DNA of 64,000 bases from Candidatus Binatia bacterium (GTDB lineage: Bacteria; Desulfobacterota; Binatia; Bin18). Of this stretch, positions 1-64,000 are shown in pieces (position 1 is the stretch's first letter; each line of letters starts with the position of its first letter). The position numbers and the translations under genes were made by a program. The DNA lies in assembly GCA_963666315.2 (NCBI GenBank), contig CAXXHG010000046.1, positions 64,001 through 128,000 on the forward strand. Reading direction: 5' to 3'. Under the pieces are notes generated by a model. It was not told the origin of the DNA and ran no database searches. It saw only the letters and a list, made by a program, of their open reading frames with translations.

Positions 1-260
1 GATGCCTTCTGTGTATGTTCGACTGACTGGCACTTCATATATCCGAATCTCTCTGAGTAGCCCGCCAGGCAAATAGTCCTTGAGATGCAATAGCTGGCGA
101 GCCTTTGGCATACTGATGGCATCTTGTACCATCACACAATTTCATTCAATAAAATTCACTCCAGAAACCCTACTTGCTTGTCGCAGACCCCCAACCTCCC
201 AGCTCCTTTCCGTAGACAGGGCAAGCCGAGCACCATACACTGCGCCTGAGGAGGGGGAAC

Positions 261-2327
261 ATGATCTGGCGGCTCGCTGTTGATATTGGCGGAACGTTTA
301 CTGACATTGTTGCTCTGGAAGAAACCAGTGGTGCGCTGCACTTAGCCAAAGTCCACAGCACCCAGGATGATCCGGCAAGCCGCTTCCTGACCGGAATCGA
401 ACAGATCATGCAACAGGCCTCCATTGCGGCCCCAGATATCGGAGCGGTGTTTCATGGGACCACAGTTGCAACCAACGCAATCTTAGAGCGCAAATACTCG
501 GAGCTGGGCCTCATCATCACCCAGGGCTATCGAGCAGCCTTGGAATGTGCCCGGCAAACCGTGCCTGGGGAATTTGGGGACATCACCTGGTGGATTAAAC
601 CCCCACGCGTTGTTCCGCTTGAACGCATCCATGAGATCAGCGCCCGAATGGATGTCCAAGGGCATACTGTCCGGCCCGTGGACAACGACCAGGTTGCCGC
701 CATTGCCCAAAGATTTAAGACAGAGGGCATTCAGGCTGTAGCGGTCTCGTTGCTGCATTCCTATCGCAACCCTGAGCATGAGGAGGAAGTCCGTCGGATT
801 ATCCAGGATGTCTATCCCGAGTGCTTTATTTCCATCTCGTCGGATATTTTACGCGAATACCGTGAGTACGAACGCACCAATACGACGTGCTTAAACACGG
901 CCCTTATGCCCCTCCTGTCCGCGTATCACAGCCGCATCGAACAACACTTACGCAAACGGAAAATCAGCGCTCCATTTTACATCATGCGCTCCAATGGCGG
1001 ACTGGCCCAGGCTCAAGAAATCTCTCGCTTGCCTATTGCTGCGGCCCTCTCTGGCCCGGCGGCTGGTGTCATTGCCGCCGCTCATTTTGGAGCGCAGAGC
1101 GGGGATCAGGACATAATTACTTTTGACATGGGTGGCACCTCGGCTGACATCTGCCTTGTCGAAAATGGCAAGCCCCGCATGCTGACCGAGGGGAAAATCG
1201 ATATCTATGACATCAAAACCCCAATGATCGATCTGCACACTGTTGGTGCCGGCGGAGGGTCGATTGCCTGGCTGGCAGGCGGACGTAGCCTGAAAGTTGG
1301 GCCTCATAGTGCTGGCGCGAATCCGGGGCCAGCGTGTTATGATCGTGGCGGCACCCAGCCCACGGTCACCGATGCCAATCTCGTTCTCGGTCGGATTACG
1401 CTGTCCATTGCCGGTGGAACGATTTCTCTGCATCCTACGAAAGCATCTCAAGTCATTGAAGATCTAGCGGCAGGTCTCAAACTCGATATTACAGCAGCAG
1501 CTGAGGGTATTCTGCGTATTGCCATTGAAAATATCGCGGCGGGCATTCGGACGGTCTCGGTCAAGCGCGGGCGCGATCCTCGGAGCTACGCCTTGGTAGC
1601 ATTCGGCGGAGCAGGACCGCTTCACGCCTGCTACCTCGCTGACTGGCTGGGGATGCAACGGGTCATTATTCCACCTAATCCGGGCGTTACTTCAGCCTAC
1701 GGCCTCCTGCTCACGGACGTGCGGGTTGATCTTGTTCATACCGATGTCCAACGTGAAGACCGCATGGATGTGAGCCGTATTGAGCAAGAGATGCAAGACC
1801 TTGAGCGTCGTGTCACAGCACGGCTGGGAGAAGAGGGCTTACACACACAGGGCATGCAACTGCTCCATTTTGTTGATATGCGCTACGCGAGCCAAGCGTA
1901 TGAAATTCGTATTCCGCTGCCGCAAGGAATCGCACCAGAGCCTATGCAGACGCGCATCCAGCAGGCTATCACCACATTTCACGACAGCCATAAAGATCTC
2001 TACGGCTATTCCTATGCGGGGAAAGAGCTGGTCGAACTGGTCAACGTCGGCGTGACAGGTTTAGGACTCCTTAAACGCCAGCAGGTGCCCGAAGCCCAAG
2101 CGGCAGGCAAGAGTCCGGAGCAGGCACAGACGGGTCAGACGCAAGTATATTTCTCCCATAATAAGAGTCGTGTCGACTGTCGGGTGTATGATCGCACGGC
2201 TTTGCTAACAGGTAACGAAATAGATGGCCCCGCCATTATCCAGCAGTACGATGCAACGACGGTTGTAGAACCGGGTTGGAGGGGGAGAGTCGATCAGTGG
2301 GGAACTTTGCTGCTCAACAAAAAGTAA
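261..2327 (+). CDS. Hydantoinase/oxoprolinase family, ATP-binding A subunit (HyuA-like)
   Basis: 688 aa; DIGGTFTD, HGTTVATNA, SGPAAG, DMGGTS, GAGGGS, FGGAGPLHA motifs; SD GAGGAGG upstream. Confidence 0.95.
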   Translation: MIWRLAVDIGGTFTDIVALEETSGALHLAKVHSTQDDPASRFLTGIEQIMQQASIAAPDIGAVFHGTTVATNAILERKYSELGLIITQGYRAALECARQTVPGEFGDITWWIKPPRVVPLERIHEISARMDVQGHTVRPVDNDQVAAIAQRFKTEGIQAVAVSLLHSYRNPEHEEEVRRIIQDVYPECFISISSDILREYREYERTNTTCLNTALMPLLSAYHSRIEQHLRKRKISAPFYIMRSNGGLAQAQEISRLPIAAALSGPAAGVIAAAHFGAQSGDQDIITFDMGGTSADICLVENGKPRMLTEGKIDIYDIKTPMIDLHTVGAGGGSIAWLAGGRSLKVGPHSAGANPGPACYDRGGTQPTVTDANLVLGRITLSIAGGTISLHPTKASQVIEDLAAGLKLDITAAAEGILRIAIENIAAGIRTVSVKRGRDPRSYALVAFGGAGPLHACYLADWLGMQRVIIPPNPGVTSAYGLLLTDVRVDLVHTDVQREDRMDVSRIEQEMQDLERRVTARLGEEGLHTQGMQLLHFVDMRYASQAYEIRIPLPQGIAPEPMQTRIQQAITTFHDSHKDLYGYSYAGKELVELVNVGVTGLGLLKRQQVPEAQAAGKSPEQAQTGQTQVYFSHNKSRVDCRVYDRTALLTGNEIDGPAIIQQYDATTVVEPGWRGRVDQWGTLLLNKK

Positions 2328-2361
2328 TCTTGCAGCAGTCTTCACCATAGGCGGAGGCAGT

Positions 2362-4386
2362 ATGCCGGACCAAAAACAGTTTTCGCGAACCTATTACGAT
2401 AAAGCCAATGAAGAAGAGGCATTTAAGGACTACGCCCCGTTCCGGTACGGCAAAGTCGAGCAAGATCCAACTGTCGCAGCGCGTGTCGAAGCGCTGCGGA
2501 GAGACCTCGACCCCATCCTAGTAGACATTGTGGATGGTGGGATTGAAGCTGCCATTATGGAGGCAGAAGCCGCAGTCGAACGCACCGCCCGGTCCACCAT
2601 TATTCGGGAACAGCATGACTACCGGGCGTCGCTCAATACACTCGATTGCCTGTCTGTCTCGCGAGTCTCATGGGCGGCTACCGCTGATCCGATTCGGATG
2701 AAATTTCCGGTTGAGAAGATCTTGGAAGGTGACGCTTTCATCTACAACGACGTGTACGAATCTGCTGGGACCATAGGCCATCTGCCCGACTACTGCATCG
2801 TCACCCCCATCTTTTGGGACCAGCGGCTGATCGGATTTGCCCAGATTTTCGGTCATGTGAATGACGTTGGCGGACGCATGGCGGGTTCTTGGCCCAATAC
2901 CTCAACCAGTATTTTCGAGGAAGGGACCATCTGCCCGCCCGTCAAGTTGTACGAAAAAGGTCAGCTCAACGAAGGACTGTACGATGTCCTGCTCAGGAAC
3001 AGCCGTTTTCCTGAGGACCTACGTGGAGACATTGACGCTTTTGTTGGCGCGAATGAAGTCATCCGACGCCGCATTACTGAATTATGCGAACGCTTTGGTG
3101 GTGATGAAGTAGAAGTCGCCTTTTATGAGATTATTGATCGCTGTGCTGAAATCGTACGCGAGAAGGGTCTCGCCCTCTTCCCTGAAGGAGAATTCACGGG
3201 TGAGGATTTTATTGAAAACGACGGTCTGACTTTAGACAAGCCAGTCAAGCTCCAGATCACCATGCGCAAGTATCCGGACAAGATGATTCTGGATTTCGAG
3301 GGGACCAGTCCCCAAGCCAAGGGTCCCATTAATTGGCCGGTGGATGGTCGCCATTACTCCAAGTGGCTCGGCGCGTTCTTTAAAGCCCAGATTCCTGGCA
3401 TCATTATCAACGAAGGTGTTACCCAAGTCTTTCGTTGTCGTATTCCTCAGCGGACGATTTTGAGCCCGGAGTTTCCCGCTCCGGTTGTGAGTCGTATGAC
3501 CTGCATGTTGCGCATGATTAGTGCCTACACAGTTGCGCTGGCCAAAGCCTTTGACGGAGAAGTTGTCGCCGACATGCAGAACATTCAGATCTATGGCCTG
3601 TACGGACAGGACTTTGACGGCAACTTATTTCTCATGCGCGAAATTTTTGGCGCAGGGTCTGGGGCTCGACCATATGCCGACGGCACCGATGTCGTAGATC
3701 TTGTCCCGTATTCGAAAAACCTCCCTGCCGAATTCATCGAACAGCGCTTTCCAGTCGAAGTGTTGCGGGTCGGTTTAGCAACTGATTCAGGTGGGGCAGG
3801 CAAGTATCGTGGCGGCCTCGGCTATGAAAAGGAGATTCGAACGCTTGTCGACGGCCATTATCTGACGGTCACCGAACGCACTGCCTTTGCCTGCACAGGC
3901 ATCAAAGGCGGCAAATGGGGCGCTCCGAGTTCCTGTATTAAGAACCCTGGAACACCACAAGAAGAGCACGTCTATTTCAGCCGTGACGCCATCCCTGTGA
4001 AAGCTGGTGACATCGTTCGCCTCACCACGCCAGGCGGTGGTGGTTGGGGCGATCCGTTAGAACGTGAAATCGAAGCCGTCCGAATGGATGTGATACGTCA
4101 GCTCGTTTCCCTTGAAAGTGCACAGCGGGATTATGGTGTGGTCATGGACCCGGTCTCGCATGAAGTCGATCAGTCAGGTACAGAAAAACTCCGCAAACGT
4201 AGTGCCGAAGAACGCGGACCGGTCAAACTCATCGACCGTGGGCCGTATGCAGAGACGTTAATCAAAAAGGGATTGCTGGAGGTTTCCGACCCAGAGCTTG
4301 AGTGTCTCAGTTGTGCGGACGACAAAATTTTAGACAAGTATTGGAAGGATCTGTATAAGTATACGGTAAGACCTTTGAGCGGATAG
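2362..4386 (+). CDS. Hydantoinase B/oxoprolinase family subunit
   Basis: 674 aa; NDVY..GHLPD, GHVNDVGG, DSGGAGKYRGG, TPGGGGWGDP; directly follows the A subunit. Confidence 0.95.
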   Translation: MPDQKQFSRTYYDKANEEEAFKDYAPFRYGKVEQDPTVAARVEALRRDLDPILVDIVDGGIEAAIMEAEAAVERTARSTIIREQHDYRASLNTLDCLSVSRVSWAATADPIRMKFPVEKILEGDAFIYNDVYESAGTIGHLPDYCIVTPIFWDQRLIGFAQIFGHVNDVGGRMAGSWPNTSTSIFEEGTICPPVKLYEKGQLNEGLYDVLLRNSRFPEDLRGDIDAFVGANEVIRRRITELCERFGGDEVEVAFYEIIDRCAEIVREKGLALFPEGEFTGEDFIENDGLTLDKPVKLQITMRKYPDKMILDFEGTSPQAKGPINWPVDGRHYSKWLGAFFKAQIPGIIINEGVTQVFRCRIPQRTILSPEFPAPVVSRMTCMLRMISAYTVALAKAFDGEVVADMQNIQIYGLYGQDFDGNLFLMREIFGAGSGARPYADGTDVVDLVPYSKNLPAEFIEQRFPVEVLRVGLATDSGGAGKYRGGLGYEKEIRTLVDGHYLTVTERTAFACTGIKGGKWGAPSSCIKNPGTPQEEHVYFSRDAIPVKAGDIVRLTTPGGGGWGDPLEREIEAVRMDVIRQLVSLESAQRDYGVVMDPVSHEVDQSGTEKLRKRSAEERGPVKLIDRGPYAETLIKKGLLEVSDPELECLSCADDKILDKYWKDLYKYTVRPLSG

Positions 4387-4516
4387 AGATCGTAGAATGG
4401 GGCTAGCGTAACGCGACCTGCCACAAATAGGGTGAGTCATTGAGCCAGTCTACTTCGCTGAGTGTTTTTATCTTTCCTTGAGCATCCTTATTGCATATTT
4501 TAATAGAATATTAATT

Positions 4517-4705
4517 ATGGAAACCATCTCTCTCAAGTTATCCGAAGAACTGCTCAAAACGAGTGGCCAATGCGCCGAGTTCCTCCAGTTATCGAGAGCC
4601 GAATACATTCGCCGATCTATCGCGAGGATGAATAGCGATACCCGCAAACAGCGCCGAGCTAAACGGTTTGCCGATGCCTCCGAGGTCTTGTCAATAAGTG
4701 TGTAA
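4517..4705 (+). pseudogene. Ribbon-helix-helix (CopG-like) antitoxin, C-terminally truncated, no toxin partner
   Basis: METISLKLSEELL...LSRAEYIRRSI fits the RHH pattern; runs into an IS-like end at ~4684. Confidence 0.6.
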
Positions 4706-4707
4706 AC
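4684..4707 (-). mobile_element. Isolated IS256-family-like terminal inverted repeat
   Basis: GGTCTTGTCAATAAGTGTGTAAAC resembles IS256-type ends (..TGTC....TGTGTAAA); lies where the RHH gene loses coherence; no transposase in window. Confidence 0.45.
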
Positions 4708-4716
4708 AGCAGAGCT

Positions 4717-4750
4717 GGCGGGGCGGGCGGCTTACGCCGCTCGCCCCGCC
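4717..4750. other. GC-rich hairpin, 15-bp stem, GTAA loop on minus strand
   Basis: GGCGGGGCGGGCGGC-TTAC-GCCGCTCGCCCCGCC, one mismatch. Confidence 0.85.
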
Positions 4751-4778
4751 CCCCAAAGGCCGAAGGGCCACAGGACGA

Positions 4779-4823
4779 CTAGCGGACGCAACGAAAACCA
4801 ATAACGCTGTTCGCGTCCGACGG
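4779..4823 (-). pseudogene. 3' remnant of an FGE-sulfatase/CLec-type gene (DGR variable-region-like)
   Basis: Encodes PSDANSVIGFRCVR*, the typical GFRCV C-terminus of FGE-type CLec domains. Confidence 0.55.
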
Positions 4824-4824
4824 C

Positions 4825-6445
4825 CCGATCTTCGACGAGGCCCTAGATTTTACCTGTGCGATTGCATCCCCAAAAGGAGAAATGCTTGCGGTTGCCGAAT
4901 TTTGCCCAGCCCAGATTGGTGGCATGCCGCTCCTGATTCGTTCCTGTCTGCAAGAAATCCCTCGGGAAGAGATCGAGCCGGGAGACGTCTTGGTGCACAA
5001 CGACCCCTATCGGGGCGGGCTGCATACACCTGAGCATACCCTCTTTTGCCCGGTCTACGTTGACGATGAACTGATGGCCTTTAGCGTCGCCATCGGCCAT
5101 ATCGCCGAGGTTGGGGGCATGGTGCCCGGCGGCTTCCCAGCTGAGGCAACCGAGATTTTCTATGAGGGCATCCGCGTCCCGCCGGTTAAAATCAGAAAGC
5201 GGGGCAAAGATGTCGCAGAGGTCTGGAAGATGTGGCTCGCGAACGTTCGGACGCCTCGTTACAACAATGGAGATATGCGGGCCTTGATTGCAGGCGTCGA
5301 GGTTGGCACTGACCGACTGACCCGGATCATCAACAAATACGGCCGTGAGGTGTTCCGTACGACCTGTCGCGACCTCATGGATTATTCAGAAGCGCGCATG
5401 CGCGCAGAAATCAGCGCTATTCCTAACGGCAAATATTACTTTGTAGACTATATGGATAACGACGGAGTGTCGGATTCAGAGATCCGCATTGAAACCAACT
5501 GCTACGTCCAGGATGAGACTATTGTGGTTGATTTCACGGGCAGCAAGCCCCAAGTCCGGGGTCCGATCAATGCCACGCTGGGCGTCACCTGGTCGGCATC
5601 GTATAATGCCATCCTGCACTTGACTGACCCATCCATCCCCAAGAACTCCGGCTGCTTTCGGCCCATAAAAGTCATTGCGCCCCAAGGCACCATCGTCAAT
5701 GTTGACTATCCCGCCCCGGAGGTCGGCGGGAATACAGAAACCCATCCTCGTATCGCCGGTGTCGTCATAGGCGCGCTCGCTCAAGCCACGCCGGAACGTG
5801 CCATGGCGGCGGAAGGCGGCACTCATCTGAATTTTGTGTTCGGCGGACATGATAAGAAAAATGATGAGTATTTTGCCTGCTATGACATTGAGACCGTCGG
5901 CTGGGGCGCCCGCCCATTTGCGGATGGGAATGATGCCACCGATTCTATTAAGGGTAATTGCCGGGTGATCCCGGTGGAAGTGTATGAGACGCGCTATCCG
6001 TGGCTGACGGAAGAATACAGCCTGCGTCCGGACTCGGGGGGAGCGGGCCAATACCGAGACGGATTGGGGACGCGCAAGGTCTGGCGGTGTATAGATGCGG
6101 AAATCACCTGCAGTCAGCTCACCTACCGACATGAGCATCAAGCCTGGGGTTTGCACGGCGGTGGGAAGGGCGCACCCCGACAAACCTTATTCAAAGCCGC
6201 CGAGAGTGAGACATGGCAGACTATGGTCGAAGCGTTTCAGAAACGCTCAACCAAGCAAATGGTCGAATGTTCGTATCCAGCCCGGCGACCGGATACAACT
6301 CTTAACTCCCGGCGGAGGTGGGTGGCGTAATCCGCGAGAACACGATCCCACCCTGATTGAAGAAGACCTGGCCGAAGGCTGGGTCAGCCCAGAGGCCGCC
6401 CGGACCGAGTACGGCCTTGAGCGCGGCGTTAATCGGAAGAGGTAA
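4825..6445 (+). pseudogene. Second hydantoinase B/oxoprolinase subunit, 5'-truncated and frameshifted
   Basis: Homology starts at PIFDEALDFTCAI with no start codon; NDPYRGGLHTPE, HIAEVGG; extra A at ~6250 moves the C-terminus (SKWSNV...TPGGGGW) into another frame ending 6445. Confidence 0.85.
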
Positions 6446-6450
6446 GGAAT

Positions 6451-6663
6451 TTGCGATTTTCTGAGAACGGCTATTATATCGAACGCTATGTGAAGTGTGA
6501 TAACTGCGGCGTCCTTATCTACGATGAGAGCATTCCGGTCCAGCAACAAGAACATGGTGCCATGATTTTTTGTTCTGCCTGCTGCCAAGAATGGAAGGCC
6601 CAAAAACTAACAGGCGTAGATAGACCACAGGTTTCCATTGCATTTGAGGCGGATGGCTCATGA
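6451..6663 (+). CDS. Small putative zinc-binding protein
   Basis: 70 aa; CDNC and FCSACC motifs; TTG start with SD TAAGGA, 5 nt after the hyuB stop. Confidence 0.7.
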   Translation: MRFSENGYYIERYVKCDNCGVLIYDESIPVQQQEHGAMIFCSACCQEWKAQKLTGVDRPQVSIAFEADGS

Positions 6664-6721
6664 AACACAGCAGGCGAACCCACCTTCCTAGCTCAGCATG
6701 GCGAAAAAAAGGAGAGACGTT

Positions 6722-7117
6722 ATGCGTATTGAAGCTAACAAACAACTCGTTCGCGACGCGTATGCATCAATCTCCGCCGGCAACCTCGGCGGATTTATGG
6801 ACCGCCTCAGCGATGACGTGACCTGGACGTTTTTCGGCTCCCACCGTTTCGCAAAAACGTTCAACGGCAAAGAGGACATCACCCGGAATCTATTCGACGT
6901 CCTGGGCGCCCAGCTTGAGGGCAGCCTCACCGTCAACGTGAAAAATCTCGTTGCCGAAGGGAATCAAGTCGTGGTCGAGGCGCTCGGCGAGTCGCGCACC
7001 AAGGACGGACGAGACTATAACAACATCTATTGTCTCGTCCTCAGACTCGAAGACGAGAAAATTGCGGAGATTCGCGAATATTTGGATACTGAGCTGGTCA
7101 AAAGCATCTTTGGTTAA
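6722..7117 (+). CDS. SnoaL-like/NTF2 family protein
   Basis: NKQLVRDAY...DDVTW...AEGNQVVVE...YNNIYC...IREYLDT; SD GGAG. Confidence 0.9.
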   Translation: MRIEANKQLVRDAYASISAGNLGGFMDRLSDDVTWTFFGSHRFAKTFNGKEDITRNLFDVLGAQLEGSLTVNVKNLVAEGNQVVVEALGESRTKDGRDYNNIYCLVLRLEDEKIAEIREYLDTELVKSIFG

Positions 7118-7134
7118 TAGGCCAAGGGGACAGC

Positions 7135-7899
7135 ATGGCGGAAGAAATCTTATACGAGCATCGTGGACGTGTTGTCATTATCACCATCAACCGTCCCGAG
7201 TCGCGCAACGCGATCAATATCGGCGTGCGCGAGGGTTTGTTTGCGGCCTGGGGACGTTTTGAAAAAGACACTGCTGCGCGTGCGGCTATCCTCACTGGCG
7301 CAGGAGACAAAGCCTTTTGCGCGGGAGCGGATTTGAAGGAGATGTCGCACAAGAAGCTGGGCGTACTTCCGCGCAATTTCATGCCGACGCTCAACATGAA
7401 CGTTCACGTCACCAAGCCGGTGATCGCGGCGGTGAACGGGGTCGCGTATGCAGGCGGTTGGGCGCTGGTGCAGATGTGTGACATTGTCATGGCTTCTGAA
7501 ACCGCACGCTTCGCCATCACCGAGGCCAAAGTCGGTCGTGGTATGCCCTGGGCGGTTCCGCTCACACATTTGATTCCGCAAAAGGTATTACTCGAAATTC
7601 TCATGACGGGCGATCCGGTCAGCGCCCAGCGCGCCTACGAGATCGGCTTTGTGAATCATGTCGTTCCTGCGGACCAGCTCATGCCCAAAGCGCTGGAGAT
7701 CGCCGCAGCCATTGCCGAGAATGCACCCCTCACCGTCGCTGCGGCCAAAGAGATGGTGTATATGGCAACCGATATGGGCCGCCAAGCCGGGCTTGAGGCG
7801 GCCCGCCACCTCTTTGAGCATGTCTATAGTAGTGATGACGCCCAGGAAGGGCCACGCGCGTTTGCACAGAAGCGCAAGCCCAACTGGAAGGGCCGCTAA
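7135..7899 (+). CDS. Enoyl-CoA hydratase/isomerase (crotonase) family
   Basis: INRPESRNA, AFCAGADL, KPVIAAVNG.AYAGG, EGPRAFAQKRKP. Confidence 0.95.
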   Translation: MAEEILYEHRGRVVIITINRPESRNAINIGVREGLFAAWGRFEKDTAARAAILTGAGDKAFCAGADLKEMSHKKLGVLPRNFMPTLNMNVHVTKPVIAAVNGVAYAGGWALVQMCDIVMASETARFAITEAKVGRGMPWAVPLTHLIPQKVLLEILMTGDPVSAQRAYEIGFVNHVVPADQLMPKALEIAAAIAENAPLTVAAAKEMVYMATDMGRQAGLEAARHLFEHVYSSDDAQEGPRAFAQKRKPNWKGR

Positions 7900-8158
7900 C
7901 GACTACGAGTATTTGGTTCAAAAAAAGTAGGTCTTGAAGGACCCACCCTACACGCCTGACGACTCAACCAGGCGTAACCGACACCTGCTCCTCTCCACAC
8001 TGTTGTCAATTTGGATATTTTTTATCATTATCGAACCAGCATTGGAATAGTTATGAGTTGCCAACCAGCCGGGGGTAAGGCTGGACGATCATCATCTGTG
8101 ACTAGGTCCAGCTTCTTCATTCTCAGGAAAATCGTAGCTCTCGCGAAGGAGGAAGAAG

Positions 8159-8941
8159 ATGGCTGTTGACCCTAGGCTGCCGCGTAAAATTTTGGTCGTC
8201 CATGACGTTCAGACTTCCACGGACGCCCAGCAAAACCAACATAAAAAAATTGAGGCGCTTGTGAAGGACCGCCTCAACGGACTGCCGATCAATTTTGCGA
8301 CCGAGATGTACCGTTACGAGAATCTGAATGATGCAGCCCAAAAAAAGTTCCGCACAGTTCTCAATCTCTTCCTGACGCCGCTGAAGGCCGAGGTTCCTCT
8401 CGGTTGGGTCGATCCTGCGATAGATCTTGTGGGAGATGTGGTGATCGCACTCAAGGACGATTCAACCGCAGCCAAGATCCGTAAGGGTCTTTCGAACCGT
8501 ATCCTGCAAATCTATGACAAAGGCAATCCATGCTACGTCGTGGCCCATAGTCTGGGCTCTATCTATGCATTCGTTGTCATTAATCAGCTCATTACGGAAA
8601 ATGGCCTCTTTGATCGCGATCGTCGCCGAACCTGGCCGGTGCAGGGCTTAGTGACCATAGGCTCGCCGGTCGGCTTGTCCATGTTTAAACGCAACAAAGT
8701 CAAGAATATGGGGCCGGGCAGAAAGCTTCTGCGTTGGATCAATTACTGCGATCGAACCGATCCGGTTGTGAGTGGCTCCTTCTACGGAAAGCCCCACCAA
8801 GGCTACACTATTGTAGAACGCTTCAGCCAAGACGGACCCGATACCGGCTGGTTTATCCAGGATCGCGTCGTCGATATTGGCCGAGCCTGGCTGCTGGCCC
8901 ACTTCGGCTATTGGGATCACCCTGCGATTGGAGATGCCTGA
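8159..8941 (+). CDS. Alpha/beta-hydrolase-like protein (lipase-type motif)
   Basis: VVAHSLGS nucleophile elbow, LVTIGSP, D(PV) and H..YW; possible frameshift in the last codons (LITLISS* in an alternative frame). Confidence 0.7.
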   Translation: MAVDPRLPRKILVVHDVQTSTDAQQNQHKKIEALVKDRLNGLPINFATEMYRYENLNDAAQKKFRTVLNLFLTPLKAEVPLGWVDPAIDLVGDVVIALKDDSTAAKIRKGLSNRILQIYDKGNPCYVVAHSLGSIYAFVVINQLITENGLFDRDRRRTWPVQGLVTIGSPVGLSMFKRNKVKNMGPGRKLLRWINYCDRTDPVVSGSFYGKPHQGYTIVERFSQDGPDTGWFIQDRVVDIGRAWLLAHFGYWDHPAIGDA

Positions 8942-8977
8942 TTACGCTTATCTCCAGCTAAAAGGAAGGGAAGACTC

Positions 8978-9478
8978 ATGAAAAAAATACTCGGGCTGAC
9001 TCTCCTTGTAGTGGTCATCTCAAGTTGTACGACGTATCAGTACCATGGCCGGATCAATGCCAAGAACAGCACCGGTGAAAATGCCCAAGTACTGGCATAT
9101 TGGCAGGCTACGCATCGTACGCTCTGGTATGACACGTATGCGGGAGCCGTCCGGGTGAAGACCCAGTGCAGTCCACCCACGCTCGTCTTCAATGAACGCG
9201 AAGACGGTATCGTCGCGCTGTGGGAGCCAGGTCTTGTCAAAGAAGACGGCAGTGGAGGAAGGGGGACCATTTGCGGGCGGGTGATTGGCGCGAAGCGGAT
9301 TCAAGACTTAGAAACCGGGCCGCTCCAGATCGAGGTCTAATGTAAAGCCGAGGTAGATGAGTTCGATGTCACTTCTGTGGACTCTTCTTTTATCGTACCA
9401 CAGGCCACGCCGTATACCTTCCAGATATCCAGAGAAAAGGGCAAAGACGCTCCCCCGGTTTCGAGATGTGTGCGGTAG
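8978..9478 (+). pseudogene. Putative lipoprotein with in-frame TAA (9338-9340)
   Basis: Signal peptide with lipobox ISSC; frame continues 45 protein-like codons after the TAA, to TAG 9476-9478. Confidence 0.55.
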
Positions 9479-9499
9479 AGGGCTGTGGAGCGCAGAATC

Positions 9500-9576
9500 G
9501 TAGGGCGGGTTAAACGCAGAGCAACCCACTAAAAGAAAAGGTGGGTCCCTTCAGACGTTTTAAAGGACCCATCCTA
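9500..9576. repeat. GTAG-type REP-like palindromes; related copies at ~7927-7951 and ~32026-32057
   Basis: GTAGGGCGGGTT.. and GGTGGGTCC...GGACCCA; GACCCACCCTAC shared by the 7.9 and 32.0 kb copies. Confidence 0.6.
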
Positions 9577-9595
9577 GCCTCAAAAATCCAGCAGC

Positions 9596-10756
9596 TTACT
9601 TTCCCGCAGCCCGGACGCCGATCGCGCCGCACCCACGAAGTTGCTCGACCTCCGCGGCATTAAAACCCCAATCGCGTAACGCTTCTTCGGTATGCTGACC
9701 AGGACTGGCAGGCGGACCCTGGATAGCGCTGGGGGTACGGCTAAAACGGGGTGCCGGGGCCGGTTGTGGAACGCCGTCGACCTCGACAAAGGTTCCCCGT
9801 TCTTGGTTATGCGGATGACTCGGCGCTTCCCCCATATTAAGGACAGGCGCGAAGCATATATCGCTCCCCTCGAGCAGCTCATTCCACTCAGCCCGTGTCT
9901 TGGTCTTGAAAATAACCGCTAATTTCTGTGTTAAGTCCGGCCATTCAGAGCGATCATTCTGAGGCGGCAGCTCTTCTCGTTCCAATCCGGTCAGGCGTAG
10001 CAGTTCGGCATAGAACTTGGGCTCAATCGAACCGATGGAGATATATTGCTCATCGCTGGTTTCGTACACATTGTAATAATGTGCGCCAGTGTCCAGAATA
10101 TTTTCTCCGCGATTATCCGTCCACTTCCCAGCCGCGCGTAAACCATAGATCGCAGTCATGAGCGAGGCTGCCCCATCAATCATGGCCACGTCGATGACCT
10201 GGCCTTTACCCGACTTCTGCGTTTCCAGCAGCGCGCCGACCACACCCAGGGCAAGAAAGACACCACCCCCACCGAAGTCGCCGACCAGGTTGAGCGGGGG
10301 AAGCGGGGCTTCACCTCGTCGGCCAATAGAGTGCAATGCGCCTGTCAAGGCAATATAGTTAATGTCATGGCCGACCATCTTGGCCAGCGGCCCTTCCTGC
10401 CCCCAGCCAGTCATGCGTCCAAAGACCAGACGCGGGTTTCGTCCCAGGCACACGTCCGGGCCAAGTCCCAAACGTTCCATAACCCCAGGTCGAAAGCCTT
10501 CGATCACGGCATCGGCCTGCTCGATGAGTTTGAGCGCGGCCTCGGTGCCTTCTTTCTTCTTGAGATCAATCGCGACGGAACGGCGGCCACGACCCAGCAG
10601 GTTGAACTTGGCATCCATCGCAATGCCCAGATTTGCATCCGCTGCCCGGTCTATCAGTAATACCTCGGCTCCCATATCCGAAAGCAGCATGCCACACATT
10701 GGCGCAGGACCGATGCCCGCGAATTCCACGACTTTGTACCCAGATAATACGCCCAT
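9596..10756 (-). CDS. CaiB/BaiF class III CoA-transferase, alpha-methylacyl-CoA racemase type
   Basis: GIGPAP, FRPGVMERLGLGP, GHDINY, NLVGDFGGG, PAPAPRFSRTP. Confidence 0.95.
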   Translation of the reverse strand: MGVLSGYKVVEFAGIGPAPMCGMLLSDMGAEVLLIDRAADANLGIAMDAKFNLLGRGRRSVAIDLKKKEGTEAALKLIEQADAVIEGFRPGVMERLGLGPDVCLGRNPRLVFGRMTGWGQEGPLAKMVGHDINYIALTGALHSIGRRGEAPLPPLNLVGDFGGGGVFLALGVVGALLETQKSGKGQVIDVAMIDGAASLMTAIYGLRAAGKWTDNRGENILDTGAHYYNVYETSDEQYISIGSIEPKFYAELLRLTGLEREELPPQNDRSEWPDLTQKLAVIFKTKTRAEWNELLEGSDICFAPVLNMGEAPSHPHNQERGTFVEVDGVPQPAPAPRFSRTPSAIQGPPASPGQHTEEALRDWGFNAAEVEQLRGCGAIGVRAAGK

Positions 10757-10945
10757 GACTTCTCCCTCCTAAATCATCAGATCTACCCGAAACTCTACAA
10801 ATAGATCAGATCATCATATTGAAAGACTATTGACTGCTCCGTCACAAAATTGCAAGACGTTCTATTAAGAACCCCAGCCAGGAGCTAGTAGTCTCGTCGC
10901 CATACACAAAATCCCACAGGCCACGAGAGCGAAAGGAATAAGATC

Positions 10946-11320
10946 ATGACTACAGAAGAAGAACGCAACATTGAAGTTGCGAAGCGCTACGAAGACCTTT
11001 ACAACACCGATATCGAGCGCTTCGTGCACGAGTGCTACACATCCGACTGCGAGGTGAATGGCGGTTTTATCCGCGGACACGAGCCATTCGTTAAAGTCGA
11101 ACGCGACGTGCTTGAGGCAGCACCCAAACGAAAAATGCGCGTTGATCGCAGGCATGCAACCGGAAACGTCGTCGTTGTCGAGGCTGTGCTGCTCGACCCG
11201 GACCAGGGCGAGGACTGGAATTTACCTTTCTGCGCGGTGCTGACGTGTCGGGACGGGAAGATTGCTACAGATTGGACCTACGCCGAATTCTCGAAATGGC
11301 CGGGACTGACAGGGCTTTAA
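10946..11320 (+). CDS. SnoaL-like/NTF2 family protein
   Basis: NIEVAKRY...GNVVVVE...FCAVLTCRDGKIATDWTY. Confidence 0.85.
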   Translation: MTTEEERNIEVAKRYEDLYNTDIERFVHECYTSDCEVNGGFIRGHEPFVKVERDVLEAAPKRKMRVDRRHATGNVVVVEAVLLDPDQGEDWNLPFCAVLTCRDGKIATDWTYAEFSKWPGLTGL

Positions 11321-11401
11321 CCGATACGGAGCAGGTCGGTGCCGTCGCATTCGCTTGAGCGGCACCGATAACATCCAGATTCCCGCCCTAGGAAAAGAGG
11401 C

Positions 11402-12430
11402 ATGCACCGTATCCACAATGATACACGCGACGGCTTGCCTTCAGCTTCCCAGGGAGAGCCGTTTCTACCCGGTCCCACTTTTGCCGCTCCATATCATGCA
11501 GCCGGCGACCCTGCACAAGCGCCATTCACCTACGGCCGCTTCCACAATCCGACCTGGGCCCGTTTTGAACAGGCGCTCAGTGAACTGGAACGCGGGAGCG
11601 TCTTGGTCTTCGCCTCGGGCATGGCAGCCGTGAGCGCCGTTTTTGGAACCGTTTTACGGCCCAAAGATATTGCCGTTCTCCCCTCGGATAATTACTACAC
11701 CACGCGCGTCATTGCCCAGGGCTATTTTACGGAAATGGGGGTGCAAGTACGCATGGCACCCACGGCGGGAAACGCCTTAGGAGAGTGTCTCGATGGCGCA
11801 AAACTGTTGTGGCTCGAATCTCCCAGTAATCCGGGACTCGATGTGTGTGATATTGCCGCGCTGACAACACAAGCGCATACAGCCGGAGCCTTCGTCGCAG
11901 TTGATAACACCACGCCGACGATCCTGGGACACGTGGCAGTGCGTGACACCGAGTGGGCGGATCGGCTCCTCACCTGGCGTACCCAGGGCGGCGCTGTTGC
12001 CGGTCCGATGGAAGTCTGGTTGGCGCATCGGTCGCTGGCAACTCTAGGCGTACGGCTCGACAGACAATGCCGGAATGCGCACGCGATTGCTGCCTATTTG
12101 GCAACACGACCGGAAGTCAGCACCGTCCGCTATCCGGGCTTACCCACCGATCACGCCCACATACTTGCCAAACGTCAAATGCAACTGTTTGGACCAATTG
12201 TGAGTTTTGTCGTGGCTGACCAAGGTCACGCCGAACGTTTTCTCCAGTCATGTGAACTCGTGTATGAGGCGACCGGTTTCGGCGGTATCCATACGACTGC
12301 CGAACGCCGCGCGCGTTGGGGAGGCGATAACATCCCTGCGGGCTTCATTCGCTTGAGTGCCGGCTGCGAAAACACTGAGGACTTACTGAACGATCTGGCC
12401 CACGCGCTCGATACCGCCGGACATGTCTAA
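11402..12430 (+). pseudogene. Cystathionine gamma-lyase/synthase homologue with an in-frame deletion of the PLP-lysine segment
   Basis: YGRFHNPT, FASGMAA, ESPSNP and VDNT present; DNTTPT joins directly to ILGHVAV, so the S-x-T-K motif is missing. Confidence 0.8.
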
Positions 12431-12447
12431 ACAAGGAAACGTGTAAG

Positions 12448-13463
12448 AGTGATGCTGAACGCTATACTGTCGTCGGCCAAAACGGCTCGCCCTACTCGCT
12501 GAAGCTGCGGGCGGTCATGCGCTACCGTCGACTGCCGTATTAAGCCGGGTGCTCCGCACCCGGCTTAATACGGAAGAGTTCGCAAACGTGAAACCGCTGC
12601 TCATGCCCATGATCCGTTTCCCTGGGGAGCAGCAATGGCGCATAGACTCAACGCCCATTATCGACGCGCTGGAGCAACGTCATCCCGGGCAGCGCTCGAT
12701 TATTCCAGACGCTCACGGCAGCGCCTTTCTGGCCTATCTCATTGAGGACTTTGCCGACGAATGGCTGACCAAAGCCATGTTTCATTATCGTTGGGCCTAT
12801 GAGACCGATATCAAGTATGCCTCGTTGTGGATCGCAGATGACGTTTTCCCTGATCAGAAAGGGGAGCCACGCGCGGCGGCAGCAAAAAGTTTTGCTGACC
12901 GACAGATTGAACGTGTGCCGCTTGTTGGCTGTACTCCAGAGAACGCCTCGGTGATCGAGGGAACATATAGACGCAGCCTGGAACTGCTCGAAAGTCACGT
13001 CGGGTTGCACGACTACTTATTCGGCACCCAGCCATCCGTCGCCGACTTTGGCCTGTTCGGACAGCTCAGGACTTTGGCTACAGATCCAACACCATTGGCC
13101 ATTATACGAGGGCAAGCCCAACGCACCGAGAGCTGGCTCCGTCAATTAGATGATGCCTCAGGCGTAGAAGGAGCATGGTATTCCGAATAGGAAGGACTAC
13201 CGGAAGCGACGGTCGGACTCCTACGTTTAATAGCGGACACCCATCTGCCCTTTCTCGTCGCCAACGCCACAGCAGCGCAGCGAGAAGATAACAGATTAGA
13301 GATCGAACTACTCGGTCTAACCTACACTCAAGCGCCGTTCGGCTATCAGGTGAAATGCCTCGCCGCACTTCGGGAACGATTCGCCGCGCTGGATGAGGCC
13401 AGCGTGAAGAAAACGGCTCCGCTGCTGGAGGAGACAGGGTGCCTACGCTATTTCGTGAAGTAG
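12448..13463 (+). pseudogene. Glutathione S-transferase family protein, disrupted
   Basis: GSPYSLKLRAVMRYRRLP N-terminus; TAA plus frameshift at 12541; DSTPII, EDFADEW, ADFGLFGQL; in-frame TAG 13188-13190, then continues to YFVK* 13463. Confidence 0.85.
12535..12573. repeat. Perfect 18-bp inverted repeat inside the GST gene
   Basis: CCGTATTAAGCCGGGTGC-TCC-GCACCCGGCTTAATACGG. Confidence 0.95.
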
Positions 13464-13517
13464 CTCGGATCCAACCGAGGGACAATCGGGGAGGTCTCCT
13501 TAGGCCGTTAGCCTGTT

Positions 13518-14168
13518 CTACTCCTGCCTCTTCCCCCACCGGCCCCAGTGGATAACCTCTTCAACCAGTGCGCGTGAGGTGGGGCCAAACCGGCCTTCCG
13601 GGAAGCCGAGCGGGATGAGGCCGGCAATCTCTATATCTTCAGGAATATCGAGCCTCTGCTTCAGCTCTTCTTCAAAAAAATGATGTACGGTCGTCAGCGT
13701 CGCACCGACGCCCAACGCACGGCATGCCAGAAGAATATTCTGAACCGCCGGATAGATCGAAGCATGCAGCGTTGCCGTAATAGACCGTGGATTGTCCGCA
13801 TCCGCATACGTGGGAAAATCTGTCCCTGCACACGCTAATAAGATAACCGGAGCTTCATCCATATGTTCCGCCAGATGGACAGCAGACGCAAACACACGTT
13901 GTCGGGCAGGCAGTAAGTCATCCATAGCCGGAATAGATCCCAGCCGCGCCAGCTTTTGATAAGTCTCCAGATAATGGTCGCGAATGAAACGTTTATCTTC
14001 CGGTTCTTGGACAAGAACAAACGCCCAGTTTTGAAAATTACTCCCGCTCGGGGCATGCACCCCCGCTTCTATTATCTTTTTAAGAGTCTCGTCTGGAATG
14101 AGATCAGGCTTGAGTCGGCGCATCGAGCGCGTTGAATAGATCGCCTCAAAAAGTCCGATTTCGGCCAT
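13518..14168 (-). CDS. Nitroreductase family protein
   Basis: TRSMRR, APSGSNFQNW, SIYPAVQNILLACRALGVGA. Confidence 0.95.
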   Translation of the reverse strand: MAEIGLFEAIYSTRSMRRLKPDLIPDETLKKIIEAGVHAPSGSNFQNWAFVLVQEPEDKRFIRDHYLETYQKLARLGSIPAMDDLLPARQRVFASAVHLAEHMDEAPVILLACAGTDFPTYADADNPRSITATLHASIYPAVQNILLACRALGVGATLTTVHHFFEEELKQRLDIPEDIEIAGLIPLGFPEGRFGPTSRALVEEVIHWGRWGKRQE

Positions 14169-14309
14169 ATATTTTCCCCTTACTCCTGCTTCACTCAGAT
14201 CGCATAAATCTATGCTCTACAGCCAAAAAGCCCATTGTCTCGCCAGGAGCCACGCTCAGTCGGTCAGCGTAGCCAATGTTTCATTGCCGTGCTCCTTTAT
14301 GAAAACGGG

Positions 14310-14942
14310 CTAATGCCCCAAGCCGGGAATCTCTTCCAAATGTGGCAAGGGCCGACCAAGCACATCGGAAAACAGGGTGAGGACGCGTAGCGTGATACCC
14401 CAAATCACTTGATCCCGGAAACGAATCGCGGGGTACAGAAGAGATTTGCTGTCTTTGGCAAGACTCAAATGTGTAGCGTTCTTGCCATTCCACGGGTGGC
14501 CAAGCGGCATCCAATACGCCTCTGCCACTTCATGGTTGAGAGTAAACTCCGGAGGAGATTCGCCCAGGTAATACACACACGGAAAGAGATATAAAGGCTG
14601 TTCTCTCCCACTCAGCCAGATCGATATGGCTTCGAGCGAGCCGAGTCGGTGCGAGGGATGTACGACCAGACCCACTTCTTCGTGCGTTTCCCGTTCAGCC
14701 GTGACCTGCAGGTCCGCATCCTCGGCAGAAAAGCGCCCGCCAGGGAAAGCCATATGGCCTGACCACGGATCCCCTTTCTTCTCTGCGCGACGGATCACAC
14801 ACAGTTTCAGATCCGGTTCGCGGCCCGTCAACACCATTGCAACTGCGGCGCAGTTTCGGTTGGCCTCAAAGCGTGTCGGATCAGGTTTATGTTTGGCAAG
14901 GGCCGTTTCAATCTCTTCAATGCTGAACATTTGGCTGAACAT
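14310..14942 (-). CDS. NUDIX hydrolase, CoA pyrophosphatase type
   Basis: GHMAFPGG...TAERETHEEVG Nudix box; IWGIT. Confidence 0.92.
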   Translation of the reverse strand: MFSQMFSIEEIETALAKHKPDPTRFEANRNCAAVAMVLTGREPDLKLCVIRRAEKKGDPWSGHMAFPGGRFSAEDADLQVTAERETHEEVGLVVHPSHRLGSLEAISIWLSGREQPLYLFPCVYYLGESPPEFTLNHEVAEAYWMPLGHPWNGKNATHLSLAKDSKSLLYPAIRFRDQVIWGITLRVLTLFSDVLGRPLPHLEEIPGLGH

Positions 14943-15035
14943 TTACAGGACTACCCTTTAATGGCTCTTCTGATAATGGCTCTTCTGACCGGCCGGAAGC
15001 GCGCACGGCTTCGTACTAGTTTGACAGCGTGTCTC

Positions 15036-16037
15036 CTAAAACGTAGCAAGCGGATTTACAGGTGAGCCCGTGCCGCCGGGAACCCGGAGCGGAGCCGCAA
15101 CAAAGAGAAATTCCCACCGGTTGCGGGCCTGTGCTGCTCGGGCCAAGTCCTCCAAATTGAGGTTATCCAAAAGCGGCATGCCGAGCGCGACCACGGCGAG
15201 CTGGTGAATAGGAAATGGGACCCCCTCGATTCCAGACGGGAAGACTTCGTTGGTTGCATCAGAGCCGACCACGGCAACATCACGTTCTTTGAGCCAGGTG
15301 GCCACCGAAGCGTGCAAGCCGGCGGCAGCCTGGACAAAGTTCCAGCTGCCCACCTGCCGTTGTCGCTCGTACAGACCCGTACGAACCAAAAGGACATCCC
15401 CGCTCTCGACGTGCAAACCCGTCTTCTGCTCCCACGCCTCCAGATCCTCTATCCGAATGGCCGTTCCTGGTGCGAGATACGGCACCCCTTTGAGCCACGG
15501 CACATCCACCAAGACCCCGCGCGTAAAAATACCCTGTTTCATGTGTTGGACGCCAAGCTTCTCGGCTCCCGACGGCTTCACCTCAGACCGCAAAAAGCCG
15601 TTATACATTTTTCCTTGATGAAAGATGTGACACAACGCGTCCACGTGTGAATGGGCAAACCCATGGTAGCGTATGATATAAGTGTCCTCGGCAAAGACGC
15701 CGCCGTCATTCTCATGCACCCGTAGGCTATGCTCAAGTGGAAATTCGTTATTAAGGTTGGCCTCCTTGGCTAGATCAAAGGCAAGAGACACGGAGACGCC
15801 CTCGGTAACGAGCGCGGCAGCCTGGCGGCGTTTCTCGGGGGTAATCAAATTGAGGGTGCCAAGTTCGTCCTCTTTTCCCCAGCGCCCCCAATTCGAGAGA
15901 TCGTCCATCCACTGATCGAGTATTACGGCTGTGAGCTTAGGGAGGGAGTCTACAGTTTGAGCGACAGCAGGACGTCCCGTCAGGAGAACGAGCAACAGCA
16001 GTAGGCCCACGGGCAACACTCGGGTTCGATGTCTCAT
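15036..16037 (-). CDS. Cyclase (kynurenine formamidase-like) family metallohydrolase, secreted
   Basis: NWGRWG..DELGTLN, HSHVDALCH, GDVLLVRTG, GGTGSPVNP; SD AGGAGG and signal peptide at the 16037 start. Confidence 0.9.
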   Translation of the reverse strand: MRHRTRVLPVGLLLLLVLLTGRPAVAQTVDSLPKLTAVILDQWMDDLSNWGRWGKEDELGTLNLITPEKRRQAAALVTEGVSVSLAFDLAKEANLNNEFPLEHSLRVHENDGGVFAEDTYIIRYHGFAHSHVDALCHIFHQGKMYNGFLRSEVKPSGAEKLGVQHMKQGIFTRGVLVDVPWLKGVPYLAPGTAIRIEDLEAWEQKTGLHVESGDVLLVRTGLYERQRQVGSWNFVQAAAGLHASVATWLKERDVAVVGSDATNEVFPSGIEGVPFPIHQLAVVALGMPLLDNLNLEDLARAAQARNRWEFLFVAAPLRVPGGTGSPVNPLATF

Positions 16038-16245
16038 AGCTCCCCCTCCTCGGCTAGTCATGCTGGTGGCATGTGTACTCGGGATGAGGCTGGAGAGCAA
16101 GACAAGCGACCCGCCCAACGCCAATGCCGTAGGGCGGATGAGCGCAGCGTAATCCGCCACCGCAGGACTAAACCAGACTTCATGAGATTCGTGCACAACC
16201 CTGACAGCCGATGATTTTCCCTGGAGGCGTTCTTCTACCCGCCTC

Positions 16246-16340
16246 CGCCCGACGCTAAAGTCGCCAGGCTACAAGACAGCGCCCCATCAATGGGGCTAGC
16301 CGGCTTGAGCCGGCGTCGTTGTGTAGCCCGGACACTTCAT
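16246..16340. repeat. Palindromic REP-like element
   Basis: GGCTACA...TGTAGCC ends with internal GCCCCAT/ATGGGGC and GCCGGCT/AGCCGGC hairpins. Confidence 0.55.
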
Positions 16341-16381
16341 GATCCTGTTGCACAATGCCTCTCTCTTCCGCTCTTCTTCCC

Positions 16382-16431
16382 GTAGGGTACAGCCTCTGCG
16401 CCGTTCTGATTGGTGCGCGGGCGCACCCTAC
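16382..16431. repeat. GTAG-type REP (REPIN-like)
   Basis: GTAGGGT...GCGCACCCTAC; highly similar copy at 29602-29652. Confidence 0.8.
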
Positions 16432-16629
16432 CGGACACTACTGGCCTCTGGTCATGCTCAGACGGGTTATAAGTTTTGCAACAGCATCACTTCATGTCCG
16501 GGCGGGATGGGTTCATCACAGCCAGCGTACTCTTGTAACAATCTCTTGCATTTCGATTTATGGCATCGCCGTCTTTCGCATCAACTCGGCCAAGGGTAAA
16601 TTCCCATACATGAAAAGGAGTCAAGCAAT

Positions 16630-17427
16630 ATGGCAAGACTAACAAAGCTGAGTCGATCGATCAAAGGGAAAATTGCCTTGGTAACTGGGGCTGCAAGTGG
16701 TATGGGGCGAGCGACGGCACACCTGTTTGCTGATGAAGAAGCCAAAGTTGCGGTCCTAGATCGAAATGCTGAAGGTGTTTCAAGCGTCGTCGAGGAGATC
16801 AAACAAACCGGAGGGAACGCCACAGGCTGGACCTTAGACCTGTCCAATAGCACGGAGATTGCACCTACTGTGACCCAAATCGCCGAACATTTTGGAGGGC
16901 TAGATATTCTCGTCAACAATGCCGGCATCGATGCGTCCGCCCGTATTCAGAGTAGCAAGTACGAGGACGTTTGGGAGCACTGCTTCAACGTCAACTTGGC
17001 CGCTCACCACCGTCTCATCCGCGCTGCCCTGCCTCACCTCACTAAAGGTGGAGCTGGACGAATCGTCAACATTGCTTCTACCGAAGCGGTCGGAGGTAGC
17101 GCCTTTGCCAGTCCCTATACTGCGGCCAAGCATGGCGTTGTTGGCTTAACTCGTGCATTGGCAGTCGAGTTGGCCACACAAGGGGTCACGGTCAATTGCA
17201 TCTGTCCAGGCGCTATTCATACTGGTCTCACAGCCACAATCCCCGATAAAGCGAAGGACATCTTTGCCAGGCGACGTGTGCCACTCAAGCGCTACGGCGA
17301 TCCGGAAGAAGTCGCGCACGCGACCCTCAGCTTGGTCCTGCCAGCATCGTCGTACATCAATGGTGCCACCGTTGTCGTTGACGGAGGATTTACCATTCAA
17401 AACAACGGCAGCGCGTTGAGCCGTTGA
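16630..17427 (+). CDS. Short-chain dehydrogenase/reductase
   Basis: TGAASGMG, NNAG, S...YTAAK, VNCICPG. Confidence 0.95.
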   Translation: MARLTKLSRSIKGKIALVTGAASGMGRATAHLFADEEAKVAVLDRNAEGVSSVVEEIKQTGGNATGWTLDLSNSTEIAPTVTQIAEHFGGLDILVNNAGIDASARIQSSKYEDVWEHCFNVNLAAHHRLIRAALPHLTKGGAGRIVNIASTEAVGGSAFASPYTAAKHGVVGLTRALAVELATQGVTVNCICPGAIHTGLTATIPDKAKDIFARRRVPLKRYGDPEEVAHATLSLVLPASSYINGATVVVDGGFTIQNNGSALSR

Positions 17428-17496
17428 AGTGGGCTGACGTAGTACTGAGAGCCTTGCCTCAACAAACCACAATAAAGAGATAACGCGGGGTTTAGA

Positions 17497-17874
17497 TTAG
17501 GAGATTACCTCAATACCGTATTGGGAAAAGACCACGTCAGTAGTCACCACGGGGAAATGATGAAGCTGAGCCGTAGCGATAATCGTCCTGTCGCAAGGGT
17601 CAGTATGAACAAGAGACAATTCAGTTGAACGGATACAAACATCCATGGTCAGTGCCAAAACCTCAATGTCATGATGTTCGAGGACTGAGTTAAACCAGTC
17701 AGCAGACTGAGCGGGGAGTTTCAGTTTCTTCTTCTGAACTTTAATCCCGATCTCGAAGCCGCTAATAGCAGATACATAGACCTCAGGTGCAGCCTCAATA
17801 GACTGCAACGCTATAGTAGATAACTCACCCCCTCCCTGGGCTAACCAAAGCAACGCGCATGTATCGAGGATCAC
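17497..17874 (-). CDS. vapC: PIN-domain toxin (VapC)
   Basis: ILDTCALLW, SAISGFEI, HTDPCDR; GTGA overlap with the antitoxin stop. Confidence 0.9.
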   Translation of the reverse strand: MILDTCALLWLAQGGGELSTIALQSIEAAPEVYVSAISGFEIGIKVQKKKLKLPAQSADWFNSVLEHHDIEVLALTMDVCIRSTELSLVHTDPCDRTIIATAQLHHFPVVTTDVVFSQYGIEVIS

Positions 17875-18104
17875 CGACCACTCTCCGGCCACTCGTCTTC
17901 AGAGAGCGGCTCTGTTGGATCATAGTCGATATGGATCTCCCGCATCACTGGATGTGGCCTCAGACGGCTCCGCTTTCGATGCGGGACTAGTTCGGCGATC
18001 GGTTTGCCATGGCGACAGATCCGCACCTTCGAACCCGTCGCTTCTATTTCGGCCAGCAGAGCCGATAGATGTGTCTTTGCCTCATGGACGTTAACGGTTT
18101 TCAT
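17871..18104 (-). CDS. Phd/YefM family antitoxin
   Basis: MKTVNVHEAKTHLS..ICRHGKPIAEL. Confidence 0.92.
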   Translation of the reverse strand: MKTVNVHEAKTHLSALLAEIEATGSKVRICRHGKPIAELVPHRKRSRLRPHPVMREIHIDYDPTEPLSEDEWPESGR

Positions 18105-18143
18105 TATGCTCTCCTCATGCTTAACCGCAGTGACGATGCCGGA

Positions 18144-18237
18144 TGTCATTCTGAATCGAAGTGGAGCGCAGGTGAAGAATCTCTCAGGAGTACTACTGGG
18201 AGAGAGATGCTTCGTCGCTTTATTCCTCAGAATGGCA
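18144..18237. repeat. ~93-bp palindromic dispersed repeat
   Basis: TGTCATTCTGA...GAAGAATCTC...CCTCAGAATG(G/A)CA; inverted copy at 34774-34865. Confidence 0.85.
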
Positions 18238-18412
18238 AGGCCGCAAAATCCATGCGCTGAGTGATTAGGCTTTTAAATTAGTTTAGTTAGTCCATTATTG
18301 CAATGGATGGAAATAGCCGCGACATCGGCGGCTCACAACCTCAGAGATCTCGGAGCCCAATTGAGAGCTTACAGCGTTTTTATGTTGGTGGCTGTGCTGC
18401 GGAGGCACTGTC

Positions 18413-18496
18413 CTATTTATGATGGACAGCTTTCCAGGCAACCCAGATCAGAGCGGCATACACACCCAGCCCACTTATTAAGGGCGAATAATTCAT
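18413..18496 (-). CDS. Putative 27-aa hydrophobic peptide (type I toxin-like)
   Basis: MNYSPLISGLGVYAALIWVAWKAVHHK; GGAG just upstream; below the ORF-track length cutoff. Confidence 0.4.
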   Translation of the reverse strand: MNYSPLISGLGVYAALIWVAWKAVHHK

Positions 18497-18681
18497 GCGT
18501 CTCCATACTGATCTTTCTCCTCAACGAGATTGCCAACCCTAAGGTACTGCGTCAAGCTAAGCACAATCAAGACAAACATGCCTGTACCGTGCGCTGTACG
18601 CGTGACGCCTGCTCTCTGCCTCGTAGGGCCAGCCCCCACTGTCTCTGTGACTGTACTTAGCTAAGCGCTATACTTATTCCA

Positions 18682-19437
18682 ATGAACCCTGACATTCCTG
18701 CCCTGTTAGCCGAAATCGGCCAACTCAAATCCCAGCTCGACGCTTTGCGTCCGCTACCGGAACATACCGTCCGCACTCTGCATGAACAACAAGTCCTAGA
18801 GTGGACCTACCACTCGAACGCCATTGAAGGGAACACGCTCAGCCTCAAAGAAACCAAAGTCGTACTGGAAGGCATCACCGTCGGTGGCAAATCCATGCGC
18901 GAGCACCTTGAAGCGATCAATCATCGTGAAGCGATTGACTACGTTGAAACTATTGTCTCCGGTGAAGAAACCCTGAGCGAGTGGCAGATCAAGAATATCC
19001 ATCAGCTCGTCCTAAAAAATATCGATGACCAGAACGCTGGGCGTTACCGGCAACAAAACGTCGTAATTGCTGGTGCCAGTCATACGCCAACAGATTTTCT
19101 CCAGCTTCCGCAGGCCATGACCGCACTCATAGCCTGGTATCAAACCGCTGCTGACCTGCATCCGCTAAGACGCGCAGCACGCCTACACGTCGATTTCGTT
19201 GGGATCCATCCCTTCGTTGACGGCAACGGTCGAACCGCGCGGCTCTTAATGAACTTCGAACTCATGCGCTACGGCTATCTTCCGGTCATAATCCGTGTTG
19301 AGCAACGCCTAGCCTACTATGACGCCCTCGATACTGCTCATATGTCCCAGAACTATGAACCCTTTATCCAGCTCCTTGCCGAAGAGGAACACCAGACACT
19401 CAAGCTCTACTTATCGGTGATTCATGGAGAAGCCTGA
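18682..19437 (+). CDS. Fic family protein (class II, N-terminal inhibitory helix)
   Basis: HPFVDGNGRTAR Fic motif; SNAIEGN inhibitory motif. Confidence 0.95.
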   Translation: MNPDIPALLAEIGQLKSQLDALRPLPEHTVRTLHEQQVLEWTYHSNAIEGNTLSLKETKVVLEGITVGGKSMREHLEAINHREAIDYVETIVSGEETLSEWQIKNIHQLVLKNIDDQNAGRYRQQNVVIAGASHTPTDFLQLPQAMTALIAWYQTAADLHPLRRAARLHVDFVGIHPFVDGNGRTARLLMNFELMRYGYLPVIIRVEQRLAYYDALDTAHMSQNYEPFIQLLAEEEHQTLKLYLSVIHGEA

Positions 19438-19453
19438 CTGTGTCTAGTAGGGA

Positions 19454-19483
19454 GTCGGGTTACGCTACGCTCACCCGACCTAC
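19454..19483 (-). repeat. GTAG-type REP
   Basis: Reverse complement GTAGGTCGGGTGAGCGTAGCGTAACCCGAC, 1 mismatch to 60879-60908. Confidence 0.85.
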
Positions 19484-19552
19484 GGTCTTCGCTCTCAGAT
19501 TTAGATCAGGAGGCCCGCGTAGCGAAGTAGGTAACGCGAGGACTTGTCCTCC

Positions 19553-19771
19553 TTACGACGCCCACTTCATTCTCAGTTTGCGCTCATTCATAGCACAGTC
19601 ACGGAGGTATAAATTAATGAGGCTCTGATATGGGATGCCTATTTCCTCGGCCATGGACTTGAAGTAGGCAACCGTATCCCTGTCTAAGCGCATAGTCACC
19701 GGCTGCTTGAGGTACTTGATATAAGGATTTTTGCGCCCTTTCATTTTTGAGAAGTCATAATGGTCTCTCAT
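19553..19771 (-). CDS. brnA: BrnA-family antitoxin
   Basis: MRDHYDFS...KQPVTMRLD..YFK...GIPYQSLINLYL. Confidence 0.92.
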   Translation of the reverse strand: MRDHYDFSKMKGRKNPYIKYLKQPVTMRLDRDTVAYFKSMAEEIGIPYQSLINLYLRDCAMNERKLRMKWAS

Positions 19772-20061
19772 ATTTGCCGCCTCCAGTAATCGCGCTCTTC
19801 AGCTTTGTCTGCCTTCTTTACAGAAATAATGCGCACGACCGTCTCACTTTCGTGGAAACAGTGACAGACAACGACAACCCGCAGCTTGAAGCTCATGCTA
19901 AGAAGGATAAAATGATCTTCCTCTTGAGCATGATCCGGATCGAAGAACTGGATTGCGTTCTCGTCGTAGAAAGCCGTGCGTGCCTCTTCAAAAGCTACAC
20001 CATGCTTCCTAATGTTCCCTTTGTTTTTCCGCTCATCCCACTCAAAGCGTAGCTCACGCAT
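19768..20061 (-). CDS. brnT: BrnT-family toxin
   Basis: FEWDERKNKGNIRKHGVAFEEA...RIISV; ATGA overlap with brnA. Confidence 0.92.
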   Translation of the reverse strand: MRELRFEWDERKNKGNIRKHGVAFEEARTAFYDENAIQFFDPDHAQEEDHFILLSMSFKLRVVVVCHCFHESETVVRIISVKKADKAEERDYWRRQI

Positions 20062-20078
20062 ATGTACAATGTACATAT
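20060..20078. promoter_or_regulatory. Putative BrnA operator palindrome
   Basis: ATATGTACA-A-TGTACATAT abutting the brnT start. Confidence 0.65.
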
Positions 20079-20159
20079 ATTATAGCTGACGGATCAAGAC
20101 AACACCCAGAAGCCGATCTTTACACCTAGAATCGATTTCTTCTACTTCGAAAGAGCCTT

Positions 20160-20502
20160 AGCGGTCGGCGGCAGTGCCTTTGCCAGCCCCTATACTGCGG
20201 TCAAGCACGGCGTTGTGGGACTGACTCGCGCGCAGGCGGTCGAGTTAGCCACGCAGGGGGTCACCGTCAATTGCATCTGTCCAGGCGCTATTCACACGGG
20301 TCTCACCGCCAAAATCCCCGATAAAGTGAAAGACACTTTTGCCCGGCGGCGTGTGCCACTCAAGCGTTACGGTGATCCCGAAGAAGTCGCTCACGCGACC
20401 CTCAGCTTGGTTCTGCCAGCAGCGTCGTATATCAATGGTGCCACCGTTGTCGTTGACGGAGGATTTACCATTCAGAACAAGGGAAGCGCGTTGAGCCGGT
20501 AA
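20160..20502 (+). pseudogene. Duplicated 3' part of the SDR gene (copy of 17085-17427)
   Basis: Colinear 343 bp; about 41 mismatches by my count, mostly synonymous; no 5' half. Confidence 0.92.
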
Positions 20503-20586
20503 ATCGGATTGTGGGAGAGTTCTCCATTATTCAGAGGAAAGCGCACCCAGTGGCCCAGACCAACACTGTGCCGTTCGACTTCATCC

Positions 20587-20615
20587 TTGACCGTGCTTGT
20601 TCCCCGCTGTATAGC
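20587..20615 (+). promoter_or_regulatory. Putative sigma70 promoter (leaderless transcript)
   Basis: TTGACC-17 nt-TATAGC, 6 nt before ATG 20622; no SD. Confidence 0.5.
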
Positions 20616-20621
20616 GCATGT

Positions 20622-20852
20622 ATGGCGCATAAACTTTCCACAACCGTCCAGCTGGATGTCGAAGATGTTGAGGCGCTGGCGCGCGCACGCGCCGATGGGC
20701 TGTCGGCTTCTGATCTCATTCGCCAGGGTCTACGTATCGTCGCGGCTAAATACTACCGCGGCCATCGACGGCCACCTTCGACCGGCCTTTTTATCTCGAC
20801 GATTGCCAAACTAGGTGAGGAATCTGAGCTATTCAAAGACCTCGGGGACTGA
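20622..20852 (+). CDS. RHH-type (VapB-like) antitoxin
   Basis: TTVQLD...GLSASDLIRQGL; immediately upstream of a PIN gene. Confidence 0.75.
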   Translation: MAHKLSTTVQLDVEDVEALARARADGLSASDLIRQGLRIVAAKYYRGHRRPPSTGLFISTIAKLGEESELFKDLGD

Positions 20853-20854
20853 GG

Positions 20855-21277
20855 TTGCCCCTTATTGCTGACACTGGCGGCTTGCTACGCGCCCTCGCCC
20901 GGCGACCAGCACGGCCAGCCTACGAGCAGGTGTTACGCCAGGCTGCGGTCGTGGTGGTGTCTGCCCTAGTGCTGGCCGAAGTCGATTATTTTTTACGTGG
21001 CGAGCGTGCAGCCATGCGCAAGCTGGTAGCCGAGCTGTTCGACCCGACAACGACCTACGAGTTTGAATCTATTCTGCCTTCCGATATTGTCCGGGCGCTT
21101 CAGATTGACGCGAAATTTCGCGAACTAGAGCTTGGCTTGGTAGACGGAAGCGTTGCTGCAGTAACGGAACGCCGACGGATATATCGCGTATTCACAATAG
21201 ACCGCAGGGACTTCGGCACTCTGCGGATTGGGGAACGATATAATCGCGCGCTTACCCTTTTGCCAGAGCAGCCCTAG
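20855..21277 (+). CDS. PIN-domain toxin (VapC-like)
   Basis: LIADTG, VLAEVDY, LGLVDGS, FTIDRRDF. Confidence 0.88.
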   Translation: MPLIADTGGLLRALARRPARPAYEQVLRQAAVVVVSALVLAEVDYFLRGERAAMRKLVAELFDPTTTYEFESILPSDIVRALQIDAKFRELELGLVDGSVAAVTERRRIYRVFTIDRRDFGTLRIGERYNRALTLLPEQP

Positions 21278-21313
21278 AAAAGGGCAGCCACACCACTGAT
21301 ACGCACAGACCGC

Positions 21314-22642
21314 TTACTGCTCCTCCGCGAGAGCCTTCCGTGCGGCGAGCCGCTCAACCTGGCCCGCCACAACGCGGACTTTACGCGGACTGGCCATCCA
21401 CATACTCCCAATGGATACGAAACACAGTCCCATAGCCAGCCAGAACGCCACGGTATAACTCCCGGTTTGGTCAAAGAACAGGCCCGTCACCCAGGGACCC
21501 GTCCCGCCACCCACACTGCCCGCTATCGTCAGCGTGCCGTAGATTCGGCCGTATTGTTTGCCTTGAAATATTTCTGCTGGGATTGCTCCGAACACCGAGA
21601 CTGTGCCATAGCCCAACATGCCTTGAGCGACGACCATACCATATAGTAAGACCGGGGTCGGATGCTCGGGCATGAGGAGCAGCAAGACGTAGCACAGCAC
21701 AAAACCTAGCATGCTGATCGTCCAGACCCATTCCCTCCCAATCCGGTCAGACAAAAACCCGAGCCCAATCTGACCACCGCTGGCGGTCAGCCCAACCAGT
21801 CCCAGAGCGAACGCCGCCGTCTCTAGCGAAAAACCAATGTCGTTGAGATATTTCGTTTGATGCACTTGGATGGCATACCAAGCGTATAGACAACTGGAAA
21901 AAGATACGCACAACCACCAAAAACGTGTGGTACGGATCGCACGGGCCAGCGTCCAATCGGTGGATGCCCAGGCATGATCAACAATATTGTCAGCGCCCGC
22001 CTGCCCGCCGGATGTTGTGTCAGGGATCGCGTCTCCGTCAGGCGCCAAGCCTAAATCCTCGGGACGGCGGCGTTGTAGCAGGATATTCAGCGGGAGCACG
22101 ATAACCAACAGCAAACCGGCCACGACCCAACACGCCTCACGCCAGCCAACCTGGTCGATCATGCTTTGGACCCACGGAAAGAGGATGATCGAGCCCACGC
22201 CCACGCCGGAAAAAGCGAGCCCAAGCGCTAAGCCGCGTTTACGGACAAACCAGTAGGGCAAAAACAAAGAATGACCGAGATAGCTCACCGCAGCACCGCC
22301 TCCACCAACCAGGGCACCGAAGGCCAGGTAGAGATGCCAGGGCTGACTGATGAGCGTAATCAGGACCATACCTGTACTCGCCATAACCGCACCGAGGGGG
22401 ATAACGAAGCGAGGTCCAAAGCGGTCCATCAATATCCCAATCAGTGGGGCGTACACCGTCGAACCGAGAAAACCGAAAGAAAACGCGGCCGCAGTGCTGC
22501 CCCGGTCCCAGCCAAATTCCGTCAGAATCGAGGGGAATAATAAAGAGAAGGTCGTCCGGGTATTCACCCCAATGGCCAGGGTGACAAAGGCGACGGCAAC
22601 CACTATCCAACCGTAAAAAATAGGCAATCTATTATGCGACAT
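21314..22642 (-). CDS. MFS transporter
   Basis: FYGWIVV start, G.LMDRFGPR and G.LSDRIGRE motif A, about 12 hydrophobic segments. Confidence 0.93.
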   Translation of the reverse strand: MSHNRLPIFYGWIVVAVAFVTLAIGVNTRTTFSLLFPSILTEFGWDRGSTAAAFSFGFLGSTVYAPLIGILMDRFGPRFVIPLGAVMASTGMVLITLISQPWHLYLAFGALVGGGGAAVSYLGHSLFLPYWFVRKRGLALGLAFSGVGVGSIILFPWVQSMIDQVGWREACWVVAGLLLVIVLPLNILLQRRRPEDLGLAPDGDAIPDTTSGGQAGADNIVDHAWASTDWTLARAIRTTRFWWLCVSFSSCLYAWYAIQVHQTKYLNDIGFSLETAAFALGLVGLTASGGQIGLGFLSDRIGREWVWTISMLGFVLCYVLLLLMPEHPTPVLLYGMVVAQGMLGYGTVSVFGAIPAEIFQGKQYGRIYGTLTIAGSVGGGTGPWVTGLFFDQTGSYTVAFWLAMGLCFVSIGSMWMASPRKVRVVAGQVERLAARKALAEEQ

Positions 22643-22752
22643 GATGACTGTTTCCACTCTACCAATAGCAACCCACTCGTTGCCCGTTGTCTTCTGTGCC
22701 CAGAGCGATTACCCTTTCTTGATCGCGATACAGCATGGTAAGGAGTGCCTAT

Positions 22753-23607
22753 ATGGAATTCGAAACCTTGGCCACTGGCTACGGACTTGTCGAAGGTCCA
22801 CGCACCGATGATCAGAATCGGCTCTATTACAGTGATGTCCGTGGTGGCGGCGTTTTTCGACGTAGCCCGGACGGAGAGATCGAGGCATTGCTCCCAGACC
22901 GCAAGTTTGTAGGCGGGATCGCGCTGAACGAGGGCGGCGGCATATTGGTCACGGGTCTGTCGCTTGCTCAATGGAATGAACAATCCGGCGAGCTGCGAGA
23001 AATCTTTACCGAATGGGAGGGCAAACGCCTTTTTGGTCTGAACGACTTGACCATGGATGACCAGGGCAGTATCTGGGTCGGCTCGTTCGGTTGCAATATC
23101 CAGCAATTCGATTTCAAGAGTACACCCCCGCCGGGCTCGCTCTTCCGGATCGATCCGCCCGGGCAGGTGACACATATGTGGGAGGGTGTCGAGGTGACAA
23201 ATGGTCTGGGTTTTAGTCCGGACCGGAAACTGCTCTACCACTGTGATTCAACCACGCGCGCCGTCTGGGTGTATGAAGTCCGGGCAGATCGAACGGTCAG
23301 CAATCGACAGCTCTTCGCCAAGCTGCCTGAAGGTATGCCCGACGGCATGACCGTTGACGTTGAAGGTGGCGTCTGGGTGGCCACAGTTGCCGGACGAGGT
23401 GAAATCATTCGTTTTAAGCCTGATGGGACAATTGATCAGCGCATCAAAGTCCCAGCCAAAACGGTCACCAGTGTCGCGTTTGGGGGTCCCGACATGTGCG
23501 ACCTCTACGTCGTTACCGCCAACAACGACCAGCGCGACCTCAAGGGGACCGTTTTTCGCACCCGTTCGGAGATTCCTGGTTTACCTGTTCCGAAGGCGCG
23601 CTTTTAG
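22753..23607 (+). CDS. SMP-30/gluconolactonase/LRE family protein
   Basis: EGP, NDL, NGLGFSPD, PDGMTVD.EG, TSVAFGG. Confidence 0.95.
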   Translation: MEFETLATGYGLVEGPRTDDQNRLYYSDVRGGGVFRRSPDGEIEALLPDRKFVGGIALNEGGGILVTGLSLAQWNEQSGELREIFTEWEGKRLFGLNDLTMDDQGSIWVGSFGCNIQQFDFKSTPPPGSLFRIDPPGQVTHMWEGVEVTNGLGFSPDRKLLYHCDSTTRAVWVYEVRADRTVSNRQLFAKLPEGMPDGMTVDVEGGVWVATVAGRGEIIRFKPDGTIDQRIKVPAKTVTSVAFGGPDMCDLYVVTANNDQRDLKGTVFRTRSEIPGLPVPKARF

Positions 23608-23800
23608 TGCTGGCCATAGATGCAGCAACGTACTCAGAGCCCTCTCGTAGTCAACCACAGGGAAACCAAAATCGTTACGCATAAGTGGTAACTCGATACG
23701 GCTGGTCAGGTGTCTAAAGAATACGGCTTTTTTACACTGCGGACAGAGCTAGGACGGTTGGCATTAAGGAGCCTATGCCTATAAGGGAGAATCATTAGGA

Positions 23801-24985
23801 ATGAGGCACATAACACCCGGATGCGCCAGCATATTTGGTTGTCGGCTGCTTGTCCTCGATTTCTTCTTATTTGTCGTGCTCGGCTTGGACGTTTCCTTCG
23901 CTCAGGAACGCGATGAGTCTTACGGGCTGCAGCTTGACGGCTGGCAGGGAACGCGACCGGCGCCTCAACAAGCTCCCCGGCCCTCCTCTCCTCAACGATA
24001 TGCACCCCTCCAGCCACAAGTCTTGGAGTTGCCGCCGACCGGACAGCCGTCTGTCCAGGAGTTTCCTCAGCAGCAGACGATTCCATCTGTACGGCGACTG
24101 CCGTCCTCTAAACGGCCGAAGCAGTTGCTCACCATCACCGTAACCGACCAGAATGGGCAATACGTAAGCGGACTGCGGGCTGAAGACTTCATGCTATACG
24201 AAGGCGATCTATCGCAGCCGATTACGTATTTCAACACGGGCCAACAGGAACCGGTGAGTCTGGGCTTCCTGGTCGACATGAGTGAGAGCATGCATGGCAA
24301 GCGCAGACGGGCCGTACAAGCGCTACGTAAATTTGTGCTCGCTATCAGGCCCCGGGATGAGGTTTTTCTTGTCGGGTTTAACCATCAGCTCCATCTATTG
24401 CAGGACTTTACCGACAGCCGGACGCTCTTGACCCAAGCCACCGCCGGACTCCAGACCTCGGGAAATACGGCCCTGTACGATGCCTTGCTCGACGGGCTCC
24501 GACGGGTCCAAACAGGCCAGCGTCAGAAGAGAGCGCTCATTCTCATCAGTGACGGCATGGATACAGCGAGCCAGGCCTCTCGTGAAGAAGCCGTTCGTGC
24601 CGCGCGGCGTGCCAACATTCTCGTCTACACCATAGGTCTTGGCGATCTCAGCCAACCCACCCGGAGACCGAGCATGCCCATGATGGGAGGTATGGGTGGC
24701 CCTTTTATGCCCAGCCGCGGGCGGTCCAATCTCGGCGCGGTCGATGTGCGTCTGCTGCAGACCCTGAGTGATGTGACTGGAGCGCGGCACTTTTTTCTGA
24801 GCACTAGAGACGTCCTCGGCAGTCAGGATGTGCTCGAATATGCAACCCAGACCATAGCCCATGAACTCCGTCAGCAGTACAGCCTCGGCTACCTCTCCCC
24901 GCTCAAAGGCGACGTATACCGCGACGTACGAATCGAGACTCGACGGCGAGGACTGACCATCCGCACCCATAAGGGCAGCGGTTAG
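23801..24985 (+). CDS. Secreted VWA-domain protein
   Basis: Signal-like N-terminus; DMSES MIDAS, TALYDA, ISDG.D, ELRQQYSLGY. Confidence 0.9.
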   Translation: MRHITPGCASIFGCRLLVLDFFLFVVLGLDVSFAQERDESYGLQLDGWQGTRPAPQQAPRPSSPQRYAPLQPQVLELPPTGQPSVQEFPQQQTIPSVRRLPSSKRPKQLLTITVTDQNGQYVSGLRAEDFMLYEGDLSQPITYFNTGQQEPVSLGFLVDMSESMHGKRRRAVQALRKFVLAIRPRDEVFLVGFNHQLHLLQDFTDSRTLLTQATAGLQTSGNTALYDALLDGLRRVQTGQRQKRALILISDGMDTASQASREEAVRAARRANILVYTIGLGDLSQPTRRPSMPMMGGMGGPFMPSRGRSNLGAVDVRLLQTLSDVTGARHFFLSTRDVLGSQDVLEYATQTIAHELRQQYSLGYLSPLKGDVYRDVRIETRRRGLTIRTHKGSG

Positions 24986-25124
24986 AACCTCTCTCGTGAC
25001 CTTCTCCGGGTGTGAGGACACGGCGCAATATACTCTGCCCAAGAGCCGTGCCGCCCACCGCTTCCTCTTGCCTAGACCTCCAGTCTCTTATATCTCTGAT
25101 ACTCTTAAACAAGGAGGGACGATT

Positions 25125-26474
25125 ATGCATTTCATGTGGTTCAGTGAACGAGCCTACCATTATGATCTGGACGAACATCCGGACAAATACCGTGAACTCG
25201 AAAACGAAGTCATACGCAAACGTAGCTTTTTTGGTACGCCGAATAGTATGTTTGAGCCTGCGCACGGTGCAAAACTGCTCAATCAGTATCTGGATGAGAA
25301 GATCTACACAGACCAAGAGCTGCTCAACTTCGATGGCATTATGCTCAATGAGCACCATGCCAACCCGTTTTGTCTGGGTGCAGTCATGGATGTCGAAGCC
25401 TCTGTTTTGGCCAAGACGACCCAGCGAATCAGAATCGCCCTGTTGGGAAATCCGGTTCCTACCGTAGCGAATGCGCTGCGTCTGGCCGAAGAGCTGGCTA
25501 TGATCGACCTGATTTCAAACGGCCGCTTGACCACAGGCTGGGTGCGTGGCGCGGGCCCCGAGCAGCTCGCCAATAATGCCAACCCGGCCTATAACCGTGA
25601 ATATTTTGAAGAGGGTGTAACCTTTATCGTGAAGGCATGGACCCAGGCCGGTCCGTTCCGCTATGAAGGCAAGCACTTTCACTTCCGGCATGTGAATCCG
25701 TGGGTACTGCCCGTCCAAAAGCCACATCCGCCCTTCTGGATCCCTGGCCTCATCAGCCCTGAGACAGTGGCGTGGTGCGCAAAAAACCGCTATCCCTACG
25801 TAGCCCTGGCGACGCGACTCGAGCCGACTTTAGAGCTATGGAATTTTTACAACCAGGCCGCCGCTCGTGAGGGCTACCAAGCCGGTCCGGAGAATTTCGG
25901 TTATTTGCAGCCCGTCATGGTCGCGGATACACAGGAGCGCGCCGAGGAGATGGGCAAACGCATTCTGTACGGCGGTGCCTTCGCCCACTTTGCCCGTCCC
26001 GAATGGATGTTCCCTCCGGGTTATAACTCGAAAGCCGCGACTCAACGCCTGGCCCAAACAAACTTCGGCATCAACGCCTCTGCGAGGGCGCTGTATGGTG
26101 AAGGCGGAGAAACGACTGACGAGGAGATCGAAGCCGTCAAGAAGGTCATTTATGACACCTATCCTGGGGTACAGAAAGAGATGGTTATGATCGCCGGCAC
26201 ACCTGACAACGTGATTGCGAAACTCAAAAAAATCCAGGATATTCTACGGCCGGGTATCTTCTCCTTCTGGCTCGACGGTCCGGTTCCGTTCAAGGATCGG
26301 AAGCGTTGCCTGGAGCTCCTCAACCGAGATGTCATTCCCGCCATGCGCGAGCACGGCAAGACGCTCGGCTTGGTCGGTCCGTTTGAACAGCAACCAGGTT
26401 TACGCCCACTGGCCAACGGCAAACCCGAGCCGGTCAGCGATCCACAGGTGCTGGCCGAGCTGATGGCTGCCTAA
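25125..26474 (+). CDS. LLM class flavin-dependent oxidoreductase
   Basis: NEHH, RLAEELAMIDLISNGRL, PVQKPHPP; SD AAGGAGG. Confidence 0.93.
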   Translation: MHFMWFSERAYHYDLDEHPDKYRELENEVIRKRSFFGTPNSMFEPAHGAKLLNQYLDEKIYTDQELLNFDGIMLNEHHANPFCLGAVMDVEASVLAKTTQRIRIALLGNPVPTVANALRLAEELAMIDLISNGRLTTGWVRGAGPEQLANNANPAYNREYFEEGVTFIVKAWTQAGPFRYEGKHFHFRHVNPWVLPVQKPHPPFWIPGLISPETVAWCAKNRYPYVALATRLEPTLELWNFYNQAAAREGYQAGPENFGYLQPVMVADTQERAEEMGKRILYGGAFAHFARPEWMFPPGYNSKAATQRLAQTNFGINASARALYGEGGETTDEEIEAVKKVIYDTYPGVQKEMVMIAGTPDNVIAKLKKIQDILRPGIFSFWLDGPVPFKDRKRCLELLNRDVIPAMREHGKTLGLVGPFEQQPGLRPLANGKPEPVSDPQVLAELMAA

Positions 26475-26636
26475 GCCTCAAACGTCATTGATCAATCTCA
26501 CCGGCCGGACGGCTCTGCCTTGATTTGGGGAGCCCAATCCGGTCGGGATAACCCTTACCTCAGCACTAGAAATCATTATCGAGGCCGCTGGTGACGTGCC
26601 GCACCTGGAACAGCGTAAGGTCGTTGGAATAAAACC

Positions 26637-27659
26637 ATGCCCGCAGCCCATTCACTCCTCAAGCAGCAGCAAACCTTTCCCGCATATATCCGCTACCCCG
26701 TACTGGCCCTCACCTATGTACTGATCAAACCGGTCCTGTGGTTGGTGGACAAGGCCGGCTACTCCGATCGCCTCTGGACGGCGGTCGGATACAAAATGCG
26801 CGCGAAGCTTGTCGAGGGCCACGACTTCGGCGACTACCGCCCTAGCCAACACGATGTGGTGGTGTGTACCTTTCCCAAATGCGGCACAAATTGGACCATG
26901 CAGATTGCCTATCAAATCGCGATGCGGGGTCGGGGAGAGTATGGGCATATTCATGAAGTGATTCCGTGGCCGGATTTTGCCAAGCAAGACTTGGTGGTTC
27001 CCTTATCGGACGATACGGCGCGCCAAGCCGCCCCTACAGGACTGCGCGTGATTAAGACCCATTTGGAGTGGGACCGGGTACCCTACACCGATAAGGCACG
27101 CTATATCTGTGTGATCCGCGACCCTAAAGATGCCTTTGTCTCTAACTACCACTTTATCCGTGATGTGATGCTCGGTCCCCTGATGCCCGCTGTTGCCATA
27201 TGGGTACGACTCTTTTTTTCTGATGCGACTCCTTTTAACTGGTCTGAACACTTGCACGGCTACTGGCAGAACCGTCACCTGCCCAACTTGTTGATCCTGA
27301 CCTTTGAAGAGATGAAAGCAGACCTGCCCATGGTCGTGCGTCATATTGCCGAGTTTATGCGGGTGGAGCTGACGGACGGCGAGTTTGACCTGGTGTGCCA
27401 GAAGAGCACGTTTGCCTATATGAAAGGGATTAACGAAAAATTCGCCCCGCCGGCCTTGAGTCCATGGTCATCGCCCAACAGACAAATGATCCGCAAGGGT
27501 CAAAGCGGAGGATCGTCCGAACTCTTGTCTGCTGAGCTGCAGCGCTTTATCGATACCCAATGTAAAGCCGATCTTCAACGCTTGGAATGTGCCTTCCCCT
27601 ACGGCGAGGCGTGGGAGGACCTGTCCGTTGGCGCAGAGCGCGCCGCCGCCCAAGCGTAA
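26637..27659 (+). CDS. Sulfotransferase domain protein
   Basis: FPKCGTNW, IKTH, RDPKDAFVS, RKGQSG PAPS-binding motifs. Confidence 0.92.
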   Translation: MPAAHSLLKQQQTFPAYIRYPVLALTYVLIKPVLWLVDKAGYSDRLWTAVGYKMRAKLVEGHDFGDYRPSQHDVVVCTFPKCGTNWTMQIAYQIAMRGRGEYGHIHEVIPWPDFAKQDLVVPLSDDTARQAAPTGLRVIKTHLEWDRVPYTDKARYICVIRDPKDAFVSNYHFIRDVMLGPLMPAVAIWVRLFFSDATPFNWSEHLHGYWQNRHLPNLLILTFEEMKADLPMVVRHIAEFMRVELTDGEFDLVCQKSTFAYMKGINEKFAPPALSPWSSPNRQMIRKGQSGGSSELLSAELQRFIDTQCKADLQRLECAFPYGEAWEDLSVGAERAAAQA

Positions 27660-28559
27660 AGCGGTTTACCCAGCCCTCCGCTCGAGCCCAACGCTCCGCT
27701 TTTGCGCAGCGCGCTGACCCTGTCTGCATCGTATCCGAGTTCGGCCAGGACCTCGTCCGTGTGCTCGCCCAGCGGAGGTGCGCGCTGTGGCTGGCGTTTC
27801 GTTTCGCCCTGAAGCCAGATCGGACTGTTGACCACTTCTACCTTGCCTACGGTCTCATGCTCAAAGCCAACAAAGAAGTCGTTGGAACGCATCTGCGCAT
27901 CGTGGGGGGCCTCCTCAGTGCGTCCAACCACACCGAAGGTGATCTGCGCATCGTCCAAAATCTGCTTCCACTGGGCGAGGTCTTTAGTCTCAAAAGCAGC
28001 CTGGATCTCTTGGGCCAGGGCTTGGGCATTGTCAAGCCCTGGGCGGACTTCGGCGAAACGCACATCTTCCAGCCACTCAGGGTAGCCCAGGGCTGTGACG
28101 AAAAGGGGCCAGTCTTTGTCGGGCTGGATCACAGCCAGGCTTGTCTATCTCGTCCCCGTTTTCTCCGTCGCCCGTGACCTGGGCATAGACCAGGCGCTCA
28201 TTTACCGGCGCCAGGTCCTCGTAGCGTATCTTCAGCCGTTCCAGCACGCGGGGTGGGAAATTGGTCACGAATACGTCCGTTGTGCGGATCAGGTCGAGCA
28301 AGATTTCATGTCCGGCATCAACTTTCATATCAAGAACCATCCCATGCTTGTTACGGTTATCGTGCTGGAACATGTAGTCCAGTTCGCTGGCTGGGAAGGG
28401 CGTTACCTTATGCGCATAGCGGTACGGATCTCCAATGCCGGGGCTCTCGATCTTAATCACCTCTGCGCCGAAATCGGACATCACGGTGGTACTCGCCGGA
28501 CCAAAGATATAGGTCGCCATGTCTATCACCTGAATGCCGGACAAGATCCCTTGCGCCAT
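27599..28559 (-). pseudogene. CaiB/BaiF CoA-transferase with an internal deletion and frameshift
   Basis: N-part (GPAS..DFGAEVIKIE, NRNK, DKPG) joins out of frame at ~28130 to the C-part (IQPDKDW...APPLGEHT); central catalytic region absent. Confidence 0.85.
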
Positions 28560-28781
28560 ACGCTCCTCCTGTCATGTGTGGACGGGTCAATGCGGTGACT
28601 TCATCTTTCGTCGGCCTGCGTAGCAAATTCCTGCGCTAGAGTCACGGGTTCAGCTGCGGAATCTTACGGTCGCACACAACTTTCCGAACGCCGAGCACTC
28701 GAATTTGTGGATGGAAAAAGTTACTATGCACCAAGGTGGCGATACGAGTCGCAAGTTTAGAGGGATACAGGAGGGATACAC

Positions 28782-29591
28782 ATGAGCGATTTCGATGCGA
28801 CGCAGCGTGTCCTAGTCAGCTATATAGACAAGTCGCGCGAGTACTACCTGGCACGCGGTCACGCCAATCCCTACCGCTGGGCGACCCATGAGGACACGCC
28901 CTTCGCATCGCTTGTCAAACCGCTCAGCGAGAGCCGGGTCGCCTTGGTCACGACCGCGAGCCTCAGCTCGGAGGATAGTCGTGCGCGGGCAGTGTACGCC
29001 GCTGCCACCCAACCAGCGCCGGAATCCCTGTATACGAACCACCTATCATGGCACAAAGAGGCCACGCACACGCGTGATGTCGAGTCCTTCCTGCCGATTC
29101 ACCGCCTTGAGGAGTACGCGGCTGCCGGTCGCATCGGCAGTCTGTCAGCACGCTTCTACGGCGTCCCAACAGACTTCAGCCAACGTCAGACCGTCTACGC
29201 CGATGCCCCGGCAGTCCTTGATCAGTGCCGCGCCGATGCCGTCGATGCCGTGCTGCTCGTCGCACTCTGACCGGTCTGCCACCAGACCGTGAGTCTGGTC
29301 GCTCGATACCTTGAGGCGAATGGCCTGCCGACCGTCATCCTCGGCTCGGCGCGGGATATCGTCGAGCAATGCGGCGTTGCTCGCTTTGTATTCACAGACT
29401 TTCCCCTGGGTAATCCGTGTGGCAAACCGGATGATGCCGCCATGCAACGAGAGATCGTCGCTATTGCACTCGACCTGCTTGAGACTGCGCGTTATCCGCG
29501 CACTACTGTCCAGACTCCGTTTCAGTGGGACGCAACCGGTGAGTGGCGCGCCACGTATATGGAGCTGCCGTCGGATAATGAGGCCGCGTAA
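28782..29591 (+). CDS. Selenoprotein, GrdB/PrdB-like reductase B family (UGA 29268-29270 = Sec)
   Basis: LVAL-UGA-PVCHQTVSLVARYLEANG forms a UxxC motif in frame; SECIS-like hairpin follows; 269 aa if read through. Confidence 0.85.
29281..29299 (+). promoter_or_regulatory. Bacterial SECIS-like hairpin
   Basis: ACCAGAC-CGTGA-GTCTGGT starting 11 nt after the UGA, G in the apical loop. Confidence 0.7.
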
Positions 29592-29601
29592 TAGTGTTCC
29601 C

Positions 29602-29652
29602 GTAGGGTGCAGCCTCTGCACCCTTCTGCTTGGTGCGCAGGGCGCACCCTAC
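29602..29652. repeat. GTAG-type REP (REPIN-like)
   Basis: GTAGGGTGCAGCCTCTGC...GCGCACCCTAC, similar to 16382-16431. Confidence 0.8.
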
Positions 29653-29694
29653 TGTCGCGTCCGAGTCGAAACTGTGCGTTGTGTTGTGACCGAT

Positions 29695-29802
29695 CCTTCC
29701 TTCGACTCTGCTCAGGACAGGCTTCGACAAGCTCAGGGCGAACGGAAAAAGAGGTGGCAGACAAGGTCCCTTCGTGCTGAGCCCCGTCGAAGCATGAACG
29801 GA
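29695..29802. repeat. CTTCGAC..GCTCAG-type dispersed palindromic repeat
   Basis: CTTCGACTCTGCTCAGG, CTTCGACAAGCTCAGGGCGAACGG and inverted CTGAGCCCCGTCGAAG. Confidence 0.7.
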
Positions 29803-29854
29803 CCGTCATGCACAACTTCAACGTAGACGCGACCCTACCAAAAGATCTCTCAGC

Positions 29855-31150
29855 CTACCCCAACAAATGCTCACGCAACGTCATACCGTCGTAGTCCTGT
29901 CGATACACGCCGCGTTTCTGTAGCTCCGGGACTAATAGGTTCACCAGGTCTTCATAATAGTCGGGGGCATAATACGGGGGCGTGATCTGGAAACCGTTGC
30001 CGCCACCTTCTTCTAAAAAATGCTGCATCGCATCCGCGACTTGCGCCGGTGTACCGACTAGCGGATTTTTGTCACTCCCGGAGAGATAGGTTTTCGCAAT
30101 ATCGCGCAACGTAATATTCGGGTCATATTTTTGGTACATCTCAAACAGGCCCCTGGTGCCGGGCACCTCTAAATTTTGGACCGGGACATCAATATCAAAC
30201 TGAGACAGGTCCAAATTAAAGTGCATGGACATCTGGGCCAACGAGGCTTCTAAAGGAATACGGGCACGAATGGCAGCATAGCGTTCACGCGCTTCGGTCT
30301 CACTCTCTGCCACGAGAGGCTGCCCGGCCCACATAATTGGGATCTCGTTCGGGTTACGTCCTAACTGCTCCGCCCGACTGGCAATATCGTCGCAAAACGA
30401 ACGCATCTGCTTTATGCCACGCGCTGCACTGAAAATGCCCTCAGCGTGCCGGGCGGCAAAGGCCCGGCCACGGTCTGACTGACCAGCCTGAAACAGAAAC
30501 GGCCGTCGTCGAGGAGAGGGAATCACCGTAAACGGCCCCTGGGTCTTATACCACTTGCCGTGAAAATCCACCCGATGAACTTTAGACGGATCGGCAAAGA
30601 TCTTGTGCTCCATGTCCATCTGTACGGCATCGTCATCCCAGCTATTCCATAAACGGTGACAGACTTCCATGTATTCGTCTGCACGGTCGTAACGCTCGTC
30701 ATGCGCTGGGAGATCGTCCAGGCCGAAATTTTTTGCCTCTGCCGTTGAGGTCGAAGATACAATATTCCATCCAATCCGGCCTTTGGTCAGATGATCCAGG
30801 GTCGCTAACGTCCGAGCCAACAAAAACGGCGGATAAAACGTCGTGGACATAGTCACGGCAAAGGCGAGCTTTTTAACAACAGCGGATAGATAGGTCACGA
30901 GAGAAACCGGATCATGGCTGGGGAATTGGATCGCATAGCGAATTTGATCGGGCTGCATTCCGCCGGCAAGCCCATCAGCAAAGAACAGCATGTCGAACTT
31001 GCCGCGTTCCAGCGTCTGCACGACTGATTCCCAGTACTCACCCTCATACCATTTGTAACGAATCTTCTCGCGCGGATAGACCCAGGACAGCGGCATATGC
31101 GGGGCTGGGGTAAAGAGCGCGAAGCCGGACAGGTGAATCTGCTTGGGCAC
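29855..31150 (-). CDS. NtaA/DmoA-family FMN-dependent monooxygenase (LLM)
   Basis: LERGKFDMLFFAD, TLDHLTKGRIGWNIVSS, HDERYDRADE, FQAGQS.RGR.FAARHAE, LVPELQKRG. Confidence 0.95.
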   Translation of the reverse strand: MPKQIHLSGFALFTPAPHMPLSWVYPREKIRYKWYEGEYWESVVQTLERGKFDMLFFADGLAGGMQPDQIRYAIQFPSHDPVSLVTYLSAVVKKLAFAVTMSTTFYPPFLLARTLATLDHLTKGRIGWNIVSSTSTAEAKNFGLDDLPAHDERYDRADEYMEVCHRLWNSWDDDAVQMDMEHKIFADPSKVHRVDFHGKWYKTQGPFTVIPSPRRRPFLFQAGQSDRGRAFAARHAEGIFSAARGIKQMRSFCDDIASRAEQLGRNPNEIPIMWAGQPLVAESETEARERYAAIRARIPLEASLAQMSMHFNLDLSQFDIDVPVQNLEVPGTRGLFEMYQKYDPNITLRDIAKTYLSGSDKNPLVGTPAQVADAMQHFLEEGGGNGFQITPPYYAPDYYEDLVNLLVPELQKRGVYRQDYDGMTLREHLLG

Positions 31151-31153
31151 CGA

Positions 31154-31408
31154 TTACCACCATCCCAGCTGAAACGTGTGGATCGCTCTCTTTTTATAGT
31201 CATACAGAGAGGTGCCACAGAACCCACACACGAGCGAAGACCAGACCGAACGCGGTCGAATCGCCGCATGAAGCGGCTTCATGAAATTCTGGTTGTCATC
31301 CAACAGATCCTCAGTCAGAGCCCAGCGAGTCACCTCGTAGAGTGCATAGCCACACGTCGGAGAGGGACAGGTGATGATCATCCCAGCAATGAACGGATGG
31401 CTCGTCAT
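31154..31408 (-). CDS. Small putative zinc-finger protein
   Basis: CPSPTC and CGFC pairs; stop 3 nt before the monooxygenase start; start uncertain. Confidence 0.55.
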   Translation of the reverse strand: MTSHPFIAGMIITCPSPTCGYALYEVTRWALTEDLLDDNQNFMKPLHAAIRPRSVWSSLVCGFCGTSLYDYKKRAIHTFQLGWW

Positions 31409-31630
31409 GGTTGTTACACTATTCACACAAAAGGGATGAAACAACCGTGTGCTTTTGCATACGATCCCCTCATTACGCAAATGGGCTATCGTGCCCGCAT
31501 TATCCTCCAGGCAAGCAAAAGTTGTCAATCGAAAAAAGAGTCTGCGGTGTATCTTTTTCTCATTGACCTTTAGTGCCTTTAGCGCTAGAGGGAATCAAAG
31601 GGATATATCCATCTTTCAAAGGAGGGGACT

Positions 31631-31993
31631 ATGAAACTCAAAGTCACCCGTTGGGACAAACCGGAACCACCGACCCAATCGGAATTGGTCCGGGCTATGG
31701 AAGCCGAAGGCCTGGTTGCCTATATAGAAGATGATGAGCCCAATCATTCCTACGAGGCGCATACGCATCCGAACGATGAGGTTTTGGTTGCCGTCTTGGG
31801 TGAGATCACGCTGGGTGTCGGCGACCAGAAGTGGATGCTCCGGCCAGGCGATCGGCTCGATTTACCAGCGAACACGCTGCACTGGGCAGAGACTCCATCA
31901 ATGGGCCCGATCCGCCTACTGGGTGCAAGCATCGGAGACAAGCCCGATCCAACCCGGGCAGACCGTTCGGAGGCAACGCGCGCACGTCCGTAA
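31631..31993 (+). CDS. Cupin domain protein
   Basis: HTHPNDE...GDRLDLPANTLH; SD AGGAGG. Confidence 0.9.
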   Translation: MKLKVTRWDKPEPPTQSELVRAMEAEGLVAYIEDDEPNHSYEAHTHPNDEVLVAVLGEITLGVGDQKWMLRPGDRLDLPANTLHWAETPSMGPIRLLGASIGDKPDPTRADRSEATRARP

Positions 31994-32067
31994 GGCTGGT
32001 CCTGTTCCGGGATCACAGAATTATAAAGGGTGGGTGGGTCCTTCTGACCCACCCTACGAGACTCCCC

Positions 32068-32292
32068 TCTAGCCCAGAGGATCTCGACATCCAGTGGTGC
32101 ATCAACGTCCTCAGCTATCTGTACTTTTCCTGCATCCTGGCCAGGAATGCGCGGTTCCTTCGGCGGCGCGCAGGCAATCAGTCGCGCAATAGGTTTCCCG
32201 GCCTTGGCGATTACAATTTCCTCGCCTCCAATCACCCGGTCAAGGAGACGGGACAGGTGGGGTTTTGCCTCGTGGACGTTTACTTGGATCAT
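32068..32292 (-). pseudogene. Orphan Phd/YefM antitoxin; 3' end runs into a REP, toxin absent
   Basis: MIQVNVHEAKPHLSRLL..GEEIVIAKAGKPIARL..EDVDAPL; no stop at the expected position. Confidence 0.75.
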
Positions 32293-32339
32293 TATCAGCT
32301 TGGTAGGTTAAGTCATGAACTAAGTCAATGAATATTCCT

Positions 32340-33533
32340 CTACTTCATCGGCGGCAGTATCTCATGAGGATCGAGTCCTAGCTCTAACGCCCCCAGGCTC
32401 GACAGACAAAAGTCACTCGGTGGGAACTGAATCGCACCGACCGTACCGTCACGAAACAGCCGCTCAAGCGCTGAGGTCTTAAACAGGGTATGCGCACCGC
32501 CCAGCGTCAGGGCAGCGCGTCCGATTCGCGCCACGGCCTCGCCCACGAGATACTTCGCGCGGTAGAGGGCCGCAATGGTATGCGGTGTCGGCCCTTCGGT
32601 ATCGCTCAGCCAGGCCGAGTGGTATACGCACAACCGCGCTGATTCCAGGTCAACGCTCATCTCTGCGACCTTGCGCCGCACATCGGGATGGTAGGCCATG
32701 GATTGGCTAAATCCACGCGGCACCCTTTCTTGGACAACCTGCGTGATTTCATTATAAATAGCGGCAGCCACGCCCAGATAGACAGCTGTGTACGATGCCC
32801 AAAACCAGTTCGCCCCACGGGCGATAGATGGAAAGAAATCGTCGGTATTAAACACAACGGCCTCGTCCGGCACGAAACAGTCTTCTAGGAGCAAACAGTC
32901 GCTGCGCGTGGCACGCATGCCCAAAACATCCCAGACTTCCTCGATGGTCTGACCTTTGGCCGCACGTGGAACCAGAAAAATAATTGCTGCTCCAGGAGTC
33001 GTTGCGTCCTCAAGGCGAGCCGGGACAGCGCGGAAATCAGCCGGACCGACCATGGAGGAGAAAAATTTCTTGCCGTTTATGACATAGCCATCTTCAACCC
33101 GTCGGGCTTGAGTGGCCGGAGCATACGAGGCCAACAGGGCGGACGTCGTCGGCTCAGAGGTTGAACCCGCAACAAGATTATTCCCTCTCACAACCCAGTC
33201 TGCCACTCGTTGTTTCACATCCGGCGTAATCTCGGTATTTTCCATCAGATACCCAACCCAGGCCAAATGCATATTGAACGACAAGGCCGTGGCCGGGCAA
33301 CCTTGGGCCAGTTGTTCAAGGGCCAGAGAATGGCCAAACAGTTTTTCCCCCCAACCACCCAGGTCTTTGGGGATGTTTAAGATGTGAAATCCCGCATCAC
33401 GGAGCAAGGCATAGTTCTCGACTGGGTTGCTGGCCTCTCGATCATGCTCAGCCGCCCTGATCGCAAAGTCTGCTGCCAACTCCTGACATTGGGCCTGAAT
33501 ACGCTTGTGTTCTTTTGTCAGCTCGAAATTCAC
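32340..33533 (-). CDS. Acyl-CoA dehydrogenase family flavoprotein
   Basis: SFNMH, SEP, NGKKFFSS, WDVLGMRATRS, LERLFRD. Confidence 0.93.
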   Translation of the reverse strand: MNFELTKEHKRIQAQCQELAADFAIRAAEHDREASNPVENYALLRDAGFHILNIPKDLGGWGEKLFGHSLALEQLAQGCPATALSFNMHLAWVGYLMENTEITPDVKQRVADWVVRGNNLVAGSTSEPTTSALLASYAPATQARRVEDGYVINGKKFFSSMVGPADFRAVPARLEDATTPGAAIIFLVPRAAKGQTIEEVWDVLGMRATRSDCLLLEDCFVPDEAVVFNTDDFFPSIARGANWFWASYTAVYLGVAAAIYNEITQVVQERVPRGFSQSMAYHPDVRRKVAEMSVDLESARLCVYHSAWLSDTEGPTPHTIAALYRAKYLVGEAVARIGRAALTLGGAHTLFKTSALERLFRDGTVGAIQFPPSDFCLSSLGALELGLDPHEILPPMK

Positions 33534-33658
33534 GGTGGCCCCCTTTTCTCTGATCGGATGCTAGTCCCTGCCTCTCCTCGCAGTCAAGAGAAAATAGCAC
33601 TCTTCTTCTCTCCTCGAATCATCTTGTAGTATGATAAATCAACAAGGAGGAGTGACTG

Positions 33659-34480
33659 ATGGGTATTGTTGATTTTTCACTGGACACCAAAGTTGCCATT
33701 GTCACGGGCGGTTCTAAAGGGATCGGTCGAGCAATTGCTTTAGCTTTTGCCGAGCATGGGGCGGACATTGTTCTTGCCGCCCGAGGGCTGAAGGCGCTTG
33801 AGCAAGCGAAACAGGACATTGCCGTGACTGGTCGGCGCGTACTTATCGTGCAGGCAGACATGTCTAACAGTGTGGACTGTGACAAATTGTATCAGCAAAC
33901 GGTTGAGGAATTCGGGGGTGTGGATATCCTGGTGAATAACGCTGCCGGAGTCTCGCCGGTGACCTTGGCCGAGGAAAACGAGGCCGATTTCCTCAGAGTG
34001 ATGAAGACAAATGTATGGACACCGCTTCATTTGGCGCGGCTGTGCCGGGAATCTATGCGCCAACGGGGCGGTGGTGCTGTCATTAACATCACGTCTAATG
34101 AAGGTATTCGTCCGTCCATGGGCATCGGAACGTATGCCCTCTCTAAGGCTGCGTTAATCAATATGGCTCAACTCTTAGGTAAGGAATGGGCAAGCGATAA
34201 GATTCGCGTGACCTGTATCGCGCCGGGTCTTATTCGCACAGAGCTGGCAAAGGACTTAGTCGAGGCGGTCGAAACGAGCGGCTCTCCGATCAATCCGCAG
34301 AAGCGGGTTGGTGAGCCAAACGAAATAGCAGGCTTGGCATTATTCTTGGCCAGTCCAGCCGGCGCCTTTGCCACAAGCATGACGTATGTGGTTGACGGTG
34401 GTGAGGTCAGCGCCGGGCCAGGAGACGTTGTAGTCATGATAGCCGAAGAGTCTGTGCAGGCGGCACGGCAGGACAAATAA
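33659..34480 (+). CDS. Short-chain dehydrogenase/reductase
   Basis: TGGSKGIG, NNAA, YALSK. Confidence 0.95.
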   Translation: MGIVDFSLDTKVAIVTGGSKGIGRAIALAFAEHGADIVLAARGLKALEQAKQDIAVTGRRVLIVQADMSNSVDCDKLYQQTVEEFGGVDILVNNAAGVSPVTLAEENEADFLRVMKTNVWTPLHLARLCRESMRQRGGGAVINITSNEGIRPSMGIGTYALSKAALINMAQLLGKEWASDKIRVTCIAPGLIRTELAKDLVEAVETSGSPINPQKRVGEPNEIAGLALFLASPAGAFATSMTYVVDGGEVSAGPGDVVVMIAEESVQAARQDK

Positions 34481-34496
34481 CACCTACGGCCGACTG

Positions 34497-34733
34497 TTAA
34501 CCCAGCGCCTGCCGAATGACTCCAGCCAAACGCTCCTGCTCTCCAGGAACATCCTTGGGCTCCACCGGAACCGGCAGCCGGTCGAGTTCGTCTTTGATGA
34601 CGCCTGTGAGTATCTCCGCCTCACGGGTCGAGAGCTGCCACTGGGCAACGATATCCTTAGGGCTCCACTGGACAATTTGCCGGAATCCGTAATCAGCCAC
34701 CGCCTTATTAGTAATTTCTATTAGTTTCTCCAT
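34497..34733 (-). CDS. Small hypothetical protein (LigA/NHLP-leader-like pattern)
   Basis: 78 aa; SD GGAAGGAG; KAVADYGFRQ...QWQLSTREAE. Confidence 0.65.
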   Translation of the reverse strand: MEKLIEITNKAVADYGFRQIVQWSPKDIVAQWQLSTREAEILTGVIKDELDRLPVPVEPKDVPGEQERLAGVIRQALG

Positions 34734-34773
34734 GGTCTCCTCCCTAGCACCTTGTCAACGCGGATTCGATGCG

Positions 34774-34865
34774 TGTCATTCTGAGGAGCCCTGAGACGAA
34801 GAATCTCTTTGCCGGGTACGTCCGAGAGATTCTTCACCTGCGCTCTGCTTCGGTTCAGAATGACA
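34774..34865. repeat. ~92-bp palindromic dispersed repeat
   Basis: Inverted copy of 18144-18237. Confidence 0.85.
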
Positions 34866-34893
34866 GGTCCCCCACTTCATTCCTGATAGAGCA

Positions 34894-35664
34894 CTAGAGT
34901 CGACTTGCAACCGACCACGACCCCCCGTCAACAATAAAGGTCGAACCACTAATGTAAGAAGCTTCGTCAGAGGCCAGAAAGAGAATCGTGTTGGCAATTT
35001 CCTCAGGCTGGCCAATTCGGCCCATGGGATGATAGCGGGCCGCTTTCTCTATAGCTTCCGTACTCTGCGTGCTGCCTCTCGCCTGAGGCGTATCCACAAA
35101 ACCTGGGGCAATACAGTTTATCCGAATCCCCTGGGAGGTATATTGGCTGGCCGCGACTGAATTGAGATGGATGATTCCGGCTTTACTGACCGCATACGGC
35201 AGAGACTGGCTGTAGGGTTGGACACCGGCCATAGAAGCAATATTCACGATCGATCCGCCGCCACCCTTGAGCATGACCGGAATTGCGGCTTTGCAGCAAA
35301 AGAAGAGCCCTTTGAGATTTGTCGACATAATAAGATCCCAATGCCGTTCGTCTATTTCTGCAAGCGGAGGCGTCAGAATGAGGACCCCAGCCGCATTGAC
35401 CAATACGTCAAGGCGGCCAAAGTGGTCAACGGCGTGGTCAACCATCGCCGACACCTGGTCCAGTTTGGACACGTCTACAGCAATGGTCTCAATATCTGGA
35501 CTGATTTTCTGAGCCAGGCTCTTGGTCTGCTTCAGACCGCCCGAGTTACGGTCTGCGGCCAGCACCTTGGCACCCTCTTCGGCAAAGCGGAGTACAGTGG
35601 CGCGACCAATGCCTGAAGCGCCTCCGGTTACAATAGCAATTTTGTCTGTGAGTCTACCGGCCAT
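34894..35664 (-). CDS. Short-chain dehydrogenase/reductase
   Basis: [17 protein letters not shown]; SD GAGGAGG. Confidence 0.95.
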
Positions 35665-35766
35665 CTTTTGCCTCCTCTCATGATAAGGTTTGCCGCTCTT
35701 CTTGTCCGAACAGTCTGAAGCTGGACGCATACCTTCTCAGGATCTTATGCCGATGTATCCCGGAGC

Positions 35767-36810
35767 TTACATTGGCGCGCCCCACGTCAACACACGTCTT
35801 GGATTCTCCACTATAAGAGTATTGATCTGTTCTTCACTGAGCCCGCTTCGACTCAGCATGGGTACAACGTTCTTGACTAAGTGGGCATACCCCCAGCCAC
35901 CATAACGGGTGAGCTGAATCTTCATGGCAATATCGTGGGACAGGACCAGTCGCTCCAAGCAGCCTTTGTCAATCAGACGTTTCAGGGCTGCAACGCCGCT
36001 CGCGTCCGAACCAAGATAACGGCCCACGCTATCGACGTAGAACTCCATGCCAAAGAAATCGTATTCCACATAGGCTCCGCGTTGGATCAAGGTCGTATGG
36101 TATTCCACATCGTCACTTGTCGGACTGAGATGGCACAGGATGACCTGGTTCGGATTAGCACCTTCGCTTTCGAGGATATCCAGGACCTTGATACCGTTTT
36201 TCTGCCACGGCAACAGATGCACGCTAATAGGTGCTCCAGTACGACGCTGAGCACGAGCCGCTGCGCGTAAGACCTTCTGCTCGTTCTCACGGATCTTAAA
36301 ACTGGTGCCAATCTCACCGATGAGGCCGGATCTCACGCCGGTGTCCTCAACGCCTTGCATGAGATCGTGTTCAATCTCATCTGCAATCATCTCAACAGAC
36401 CGATCAGCCATGTCATACGGATGGGAGCGGCCAATGTAATAACCCGAGCCCATAATGATGTTGACTTCAGCGGCCTGGGCAACTTCTTTCAGGGCAAGCG
36501 GGGTACGGCCCAGCCCGTTGTTGGTGCAATCCACCACACTGCCTCCTCCAGCAGTCTTAAATCGGCGCAGCTCCTCAACGGCCAGGGTTGTATCATCAAG
36601 GACACAGTTATCCAGGTTGCCGAAGGGTTCGCGCCGAATCGCGCCGAGAGTAGACATCTCGACTGGTGCATGCGCAAATACTTTTTGCTCCTCTTCTTCT
36701 GGTTCTTCGCACCACACACGCAGGTCAACGAGCAGGTGTTCATGTGTCAACGTTATGCCCAAAGTCTCGGGCTCAATCGGTCCAAGAACCGTCATCACTT
36801 TGCCCTGCAT
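35767..36810 (-). CDS. Phosphotriesterase-family (Php/PTE-like) metallohydrolase
   Basis: TLTHEHL, GLGR, IGEIG, SVH, CHL, LSHD. Confidence 0.93.
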   Translation of the reverse strand: MQGKVMTVLGPIEPETLGITLTHEHLLVDLRVWCEEPEEEEQKVFAHAPVEMSTLGAIRREPFGNLDNCVLDDTTLAVEELRRFKTAGGGSVVDCTNNGLGRTPLALKEVAQAAEVNIIMGSGYYIGRSHPYDMADRSVEMIADEIEHDLMQGVEDTGVRSGLIGEIGTSFKIRENEQKVLRAAARAQRRTGAPISVHLLPWQKNGIKVLDILESEGANPNQVILCHLSPTSDDVEYHTTLIQRGAYVEYDFFGMEFYVDSVGRYLGSDASGVAALKRLIDKGCLERLVLSHDIAMKIQLTRYGGWGYAHLVKNVVPMLSRSGLSEEQINTLIVENPRRVLTWGAPM

Positions 36811-36974
36811 GTCCCCTCCCTTGCCCTACCACTGTTGAGGTAGATGCAGGCTATACCACCTCACCTTTCAAATAAAAGAGCGCCTGGCCTGCTCTGACTC
36901 GAAAAACAATAGTCTTTGATAAGATGAGATAAAATCATCGCGTTTGAAGGAAAGAAGGAGAGGAGGAATAGTCT

Positions 36975-37523
36975 ATGGCGAACAAGACACGTCGCATCGT
37001 GACCGGGCACGACGCAAACGGAAAAGCGATCATCCAACACGACACTGCTGCGCCGGTGTTTTTGCCTGCGAATAGACCTGGAGTTGAGGTGACAAACCTG
37101 TGGCTGACTACGGAGACACCCGCAAAGCTGGCCGACACCACAGACCGGGCACAGGGACCGGTAACGCTGACACCGCCATCACACGGTACGGTCTTCCGCA
37201 TTGTCGAGTTTTCTCCCGAGAAAGATTGGATCGAACAGGTTGACCGTCAGGCCGCACGGGAGAGCTTTGCGTCATTTGGAGCGGAGCAGGCCTTGGATGA
37301 CGCGGAAGAGCCGCGCCACCCGTTCATGCACAAGACCGCAACCATCGACTATGCGATTGTACTCTCGGGCCAATGTTACATGCTACTCGATGACTCGGAG
37401 GTACTCGTCACAGCCGGAGATGTCATTATCCAGCGCGGGACAAACCACGCCTGGAGCAACCGCTCGGACCGTCCCTGTAAGATCGCCTTCGTCCTGATCG
37501 ACGGGACTGTCACTGCTGCCTGA
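36975..37523 (+). CDS. Cupin domain protein
   Basis: RRIVTGHD.NGKA, MHKTATIDY, GDVIIQRGTNHAW. Confidence 0.92.
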   Translation: MANKTRRIVTGHDANGKAIIQHDTAAPVFLPANRPGVEVTNLWLTTETPAKLADTTDRAQGPVTLTPPSHGTVFRIVEFSPEKDWIEQVDRQAARESFASFGAEQALDDAEEPRHPFMHKTATIDYAIVLSGQCYMLLDDSEVLVTAGDVIIQRGTNHAWSNRSDRPCKIAFVLIDGTVTAA

Positions 37524-37731
37524 ATTTGGGCAATATGATTATCCGGGCGAGAGGACCATCCTCCACGAGCATGAGCAGATCAAACTGCATCGTCAAGAGT
37601 TTGCGGTCAAGCGGCGAGCGGCGGTAGCAGAATTTGCCTAATATCTACTAGACATATATTGGTCGAACTCCTTGCGGGCGCTACGTCACTGGCATGCGGC
37701 ACGATACCGCACAAAAAGACCGGAGGAAGAC

Positions 37732-39225
37732 ATGTCGTTCAAACTAGAAGAAACTACCATCTCCAAAATCCACGCGGCCTTACGCGCTGGCGAAGTAACC
37801 TGCGCCGAGCTCGTAGCCGGGTATCTTGCGCGGATTGAGGCCTACGATCGTAGCGGCCCGACGATCAATTCGATCGTGACCGTGAATCCCCGTGCTCAGG
37901 ACGAAGCCGCGCGGCTTGATGCTCAGTTCGCAACGTCTGGCCAGCTGTCAGGCCCCTTACATGGCGTGCCTATTGTGGTGAAGGATCAGGCTGAAACGGC
38001 TGGGATTATGACCTGCTTTGGCTCGATTGCCTTAGACGGCTATATTCCCGACAAAGACGCGACGGCTGTCGCAAAGCTCCATGCGGCAGGCGCGATTATT
38101 CTGGCTAAGACCACACTGCCGGACTTTGCAACATCCTGGTTCGGATACTCGTCCAAGTCCGGCACGACCAAGAATCCGTATGATCTTGCGCACGACCCAG
38201 GTGGCTCAAGCAGCGGAACAGGCGCTGCGGTTGCCGCCAATCTAGGCGCTATCGGGTTGGGTGAGGACACGGGCGGCTCGATCCGTTTGCCGTCTTCGTT
38301 CGATAACTTGGTCGGTCTCAAGGTCACACCGGGCCTCATCAGCCGGGCTGGCATGTCGCCGCTGGTGGTGTTCCAGGACTCTGCCGGACCGATGTGTCGG
38401 ACCGTCACGGATACCGCCAAAATGCTTGGGGTGTTAGCTGGGTTTGATCCAGCCGACCCGTACACCGCGACAGCGATTATCGCTGGTGAGGTGAAATATT
38501 CGGAACGGCTCGACCAGGCGGCACTCTCGGGGGCCAGGATCGGCGTGGTGCGTGAAGTCTTCGGAGACGCGTCCGATCCGCAAGCGGCAATGGTCAACAC
38601 GGTGATCGAAGCTGCGCTGGCAGCGATGACAGCGGCAGGCGCAACTCTAGTCGATATAACGATCCCCGATCTGCAGCACTATATTGACCTGTCTTCGATG
38701 TACGTCATCCGTTCACGCCACGATATCGATAGCTTTTTAGCAGCCCGACCCCGGCTACCGATGCGGACGTTGAAAGACATCGTCGATGCCAAAAAATACC
38801 ATCCTAAGTGTGATCTCATAGACGCGCTCGTCGAAGGGCCAGAAGACCCCTATTCTGACCCTGAGTACTATCAGCGCTATACCGCGCGAGAACAATTCCA
38901 GCGGGTAGTAATCAATGAAATGGCAAAGGCAGGGGCAAGCGCGCTCGTATTTCCAACCACACAAGTGCCCTCACCTTCCAGAGCCGAACTCGATGGCGGC
39001 AAATGGCCTATGTTAGAGTTCCCGACCAACACACTCATCGCAGCCCAGACCTGGATGCCGGCGATGAGCGTGCCTGCCGGATTCACGCCCGGCGGCATCC
39101 CCGTAGGCCTGGAGATCGTCGGCTTACCGTATCGCGAAGCGGATCTGCTTTCGTTAGCCTACGCGTTTGAACAGGCAACCATGCATCGCAGACCATCTGC
39201 ACACGTCCCCGAGCTGGCAGATTAG
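37732..39225 (+). CDS. Amidase (amidase-signature family)
   Basis: LHGVPIVVKD, GGSSSGT, GEDTGGSIRLPS. Confidence 0.95.
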   Translation: MSFKLEETTISKIHAALRAGEVTCAELVAGYLARIEAYDRSGPTINSIVTVNPRAQDEAARLDAQFATSGQLSGPLHGVPIVVKDQAETAGIMTCFGSIALDGYIPDKDATAVAKLHAAGAIILAKTTLPDFATSWFGYSSKSGTTKNPYDLAHDPGGSSSGTGAAVAANLGAIGLGEDTGGSIRLPSSFDNLVGLKVTPGLISRAGMSPLVVFQDSAGPMCRTVTDTAKMLGVLAGFDPADPYTATAIIAGEVKYSERLDQAALSGARIGVVREVFGDASDPQAAMVNTVIEAALAAMTAAGATLVDITIPDLQHYIDLSSMYVIRSRHDIDSFLAARPRLPMRTLKDIVDAKKYHPKCDLIDALVEGPEDPYSDPEYYQRYTAREQFQRVVINEMAKAGASALVFPTTQVPSPSRAELDGGKWPMLEFPTNTLIAAQTWMPAMSVPAGFTPGGIPVGLEIVGLPYREADLLSLAYAFEQATMHRRPSAHVPELAD

Positions 39226-41009
39226 GTAGACAAAACCGGTAGCTCAATAAAGGACGGATGCTCCTCAGTGTGATGCACCACATTGGTGGCGATGTGAATG
39301 TCAGCCTGCGTGTCATTCGCGAGCACTGCGTTACCACTATTTGTGTTACGCGCACGGCGGGGGAAGTTACTGCTGGTGACATCCACTTGCAAACGGCTGT
39401 CTGCCGGAAAAGTGTGATGAATATCAGCCAGGTGAATCTGGACTTGGTAAACTTGATCAGGTTCTAAATGCTGCGGCTTCGTCGTGGCGTTGCGATACAT
39501 CGCCCGCACCACACCATCCATGAGCAGCAGGGCGCATCCGTCCGGTTGCAGCTCAATCAATTTGGCAATGAAATCCGTATCGCGGCAATTCGATTGGACG
39601 TGGAGCGTGACAGAGACCGCTCCTGCTATCGTCATATCTTCATCCAAAACCTCACTCCGGTAGCTCAAACCATAGTTCGGCAAGACTTGCACTTGGCGTT
39701 GATCCTGAGGCCCACTCGCGATCAACATATTGCGACCGCCGAGCGTTGGGATGGGACGGTTGGGGTCATATATATAGCTTCTCTCGTCGCCGCCTGGACC
39801 GTCAGCGCTGAGGCGTCCGTCACCAGTCAGATACAGCCGCTGCTGGACAGTCCCCAAAGGCGGCCACTGGTCAGCGTGGCGCCAATCATTGGCCACGTAG
39901 TTTTTTTGATCTGCGGCCCAGGCGCGCGGCGCATAGTATACTGCCGGCTCATCCATGATTGCGGACGGTAGTCCCTTGAGCCAGTAATCAAACCACTCAA
40001 AGTAGGGATCACGCGGCCAGAAATTGCGCTCATACACAAAGTGATGGCTGTTTGGCCCGATCCATAGCCGCTGGTTTCCGACTCGGGACTGGATCTCGGT
40101 AAAGGCGGCTAACACGCTGGTTTGGAAAATATCGAACCAGGTCGTAACGTGAAAACCTGGGACATTGATCGTCGCGCGGAAGTTGTGACGGGCGCGAAAA
40201 TAGTCAGGAGCGGGATGACTAATAATTTCGTCAAGATAAGGCTGCCATACAGAGAAGTCGGGATACCCGCTCAGGGGTAAACGCATCCATTCGTCCGTAT
40301 CGATGAAGGGCGGGTCTGCATGTCGGGCAGCATCAAGCGCCGTATAGCGCACGTTCGCCGAAGCGGCTGCCGTGTCCAGTTCTTGTTTACTCAGTCCGTG
40401 CTGCTGCAGCATAGCCTCACGGTGCGAACGTGAAAGACCCGGAATATTCCGGGCTACCCACAGCCATAGCCGCTCCATCTGGATGGATTGGCCCTCATAG
40501 ACCACGTCGTCATAGATACTCGATCCACCCACTTGGGTGAAAAACGCGCGTACACTGGGATGACACTGCGAGGCCGCGGCAAGCGCCGTGGTCGCAGCGG
40601 CGGATGATCCTGACAGTCCGACGTGTTGATTCGACCAGGGCTCACTCGCTATCCATTCGAGGGTGTCGTATCCGTCTACTGCATCGTCGCCATACACATG
40701 GTCTACTCCTTCAGAGCCATAGCGTCCGCGTGTGTCTTGGTAGACTGCCGCATTGCCGCGGCGCACGATCTCGCGCCAGCCACGTAGGAGTGAGCCTCGC
40801 AGAGGGGCCTTTGCATCCGGCAGCCAGCCTTTCGTGCAGTCGGTTACGTTCTGGCCTTCAGGTGAGGTGATGCCGTAGGGCGTGCGTTGCACAATGACCG
40901 GATAACGAGGTCCGCCGCGTTCGGGCAGGAAGACAAACGTATTCAGCCGTGCGCCATCACGCATAGGCAGCATCACTTGGAAACACCGCGCCCCGTCAAC
41001 AATTTCCAT
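39222..41009 (-). CDS. CocE/NonD family hydrolase
   Basis: MRDG, RTPYG, QDTRGRYGSEG, DGYDTLEW, SSNFPR; nucleophile motif GSSAAA. Confidence 0.92.
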   Translation of the reverse strand: MEIVDGARCFQVMLPMRDGARLNTFVFLPERGGPRYPVIVQRTPYGITSPEGQNVTDCTKGWLPDAKAPLRGSLLRGWREIVRRGNAAVYQDTRGRYGSEGVDHVYGDDAVDGYDTLEWIASEPWSNQHVGLSGSSAAATTALAAASQCHPSVRAFFTQVGGSSIYDDVVYEGQSIQMERLWLWVARNIPGLSRSHREAMLQQHGLSKQELDTAAASANVRYTALDAARHADPPFIDTDEWMRLPLSGYPDFSVWQPYLDEIISHPAPDYFRARHNFRATINVPGFHVTTWFDIFQTSVLAAFTEIQSRVGNQRLWIGPNSHHFVYERNFWPRDPYFEWFDYWLKGLPSAIMDEPAVYYAPRAWAADQKNYVANDWRHADQWPPLGTVQQRLYLTGDGRLSADGPGGDERSYIYDPNRPIPTLGGRNMLIASGPQDQRQVQVLPNYGLSYRSEVLDEDMTIAGAVSVTLHVQSNCRDTDFIAKLIELQPDGCALLLMDGVVRAMYRNATTKPQHLEPDQVYQVQIHLADIHHTFPADSRLQVDVTSSNFPRRARNTNSGNAVLANDTQADIHIATNVVHHTEEHPSFIELPVLST

Positions 41010-41216
41010 AATTGACCTTTCTCGTGAAGCAAACGTCCGTCAATCCTACGGAGTGGGGGCTGTGAATCTAGAGAATCCAGTACAGTATGGACCAAGGCAA
41101 GCTGGTTGAGGGCGTTAGTCGGTATCTTCGCTGCTCTGGGCAGGTCGCGGTGCAACCGGCTCCGGATTTAGAGCTCGGTATTTCGGTGGACTCCACGGGT
41201 TATCTCACAACGACAT

Positions 41217-41468
41217 CTACAACTGATCGTAATGTCCACCGTTTGCAAAGATATAAATATATCGATCGTCGAATTTATAAATGACACGATCTTTCTGGCT
41301 CATTCGGCGGAACGATTATGGTTCAGGGGCTCTGGTTTTCCAATTCCACTACTGGGGTCGCCACGCAACATCTCTTTCAATATACGGCACAGTGCTTTAT
41401 GAAGCTTTTTGTCTTTTGCTCTGAGGTCTTCGTAAATGGCCCAGGTGTTTCCTTCAAACACCAGTGAT
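41217..41468 (-). pseudogene. yoeB: Txe/YoeB toxin, 3' part separated from its start by the integrated element
   Basis: SLVFEGNTW...GIGKPEPL.HN / RRMSQKDRVIYKFDD...GGHYDQL*; small deletion-frameshift near 41313; missing ATG AGA found at 49488-49493. Confidence 0.9.
41445..41468. repeat. att core, left copy
   Basis: GTGTTTCCTTCAAACACCAGTGAT, identical to 49465-49488. Confidence 0.92.
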
Positions 41469-41500
41469 ACGCTTTAAAAATAGGCTGAAACCACTGTAAC

Positions 41501-41758
41501 TTAGTGAATAGAAATAACTTTCTCCGTCTGTCCCAAAACCGGCTTCTCAGGGGTGTCGTGAAAATTCGCGGGACTTCTTCCTGGGAATCGGCGTTCCATC
41601 TGCTCCATTGCCCCTCTTTTGTGGTCTGGCGACAGGTGCGCGTACCGCATGGTCATGTTTATATCAGCATGTCCCATGAGTTCCTGCACGGTGCGAATAT
41701 CAACGCCGCTCATAACGAGCCGGCTAGCAAAGGTGTGTCGCAGGACATGGGGGCCAAT
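41501..41758 (-). pseudogene. Tyrosine recombinase/integrase C-terminal remnant
   Basis: PHVLRHTFASRL...VQELMGH...MTMRYAH (HxxR, H, Y); no upstream integrase homology. Confidence 0.9.
41558..41576. repeat. Putative integrase arm-type site
   Basis: GTGAAAATTCGCGGGACTT, identical at 49333-49351. Confidence 0.75.
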
Positions 41759-41954
41759 CGGGGCAATCACACGCTTGCTATAGGACTGCTTGATCGATCC
41801 GAACTTGATTACCGATGCGTTGCGGCGACAGTGGCTCCATATTCGCCCTGTACGGCACGATCTCGATGCGACCCATAACCGATTCGTTCCTCGACACGCG
41901 CGCAACGGAAATGATCGAGCCGATAGCACCAGACATCGCGCGAGTTCATTCAGA

Positions 41955-42644
41955 TTATTTGACCGTGCCTAATCGTGACCCGGACTGCTCCATGACGGCC
42001 ACCCGCGCCGCCAGTTCCTGGATCATCCTATCTTGCTCAATCGTGTACAGCGTCAATTCCTCCACCTTGGCCAACAGCTTCATCTGCATGTCCGTCATAT
42101 TCACGCCCGTCTCGCTTATCTCCGCTGCTGACGGAACGTTGGGCAGGTGTTTTTCGTGTGCAACGAATGTAGCCAGTTCTGGCAGTGGCATAAGCAGATA
42201 GTCGGGCTCGAAGACGTAGTCAGGCACGTTCAGGACCGTACTTCCGGAGATGAAGCTGCCCTCGGCACGGATGTGCCCGTTGACGTGAAGCTCGTCCGTA
42301 GGGTTGGTCGTGCCGATGCCAATGCGGCCCTGCGCCTGGTCAAAGGTCATGACTGCGATACTGCCAGCACGCTGCAGAAGCAAATCTTGCGACGAATTCC
42401 CCTCTTGTACAAATTGCCACTGCATCGTATTGCCTGTGGAGAACCGCATGGAAAGATCTGCCCCTGTCGAGGCACGGTCAAACTTCAGGAATCCGTTAGA
42501 CGCCTCCATCAATATCTGCCCATTGACATGCAGTTTCACCTCTGGGTTCGCCGTCCCAATCCCGACGTTGCCCCCACTATCAAGATCGAGCTGCGCAAAG
42601 ACAGGGGAGGCTACAAGTAAGAACAATACAGCTGTAATCAACAT
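41955..42644 (-). CDS. Secreted tail-fibre-like protein with C-terminal chaperone-like domain
   Basis: Signal peptide; GNVGIGT.NP and GRIGIGT.NP; PDYVF...HLP.VPSA.E...LL.KVEELTLY. Confidence 0.8.
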   Translation of the reverse strand: MLITAVLFLLVASPVFAQLDLDSGGNVGIGTANPEVKLHVNGQILMEASNGFLKFDRASTGADLSMRFSTGNTMQWQFVQEGNSSQDLLLQRAGSIAVMTFDQAQGRIGIGTTNPTDELHVNGHIRAEGSFISGSTVLNVPDYVFEPDYLLMPLPELATFVAHEKHLPNVPSAAEISETGVNMTDMQMKLLAKVEELTLYTIEQDRMIQELAARVAVMEQSGSRLGTVK

Positions 42645-42852
42645 AACTGACTCCTTATAGGTTAGTTTGTTGTCTCGCTACTTAACACGAAAACAGAGAA
42701 CTTTCCATTTCCGCCCGTAGCGCCTACGTGCAAAGGCAAGACGGCTTGTGACGTTTGCGCACATCACTCACGACCTCGCCCACGTCACGAGGCCCTGAGT
42801 AGTTTAAGCAGGCGGAACAAATGGAGGCCGCGCAGAAGAAAGCCAAACGGAA

Positions 42853-42882
42853 ACCGCCCGGGGAGGAGGGGCCCCGGGCGGT
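42853..42882 (-). terminator. Putative intrinsic terminator
   Basis: ACCGCCCGGGG/CCCCGGGCGGT 11-bp stem, T-rich tail on the minus strand, 53 nt after the repeat-gene stop. Confidence 0.45.
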
Positions 42883-42935
42883 GAGTCGGCGCGCCTCTGC
42901 AGAGTCTGCGCCTTCACAGTGTAAACACGGTTGGG

Positions 42936-43780
42936 CTAGGGAACAAGTTCAAGCGTTGTCTCAGTGACATTCCCCCCTCCCCCGCTGACCGTGGACGCCC
43001 ACCAGCTCGCCGTGTTTCCCCATCCTCCGTTGACCGAGGACTGCCACCCGCTCGCCTCATTTAGATGTCCGCCGCTGACCGAGGATGATTTCCCACTCGC
43101 TGTGTTTTGGTCGCCTCCGCTGACCGAGGACTGCCACCCGCTCGCCGTGTTGCCGCCTCCTCCGCTCACCGAGGACCCGATCCCGCTCGCCGTGTTGCCG
43201 TATCCTCCGCTCACCGTGGAGTCGTACCCACTCGCCGTGTTCCAGCCGCCTCCGCTCACTGTGGCATGGTCCAATGTCGCCGTGTTTTGCCGTCCTCCGC
43301 TCACCGTGGACGCGAAACCGCTCGCGACATTAACTTGGCCCCCGATTATTGCGGCACCGAACCCGGTGATCGTGTTACTGTCGCCAGTCACAAGACCGCT
43401 GCGATTCGTGTAGGTGTGGTACGCCCCAACAATCACATTATGGGAGCCCGTCTTTTCGCTGCCATCTTTGTGGTCTTCATTATAGCCGACAATAAGATTG
43501 CCGAGGCCATTTGGCACCGTGTTGTATTGTGTGGAATCCCCGGTCCCGTCTTGTACATGCAAATTACACCCATCAACGTACAGGCCATTCCCGGCTTGAT
43601 AGAGGCAGTCCATCGCGTCTTGTTTGGTCTCCACCTCGGCCTTTAACGCTGTCACTTCCGATTGCAGCGCTCCGAACCGAGCCTCAAGGTTTTCCTGGCT
43701 CTGCCGTCGTGAGCCGCCACGTTCCCGGCGCTACCCATCATGGTTATCATCGCTATCGCCGACAGAGTTCGCTTCATCAT
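42936..43780 (-). pseudogene. Secreted 14-aa repeat (SVSGG..NTASG) adhesin-like protein with a 5' frameshift
   Basis: SD GGAGG plus signal MMKRTLSAIA; frameshift ~43700; NGLGNLIVGYNE, GSHN; about 8-9 tandem 42-bp repeats at 42975-43330. Confidence 0.8.
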
Positions 43781-44115
43781 GGGGTCCTCCTGATACCGCC
43801 CAGTAAATTGCTGTGTGTCACAGTGTGGGCGGGATACGAAGGAATAGAGCACAACCCGTGCCAACCGCTCAGGAATGAGCACGCTCTTTCTGTATTTCAA
43901 GTTATTTCAATATGTTATAGCGTCAAAGCACGGTGAAGGTAGGCAGACGGGTCCCCAGCGGTCTCATCCATCGAGACCGTTCTGATATATCGCTTTGATG
44001 AGTTATGGCGAAACGATATGGCCGCTTGAAGTCGCCAATCAGCGCGCCGGTAGGGGTATTTCGATAGTCGTGTGGGGAGCCGGCGGCCTCCACTGCCAAG
44101 ACGCCCGAGTCCTCA

Positions 44116-44745
44116 TTGAGGTGCGACTCGCCAAAGTATCTAGAAAAGAAGAAGGCGAAATATCATTTGGACAGACAGTCCCGAAGAGCACAATGTCTCA
44201 CCGCCGGTTCTAAGAACCAGGAAGTGTGTTTCCGTACTGACAGGTTAGGATTGAACATCAACTGTTCAGGCGTCGGCTATGGGCGGATTTGTAGCCACCT
44301 TCCTGGCCTGGACGGCTATCTCCGGGGATTTACCGTCAATGAGAGACGACTCAAGCTGTCGCCCGAGCATCAGGCAATGTGTCGTGGGTGGCTACGGCTC
44401 GCAAATGACGAGAACGAGTCGATGCATTGGCTATCGATCTACGACGTGATCATCAAAAAATTGCGCGGTGGAAAGGCGATTCCGGAGCTGGTTTTTTCAA
44501 TGGCACACTTTCCTGCTCACTGGTCAGCCCGGATTTACGAAGACATTTATCCGGGCCGGAAGGAGAAAAGCGCCGCGGAGAAGAGCGGTATGGGCAGAAT
44601 GCCACTGTACCTGTGCGCTTTGTGCGACCTAGCTGAGGAGGGTAAGGTGGAAGGGATACTCGATCACGAAGGAGGATACCGTTGGCGCCGCATCTTACAG
44701 CGAGACCAAAGGCGACCCGAAGTCGTCAAGGGTGAACTCACCTAG
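44116..44745 (+). CDS. Hypothetical protein
   Basis: 209-aa ORF, no recognised motif; start uncertain. Confidence 0.3.
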   Translation: MRCDSPKYLEKKKAKYHLDRQSRRAQCLTAGSKNQEVCFRTDRLGLNINCSGVGYGRICSHLPGLDGYLRGFTVNERRLKLSPEHQAMCRGWLRLANDENESMHWLSIYDVIIKKLRGGKAIPELVFSMAHFPAHWSARIYEDIYPGRKEKSAAEKSGMGRMPLYLCALCDLAEEGKVEGILDHEGGYRWRRILQRDQRRPEVVKGELT

Positions 44746-44808
44746 AAACGTGGGCTTGTTTTGAAGAGCGTAGGTATGGAAGGGAACCGCATGGAAGATC
44801 GATTGTTC

Positions 44809-44862
44809 CACATCATGCACATCATGCACATCATGCACATCATGCACATCATGCACATCATG
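44809..44862. repeat. Perfect tandem repeat (CACATCATG)x6
   Basis: Six exact 9-bp units. Confidence 0.97.
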
Positions 44863-45017
44863 CATGAAAGAAAGTGAATGGAGGTTAGAGTTTTGACGGT
44901 GCGGATACTCGGAAATATTTGGAAACGAACAATGCCTAACAAGAAGAAAAGAGGAGAGAGCATTATGAAGTGGGAATGGACGCTGAAGTCAGCATGTACA
45001 TTCTCGTGTCTGAGTAA

Positions 45018-45183
45018 TCACGCAGCCGACTGACACAGACTATTTTCCAAAATATGGCGGATGGTCGAGGCGTACCATGTTCGCCCGTTCTTCGTCGGCA
45101 CCTTGCGGGTGTTGAGTGTCCCAGCAATCTGCCGCAAGGTATGCCCCTCCTGGCGTTGTTGCCGTATCCATTCAACCGTCTTT
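45018..45183 (-). pseudogene. Serine recombinase (Recombinase-domain) C-terminal fragment
   Basis: G.TLRQIA..LN...VPTKNGRTWYASTIRHIL. Confidence 0.7.
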
Positions 45184-45228
45184 AGCTGGCCAGCACCAGC
45201 CCTGAATTGACGGTTCGCCTGCAAGGAC

Positions 45229-45801
45229 TCATTGGGTCTTCTGTCGCCATTCCCGTGCCATTTTCTGGGCCTCTGCCACCTGCGCAGGGCGGATCTTTGC
45301 TTCGACAGCAGCCCGACGTTTAACTGCCTGGCTGCGATCATATCCGGTTAAGTGCGCCGCGGCGAGATTATACCACTTGTGTGCCTGCACATAATCCTGC
45401 ACTACGCCCCGGCCGTTGTCGTACATGACTCCGAGGTTGTTCTGCGCCGAGGCCTGTCCTTGATCGGCGGCGAGCCGGTACCACTCCACGGCTGCCTCAT
45501 AATCCTGCACCACGCCCTGGCCGTTGTCGTACATGACTCCGAGGCTGTGCTGCGCCCCGGCCTGTCCTTGATCGGCGGCGAGTCGGAGCCACTTCCCGGC
45601 TGCCTCATAATCCTGCACCACGTCTTGACCGGCGTCGTACATGCCTCCGAGGTTGCTCTGCGCCTCGGAGGCACCTCGGGTGGCTTGCGCTCGAAGCGCG
45701 GCAATGTCATCAGCCTGATCACCGCAGCCCTGCGCCAGCATCAGGCTAAGCAGCAGCAGGAAAACCATACCCATTCGTCCTTGGTTCTGAAGATATTGCA
45801 T
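45229..45801 (-). CDS. Sel1-like repeat lipoprotein
   Basis: LAQGC lipobox; AQ.NLG.MYD.G.GV.QDY..A..WYRLAADQG repeats. Confidence 0.92.
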   Translation of the reverse strand: MQYLQNQGRMGMVFLLLLSLMLAQGCGDQADDIAALRAQATRGASEAQSNLGGMYDAGQDVVQDYEAAGKWLRLAADQGQAGAQHSLGVMYDNGQGVVQDYEAAVEWYRLAADQGQASAQNNLGVMYDNGRGVVQDYVQAHKWYNLAAAHLTGYDRSQAVKRRAAVEAKIRPAQVAEAQKMAREWRQKTQ

Positions 45802-45852
45802 TTCTTACAGAGGCCTGCTCAAGGATACACAGCAGTCCATGTTGTCAAGCTG

Positions 45853-46206
45853 TTACATACACCGGCCGGTCACAAAATCGACCCCGCGGCCCTGACAGCG
45901 CATAATCGCTTGCCCCGGGTCCTGGCGGGGGAGCGAAAACGGCGGCGCCACATCATACGGACTCACTTGCCGTCCCTGGGATCCAGAACAATTCCTGGTC
46001 GCAAAATCGACCCCCAGACCGGCCGCACCACAGCTTGCCACCAGATCGCCATCCGTGGGGCTGGCGTGAGCGGGAGACACACCGGCGGGGGCGGAGTGAG
46101 CGGCGGTCCTCAGCGATCCGGTCCACAGTGAAAAATTACAAGACGAGCCCAACAGCAGCACTGGCCCACAAAGGATGGTTCCGAAGATGACACGCCTGCT
46201 CAGCAT
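45853..46206 (-). CDS. Small secreted/lipoprotein with a duplicated Cys motif
   Basis: SD GGAGG; hydrophobic leader ending GSSC; two C..G.GVDF.T..C units. Confidence 0.55.
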   Translation of the reverse strand: MLSRRVIFGTILCGPVLLLGSSCNFSLWTGSLRTAAHSAPAGVSPAHASPTDGDLVASCGAAGLGVDFATRNCSGSQGRQVSPYDVAPPFSLPRQDPGQAIMRCQGRGVDFVTGRCM

Positions 46207-46368
46207 GCCCCTCCGTGCTCCACACTTTTTCCCGCTCACTCCTGACACCGCCGGATACTGGCCTGAGCTTTTATGCGGCCCGGGCGTACTGCCATGTACT
46301 CCTCCATCTACGTGAAACGACGTTCTCTCAGCCTCAACTACTTAACCCGAGGAAATATCGGTCACTGT

Positions 46369-46995
46369 CTACGTCTCAGCGAACTCAATCCTCAACGGCG
46401 TGCATTGCTGACCATTGGGTCTCTGGCCATCGATTTCTATATCATACGGACACGCCGAGACTGCAACTAAGCAGTCCATCAGAGCCCTGAGTGCAATATA
46501 TTCACCCGCTTGGGTTGCCGCAGGCCGACCATCAACGGACCCGTCGGCCCGCACGCGGGTATATTGGAACAGGTTAATCGGATCCGGCACATCAAGATAA
46601 CCAAGACCGTAAGGCTCCACGGCCAGGGTGAGATTGTCTCGACAATTACGATGGTTGACAGCTCCGGCAGCCACATATAAGGCGCTGCTGCACGGAGCAA
46701 AAAGGGCGTCGTGTACACCGTTCGCCTGATCCTCAACAATCTCGAACATGGGGTGCTGGAGGTTTGAGTAGAATTTACTGTTGACCGTAAAATGCATGGA
46801 ACCACTACCAATCAAAGTATTGAAGTTCACGGTTTCACCCGTAGAGAGTTTTTCTGCCAGGCTATGGAGGTGAAAACATACGAAATCGCAGATCTGCTGG
46901 CCCTCCACGTCGATAATCCGAATCGTTTCACCTTGCCGGACCACACAGGCTCCCCCTTCGGTTGCCGGAATAAGAATGTCTCGTTTGTCTGTCAT
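46369..46995 (-). CDS. Urea-carboxylase-associated family protein (DUF1989)
   Basis: IIDVEGQQICDF, GVHD, HRNCRDNL, VPDPINLF, SACP. Confidence 0.9.
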   Translation of the reverse strand: MTDKRDILIPATEGGACVVRQGETIRIIDVEGQQICDFVCFHLHSLAEKLSTGETVNFNTLIGSGSMHFTVNSKFYSNLQHPMFEIVEDQANGVHDALFAPCSSALYVAAGAVNHRNCRDNLTLAVEPYGLGYLDVPDPINLFQYTRVRADGSVDGRPAATQAGEYIALRALMDCLVAVSACPYDIEIDGQRPNGQQCTPLRIEFAET

Positions 46996-47170
46996 GGCTC
47001 AATCCTCCTGCCCCTTTTATTTTTTGCTGACGGTTCCCGATCACTGTCGAAAAGTTTTCATCTTTACGCAACCCCGGTCTTTTCCTTGACACTCGGCGCA
47101 AGACAGAGCTAGGGTCCGTCTCAAGGGGAGAGCTCACCTGAGTATCTCGCGAAAGGAGGAGGAGAAGACC

Positions 47171-48388
47171 ATGACTAGGGGAATGACCAAAAGTGGTTTT
47201 ATGGCAGCCCAGCTGCCGTTGTCCCAAGCCTCGACATTACCATCTCACTGTTACACATCACGCGAGTTTTATGAGCGAGAAGTCGAGCACATCTTCTTGA
47301 AAGAGTGGCTGTGCACCGGGCGGGTAGATCAGGTGGAGAAACCTGGAGATTTTTTTACATTGACTCTATTAGGAGAACGACTGATCGTCGTGCGCGATGA
47401 GGAAAATCAGGTCCGGGTATTATCGAATGTCTGCCGCCATCGCGCAACGCAAGTCGTCGAAGGACAGGGGAATCGGCGCACTTTTGAGTGTCCCTACCAT
47501 GGTTGGACGTACTCCTTGAAAGGAGAACTCATTGGCGCGCCTGAGATGCAACGGACCGACAACTTTGACAAAAACCAGTGTCAATTAGCCTCGCCCCGGG
47601 TCGAGACGTGGGAGGGGTTCATCTTTGTCAATTTTGATCAGCAGGCACAGCCGCTTGGGCCCAAGCTCACTCCCCTCTCCCAGCGATTGGAGCACTATCA
47701 TCTCAGTGAGATGCGGACCGTCAAAACGTTGGTGTATGAGAGCAACTGGAACTGGAAAATTATGGTTGAGAACTATATGGAGGCCTACCACGTTCTTGGC
47801 CTGCATAAGGGACCGCACGACGTGATGCCCGTCCATTCCGTCCATGATGCTTCGCCTCAGGCGTACAATATTACCAACACGGCGTATAACGGCGTGTTTG
47901 GGGTCATCTGGGGGGATTTTGCTACACCGGGCGCAACGTTTTATTCGCCGGGGGTGACGGGAGCCGAGTCCGGTAAGACCGAGTGGTTGCCTTCTCCTTT
48001 CCCGTTGATTGAGAGCTTATCCGCCGAAGAACGCCAGCGCGGCGACTTCGTTAATATCTATCCAACGCATCTCTTTACGCCGCTGCCTGACGGCATGTTT
48101 TACGGACAGATCTTGCCGCAGGCGGCCGACCGGATTACGTGGAGTCTGACACTGTGCTTTCCTCCGGCAGCCATGGAGATGCCAGACTTTGAGCAACAGC
48201 TCGAACAGGCGGTCGAAGGGCTCGAGTACATAAATAAGCAGGATATGTGGGCGTGTGCGTCGGTCCAGCAGGGGTTAGCTTCGCGCATGGTGCGGTCTGG
48301 ACGCTACTGCCACTTGGAAGAATGCATCCATCAGCTGGCTCAATACGTTATGGGCCGGATGCAAGACGAAGGACGTCTCACCCAATGA
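47171..48388 (+). CDS. Rieske non-heme iron oxygenase alpha subunit (choline monooxygenase/CntA-like)
   Basis: CRHR..CPYHGW, NWK..VEN..EAYH..LH, D...C.SVQ.G. Confidence 0.93.
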   Translation: MTRGMTKSGFMAAQLPLSQASTLPSHCYTSREFYEREVEHIFLKEWLCTGRVDQVEKPGDFFTLTLLGERLIVVRDEENQVRVLSNVCRHRATQVVEGQGNRRTFECPYHGWTYSLKGELIGAPEMQRTDNFDKNQCQLASPRVETWEGFIFVNFDQQAQPLGPKLTPLSQRLEHYHLSEMRTVKTLVYESNWNWKIMVENYMEAYHVLGLHKGPHDVMPVHSVHDASPQAYNITNTAYNGVFGVIWGDFATPGATFYSPGVTGAESGKTEWLPSPFPLIESLSAEERQRGDFVNIYPTHLFTPLPDGMFYGQILPQAADRITWSLTLCFPPAAMEMPDFEQQLEQAVEGLEYINKQDMWACASVQQGLASRMVRSGRYCHLEECIHQLAQYVMGRMQDEGRLTQ

Positions 48389-48718
48389 ACCGCACGGCGG
48401 GCAGCACGTGCTTTTACCACTACCTTTTCCGCCTTTTGGAATAATGCTTCACTTTGCTGCCGGCGCGCCAGTTCCTCTTTGATGCTGTCAATATTCTGTC
48501 TGACAGCACCCGCTAGCGCACGCGGGAGCCGCTTCATTAGCAGGGGGTCCCAATGGCGGAGAAAAGAAAAATCATGAGTAGTCAGAGGGTCAACGCGTCG
48601 GCCCTGTGACTGCCCTTGGTGACTGTGAAGTGGCTGGGTGTGCTTTGCGGCGTTTGGAAATAAGAAAAGGTGGGAATTGATGGCAATTGATTTTTCACAG
48701 ACCCTCCCGTGTCCTCCG

Positions 48719-49080
48719 CTACTCGCACTTTTTCAGTCCCTTCTGAATAAGTCCGGACAAATTCGCCAGGGGTCTTCGTCCAGTTGCCGCAACGGTGCCC
48801 GCGAGTGCCTCGTAACATGTTGCGGTGTGATTTCCACAGGGAGGAATATGGAGCGCGGTAGCGTGTCCTTCGCGTAGGAGAACTTCATTAACAACAGTTG
48901 CGCCGACAATCACATAAGCCAGTGTACGGCCATATCGATCTTTCGCATTCTCCTCACAGTCATCAAGCGTGACGGTCTTTCCTTCAACAAGGGCGACATT
49001 ACGTGCTGTTGCCGCACCGAATCCCTTGTCTCCACGCTCAGGGGTATTGATAACCTGGAATACCGCAGCGCGTTCTCGTA
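48719..49080 (-). pseudogene. Thermonuclease (SNase-like) remnant
   Basis: INTPE, DRYGRTLAYV, VNEVLLREGHA; N-terminal DGDT region not in frame. Confidence 0.7.
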
Positions 49081-49332
49081 AACTCGACGCCCAAGCACGG
49101 TTTCTGGAAGAGAGAGTACCGGACGTCATTAGCCCTCTAGAAAGTCTCACCGCTGACGTTTGCCGTGTGGCATACCACGCTGCCAGGTATAGGTTTGCCT
49201 TTTGTCAGGTCGAGTCTGCCAGATAAACTTGCGGGGACGAGGAAGCGGCACCTTGAAGCGGAGGGGCTGAGTCAGAATACGCCGGTCACCTCAAGCCTCG
49301 CCAGGAGTCTCCGTTTTACTCTCGCGCCTGTT

Positions 49333-49351
49333 GTGAAAATTCGCGGGACTT
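49333..49351. repeat. Putative integrase arm-type site
   Basis: GTGAAAATTCGCGGGACTT, identical to 41558-41576. Confidence 0.75.
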
Positions 49352-49464
49352 TCACGGGAATTCGGGGGGAATGGAGAGGAATGGGGAGTAGTCACCGTGG
49401 CCCGTAACCCCTGTAGAATTAAAGCTTTTTGCCTCTTTTCGGGGGGTTACGAAACTCACGGTTT

Positions 49465-49488
49465 GTGTTTCCTTCAAACACCAGTGAT
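49465..49488. repeat. att core, right copy (yefM 3' end / yoeB 5' end)
   Basis: Identical 24-mer; yoeB ATG at 49491-49493 on the minus strand reads MRSLVFEGNT. Confidence 0.92.
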
Positions 49489-49746
49489 CTCATTGAGTTC
49501 CTCAGGGGTAGGTGAGTATCCAGAACCCTTAACGTGGGTACGCAGGGGACTGGCAATCTGCCTCATCAGACTGCTATTCTGCAAAACATAGAGCGTTTCT
49601 TCCTCCCGCTCCCAGTCCTCCGCAACCACCACCACAAAATCGTCACCACCACGTCGTGTAACCTTGAGTGGAAGGTGCCGGTCCACTATTTGTTCAACAA
49701 AGGATTTTAAATGTTCTCTAAATTTGTTTACACTGACACTATCTAC
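49474..49746 (-). CDS. yefM: YefM antitoxin (expected start codon reads GTA; possibly inactive)
   Basis: DSVSVNKFREHLK..VTRRGG..FVVV..EDWEREEETLYVLQN; overlaps the yoeB start. Confidence 0.85.
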   Translation of the reverse strand, partial: VDSVSVNKFREHLKSFVEQIVDRHLPLKVTRRGGDDFVVVVAEDWEREEETLYVLQNSSLMRQIASPLRTHVKGSGYSPTPEELNEITGV

Positions 49747-49762
49747 CTTGGCAGCCTTTTTG

Positions 49763-49783
49763 ATGTACTGAATTTGTGTACAT
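49763..49783. promoter_or_regulatory. Putative YefM operator
   Basis: ATGTAC-N9-GTACAT just upstream of yefM; TGTACA cores typify yefM operators. Confidence 0.6.
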
Positions 49784-49912
49784 ACTAGTCTGAGCACTTG
49801 GACAAAGCAATGCAACGTACCGGATGTGTCCGCATAGGTCGCACAGGCCACGCGACGATCATCTCATTTCGTCGGCTGTCGAAAAAATGCGGAGATCTTA
49901 TATTCTCAGGAC

Positions 49913-50737
49913 ATGAACGAACTGCAATCGCAATTCCGTAAAGACGGCGTCGTCTTCATTCAAGGCGCGCTCGACCGCAACACGCTGAAACTAGCCGAGG
50001 CAGCCTTTGACTGGACCTTCAATAATCCGGGGCCTGGCGCTGGGGACCTTCTCATCGGCACACCGGGTACGTTTTATCAGGACCAGGCGAACCCGGAGTG
50101 TTTCGATGCCTACCGTGAACTCTTACAGGACACCTGCATCCCTGATCTCGTAGCCGGGCTACAGGCGAGTGATAACGTATGGTTCTTGTATGAGCAGATC
50201 TGGTTTAAGGACGGTGGCAATACACGGCGTACACCCTGGCATCAGGATCTCCCCTATCTCCCCGTCGAGGGCGATGATCTCGGCGTTTTGTGGACGAACT
50301 TGGATCCGGTCACGCAGGATACGTCACTGGAACTCGTCCAAGGCTCGCACCGTGGCCCGCTATTTAATCCCACGGCCTTTAACCCGGACGACGTAAGCGC
50401 TGCTTTGTTCGACGAGGGAGTCCTGCCGCCCTTGCCGGATATCGAGGCGGCACCTCACGAGTGGCCCATCGTCTCGTGGGCGATGCAGCCCGGCGATGTC
50501 ATCATCTTCCATCCCGCCATGCTGCACGGTGGCGCGCCGACCTACGCAGGCCAGCGTCGCCGGACGCTGTCCGTCCGTTTTTTCGGCGATCATACTTTCT
50601 GCTCGGACCTACCCCACAAAGGCTTAGCCGACGTCGACGGACTCAAGCACGGCGGCGACCTGCATCCGCTGAAGAAAATGGCTACCGTTGCGCCAGGGAC
50701 GCCGTTTCGTCATCCCGATTTTCCCAAACTCAGATAA
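49913..50737 (+). CDS. Phytanoyl-CoA dioxygenase (PhyH) family
   Basis: TPWHQD, GSH, PGDVIIFH..MLHG, RRRTLS. Confidence 0.92.
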   Translation: MNELQSQFRKDGVVFIQGALDRNTLKLAEAAFDWTFNNPGPGAGDLLIGTPGTFYQDQANPECFDAYRELLQDTCIPDLVAGLQASDNVWFLYEQIWFKDGGNTRRTPWHQDLPYLPVEGDDLGVLWTNLDPVTQDTSLELVQGSHRGPLFNPTAFNPDDVSAALFDEGVLPPLPDIEAAPHEWPIVSWAMQPGDVIIFHPAMLHGGAPTYAGQRRRTLSVRFFGDHTFCSDLPHKGLADVDGLKHGGDLHPLKKMATVAPGTPFRHPDFPKLR

Positions 50738-50750
50738 TTTGCGCAGGTCC

Positions 50751-51143
50751 CTACTCAATGACAGCGTCGGCCTCAATCTCAATAAGCAAATCCGGATGAG
50801 CCAGGCGACTGACTTCGACTGCAGTTGAAGCCGGACGGATGGTACCGAAGACCTCGGAATGCGCTTTCGCCAGCGCGTCGAGGTGATCCATAATATTCGT
50901 GGAAAAGATGCGGGTACGCACCACGTCTTTCATCGACGCCCCAGCCTGTTGCAAAGCCGCTTCAATCGTCTTAAGCGCCTGGGCTACCTGCGCGTACGGG
51001 TCGCCCACGCCGGCAACGCTGCCGTCGGGTTGAATCGCGGTGGAACCCGAGACGAAAACCATATTCCCGACTCTCACGGCCCGCGAGAAGCCAAAGGTCG
51101 GCTCAAACGGAGAACCAGAAGAAATATTTTTCCGAGTCGCCAT
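50751..51143 (-). CDS. RidA/YjgF family protein
   Basis: GFSRAVRVG..VFVSG, DVVRTRIF, RPAST.VEV, IEIEA. Confidence 0.93.
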   Translation of the reverse strand: MATRKNISSGSPFEPTFGFSRAVRVGNMVFVSGSTAIQPDGSVAGVGDPYAQVAQALKTIEAALQQAGASMKDVVRTRIFSTNIMDHLDALAKAHSEVFGTIRPASTAVEVSRLAHPDLLIEIEADAVIE

Positions 51144-51228
51144 ACCATACTCCTTTCATCATATTGACTGCGATGCGAAAGCCCACGGAGTCTGCGTTTA
51201 CCACAGCGGCCGTCTCTCCATCAAACAT

Positions 51229-51363
51229 CTATTCAAGGATGTAGCGTCGCAATCCTTCGATTGCCGACACCACCCCGGTATGGCGTCGCTGCCAATGCTC
51301 CAGAAACGCGGCAGATGTCATGCCAGGACGGCGGCGAAAAAACTCGGTGAATTTGATAGCCAA
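51229..51363 (-). pseudogene. EthD-domain fragment
   Basis: SD GGAGG, TTG start; IKF..F.RRRPGMT...F.EHW...H......GLRRY, then premature end. Confidence 0.65.
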
Positions 51364-51477
51364 CGTTTCCCTCCTATTTAGAAAAACCCTATTGCGTAAT
51401 ACAAGTAACGTTACCGTGCCCAAACAAATTGTATTATGCAACTCCACTTCTCAAAACCGAAAGGCAGGATTCACACC

Positions 51478-53361
51478 ATGCTGAAGCAGCTGTCAAAAAT
51501 ACAGGCCGTACTCCTTCCTCTCTCGTTCTTTCTATTTATAGGCACCGAAACCTGGGCGTCGCGTGATGGCGAAACGATCTACAATGGAGAGTGCGCGACC
51601 TGTCATACGAGTGGCGCGGAGCGGATGCCAACGTTGCAAACTTTGAAAGCTATGCCGACTGAATCCATTGTCCAATCCTTAGAATCCGGCACCATGCGGA
51701 TCATTGGCACCTTTAATCTCAACGGGCCGGAACGTGTTGCCGTTGCTGAGTACATCACTGGCAAAACGTACGATCCTAATTGGAATGCTCAGCAGCAAAA
51801 TACATGTACTGACCAAAGCTGGCCGCGCGCAAAAGCTGAAAACACTTTTATCGAACCACACTGGAACGGCTGGGGCAACGGCCTAGAGAATAGGCGTTTC
51901 CAGAATGCCGAGTCTGCCAAACTCAGCCTCAACGATGTGAAAAAGCTTGAACTGCAATGGGCGTTTGCTTTCCCTGGCGAAACCATTGCCGAATCGCAAC
52001 CGACCGTCGTGGGAGGGCGGATCTTCGTTGGCAGTCGAAGCGGCGTGGTGTATTCACTAGACGCCAAAACCGCGTGCATCCACTGGACCTATCAAGCCGA
52101 CGGACCGGTGAAAAATTCAGTCCTTATTGGTGAAGCCACAGTTGGCAGTGCACAGCAGCTGGTCGCCTACTTTGGCGATCTTGGCGGCAACGCCTATGCA
52201 GTCAATGCACAAGACGGACGCCTGCTATGGCGCAAGCGAGTCGACGATCACCCAGCTGCGCGCATTATGGGTAGTTTTCAGTTGATCGGGAATCAGCTTA
52301 TTGTCCCGGTGACTTCTCTTGAGTCCACCCTTGTTGCAAAGGTTGCTGCCACTTGCTGTACATTCCGTGGCAGCGTCGTGTCCTATGACGCGAGCAGTGG
52401 CGAACAACGCTGGAAGCGATACACCATCGACCAGGAACCCGCAAAGGTCGGGGAGAATGCCAACGGCGCGGACATCTATGGACCTGCTGGTGCCACGGTG
52501 TGGACGGCACCGACTTTTGATGCCAAGAAGCGCTTGCTGTATATCGGTACGGGCGAGAATTCCGTCAACCCGCCGACAACAACGAGTGACGCTGTGCTTG
52601 CCGTCAACGTTGACACCTCGGATGTCGTGTGGACCTACTAGGGTTTGAGCGGAGATGCCTGGAATATGTCCTGTGGGACGGAGGACAAAGTCAATTGTCC
52701 TCAAGACGCCGGCCCTGACTATGACATGGGCAGTTCGCCGAGCTTATCCACGCTCGCAAATGGGAAGCGCGTGCTGATTGCAACCCAAAAGTCGGGAGTA
52801 GTGCATGCCCTGGACCCCGATGACAATGGGAAACTGCTGTGGCAGCGACAAGTCGCCCAAGGCGGTATTCTGGGCGGGATCGAATGGGGGCCGGCGACTG
52901 ATGGTAAAAACATCTACGTAGCCATTGCCGACATTAGCTGGGACAGTGAAGACCTGCTCGACCCCGCTTTGGCCCTGAACCCCAATGCAGGCGGTGGCCT
53001 GGTAGCGCTCGACCTTGCAGACGGACACGTGGTGTGGGAAGCGCCTGCGATCACCTGTGGGGACCGCCCGCAGTGCAGCCCAGCCCAAACAGCGGCCGTG
53101 ACTGCGATCCCGGGTGTCGTGTTCGCCGGTTCGATCAGTGGTCATTTGCGTGCGTTCGACACGCGGGACGGTAGGGTGCTCTGGACATACGACACCGCGC
53201 GCACGTACCAAACCGTGAATAAAGCCAAGGGCAAGGGCGGTGCGCTCGATGCCACAGGCCCAGTAGTGGTCGACGGCTGGATGTACGTTGTCTCCGGCTA
53301 CAGCAAATGGGGCGGGCTACCAGGCAACGTCCTGCTTGCCTTTGCTCCGGCCAAGGAGTAG
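51478..53361 (+). pseudogene. Cytochrome c-fused PQQ dehydrogenase (PVA-dehydrogenase-like) with in-frame TAG 52639-52641
   Basis: CATCH heme motif, L.LQWAF, CCTFRGS, PQQ repeats; WTY*GLSGDAWN stays in frame. Confidence 0.88.
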
Positions 53362-53572
53362 TCAGGACCTTTTCTCTTGAAGGAGAAGGTGTCAGCTCAT
53401 CTAGCCTGAGTGCTTCAACGCGATGCGTTGACAGGGCCAATCAGGGTGCTATGGGCAGAAGTAAGAAGCAGTGGGAAAAACCGCTGCACGAGCAGCTGTA
53501 GAGCCGTGCTCTAATACGGTATAGGTCGGTCCGATTCATGTTGGGTCAACGTTCTCCCGACGGAGGAGTCCT

Positions 53573-54712
53573 ATGAAGTTCGGTGTCTTTCTCCCTAACG
53601 GCAGTAATGGCTATATTATGAGCAAGGCGATTACGCCGTATATGCCGACGTGGGAGCTGAACAGAGATATTACCCTTGAAGCGGAGCGCTTCGGGTTTGA
53701 TTTCGTCTTATCCATGATAAAATTTCGCGGGTTCGGTGGCGAGACAGGGTATTGGGATGGGTGCCTGGAGTCGTTTTCGCTTACCTCAGCTTTAGCCACA
53801 GTAACGAAGCGGATCGGATTGATTCCGACTGCGCCGCTCCTAGCGCTTCATCCTGCCTATGTGGCTCGGACAATGGCAACGCTGGACGACATTAGCGGTG
53901 GTCGTGTCGCGCTCAATATTGTCACGGGATGGAATAAGCCCGAGTATGCCCAGATGGGTCTGTGGCGCGGTGATGAGTATTACGAGCAACGCTATGCGTA
54001 TGCGCTCGACTACGTACACGTACTACGAACCCTCTGGAGAGACGGGACAATGACTCACCACAGTCCGTACTTTGATCTGGACGACTGCCAGTGTTTGCCC
54101 ACGCCCACGCACGAGATTCCCCTCGTTTCCGCGGGGCAGTCGAGTGCTGGCCAAGATTTTGTCTCTCGGATTGGTGGACACAGTTTTGCGATGGTTGCCC
54201 CCGACCGGCTGCATGCTATCGCCTCCGGCCTCAAGCAAGCGGGAGCCAAGTACGGTACGCGGGTGGGCATCTACGGATTGTTTCAAATTGTCGCAGCAGA
54301 AACCGACGACCAAGCCTGGCAGACGGCCGCAGATATCGTGGCCGGAGGCGATATAGAAGCAATCAAGTCGCTGGTTTATTCCGCAAGTCTGGATACGGTC
54401 AAGGGTGGCACCTCGGGCCAGTTCCGGAATGAAGACGCTGGCGCTGATGAAGACTTGCTGGCCGGGGACATTGAGGCCGGGAATATGGTTTTTATGAATG
54501 TGCCCGTCCTGGTGGGCTCATATGAGACGATCGCCCGAAAGATCGACAATATTTCCAAGGATCAGAACATTGAGGGTATGTTATTCACCTGGCCGGACTG
54601 GGTCGCAGGGATTCAAACTTTTGGCGATCGTATATTACCGCTGCTCAACTGTCGGAAAGATTGGGATGGTGCAACCATGGGAGACCTACGGACACTCCGA
54701 GCCGACTTCTGA
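53573..54712 (+). CDS. LLM monooxygenase, RutA-like
   Basis: MKFGVFLPNG.NG, LSMIKFRGFGG.T..WD..LES, NIVTGW..PEY.QMGLW, SAGQS. Confidence 0.92.
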   Translation: MKFGVFLPNGSNGYIMSKAITPYMPTWELNRDITLEAERFGFDFVLSMIKFRGFGGETGYWDGCLESFSLTSALATVTKRIGLIPTAPLLALHPAYVARTMATLDDISGGRVALNIVTGWNKPEYAQMGLWRGDEYYEQRYAYALDYVHVLRTLWRDGTMTHHSPYFDLDDCQCLPTPTHEIPLVSAGQSSAGQDFVSRIGGHSFAMVAPDRLHAIASGLKQAGAKYGTRVGIYGLFQIVAAETDDQAWQTAADIVAGGDIEAIKSLVYSASLDTVKGGTSGQFRNEDAGADEDLLAGDIEAGNMVFMNVPVLVGSYETIARKIDNISKDQNIEGMLFTWPDWVAGIQTFGDRILPLLNCRKDWDGATMGDLRTLRADF

Positions 54713-54752
54713 ATCATTCTCCTCTTATCCATCGATTCAAAAGGAAAAAACC

Positions 54753-56355
54753 ATGCAAAAATCGACGCGCGGAGCCCCAGGTATGACGGCGCAGGAAGAT
54801 CATACCGGCAATGGCCAAGCACCACATCAGTCCAAGGATACACAGCCAAGAGTCGTACGCGAGCCGCCAACGGGCAAGGAATTTCTGGAAGGGCTGCGCG
54901 ACGGGCGCGTCATCTATTTTGATGGTGAGTTAGTCAAAGATGTCACCACCCATCCGGCCTTTGCCACCAGCGCCCGTTCGTATGCCCGCATGTACGACAC
55001 GCTGCATGACCCAGAGAAGTATGATGTGTTGACCTACGTAACTGAGCGAGGCGCCCGTTCACATAAGTTCTACAAGCTGCCACGTACTCACCAAGACCTC
55101 TTCGAGGCGCGGGATGCGATCGCCGAGTGGGCACGACTACAAGGCCGCGTTAGTCGGGACCCTGGCCTGTGACGTAGACTTCTACGGTGAGTACGCTCCG
55201 AACGTACAGCGTTGGTATGAAAAGATCGCCGATGAGGTGATGTTCGTCAATCTGAGTCTGGTCAATCCAGCTGGCGACCGTTCAAAGCCACCGGCTGAGC
55301 AGCGCGATGTCTACATGCACGTCGTTAAAGAGCGAGACGATGGCATTGTTGTTCGTGTTGCTCGCATGGTCTCCACTGGGGCCGCCTTCAGCCATGTCGC
55401 CTATATGAGCCAGTATATCCAGCCGGCGGGACTGGCTGAGAACGAAGAAGACTTCGCGATCGGCTTCTTCGTGCCCTTCAATGTCCCAGGCCTCACGTTC
55501 ATGGGCCGGTACTCCCACGAATATCTGGCTAAAAAGATCGGCTCTCCTTTTGACTACCCGCTCTCCAGCCGGTTTGACGAGTCTGATCTGAGTATCGTGC
55601 TCGACGACGTGTTTATCCCCTGGGAAGATGTGACTGTGTACCGCAACCCTGCGGTTGTGAACGGTCTCTTCCCGCGAGGCTTTGCCCGGCGGTTTGCCTT
55701 CCACGCTGCTGCACGGACTGCAGTCAAGCTCGATTTTATCTGCGGCCTGTTCCTCCAGGCGACAGAGATGCAGCAGAAGACCGGCTTCCGCGAGGTACAA
55801 GCGGTGATCGGCGAGTTACTCGGCATGCGGCACAATATCTGGGCCCTCTCCACGGCAATGGCCGCCGATGCCGAGCCTGGGCCAGGGGGGTATTTGCTGC
55901 CAAAGACAGAGTACGCACTCCAGTGGCGCAATATTTACGGCGACACCTTTAGCCGGGCTCGGACCATGTTTCACAATCTGCTGTCCGGCAACTTGATCCA
56001 GATTCCTTCTTCGGCTCAGGACTTCAAGAATCCAGACAGTCGACCATTACTTGACCGTTACTGGAAAGGCGCGACCGCCACGGCGGAGGAACGGGTGAAG
56101 CTGTTGCGCGTGATCTGGGATATGTTTTTGACAGAGTTCGCTGGCCGGACAGAGGCCCACGAACGCAACTTCGCCGGCGGCTACGAAGCGAATCGGGTCG
56201 AGACATACCAAGCGGCAGAGCATTCGGGCCTGAATTCCAAGATGAAAGCCATGGTCGACGAATGCATGAGTCACTACGATCTCGACGGCTGGACGGATTC
56301 TACGTGGGCAGACGTGCCCTGGTCGACCTCGGATTCAAAACCAGATTCAGAATAG
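54753..56355 (+). pseudogene. 4-hydroxyphenylacetate 3-monooxygenase (HpaB-like) oxygenase with a deletion-frameshift
   Basis: TGKEFLEGLRDGR, DVTTHPAF, FDYPLSSRFDE, RVKL..IWD; AEWAR joins DYKAA out of frame at ~55135, conserved GRSP segment missing. Confidence 0.88.
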
Positions 56356-56391
56356 GCAGACTGTCTGGCCAGCAACTAAAGGAACCAGCAT

Positions 56392-57672
56392 TCAGTCAGC
56401 TACGCCCTCGGCTGGCATACTTTCAGGTTCCCACACAATCGGCCGAATCGGAACGGTCAACAGAATGATCGAACAGACAACGCCGACACCTGCGGAAACA
56501 AAAAACGGCAGTAGCCAATTACCATCACCCGCGAGCATATAGCCCGCGCTCAGCGGTCCCAGAAATCCAGCGAATGTTCCCAAGGTGTTAATAAAGCCAA
56601 ATATCGCACCAGCCAAATTCGGATTAAATTCCATCGCCACGGTCGAAAAGCCAGACAACGCAGTCGTAAAACAGGTGTAGAAGAGAACCAGGAAGACGAC
56701 ACATACTCCGGCCGATGGAGTCAGCGCAGCAGTTAATAAACAGGGGACTGCGCATGCAACGCCTATCCCCCCTAATCGCAGACGGGCAAACTCAGCGCTC
56801 CAGCCCTTCCGCAACAGATAATCTGCCAGCGCGCCACCGCCAACCAGTCCAATAAACCCGCCCCCATGCACAAAAACACCGAGCGTCCCCATGGCCATGA
56901 GTGTAAAACCTCGTGCTTCTACCAAATAGGTCGGAAACCAAAACAAAAACAGCCAACCAATATAGGCAAAACACATAAAACCAAGCGCAATCACCAGCAG
57001 CGACCAGTTAGTAAAGAGAAGCCCAAGCGGTAGCGGCACCTTCGGCTTGGGACTGACATGCGCCGCAATATAACTCTGTTCCTCAGCCGTAACGCTGGCA
57101 TGGGTTTCAGGAGAATCCGTCGCATACCAGAGCCAGATAAAAATCCACACGATTCCCAGGATGGCATTCACATAAAAAACCATATGCCACGAACTGTGCA
57201 GAATAATCCAGGTCGTGAGCGGATAGGCCACCATCTGGCCGACTGTAATACCGGAGATGCTGATATTATGAGCCAGGCCAAACTCAGAGCGTGGAATCCA
57301 GCGGGCATTGATCGATGCCATAGCCGGGAATGTCATGGACTCGAACACGCCGACCAAAAAACGATACGCTAACAGCAGAGCAAACGCCCGCTCGGCAAAC
57401 GGAGTCAAAAAGGTAAACACTGAAAAGCCCAAAAAAGCGAGGGCCAAAACCTTGCGGCCACTCCAGCGATCCGCCAGCACGCCGCCCGGCAGCTGTCCGC
57501 TGGCATAGCCAATCAAAAAGATTGAAAACACCCAGCCGAAGAGGTCTTTATCCCACCCTGTGGCCGCCATTATGACCGGAGCCGCAACAGAGATATTGAC
57601 CCGATCGATGTAATTAATGACCGAGCTGCAAAACAGGAGCCCAATCATGTTGTAGCGAACCGGCCAAGCCAT
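56392..57672 (-). CDS. MFS transporter, ACS (anion:cation symporter)-like
   Basis: INYIDRVNISVA, GYA.GQLPGG.LADR, RFLVG..E...FPA. Confidence 0.93.
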   Translation of the reverse strand: MAWPVRYNMIGLLFCSSVINYIDRVNISVAAPVIMAATGWDKDLFGWVFSIFLIGYASGQLPGGVLADRWSGRKVLALAFLGFSVFTFLTPFAERAFALLLAYRFLVGVFESMTFPAMASINARWIPRSEFGLAHNISISGITVGQMVAYPLTTWIILHSSWHMVFYVNAILGIVWIFIWLWYATDSPETHASVTAEEQSYIAAHVSPKPKVPLPLGLLFTNWSLLVIALGFMCFAYIGWLFLFWFPTYLVEARGFTLMAMGTLGVFVHGGGFIGLVGGGALADYLLRKGWSAEFARLRLGGIGVACAVPCLLTAALTPSAGVCVVFLVLFYTCFTTALSGFSTVAMEFNPNLAGAIFGFINTLGTFAGFLGPLSAGYMLAGDGNWLLPFFVSAGVGVVCSIILLTVPIRPIVWEPESMPAEGVAD

Positions 57673-57718
57673 TATTCTTGCCTGCTTCCTTGAATCCGAG
57701 CCGTGCTCCCACGTGCTC

Positions 57719-58813
57719 TTACCATGTCCCCCTGCGCTGAGAGCCGCCTGGGCCGCTATAGGAGGCAGTATAGCCCGGCTCACGCTGGAACAGATCTTTC
57801 GGAATCGTATCGACCGCTTGTTTCCAGGCTGCGACTAATCGATCCTCGGCTGCATAGTCAAACGGATCTTGCAGCATCGTTTCCTCTCGCCCCCCACGTT
57901 CCAGTGGATTGTCGCGCAGCCACACCGCGGCCTGTTTGATACCTTCAACTGGCAAGACAATATCCCGATAGCCCAGCTCTGATTTTATTTTGGTGAGATC
58001 AAACACGCGGTGGGTCGTCCAGGGTTGTGTGATTAAGGGCCTGGCGCTTATGGCCAGCTCGTACGGCATCGAAACAATCTCCCACACGTGATCGAGAGCT
58101 TCAGCACACAGTTGCACCACTTGTTTCAGAGTTAAGACATGATCATCCCCACAGTTGTACACCTGTCCGGCTGCAACCTCGGGTTGATCCACGGCCAGCA
58201 GCAAGGCGTGAGCGACGTTAGCAGCCGCCCCAGAGTGGTTCAGCGATAAACCGTCATCGGGAATGATGATGGAAGAACGTTTGTCCACTATACGTCGGAC
58301 AATGGGCCATTCTCGCGGGACGACTTGATACGCTCCATAGATTTGAGGATAGCGAAAATGAGTGGCGCTGGGGTGGTGTTTGAATACCACTTCCTCCGAG
58401 CGATACACCCGGAAGCCTTTGCCATCTTCGGCTTCGCTCGCAGTCTTGGTCGCATCTTCGGCAGTGGGTACAGGTAGTCCCGGAGGTTGAACCATGTCGG
58501 CATTCATATAGCCTCGGTAAGCGGGCCCCCCACCAACCGAGATAAACCGCTCAGTCCGACCGACCATAATCTCGACCACCCGACGCAAGCGGCCGTACAT
58601 GGCCATGGTCAGATCAAAATGAGAATCGCCAAGGGCATCAATCAATGCCTGGTCATCAAACGGGTTAGTATGAAGGTGGACCACAGATTCAGGAATCTCA
58701 TCCACCTCGTGGTTGCCGGTATGCAAAATAGACACATCGAATCCGCGCTCGATCAATCCATTGACGATAAAGTGCCCCGTCGGTCCAGTCCCACCGATGA
58801 CTAAGGCCTGCAT
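57719..58813 (-). CDS. NAD-dependent epimerase/dehydratase family protein
   Basis: LVIGGTGPTG, FRYPQIYG, GQVYNCGD. Confidence 0.88.
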   Translation of the reverse strand: MQALVIGGTGPTGHFIVNGLIERGFDVSILHTGNHEVDEIPESVVHLHTNPFDDQALIDALGDSHFDLTMAMYGRLRRVVEIMVGRTERFISVGGGPAYRGYMNADMVQPPGLPVPTAEDATKTASEAEDGKGFRVYRSEEVVFKHHPSATHFRYPQIYGAYQVVPREWPIVRRIVDKRSSIIIPDDGLSLNHSGAAANVAHALLLAVDQPEVAAGQVYNCGDDHVLTLKQVVQLCAEALDHVWEIVSMPYELAISARPLITQPWTTHRVFDLTKIKSELGYRDIVLPVEGIKQAAVWLRDNPLERGGREETMLQDPFDYAAEDRLVAAWKQAVDTIPKDLFQREPGYTASYSGPGGSQRRGTW

Positions 58814-58910
58814 TGTTGTTTCACTCCAGTATTCTCTTCATTTATTCCCTAGCCTCGGCATCACCTGGCGATGATCGCTAGGAGGGGCCGATCTCGATTA
58901 TGTGACGCAT

Positions 58911-58943
58911 TACCCGGATTCCACTCCGTTCCATCCAGGCTAC
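58911..58943 (-). repeat. GTAG-type REP
   Basis: Reverse complement CGTAGCCTGGATGGAACGGAGTGGAATCCGGG. Confidence 0.6.
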
Positions 58944-58971
58944 GCTATTTGACTTGCTCTCTCCGTTTTCT

Positions 58972-60792
58972 CTACCTGGGAATAATCGGCAGTAGGACAT
59001 ACGATGCGCGGTCATCCTGATGGAACACGGTCTGCTGGGCTGACACCCACTGTGTTCCCTCGCCAAACGGCTCGCCCGTATTCAGGTTGCGATCAAACTC
59101 GGGGAAATGGCTGGAGCTGATTTCTAGCCGGATGCGATGGCCCGGCAAGAAGACGTTACTCGTCGCCCATAGATCAATCATAAACTGATACGGCTTGCCC
59201 ACTTCCAGCAATTCAGGCGTGCTCGCCGAGTCCCGATAGCGGGCCCGGATAATGCCATTAAGCAGATTCTGCGCGTAACCGTCTGGATGGACATCAATCA
59301 GTTTGGCCGTGAAGTCAGTATCAACGGCTGAAGAGGATGCCCACAACGTAACCGTTACTGGTCCGGTAATTTCCAACGACTGGGTGAGCGGTTCGGAGGT
59401 ATAGACGAGGACGTCATTGCGTTCTTCGACCGGGCGTTGGTCCTGGACACCCATATCAACCGTAAGATTATTGCCGCCCAGCGACGGAGCAGGATTGTCG
59501 GGGTCATAGACATAGGTGTCTATCTGTTCCTGGCTGGGCGGGACGGTTGAGAGCGTCCCATTGCCGTTCAGTGTGTTCGCCTCGCCGCCACTGTGTAGGA
59601 AGTAACGAACCTGGCGCATATTGGGCGGTGGCCAATTGGACAGATGCTGCCAGCGGTTCTCACCAAGAGTGAAGACGCTGACCGGCGGCTCGTCCATCAT
59701 GCCGTTGTCCACATCTTTGAGCCAATAGTCAAACCAGCGCAGCAAGGTTTCATTCAGGTCGATCAAGGCATTCGGACCAAAATCAATATCGCCTGCGCCA
59801 CGTGAACTCGGCGTGGTATACGGCAGCAAGTGACCCCATGGTCCGATGATCAGCCGTTGGCCGCCCCTCGCCGCTTCAGACTGGCTTTTGGCGGTGATGC
59901 TCTGATAGGCGGCTGGCCCACCCTCAGCAAACGTATCGTACCATGAGGTAACGTGCAGCATGGGCGTACTGATCGTCTCAGCAAAGTGGTTCACATTGGC
60001 CCGGTACCAGTACTCGCCGTCGTCGGCATGCGCGATATGATCCGCCATATACGGGGCGGTTTCTTTGAGCAGCTCGCCCCAGTCTTTGATTGGCAAGTGC
60101 CGATACCATTCATCAGTCAGCGGGGTGAACGCGTTTAAGCCCCAGCGGGTCGTCCGTACTCCGGCTAACTCACCGCCTTCAACATACTCCTTCATTTTTT
60201 CCATCAGATCTCTGCGCCCTTGGCGTTTGAGCGTGTCCAGACCCTTGAATATGGCATACGGCACCATCCAGCCCCACTTCGACACCCCGCCGGTCTGGTA
60301 GATCCAACTGGCATGGTAGTCAGCCGAGGCCGAGACTGGAGCCATGCACTGCAGGGACGGCGGCATAGGGTCATTACACGCAATCAGATATTGCGTCAGC
60401 CCCAAATAAGATTGGCCCGTCATCCCTACCCGTCCATTTGACCACGGCAACCGGGCTGCCCATTCGACGGCATCGTAGCCGTCGGGCGCTTCTTGAAAGA
60501 TCGTGTCGTATTCGCCTTCAGACTCAAAACGGCCGCGACAGTCCTGGGTAATACAGACATAGCCATACTGGGCATACGAGGCATTCAGTCCATTGGGATC
60601 GGCGGAGCCCTTTTTGCCGTACGGGGTGCGGCTTAGCAGGACGGGAAAACGCTCGGCCGAGTCCGGCCGGACCACATCAGCATACAGCGTGAGCCCATCT
60701 CGTGTCTTCATGGGGACATTTTCTTCGGTAGTGACTTTGTATTGTTTGCGCGCTGGGACGATCATACCTGGCTCCTCCTCAGTATGCTTCAT
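58972..60792 (-). CDS. CocE/NonD family hydrolase
   Basis: RTPYGK, QDCRGRFESEG, GQSYLG, WYD, IGPWGH. Confidence 0.95.
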   Translation of the reverse strand: MKHTEEEPGMIVPARKQYKVTTEENVPMKTRDGLTLYADVVRPDSAERFPVLLSRTPYGKKGSADPNGLNASYAQYGYVCITQDCRGRFESEGEYDTIFQEAPDGYDAVEWAARLPWSNGRVGMTGQSYLGLTQYLIACNDPMPPSLQCMAPVSASADYHASWIYQTGGVSKWGWMVPYAIFKGLDTLKRQGRRDLMEKMKEYVEGGELAGVRTTRWGLNAFTPLTDEWYRHLPIKDWGELLKETAPYMADHIAHADDGEYWYRANVNHFAETISTPMLHVTSWYDTFAEGGPAAYQSITAKSQSEAARGGQRLIIGPWGHLLPYTTPSSRGAGDIDFGPNALIDLNETLLRWFDYWLKDVDNGMMDEPPVSVFTLGENRWQHLSNWPPPNMRQVRYFLHSGGEANTLNGNGTLSTVPPSQEQIDTYVYDPDNPAPSLGGNNLTVDMGVQDQRPVEERNDVLVYTSEPLTQSLEITGPVTVTLWASSSAVDTDFTAKLIDVHPDGYAQNLLNGIIRARYRDSASTPELLEVGKPYQFMIDLWATSNVFLPGHRIRLEISSSHFPEFDRNLNTGEPFGEGTQWVSAQQTVFHQDDRASYVLLPIIPR

Positions 60793-60878
60793 AGCACGTA
60801 TGCGTCATACCACCTCAACAATGCGCGCGATACAATTGATACTGCTTCTTTTTGATGCGTATCCATGTAACCAATCCC

Positions 60879-60940
60879 GTAGGTCGGGTTAGCGTAGCGT
60901 AACCCGACACATCAGACTCGGTGCGCAGGCCGCACCCTAC
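60879..60940. repeat. Composite GTAG-type REP pair
   Basis: GTAGGTCGGGTTAGCGTAGCGTAACCCGAC plus GGTGCGCAGGCCGCACCCTAC. Confidence 0.8.
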
Positions 60941-60994
60941 GGGAAGAGTTGTACTGTGACAGTCGAAGAGATAAATAATCCCAGAGGCTAACCT

Positions 60995-63900
60995 ATGACG
61001 TTCGATGAGGTATTGGATCAGGTCCGCGACTTATTGCAGCAACGCGGGCGGGTGACCTATCGGTCACTCAAGCTGCGCTTTCAGCTGGACGATGAAATGC
61101 TCGCAGGTGTGAGCGAAGAGCTCATCGAAGCCGAGCGGGCGGCACGGGACGATAATGGGAAAGTCCTCGTCTGGACCGGCGGCGATGAAGCAGCCGCTAC
61201 GCCAAGTGATACTCCACCCCTTACACCAACTTCCCCGGTGAAATCCTTGAAGCTGGAAGCTGAGCGGCGACAGCTGACGGTCATGTTCTGTGACTTGGTC
61301 AGCTCGACAGCCCTTTCGGAGCAACTCGACCCCGAAGAGCTACGGGAGATAGTGCGCGCCTACCAACAAACCAGTGCAAAAGTCATTGAACGCTACGAGG
61401 GTTATATCGCCCAATATCTGGGCGACGGCATACTTGTGTACTTCGGTTACCCGACTGCTCATGAAGATGATGCCGCGGGAGCCGCACGGGCCGGGTTGGA
61501 AATTGTTGCTGCATTACAAAAGCGAAACGTAGGGGCGACCGGCCGGTCGCCCCTACAAGTACGTATCGGTATCCATACGGGTCCAGTTGTTGTTGGTGCG
61601 ATGGGTGGAGGCGACAGGCAAGAACAGCTGGCCATAGGTGAAACACCGAACATTGCCGCCCGGGTCCAAGGGCAAGCCGAGCCGGATACGGTCGTCATCA
61701 GTGCAACCACATATCAGCTGATACATGGATCGTTCGCCTGTGAAGACCAGGGACCCCAGACACTAAAAGGAATCAGTACTCCACTGTCGCTCTATCGGGT
61801 TACGGAAGAGCGGGCCGTCCAAAGCCGCTTTGAGGCGACGGTTCAAAAGGGTGTAGAGGGCTTATCAGCATTGGTCGGCCGCGAGGAGGAGATCCAGTTC
61901 CTACACGAGCACTGGCAGCGTTCCTGCACAGGGGAAGGTCAGGCCGTGCTGGTAAGTGGGGAGCCCGGCATTGGCAAATCACGGCTCATGCAAGAACTCA
62001 AGGAGAGAGTTGCCAAGGATGCAGGCAGATGTATTGAGTTTCACTGTTCTCCCTATCACACCAACAGCGCCCTGCATCCAGTCATTGAGCATCTGCAACA
62101 ACGACTGCAGTTTGAGCGGGATGACACGGATGAGACCAAGCTGGAAAAACTCTAACACGCGTTCGCCTCTAATCGCTTTGCGAAAACTGATCCCCTGTCT
62201 CTTTCCCTGCTCGCAGCGCTGTTATCACTGCCGCAACCTGAGGACTCTCCTCCACTGGCCTATAGTCCTCAAAAGCAGAAAGAGAAGACTTACGAGACGC
62301 TTGGGCGCTGGCTCGTGGAGGAAGCCGAGGACACTGCCGTATGCTGCCTGTGGGAAGACCTGCACTGGGCCGACCCGTCAACGCTTGAACTGCTGGCCCT
62401 CTACCTGGACCAAGTTCCGACTGCGCGCATGTTGGCCATGCTCGTCTTCCGTCCGGAATTTACACCCCCGTGGACGATCCGGTCGCACATGACCCAATTC
62501 ACACTGAGCCGCTTGGGACAGCCGCACGTGGTAGCGATAATTGAACGCGTGACGGGGGGTAAAGCACTGCCAAACGAGGTCGTGCAGCAAATCGCGGCTA
62601 AGACCGATGGGGTGCCGCTGTTTGTGGAGGAGTTGACCAAGACAGTGCTGGAATCTGACATCGTCCGGGCCGTCAACGGTCACTATGAACTAACAGGTCC
62701 GGTGTCCGCTTTGAGTATTCCCGTCACCTTACAAGACTCGCTCATGGCCCGGTTGGATAGGCTGCCACTGGCCAAAGGGGTGGCGCAATTGGGGGCAACG
62801 ATAGGCCGAGAGTTTAACTATGAACTCCTCCACGCTACAGAGTTACCTGCCGAGGAGGAGCTGCAACAAGGTCTCGAACAATTAGTCCAGGCCGAGTTGG
62901 TTTATCAGCGCGGCTACCTGCCCGATGCTCAGTACACGTTTAAGCATGCGCTGATTCAGGACACAGCGTATCAGTCTTTATTGAAACGCACCCGCCAGCA
63001 GTACCACCGTCAGATTGCCGAAGTCATGGAGCAGCAGTTTGCCGAGCGGGTAAGCGCGCAGCCGGAGCTGCTAGCGCACCATTACACCGAGGCCCAGCTG
63101 ATTGAGCAGGCGCTGCCGTATTGGCTACAAGCCGGGCAGCAGGCCACGCAGCGGTTTGCCAACACCGAAGCTATCCAGCACTTGGACAAAGGTGTCGCGC
63201 TCCTCCAGACTCTGCCCGACAGCCCTGAGCGGGCGCAGCACGAGCTGCCGTTTCATATGGCGTTACAGGCGTCGCTCTTTACCACGACCGGATGGGCCTC
63301 TCCCGAGCTGGGCCGGAGCATGGAACGGGCGTACACCCTGTCTCAGCAGGTTGGCGAGCCCCGGCAGATTTTTGATGTGTTGATGGGGCTGTGCCCATTT
63401 CATATGGGCGGTCAATCTGAGCTGCGGACAAGCCTAGAAGTGGCCGAACAGATGCTGCGCCTGGCCCAGGGGCAGGACGACGCCACCCTCATGCAGAGAG
63501 CCCATTTGATGGTGGCGAATACGCTATTCTATATGGGTAACCTCTCCACGACGCAGATACACCTTGCGCAGGGGCTGGCCCTTGGCGACGCCGTGCAGGA
63601 CGGTTTTATCAAGCAGCTCGGGGCGGACGCGCGGATGGTTCTGCTATCCTACGTCGCGCTGACCCTCTGGGTACAGGGGTTTCCCGAGCAGGCGTTGCAG
63701 CGGAGTACAGAAGCTATAACCCAGGCGCAGGAACTGGGGCACCCCTTCAACTCGGTGATGGGGCTCGAGCTGGCTACGCTGCTCCATGTATTACGTCGCG
63801 AGGCGCAATCGGCCCAAGAGCGAGCTGAGGCGGCTATGACTCTTGCGACGGAGCACGGGTTCCCAATGTACGTGGCCTGGAGCTCTATCCACCACGGCTG

Positions 63901-64000
63901 GGCCGTCGGAGAGCAGGGAGCCCCTGAGGAAGGGAGCGCACTGTTCAAGGAGGCACTCTCCCTCTACCAGGCTCCAGGGATAAAGGGATGGATACCGTTT
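60995..64000 (+). pseudogene. Class III adenylate/guanylate cyclase-AAA ATPase-helical repeat protein with in-frame TAA 62153-62155; runs off the window
   Basis: ERRQLTVMFCDL, LGDG, RIGIHTG, PNIAAR, GEPGIGKS; after the stop the same frame gives EDLHWAD, GVPLFVEE, FKHALIQD. Confidence 0.88.
61529..61556. repeat. Perfect 28-bp GTAG REP palindrome inside coding sequence
   Basis: GTAGGGGCGACCGGCCGGTCGCCCCTAC, read as VGATGRSPL. Confidence 0.9.

What the first reader, a model, noticed from the sequence alone, without database searches (positions are those of the whole stretch)
41217..49783. Integrative element whose attachment site is the yefM/yoeB overlap, so insertion splits the toxin gene
Seen: the 24-mer GTGTTTCCTTCAAACACCAGTGAT occurs at 41445 and 49465. 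Removing the ~8.0 kb between the copies rejoins ATG AGA TCA CTG GTG TTT GAA GGA AAC AC (from 49493) to the rest of a YoeB toxin (41444-41217), directly behind yefM. The core contains the last 15 nt of yefM, so the antitoxin ORF survives while the toxin loses its start. The core is dyad-symmetric (GTGTT-TCCTTCA-AACAC, 7-nt spacer), as tyrosine-recombinase cores are. An integrase C-terminus (HxxR/H/Y) ends ~30 nt from the left copy. Known: such integrases mostly target tRNA/tmRNA or housekeeping genes and usually restore the target. Inference: this integrase family uses a TA toxin gene as attB, disarming it on entry and rebuilding it on excision, as an anti-addiction or excision-triggered toxicity switch.
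Basis: partly seen in the sequence, partly recalled or inferred. Interest (0 to 1): 0.88.

Follow-up and report, generated by a model that had tools for sequence, protein, structure and literature searches.

The report
Dead mobile element splitting a toxin-antitoxin pair
A decayed 8 kb integrase-borne mobile element sits exactly in the overlap between an antitoxin gene (yefM) and its toxin gene (yoeB), an unusual landing site, but element and toxin are both broken, so it is a fossil and not a working switch.

Summary
An exact 24-bp direct repeat (41445-41468 and 49465-49488) occurs only twice in the 5 Mb genome. It flanks 8.0 kb, has an integrase 3' end 32 nt from the left copy, and lies on the yefM stop / yoeB start overlap.

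Three results support a true site-specific insertion:
- Two close paralogues of the integrase show the same geometry: stop, 32 nt, 7 nt, (G/T)TGTT, 7 nt, AACA-like.
- A conserved 140-nt distal arm with a second copy of an integrase-tail motif is shared with sister elements in the same genome.
- 13 of 18 homologous yefM loci from other taxa carry the uninterrupted overlap followed by a full yoeB.

- Sister integrases (55-77% identical) sit at tRNA-Ser(UGA) and at the ends of GNAT, folD-like and CinA-like genes. Toxin-antitoxin (TA) targeting is therefore not a family trait.
- The integrase is reduced to its last 100 of 370 codons. yoeB also has a 13-nt frameshifting deletion, and yefM reads GTA at its canonical start.
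- The TA cassette is itself accessory: the two nearest relatives lack it at this locus.
- No empty site, attP or second occupied site was found.

Verdict: a real but inert insertion at a new kind of target. The proposed switch function is untested.

The parts
41217..41444 (-). yoeB remnant (B' side): codons from about 11 to the stop, with a 13-nt frameshifting deletion near 41313/41314
   Evidence: Pfam YoeB_toxin matches in two frames. DNA comparison with 5 intact homologues.
41445..41468 (.). Left copy of the 24-bp direct repeat (integrase-proximal junction). On the - strand it reads ATCACTG GTGTT TGAAGGA AACAC.
41469..41500 (-). 32-nt spacer between the integrase stop and the repeat (P side of the element)
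   Evidence: Same 32-nt spacing in paralogues L038 and L041.
41501..41803 (-). Integrase remnant: the last 100 codons plus stop (HxxR, H and Y region only)
   Evidence: Pfam PF00589, E 4.4e-17, profile positions 123-170 of 172. tblastn shows it equals residues 271-370 of the 370-aa paralogue at 74% identity.
41558..41575 (-). Copy 1 of the 18-nt motif AGTCCCGCGAATTTTCAC, inside the integrase tail (codes SPANFH). Candidate arm-type site.
41782..42709 (.). 928-nt segment 100% identical to G000:C7:95999-96926. The integrase is cut off exactly at its edge. It contains the 229-aa ORF 41955-42644 (-).
42936..43655 (-). 239-aa repeat protein (45-nt periodic repeats). 77-83% identical to DNA inside the sister element on contig C19.
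45018..45341 (-). Serine-recombinase fragment (Recombinase domain, profile positions 5-52 of 102)
45229..45801 (-). Sel1-repeat protein. A Sel1 gene also sits in the sister elements on C24 and C27.
46369..46995 (-). DUF1989 protein: a second copy of a gene found across the genus (80% identical to G000:C1)
47171..48388 (+). Rieske / ring-hydroxylating oxygenase alpha subunit, cargo. 77-90% identical to genes at other loci in genus members.
48719..49150 (-). SNase-like nuclease. A homologous gene lies next to the distal arm of the C14 element (86%).
49326..49464 (-). Conserved distal arm (P' side). 90% identical to the C27 element's arm. Holds an imperfect hairpin and copy 2 of the 18-nt motif (49333-49350), 114 nt from the repeat.
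49465..49488 (.). Right copy of the 24-bp direct repeat. Contains the last 15 nt of yefM, including its TGA.
49474..49746 (-). yefM antitoxin gene, by homology. Its canonical start position (49746-49744) reads GTA. The frame stays open upstream to a GTG at 49851.
   Evidence: Pfam PhdYeFM_antitox, E 9.1e-13. Start comparison with 6 homologues.
49491..49493 (-). Orphaned ATG of yoeB. It now opens a 24-codon frame that runs into the distal arm.

Best explanation
The region 41469-49464 is the decayed remnant of a site-specific integrative element from a family with several copies in this genome. The one intact sister element, on contig C27, is satellite-like: it carries an integrase, a Prim-Pol/D5 primase-helicase and a small-terminase-like gene. 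A tyrosine integrase recombined the element's attP with an attB that is the yefM-stop / yoeB-start overlap of an accessory yefM-yoeB cassette.

On the - strand the attP reads: integrase tail with arm motif, 32 nt, ATCACTG GTGTT TGAAGGA AACAC, then a 140-nt conserved arm with a second arm motif. Strand exchange most probably took place in the 7-bp spacer TGAAGGA, which holds the yefM stop codon.

The result is that yefM stays complete on the right junction. yoeB loses its ATG, its translational coupling and its promoter, and now lies downstream of the integrase on the left junction. The attP carries no replacement start for yoeB.

Shown: the repeats, their uniqueness, the shared geometry, the homologous uninterrupted TA loci, and the decay. 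Inferred: the exact crossover spacer, the arm-site role of the motif, and the reason for the target. The suggested reason is that a dual-coding overlap is slow-evolving and the toxin is dispensable, so the site is a safe and durable landing place.

After insertion everything decayed. The integrase lost its first 270 codons at the edge of a 928-nt duplicated segment. yoeB lost 13 nt, yefM's start became GTA, and the interior became a mosaic. The locus is now inert.
For: - Repeat: exact, 2 copies in the genome, none expected by chance.
- Position: the integrase remnant ends 32 nt from the left copy.
- Geometry: the window, G000:C27 and G009:C298 all show stop + 32 nt + 7 nt + (G/T)TGTT + 7 nt.
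- Distal arm: it is 90% identical over 145 nt to the C27 element's arm.
- Arm motif: the 18-nt motif occurs 9 times exactly in the genome (control 0). It comes in same-strand pairs that bracket elements on C27, C24, C19, C14 and C46.
- Sister elements: they have their own flanking repeats at other targets. On C24 it is 47 nt covering the 5' half of tRNA-Ser(UGA). On C27 it reaches the stop codon of a GNAT gene.
- Uninterrupted homologues: of 18 homologous yefM loci from other taxa, 13 have ATGAGATC..TTTGA followed by a full 88-91-aa yoeB starting MRSLVFEG. This is what removing the 8 kb would recreate.
- Independent assembly: a contig from another study (X24) spans 40800-41533 with 0 differences and bridges the left repeat. 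X24 and X19 contigs also bridge the integrase/928-nt junction.
- Synteny: the outer flanks (peptidase S15, PhyH) are adjacent in G009 and G024.
Against: - No empty site with this TA pair, no attP and no second occupied yefM/yoeB site was found. The exact 22-mer core gave 0 hits in genome contigs, metagenome contigs and viral contigs.
- None of the 18 foreign TA loci carries the arm motif, and no excision joint appeared in 4 runs.
- The two nearest relatives have no TA at this locus. The insertion may therefore have happened in another genome, with the whole block moving here later.
- No listed contig piece bridges the right repeat.
- The interior is a mosaic and partly repeated elsewhere in the genome, so its present content need not be the original element.
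- This is a single instance.
Confidence: 0.8

Rival explanations
1. Adaptive toxin switch or anti-addiction device. The integrase lineage targets TA toxin genes in order to disarm them on entry and re-arm them on exit. This would benefit the element, or free the host from a competitor's addiction module.
For: The attP carries no replacement start for yoeB, unlike the sister elements, which keep tRNA-Ser and the GNAT gene whole. The TA cassette lies in accessory DNA, so it could belong to another mobile element. Integrases that disrupt genes of other mobile elements without a replacement sequence are described (PMC10111431, passages read).
Against: There is one decayed instance only. 0 of 8 related integrases examined lie at a TA locus. 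Excision would restore a complete autoregulated operon in a cell that already holds antitoxin, so no killing is expected (inference). Toxin loss with antitoxin retention also arose by other routes in 3 of the 18 homologous loci (L053, L056, L063); a fourth decayed locus, L071, has lesions in both genes. This fits ordinary TA decay.
Confidence: 0.08
2. Accidental insertion at a secondary (non-cognate) site by an element whose normal target is elsewhere, for example a tRNA gene.
For: Related integrases use tRNA-Ser and other genes. No second yefM/yoeB insertion was found.
Against: The repeat is 24 nt and perfect. It covers both dyad arms plus 7 more nt, whereas a secondary site would be expected to share little beyond the roughly 7-nt overlap (established behaviour of lambda-type integrases, recalled; compare the passage in PMC10111431). 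The core has no likeness to the tRNA-Ser or GNAT cores beyond TGTT..AACA.
Confidence: 0.07
3. Assembly artefact: the contig is chimeric through the 928-nt perfect repeat shared with contig C7, so the two junctions do not bracket one element.
For: 41782-42709 is 100% identical to C7:95999-96926 and the integrase breaks exactly there. The assembly has 47 contigs at 92% completeness. No listed read-derived piece bridges the right repeat.
Against: Both outer flanks are neighbours in G009 and G024, which a chimera would not predict. X19 and X24 contigs cross 41782 with 0 differences. Both repeats are in direct order at about 430 nt from the syntenic flanks.
Confidence: 0.04

Closest known systems
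Tyrosine-integrase genomic islands and satellites that integrate into tRNA or protein genes (Islander/TIGER-type islands; PICI and P4-like satellites)
   Same: Flanking direct repeats and an integrase next to one end. A dyad core with a 7-nt spacer. Sister copies in the same genome at tRNA-Ser(UGA), with the repeat ending in the anticodon stem-loop. The intact sister has an integrase, Prim-Pol/D5 primase and a TerS-like gene.
   Different: The target is the overlap of a toxin-antitoxin pair and no replacement sequence restores the cut gene. The copy in the window has lost its primase, its terminase-like gene and most of its integrase.
Regulated gene integrity / active lysogeny: helper-embedded PICIs in prophage late genes (PMC10111431, passages read); SpyCI in mutL (PMC4129442, abstract in search listing); skin and SP-beta (recalled)
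   Same: The element interrupts a gene and carries no replacement in attP. Precise excision would in principle rejoin the gene.
   Different: There is no evidence of excision or of any regulation. Here both the recombinase and the target are dead. The interrupted gene is a toxin whose loss is harmless while the antitoxin remains.
YefM-YoeB type II toxin-antitoxin modules (E. coli prototype, recalled)
   Same: PhdYeFM antitoxin domain. YoeB toxin domain. Antitoxin placed first, with an ATGA-type overlap in 13 of 18 homologous loci.
   Different: In the window the toxin is split by 8 kb and frameshifted, and the antitoxin lacks a canonical start codon.
TA modules carried as cargo that stabilise integrative elements, e.g. 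mosAT of SXT (PMC2654960, abstract in search listing)
   Same: A TA pair is physically associated with an integrative element.
   Different: There the TA is inside the element and keeps it in place. Here the TA is outside and is the landing site.

Membership tests
Tyrosine recombinase / phage integrase (PF00589) | Sequence homology to the catalytic domain | tested here: met
   E 4.4e-17, profile positions 123-170 of 172. 74% identical to residues 271-370 of a 370-aa paralogue that has SAM-like and catalytic domains.
Tyrosine recombinase / phage integrase (PF00589) | Complete catalytic set (first Arg and Lys as well as HxxR, H and Y) | tested here: not met
   Only the last 100 codons remain. 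No N-terminal piece of a close relative exists elsewhere in the assembly.
Site-specific integrative element (genomic island) | Direct repeats flanking the element, with the integrase at one end | tested here: met
Site-specific integrative element (genomic island) | Uninterrupted attB in a reference genome | tested here: inconclusive
   The uninterrupted overlap is seen only in distant homologous TA loci (47-71% YefM identity, 16-21 of 24 core positions). The nearest relatives lack the TA. The exact core is absent from three collections.
Site-specific integrative element (genomic island) | Circular or attP form, or an excision joint | tested here: not met
   No joint between the two repeats in 4 runs. 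These are contigs, which drop rare variants, so absence is not shown.
YefM-YoeB type II TA | Antitoxin and toxin domains in operon order with overlapping stop and start | tested here: met
   Domains found. The overlap is recreated only if 41469-49488 is notionally removed, and the same overlap is intact in 13 of 18 homologous loci.
YefM-YoeB type II TA | Intact toxin reading frame | tested here: not met
   Split by 8.0 kb and carrying a 13-nt deletion.
Regulated gene integrity switch | Excision restores a working gene under regulation | tested here: not met
   Truncated integrase and a second lesion in yoeB. Regulation is not testable with these tools.
PICI / P4-like satellite | Integrase plus primase-helicase plus packaging-related gene | tested here: not met
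   Met for the sister element on C27. In the window none of the 10 ORFs scanned has a primase or terminase domain.

The most novel reading that the evidence does not exclude
An integrase lineage has evolved the yefM/yoeB overlap as its cognate attB and deliberately carries no replacement for the toxin's start. Entry then converts a horizontally spreading addiction module into a lone antitoxin. It also places the 5'-clipped toxin frame, which has a GTG at codon 5, behind the integrase gene. Toxin expression would thus be tied to the element's own induction, making this a mobile element that hijacks another selfish element's toxin.
Probability: 0.07. Interest if true: 0.8.

Novelty: new variant of a known kind. 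Interest (0 to 1): 0.42.

Why it matters
If an active copy exists, a toxin-antitoxin overlap would be a new class of integrase target. It is short, held constant by two overlapping reading frames, spread by horizontal transfer and dispensable. That is of interest for how integrases pick and switch targets and for conflicts between mobile elements. The sister elements in one genome share arms and core geometry but differ in the 7-nt spacer and flanks. They form a small natural series for studying target switching. As it stands, the locus in the window is an inert fossil and changes nothing about the host's biology.

Tried and rejected
- **Apparent yoeB similarity beyond the core.** 41402-41417 resembles 49422-49437 in the same register (family D13). 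I first read this as a vestige of yoeB in attP. That stretch lies in the distal arm that is conserved in the C27 and C14 elements, which have other targets, so it is probably chance in A-rich sequence.
- **Second integrase-tail-like motif as a leftover of a tandem element.** Rejected because the order is core, then arm, then motif, not motif, 32 nt, core. The same order recurs on C27, C24 and C14.
- **Exact core scans.** The 22-mer gave 0 hits in genome contigs, metagenome contigs and viral contigs. The arm motif gave 0 hits in viral contigs. Records of the window's own genome may be left out of these scans.
- **Run X20.** It had no cover on 40800-41732 and 49508-50100 while holding the interior nearly unchanged. 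Low-depth contigs cannot show absence, so I drew nothing from it.
- **Rfam.** No match at E up to 0.1 on 40800-50200.
- **YefM in the host's class.** 4 of 401 genomes matched at E up to 1e-8, counting G000, and the others were 29% identical. No close TA relative was found with this query.
- **Literature.** Four searches found no paper describing an integrase with attB in a TA pair. The paper on regulated gene integrity (Mageeney 2020) is not held. Its text and its target-gene tables, and the supplements of PMC10111431, could list such a target and I could not see them.


Full report
**1. Observation**

The 24-mer occurs at 41445-41468 and 49465-49488, exact and in direct order. No third copy exists at up to 2 mismatches, and none is expected by chance. 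In the whole 4.99-Mb assembly (47 contigs) there are these two copies only.

On the - strand the right copy holds the last 15 nt of a PhdYeFM-type antitoxin gene (Pfam E 9.1e-13), including its TGA. An ATG 5 nt upstream of the repeat (49493-49491) opens the frame MRSLVFEGNT.... The left copy continues that frame as ...FEGNTWAIYEDL..., a YoeB_toxin match (E 1.3e-7, profile positions 1-49 of 80).

A tyrosine-integrase 3' end (PF00589, E 4.4e-17) stops 32 nt from the left copy.

**2. Evidence that this is a real site-specific insertion**

The genome holds a family of related elements.

- **Related integrases.** A search of the 28 genomes of the genus with the integrase remnant gave generic recombinase hits in 28 of 28. 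Close relatives (55-77% identity) occurred only in G000, G009, G020 and G024.
- **State of the copies.** In G000 only the copy on contig C27 is full length (370 aa). The copies on C14, C24, C46 (the window) and C9 are fragments.
- **Shared geometry.** The three closest members are the window, G000:C27 and G009:C298. All show stop codon, 32 nt, 7 nt, (G/T)TGTT, 7 nt, then AACAC, AACAA or AGAAT.
- **Arm motif.** An 18-nt motif in the integrase tail (AGTCCCGCGAATTTTCAC) occurs 9 times exactly in the genome (control 0). It comes in same-strand pairs that bracket elements. One copy is in the tail, about 89 nt from the repeat. The other is in a conserved distal arm, 113-125 nt from the other repeat.
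- **Distal arm.** The window's distal arm (49326-49469) is 90% identical to that of the C27 element. It folds into an imperfect hairpin (z = -2.0). I read the two motif copies as candidate arm-type sites; this is inference.

**3. Targets of the sister elements**

- On C24 the flanking repeat is 47 nt. It covers the 5' half of tRNA-Ser(UGA) up to the anticodon stem-loop.
- The same tRNA follows related integrases in G024 and G020.
- On C27 the repeat reaches the stop codon of a convergent GNAT gene.
- In G009:C298 the neighbour is a folD-like 3' end. In G000:C14 and G009:C471 it is a CinA-like 5' end.
- TA targeting is therefore not a family property.
- The intact C27 element carries a Prim-Pol/D5 primase-helicase, a small-terminase-like gene, Sel1, TPR and S8 genes. 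Its integrase has SAM-like and catalytic domains. This is a satellite-like make-up.

**4. The TA cassette is accessory**

The outer flanks are a peptidase S15 gene ending at 41009 and a PhyH gene from 49913.

- In G009 (91-93% flank identity) these flanks lie about 215 nt apart with no TA.
- In G024 (86-90% identity) a 205-aa ORF fills the gap.
- A seawater run holds a roughly 90%-identical relative with 859 other letters between the flanks.
- With the YefM query, 4 of 401 genomes of the class matched at E up to 1e-8, counting G000, and the rest were 29% identical.

The TA pair is thus foreign DNA in a variable intergenic spot. Whether the element entered it here or in another genome cannot be told.

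**5. Homologous TA loci elsewhere**

Eighteen loci were recovered, 9 from species genomes (47-69% YefM identity) and 9 from metagenomes (60-71%).

- 13 have the uninterrupted overlap (ATGAGATC...TTTGA) and a full yoeB of 88-91 aa beginning MRSLVFEG (or a close variant).
- One is cut by its contig end.
- Four are decayed. L053 is truncated at codon 20 by a repeat-like insert. L056 has a roughly 130-nt insert with inverted ends at the same junction. L063 breaks inside the core region and has no yoeB. L071 has an altered toxin C-terminus and a stop in yefM.
- Core identity to the window ranges from 16 to 21 of 24 in the intact loci.
- None of the 18 carries the arm motif. None of the first 9 has a related integrase within the fetched flanks.

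These loci show what the empty site looks like. They also show that loss of the toxin with retention of the antitoxin is common by other routes.

**6. Decay**

- The integrase remnant equals residues 271-370 of 370.
- It is cut exactly at the edge of a 928-nt segment (41782-42709) that is 100% identical to C7:95999-96926.
- yoeB has a 13-nt deletion relative to 5 intact homologues. This explains the frame change between the two Pfam pieces.
- yefM reads GTA where 5 of 6 homologues have ATG or GTG at that position; the sixth (L058) starts two codons downstream. An upstream in-frame GTG exists but has no obvious ribosome-binding site.
- The interior shares modules with sister elements: a repeat protein with C19, Sel1 with C24, and SNase with C14 and C47.
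- It also holds extra copies of genes found across the genus. DUF1989 and the Rieske oxygenase lie at separate loci in other genus members.

**7. Assembly**

- A contig of another study (X24) spans 40800-41533 with 0 differences and bridges the left repeat.
- X24 and X19 contigs cross 41782 with 0 differences.
- No listed piece bridges the right repeat, and no repeat-to-repeat joint was reported.
- Synteny of the outer flanks argues against a chimera.

**8. Mechanism and meaning**

The best reading is integrase-mediated recombination in the spacer TGAAGGA. This keeps yefM whole and cuts yoeB from its ATG and operon. Unlike its sisters, this attP brings no replacement for the cut gene.

The simplest rationale is inference only. 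The overlap is constrained by two reading frames and travels with a widely transferred cassette, and the toxin is dispensable. That makes the site a safe and durable target.

The switch or anti-addiction idea is not excluded but has no support. Excision would recreate an autoregulated pair in a cell that already contains antitoxin.

**9. Comparison with the literature**

Passages of PMC10111431 state three relevant points. attP usually carries a replacement sequence. Exceptions are read as regulated gene integrity. Integrases can target other mobile elements.

Four searches found no description of an attB in a TA pair. The key catalogue paper and all supplements could not be read, so priority is uncertain.

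Noticed in passing
window 41782-42709 and G000:C7:95999-96926: A 928-nt segment with sharp edges, carrying a 229-aa ORF with no Pfam match, is 100% identical at two places in the genome. A third partial copy (94%, 156 nt) lies at C7:91821-91975. It may be a recently moved unit or a gene-conversion tract.
   Followed up: partly
G000:C24:113156-117629 (L062): The tRNA-Ser(UGA) element has as its flanking repeat the 5' half of the tRNA, and the integrase reads towards the tRNA start. As I recall, islands usually duplicate the 3' part.
   Followed up: partly
G000:C27:48952-62338 (L060): A 13-kb satellite-like element with Prim-Pol/D5, a TerS-like gene, Sel1, TPR, an S8 peptidase and an intact 370-aa integrase. 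Its ~75-nt imperfect flanking repeat includes the last 16 nt of the integrase gene, which hints at an earlier occupant of the same site.
   Followed up: partly
L056 6283-6425 (Candidatus Thiosymbion MAG) and L063 1690-1700 (metagenome contig): Two other homologous yefM genes are cut off from yoeB within a few bases of the same overlap. One has a ~130-nt insert with inverted ends; the other meets unrelated DNA.
   Followed up: partly
window 44800-44871: A 9-nt tandem repeat, CACATCATG, in about 7 copies. It reads HDV repeats on the - strand.
   Followed up: no
window 42979-43383: 45-nt periodic repeats inside a 239-aa ORF, with weak beta-roll and adhesin-repeat matches.
   Followed up: no
window 41024/41423, run X19: One contig (depth 8, 41 letters on its shorter side) joins 41024 to 41423 with 21 other letters between. 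This would be a variant lacking most of the yoeB remnant.
   Followed up: no
window 46369-48388: The DUF1989 and Rieske oxygenase genes are adjacent here. In other genus members their 77-90% identical counterparts lie megabases apart, and G000 has a second DUF1989 copy on C1.
   Followed up: partly
G000:C19:41236-41550 and 49142-49446 (L061): Two ~300-nt imperfect direct repeats. Each holds a T-arm-like tRNA or tmRNA 3' end followed by the family's distal arm. ARAGORN finds no complete tRNA gene there.
   Followed up: partly
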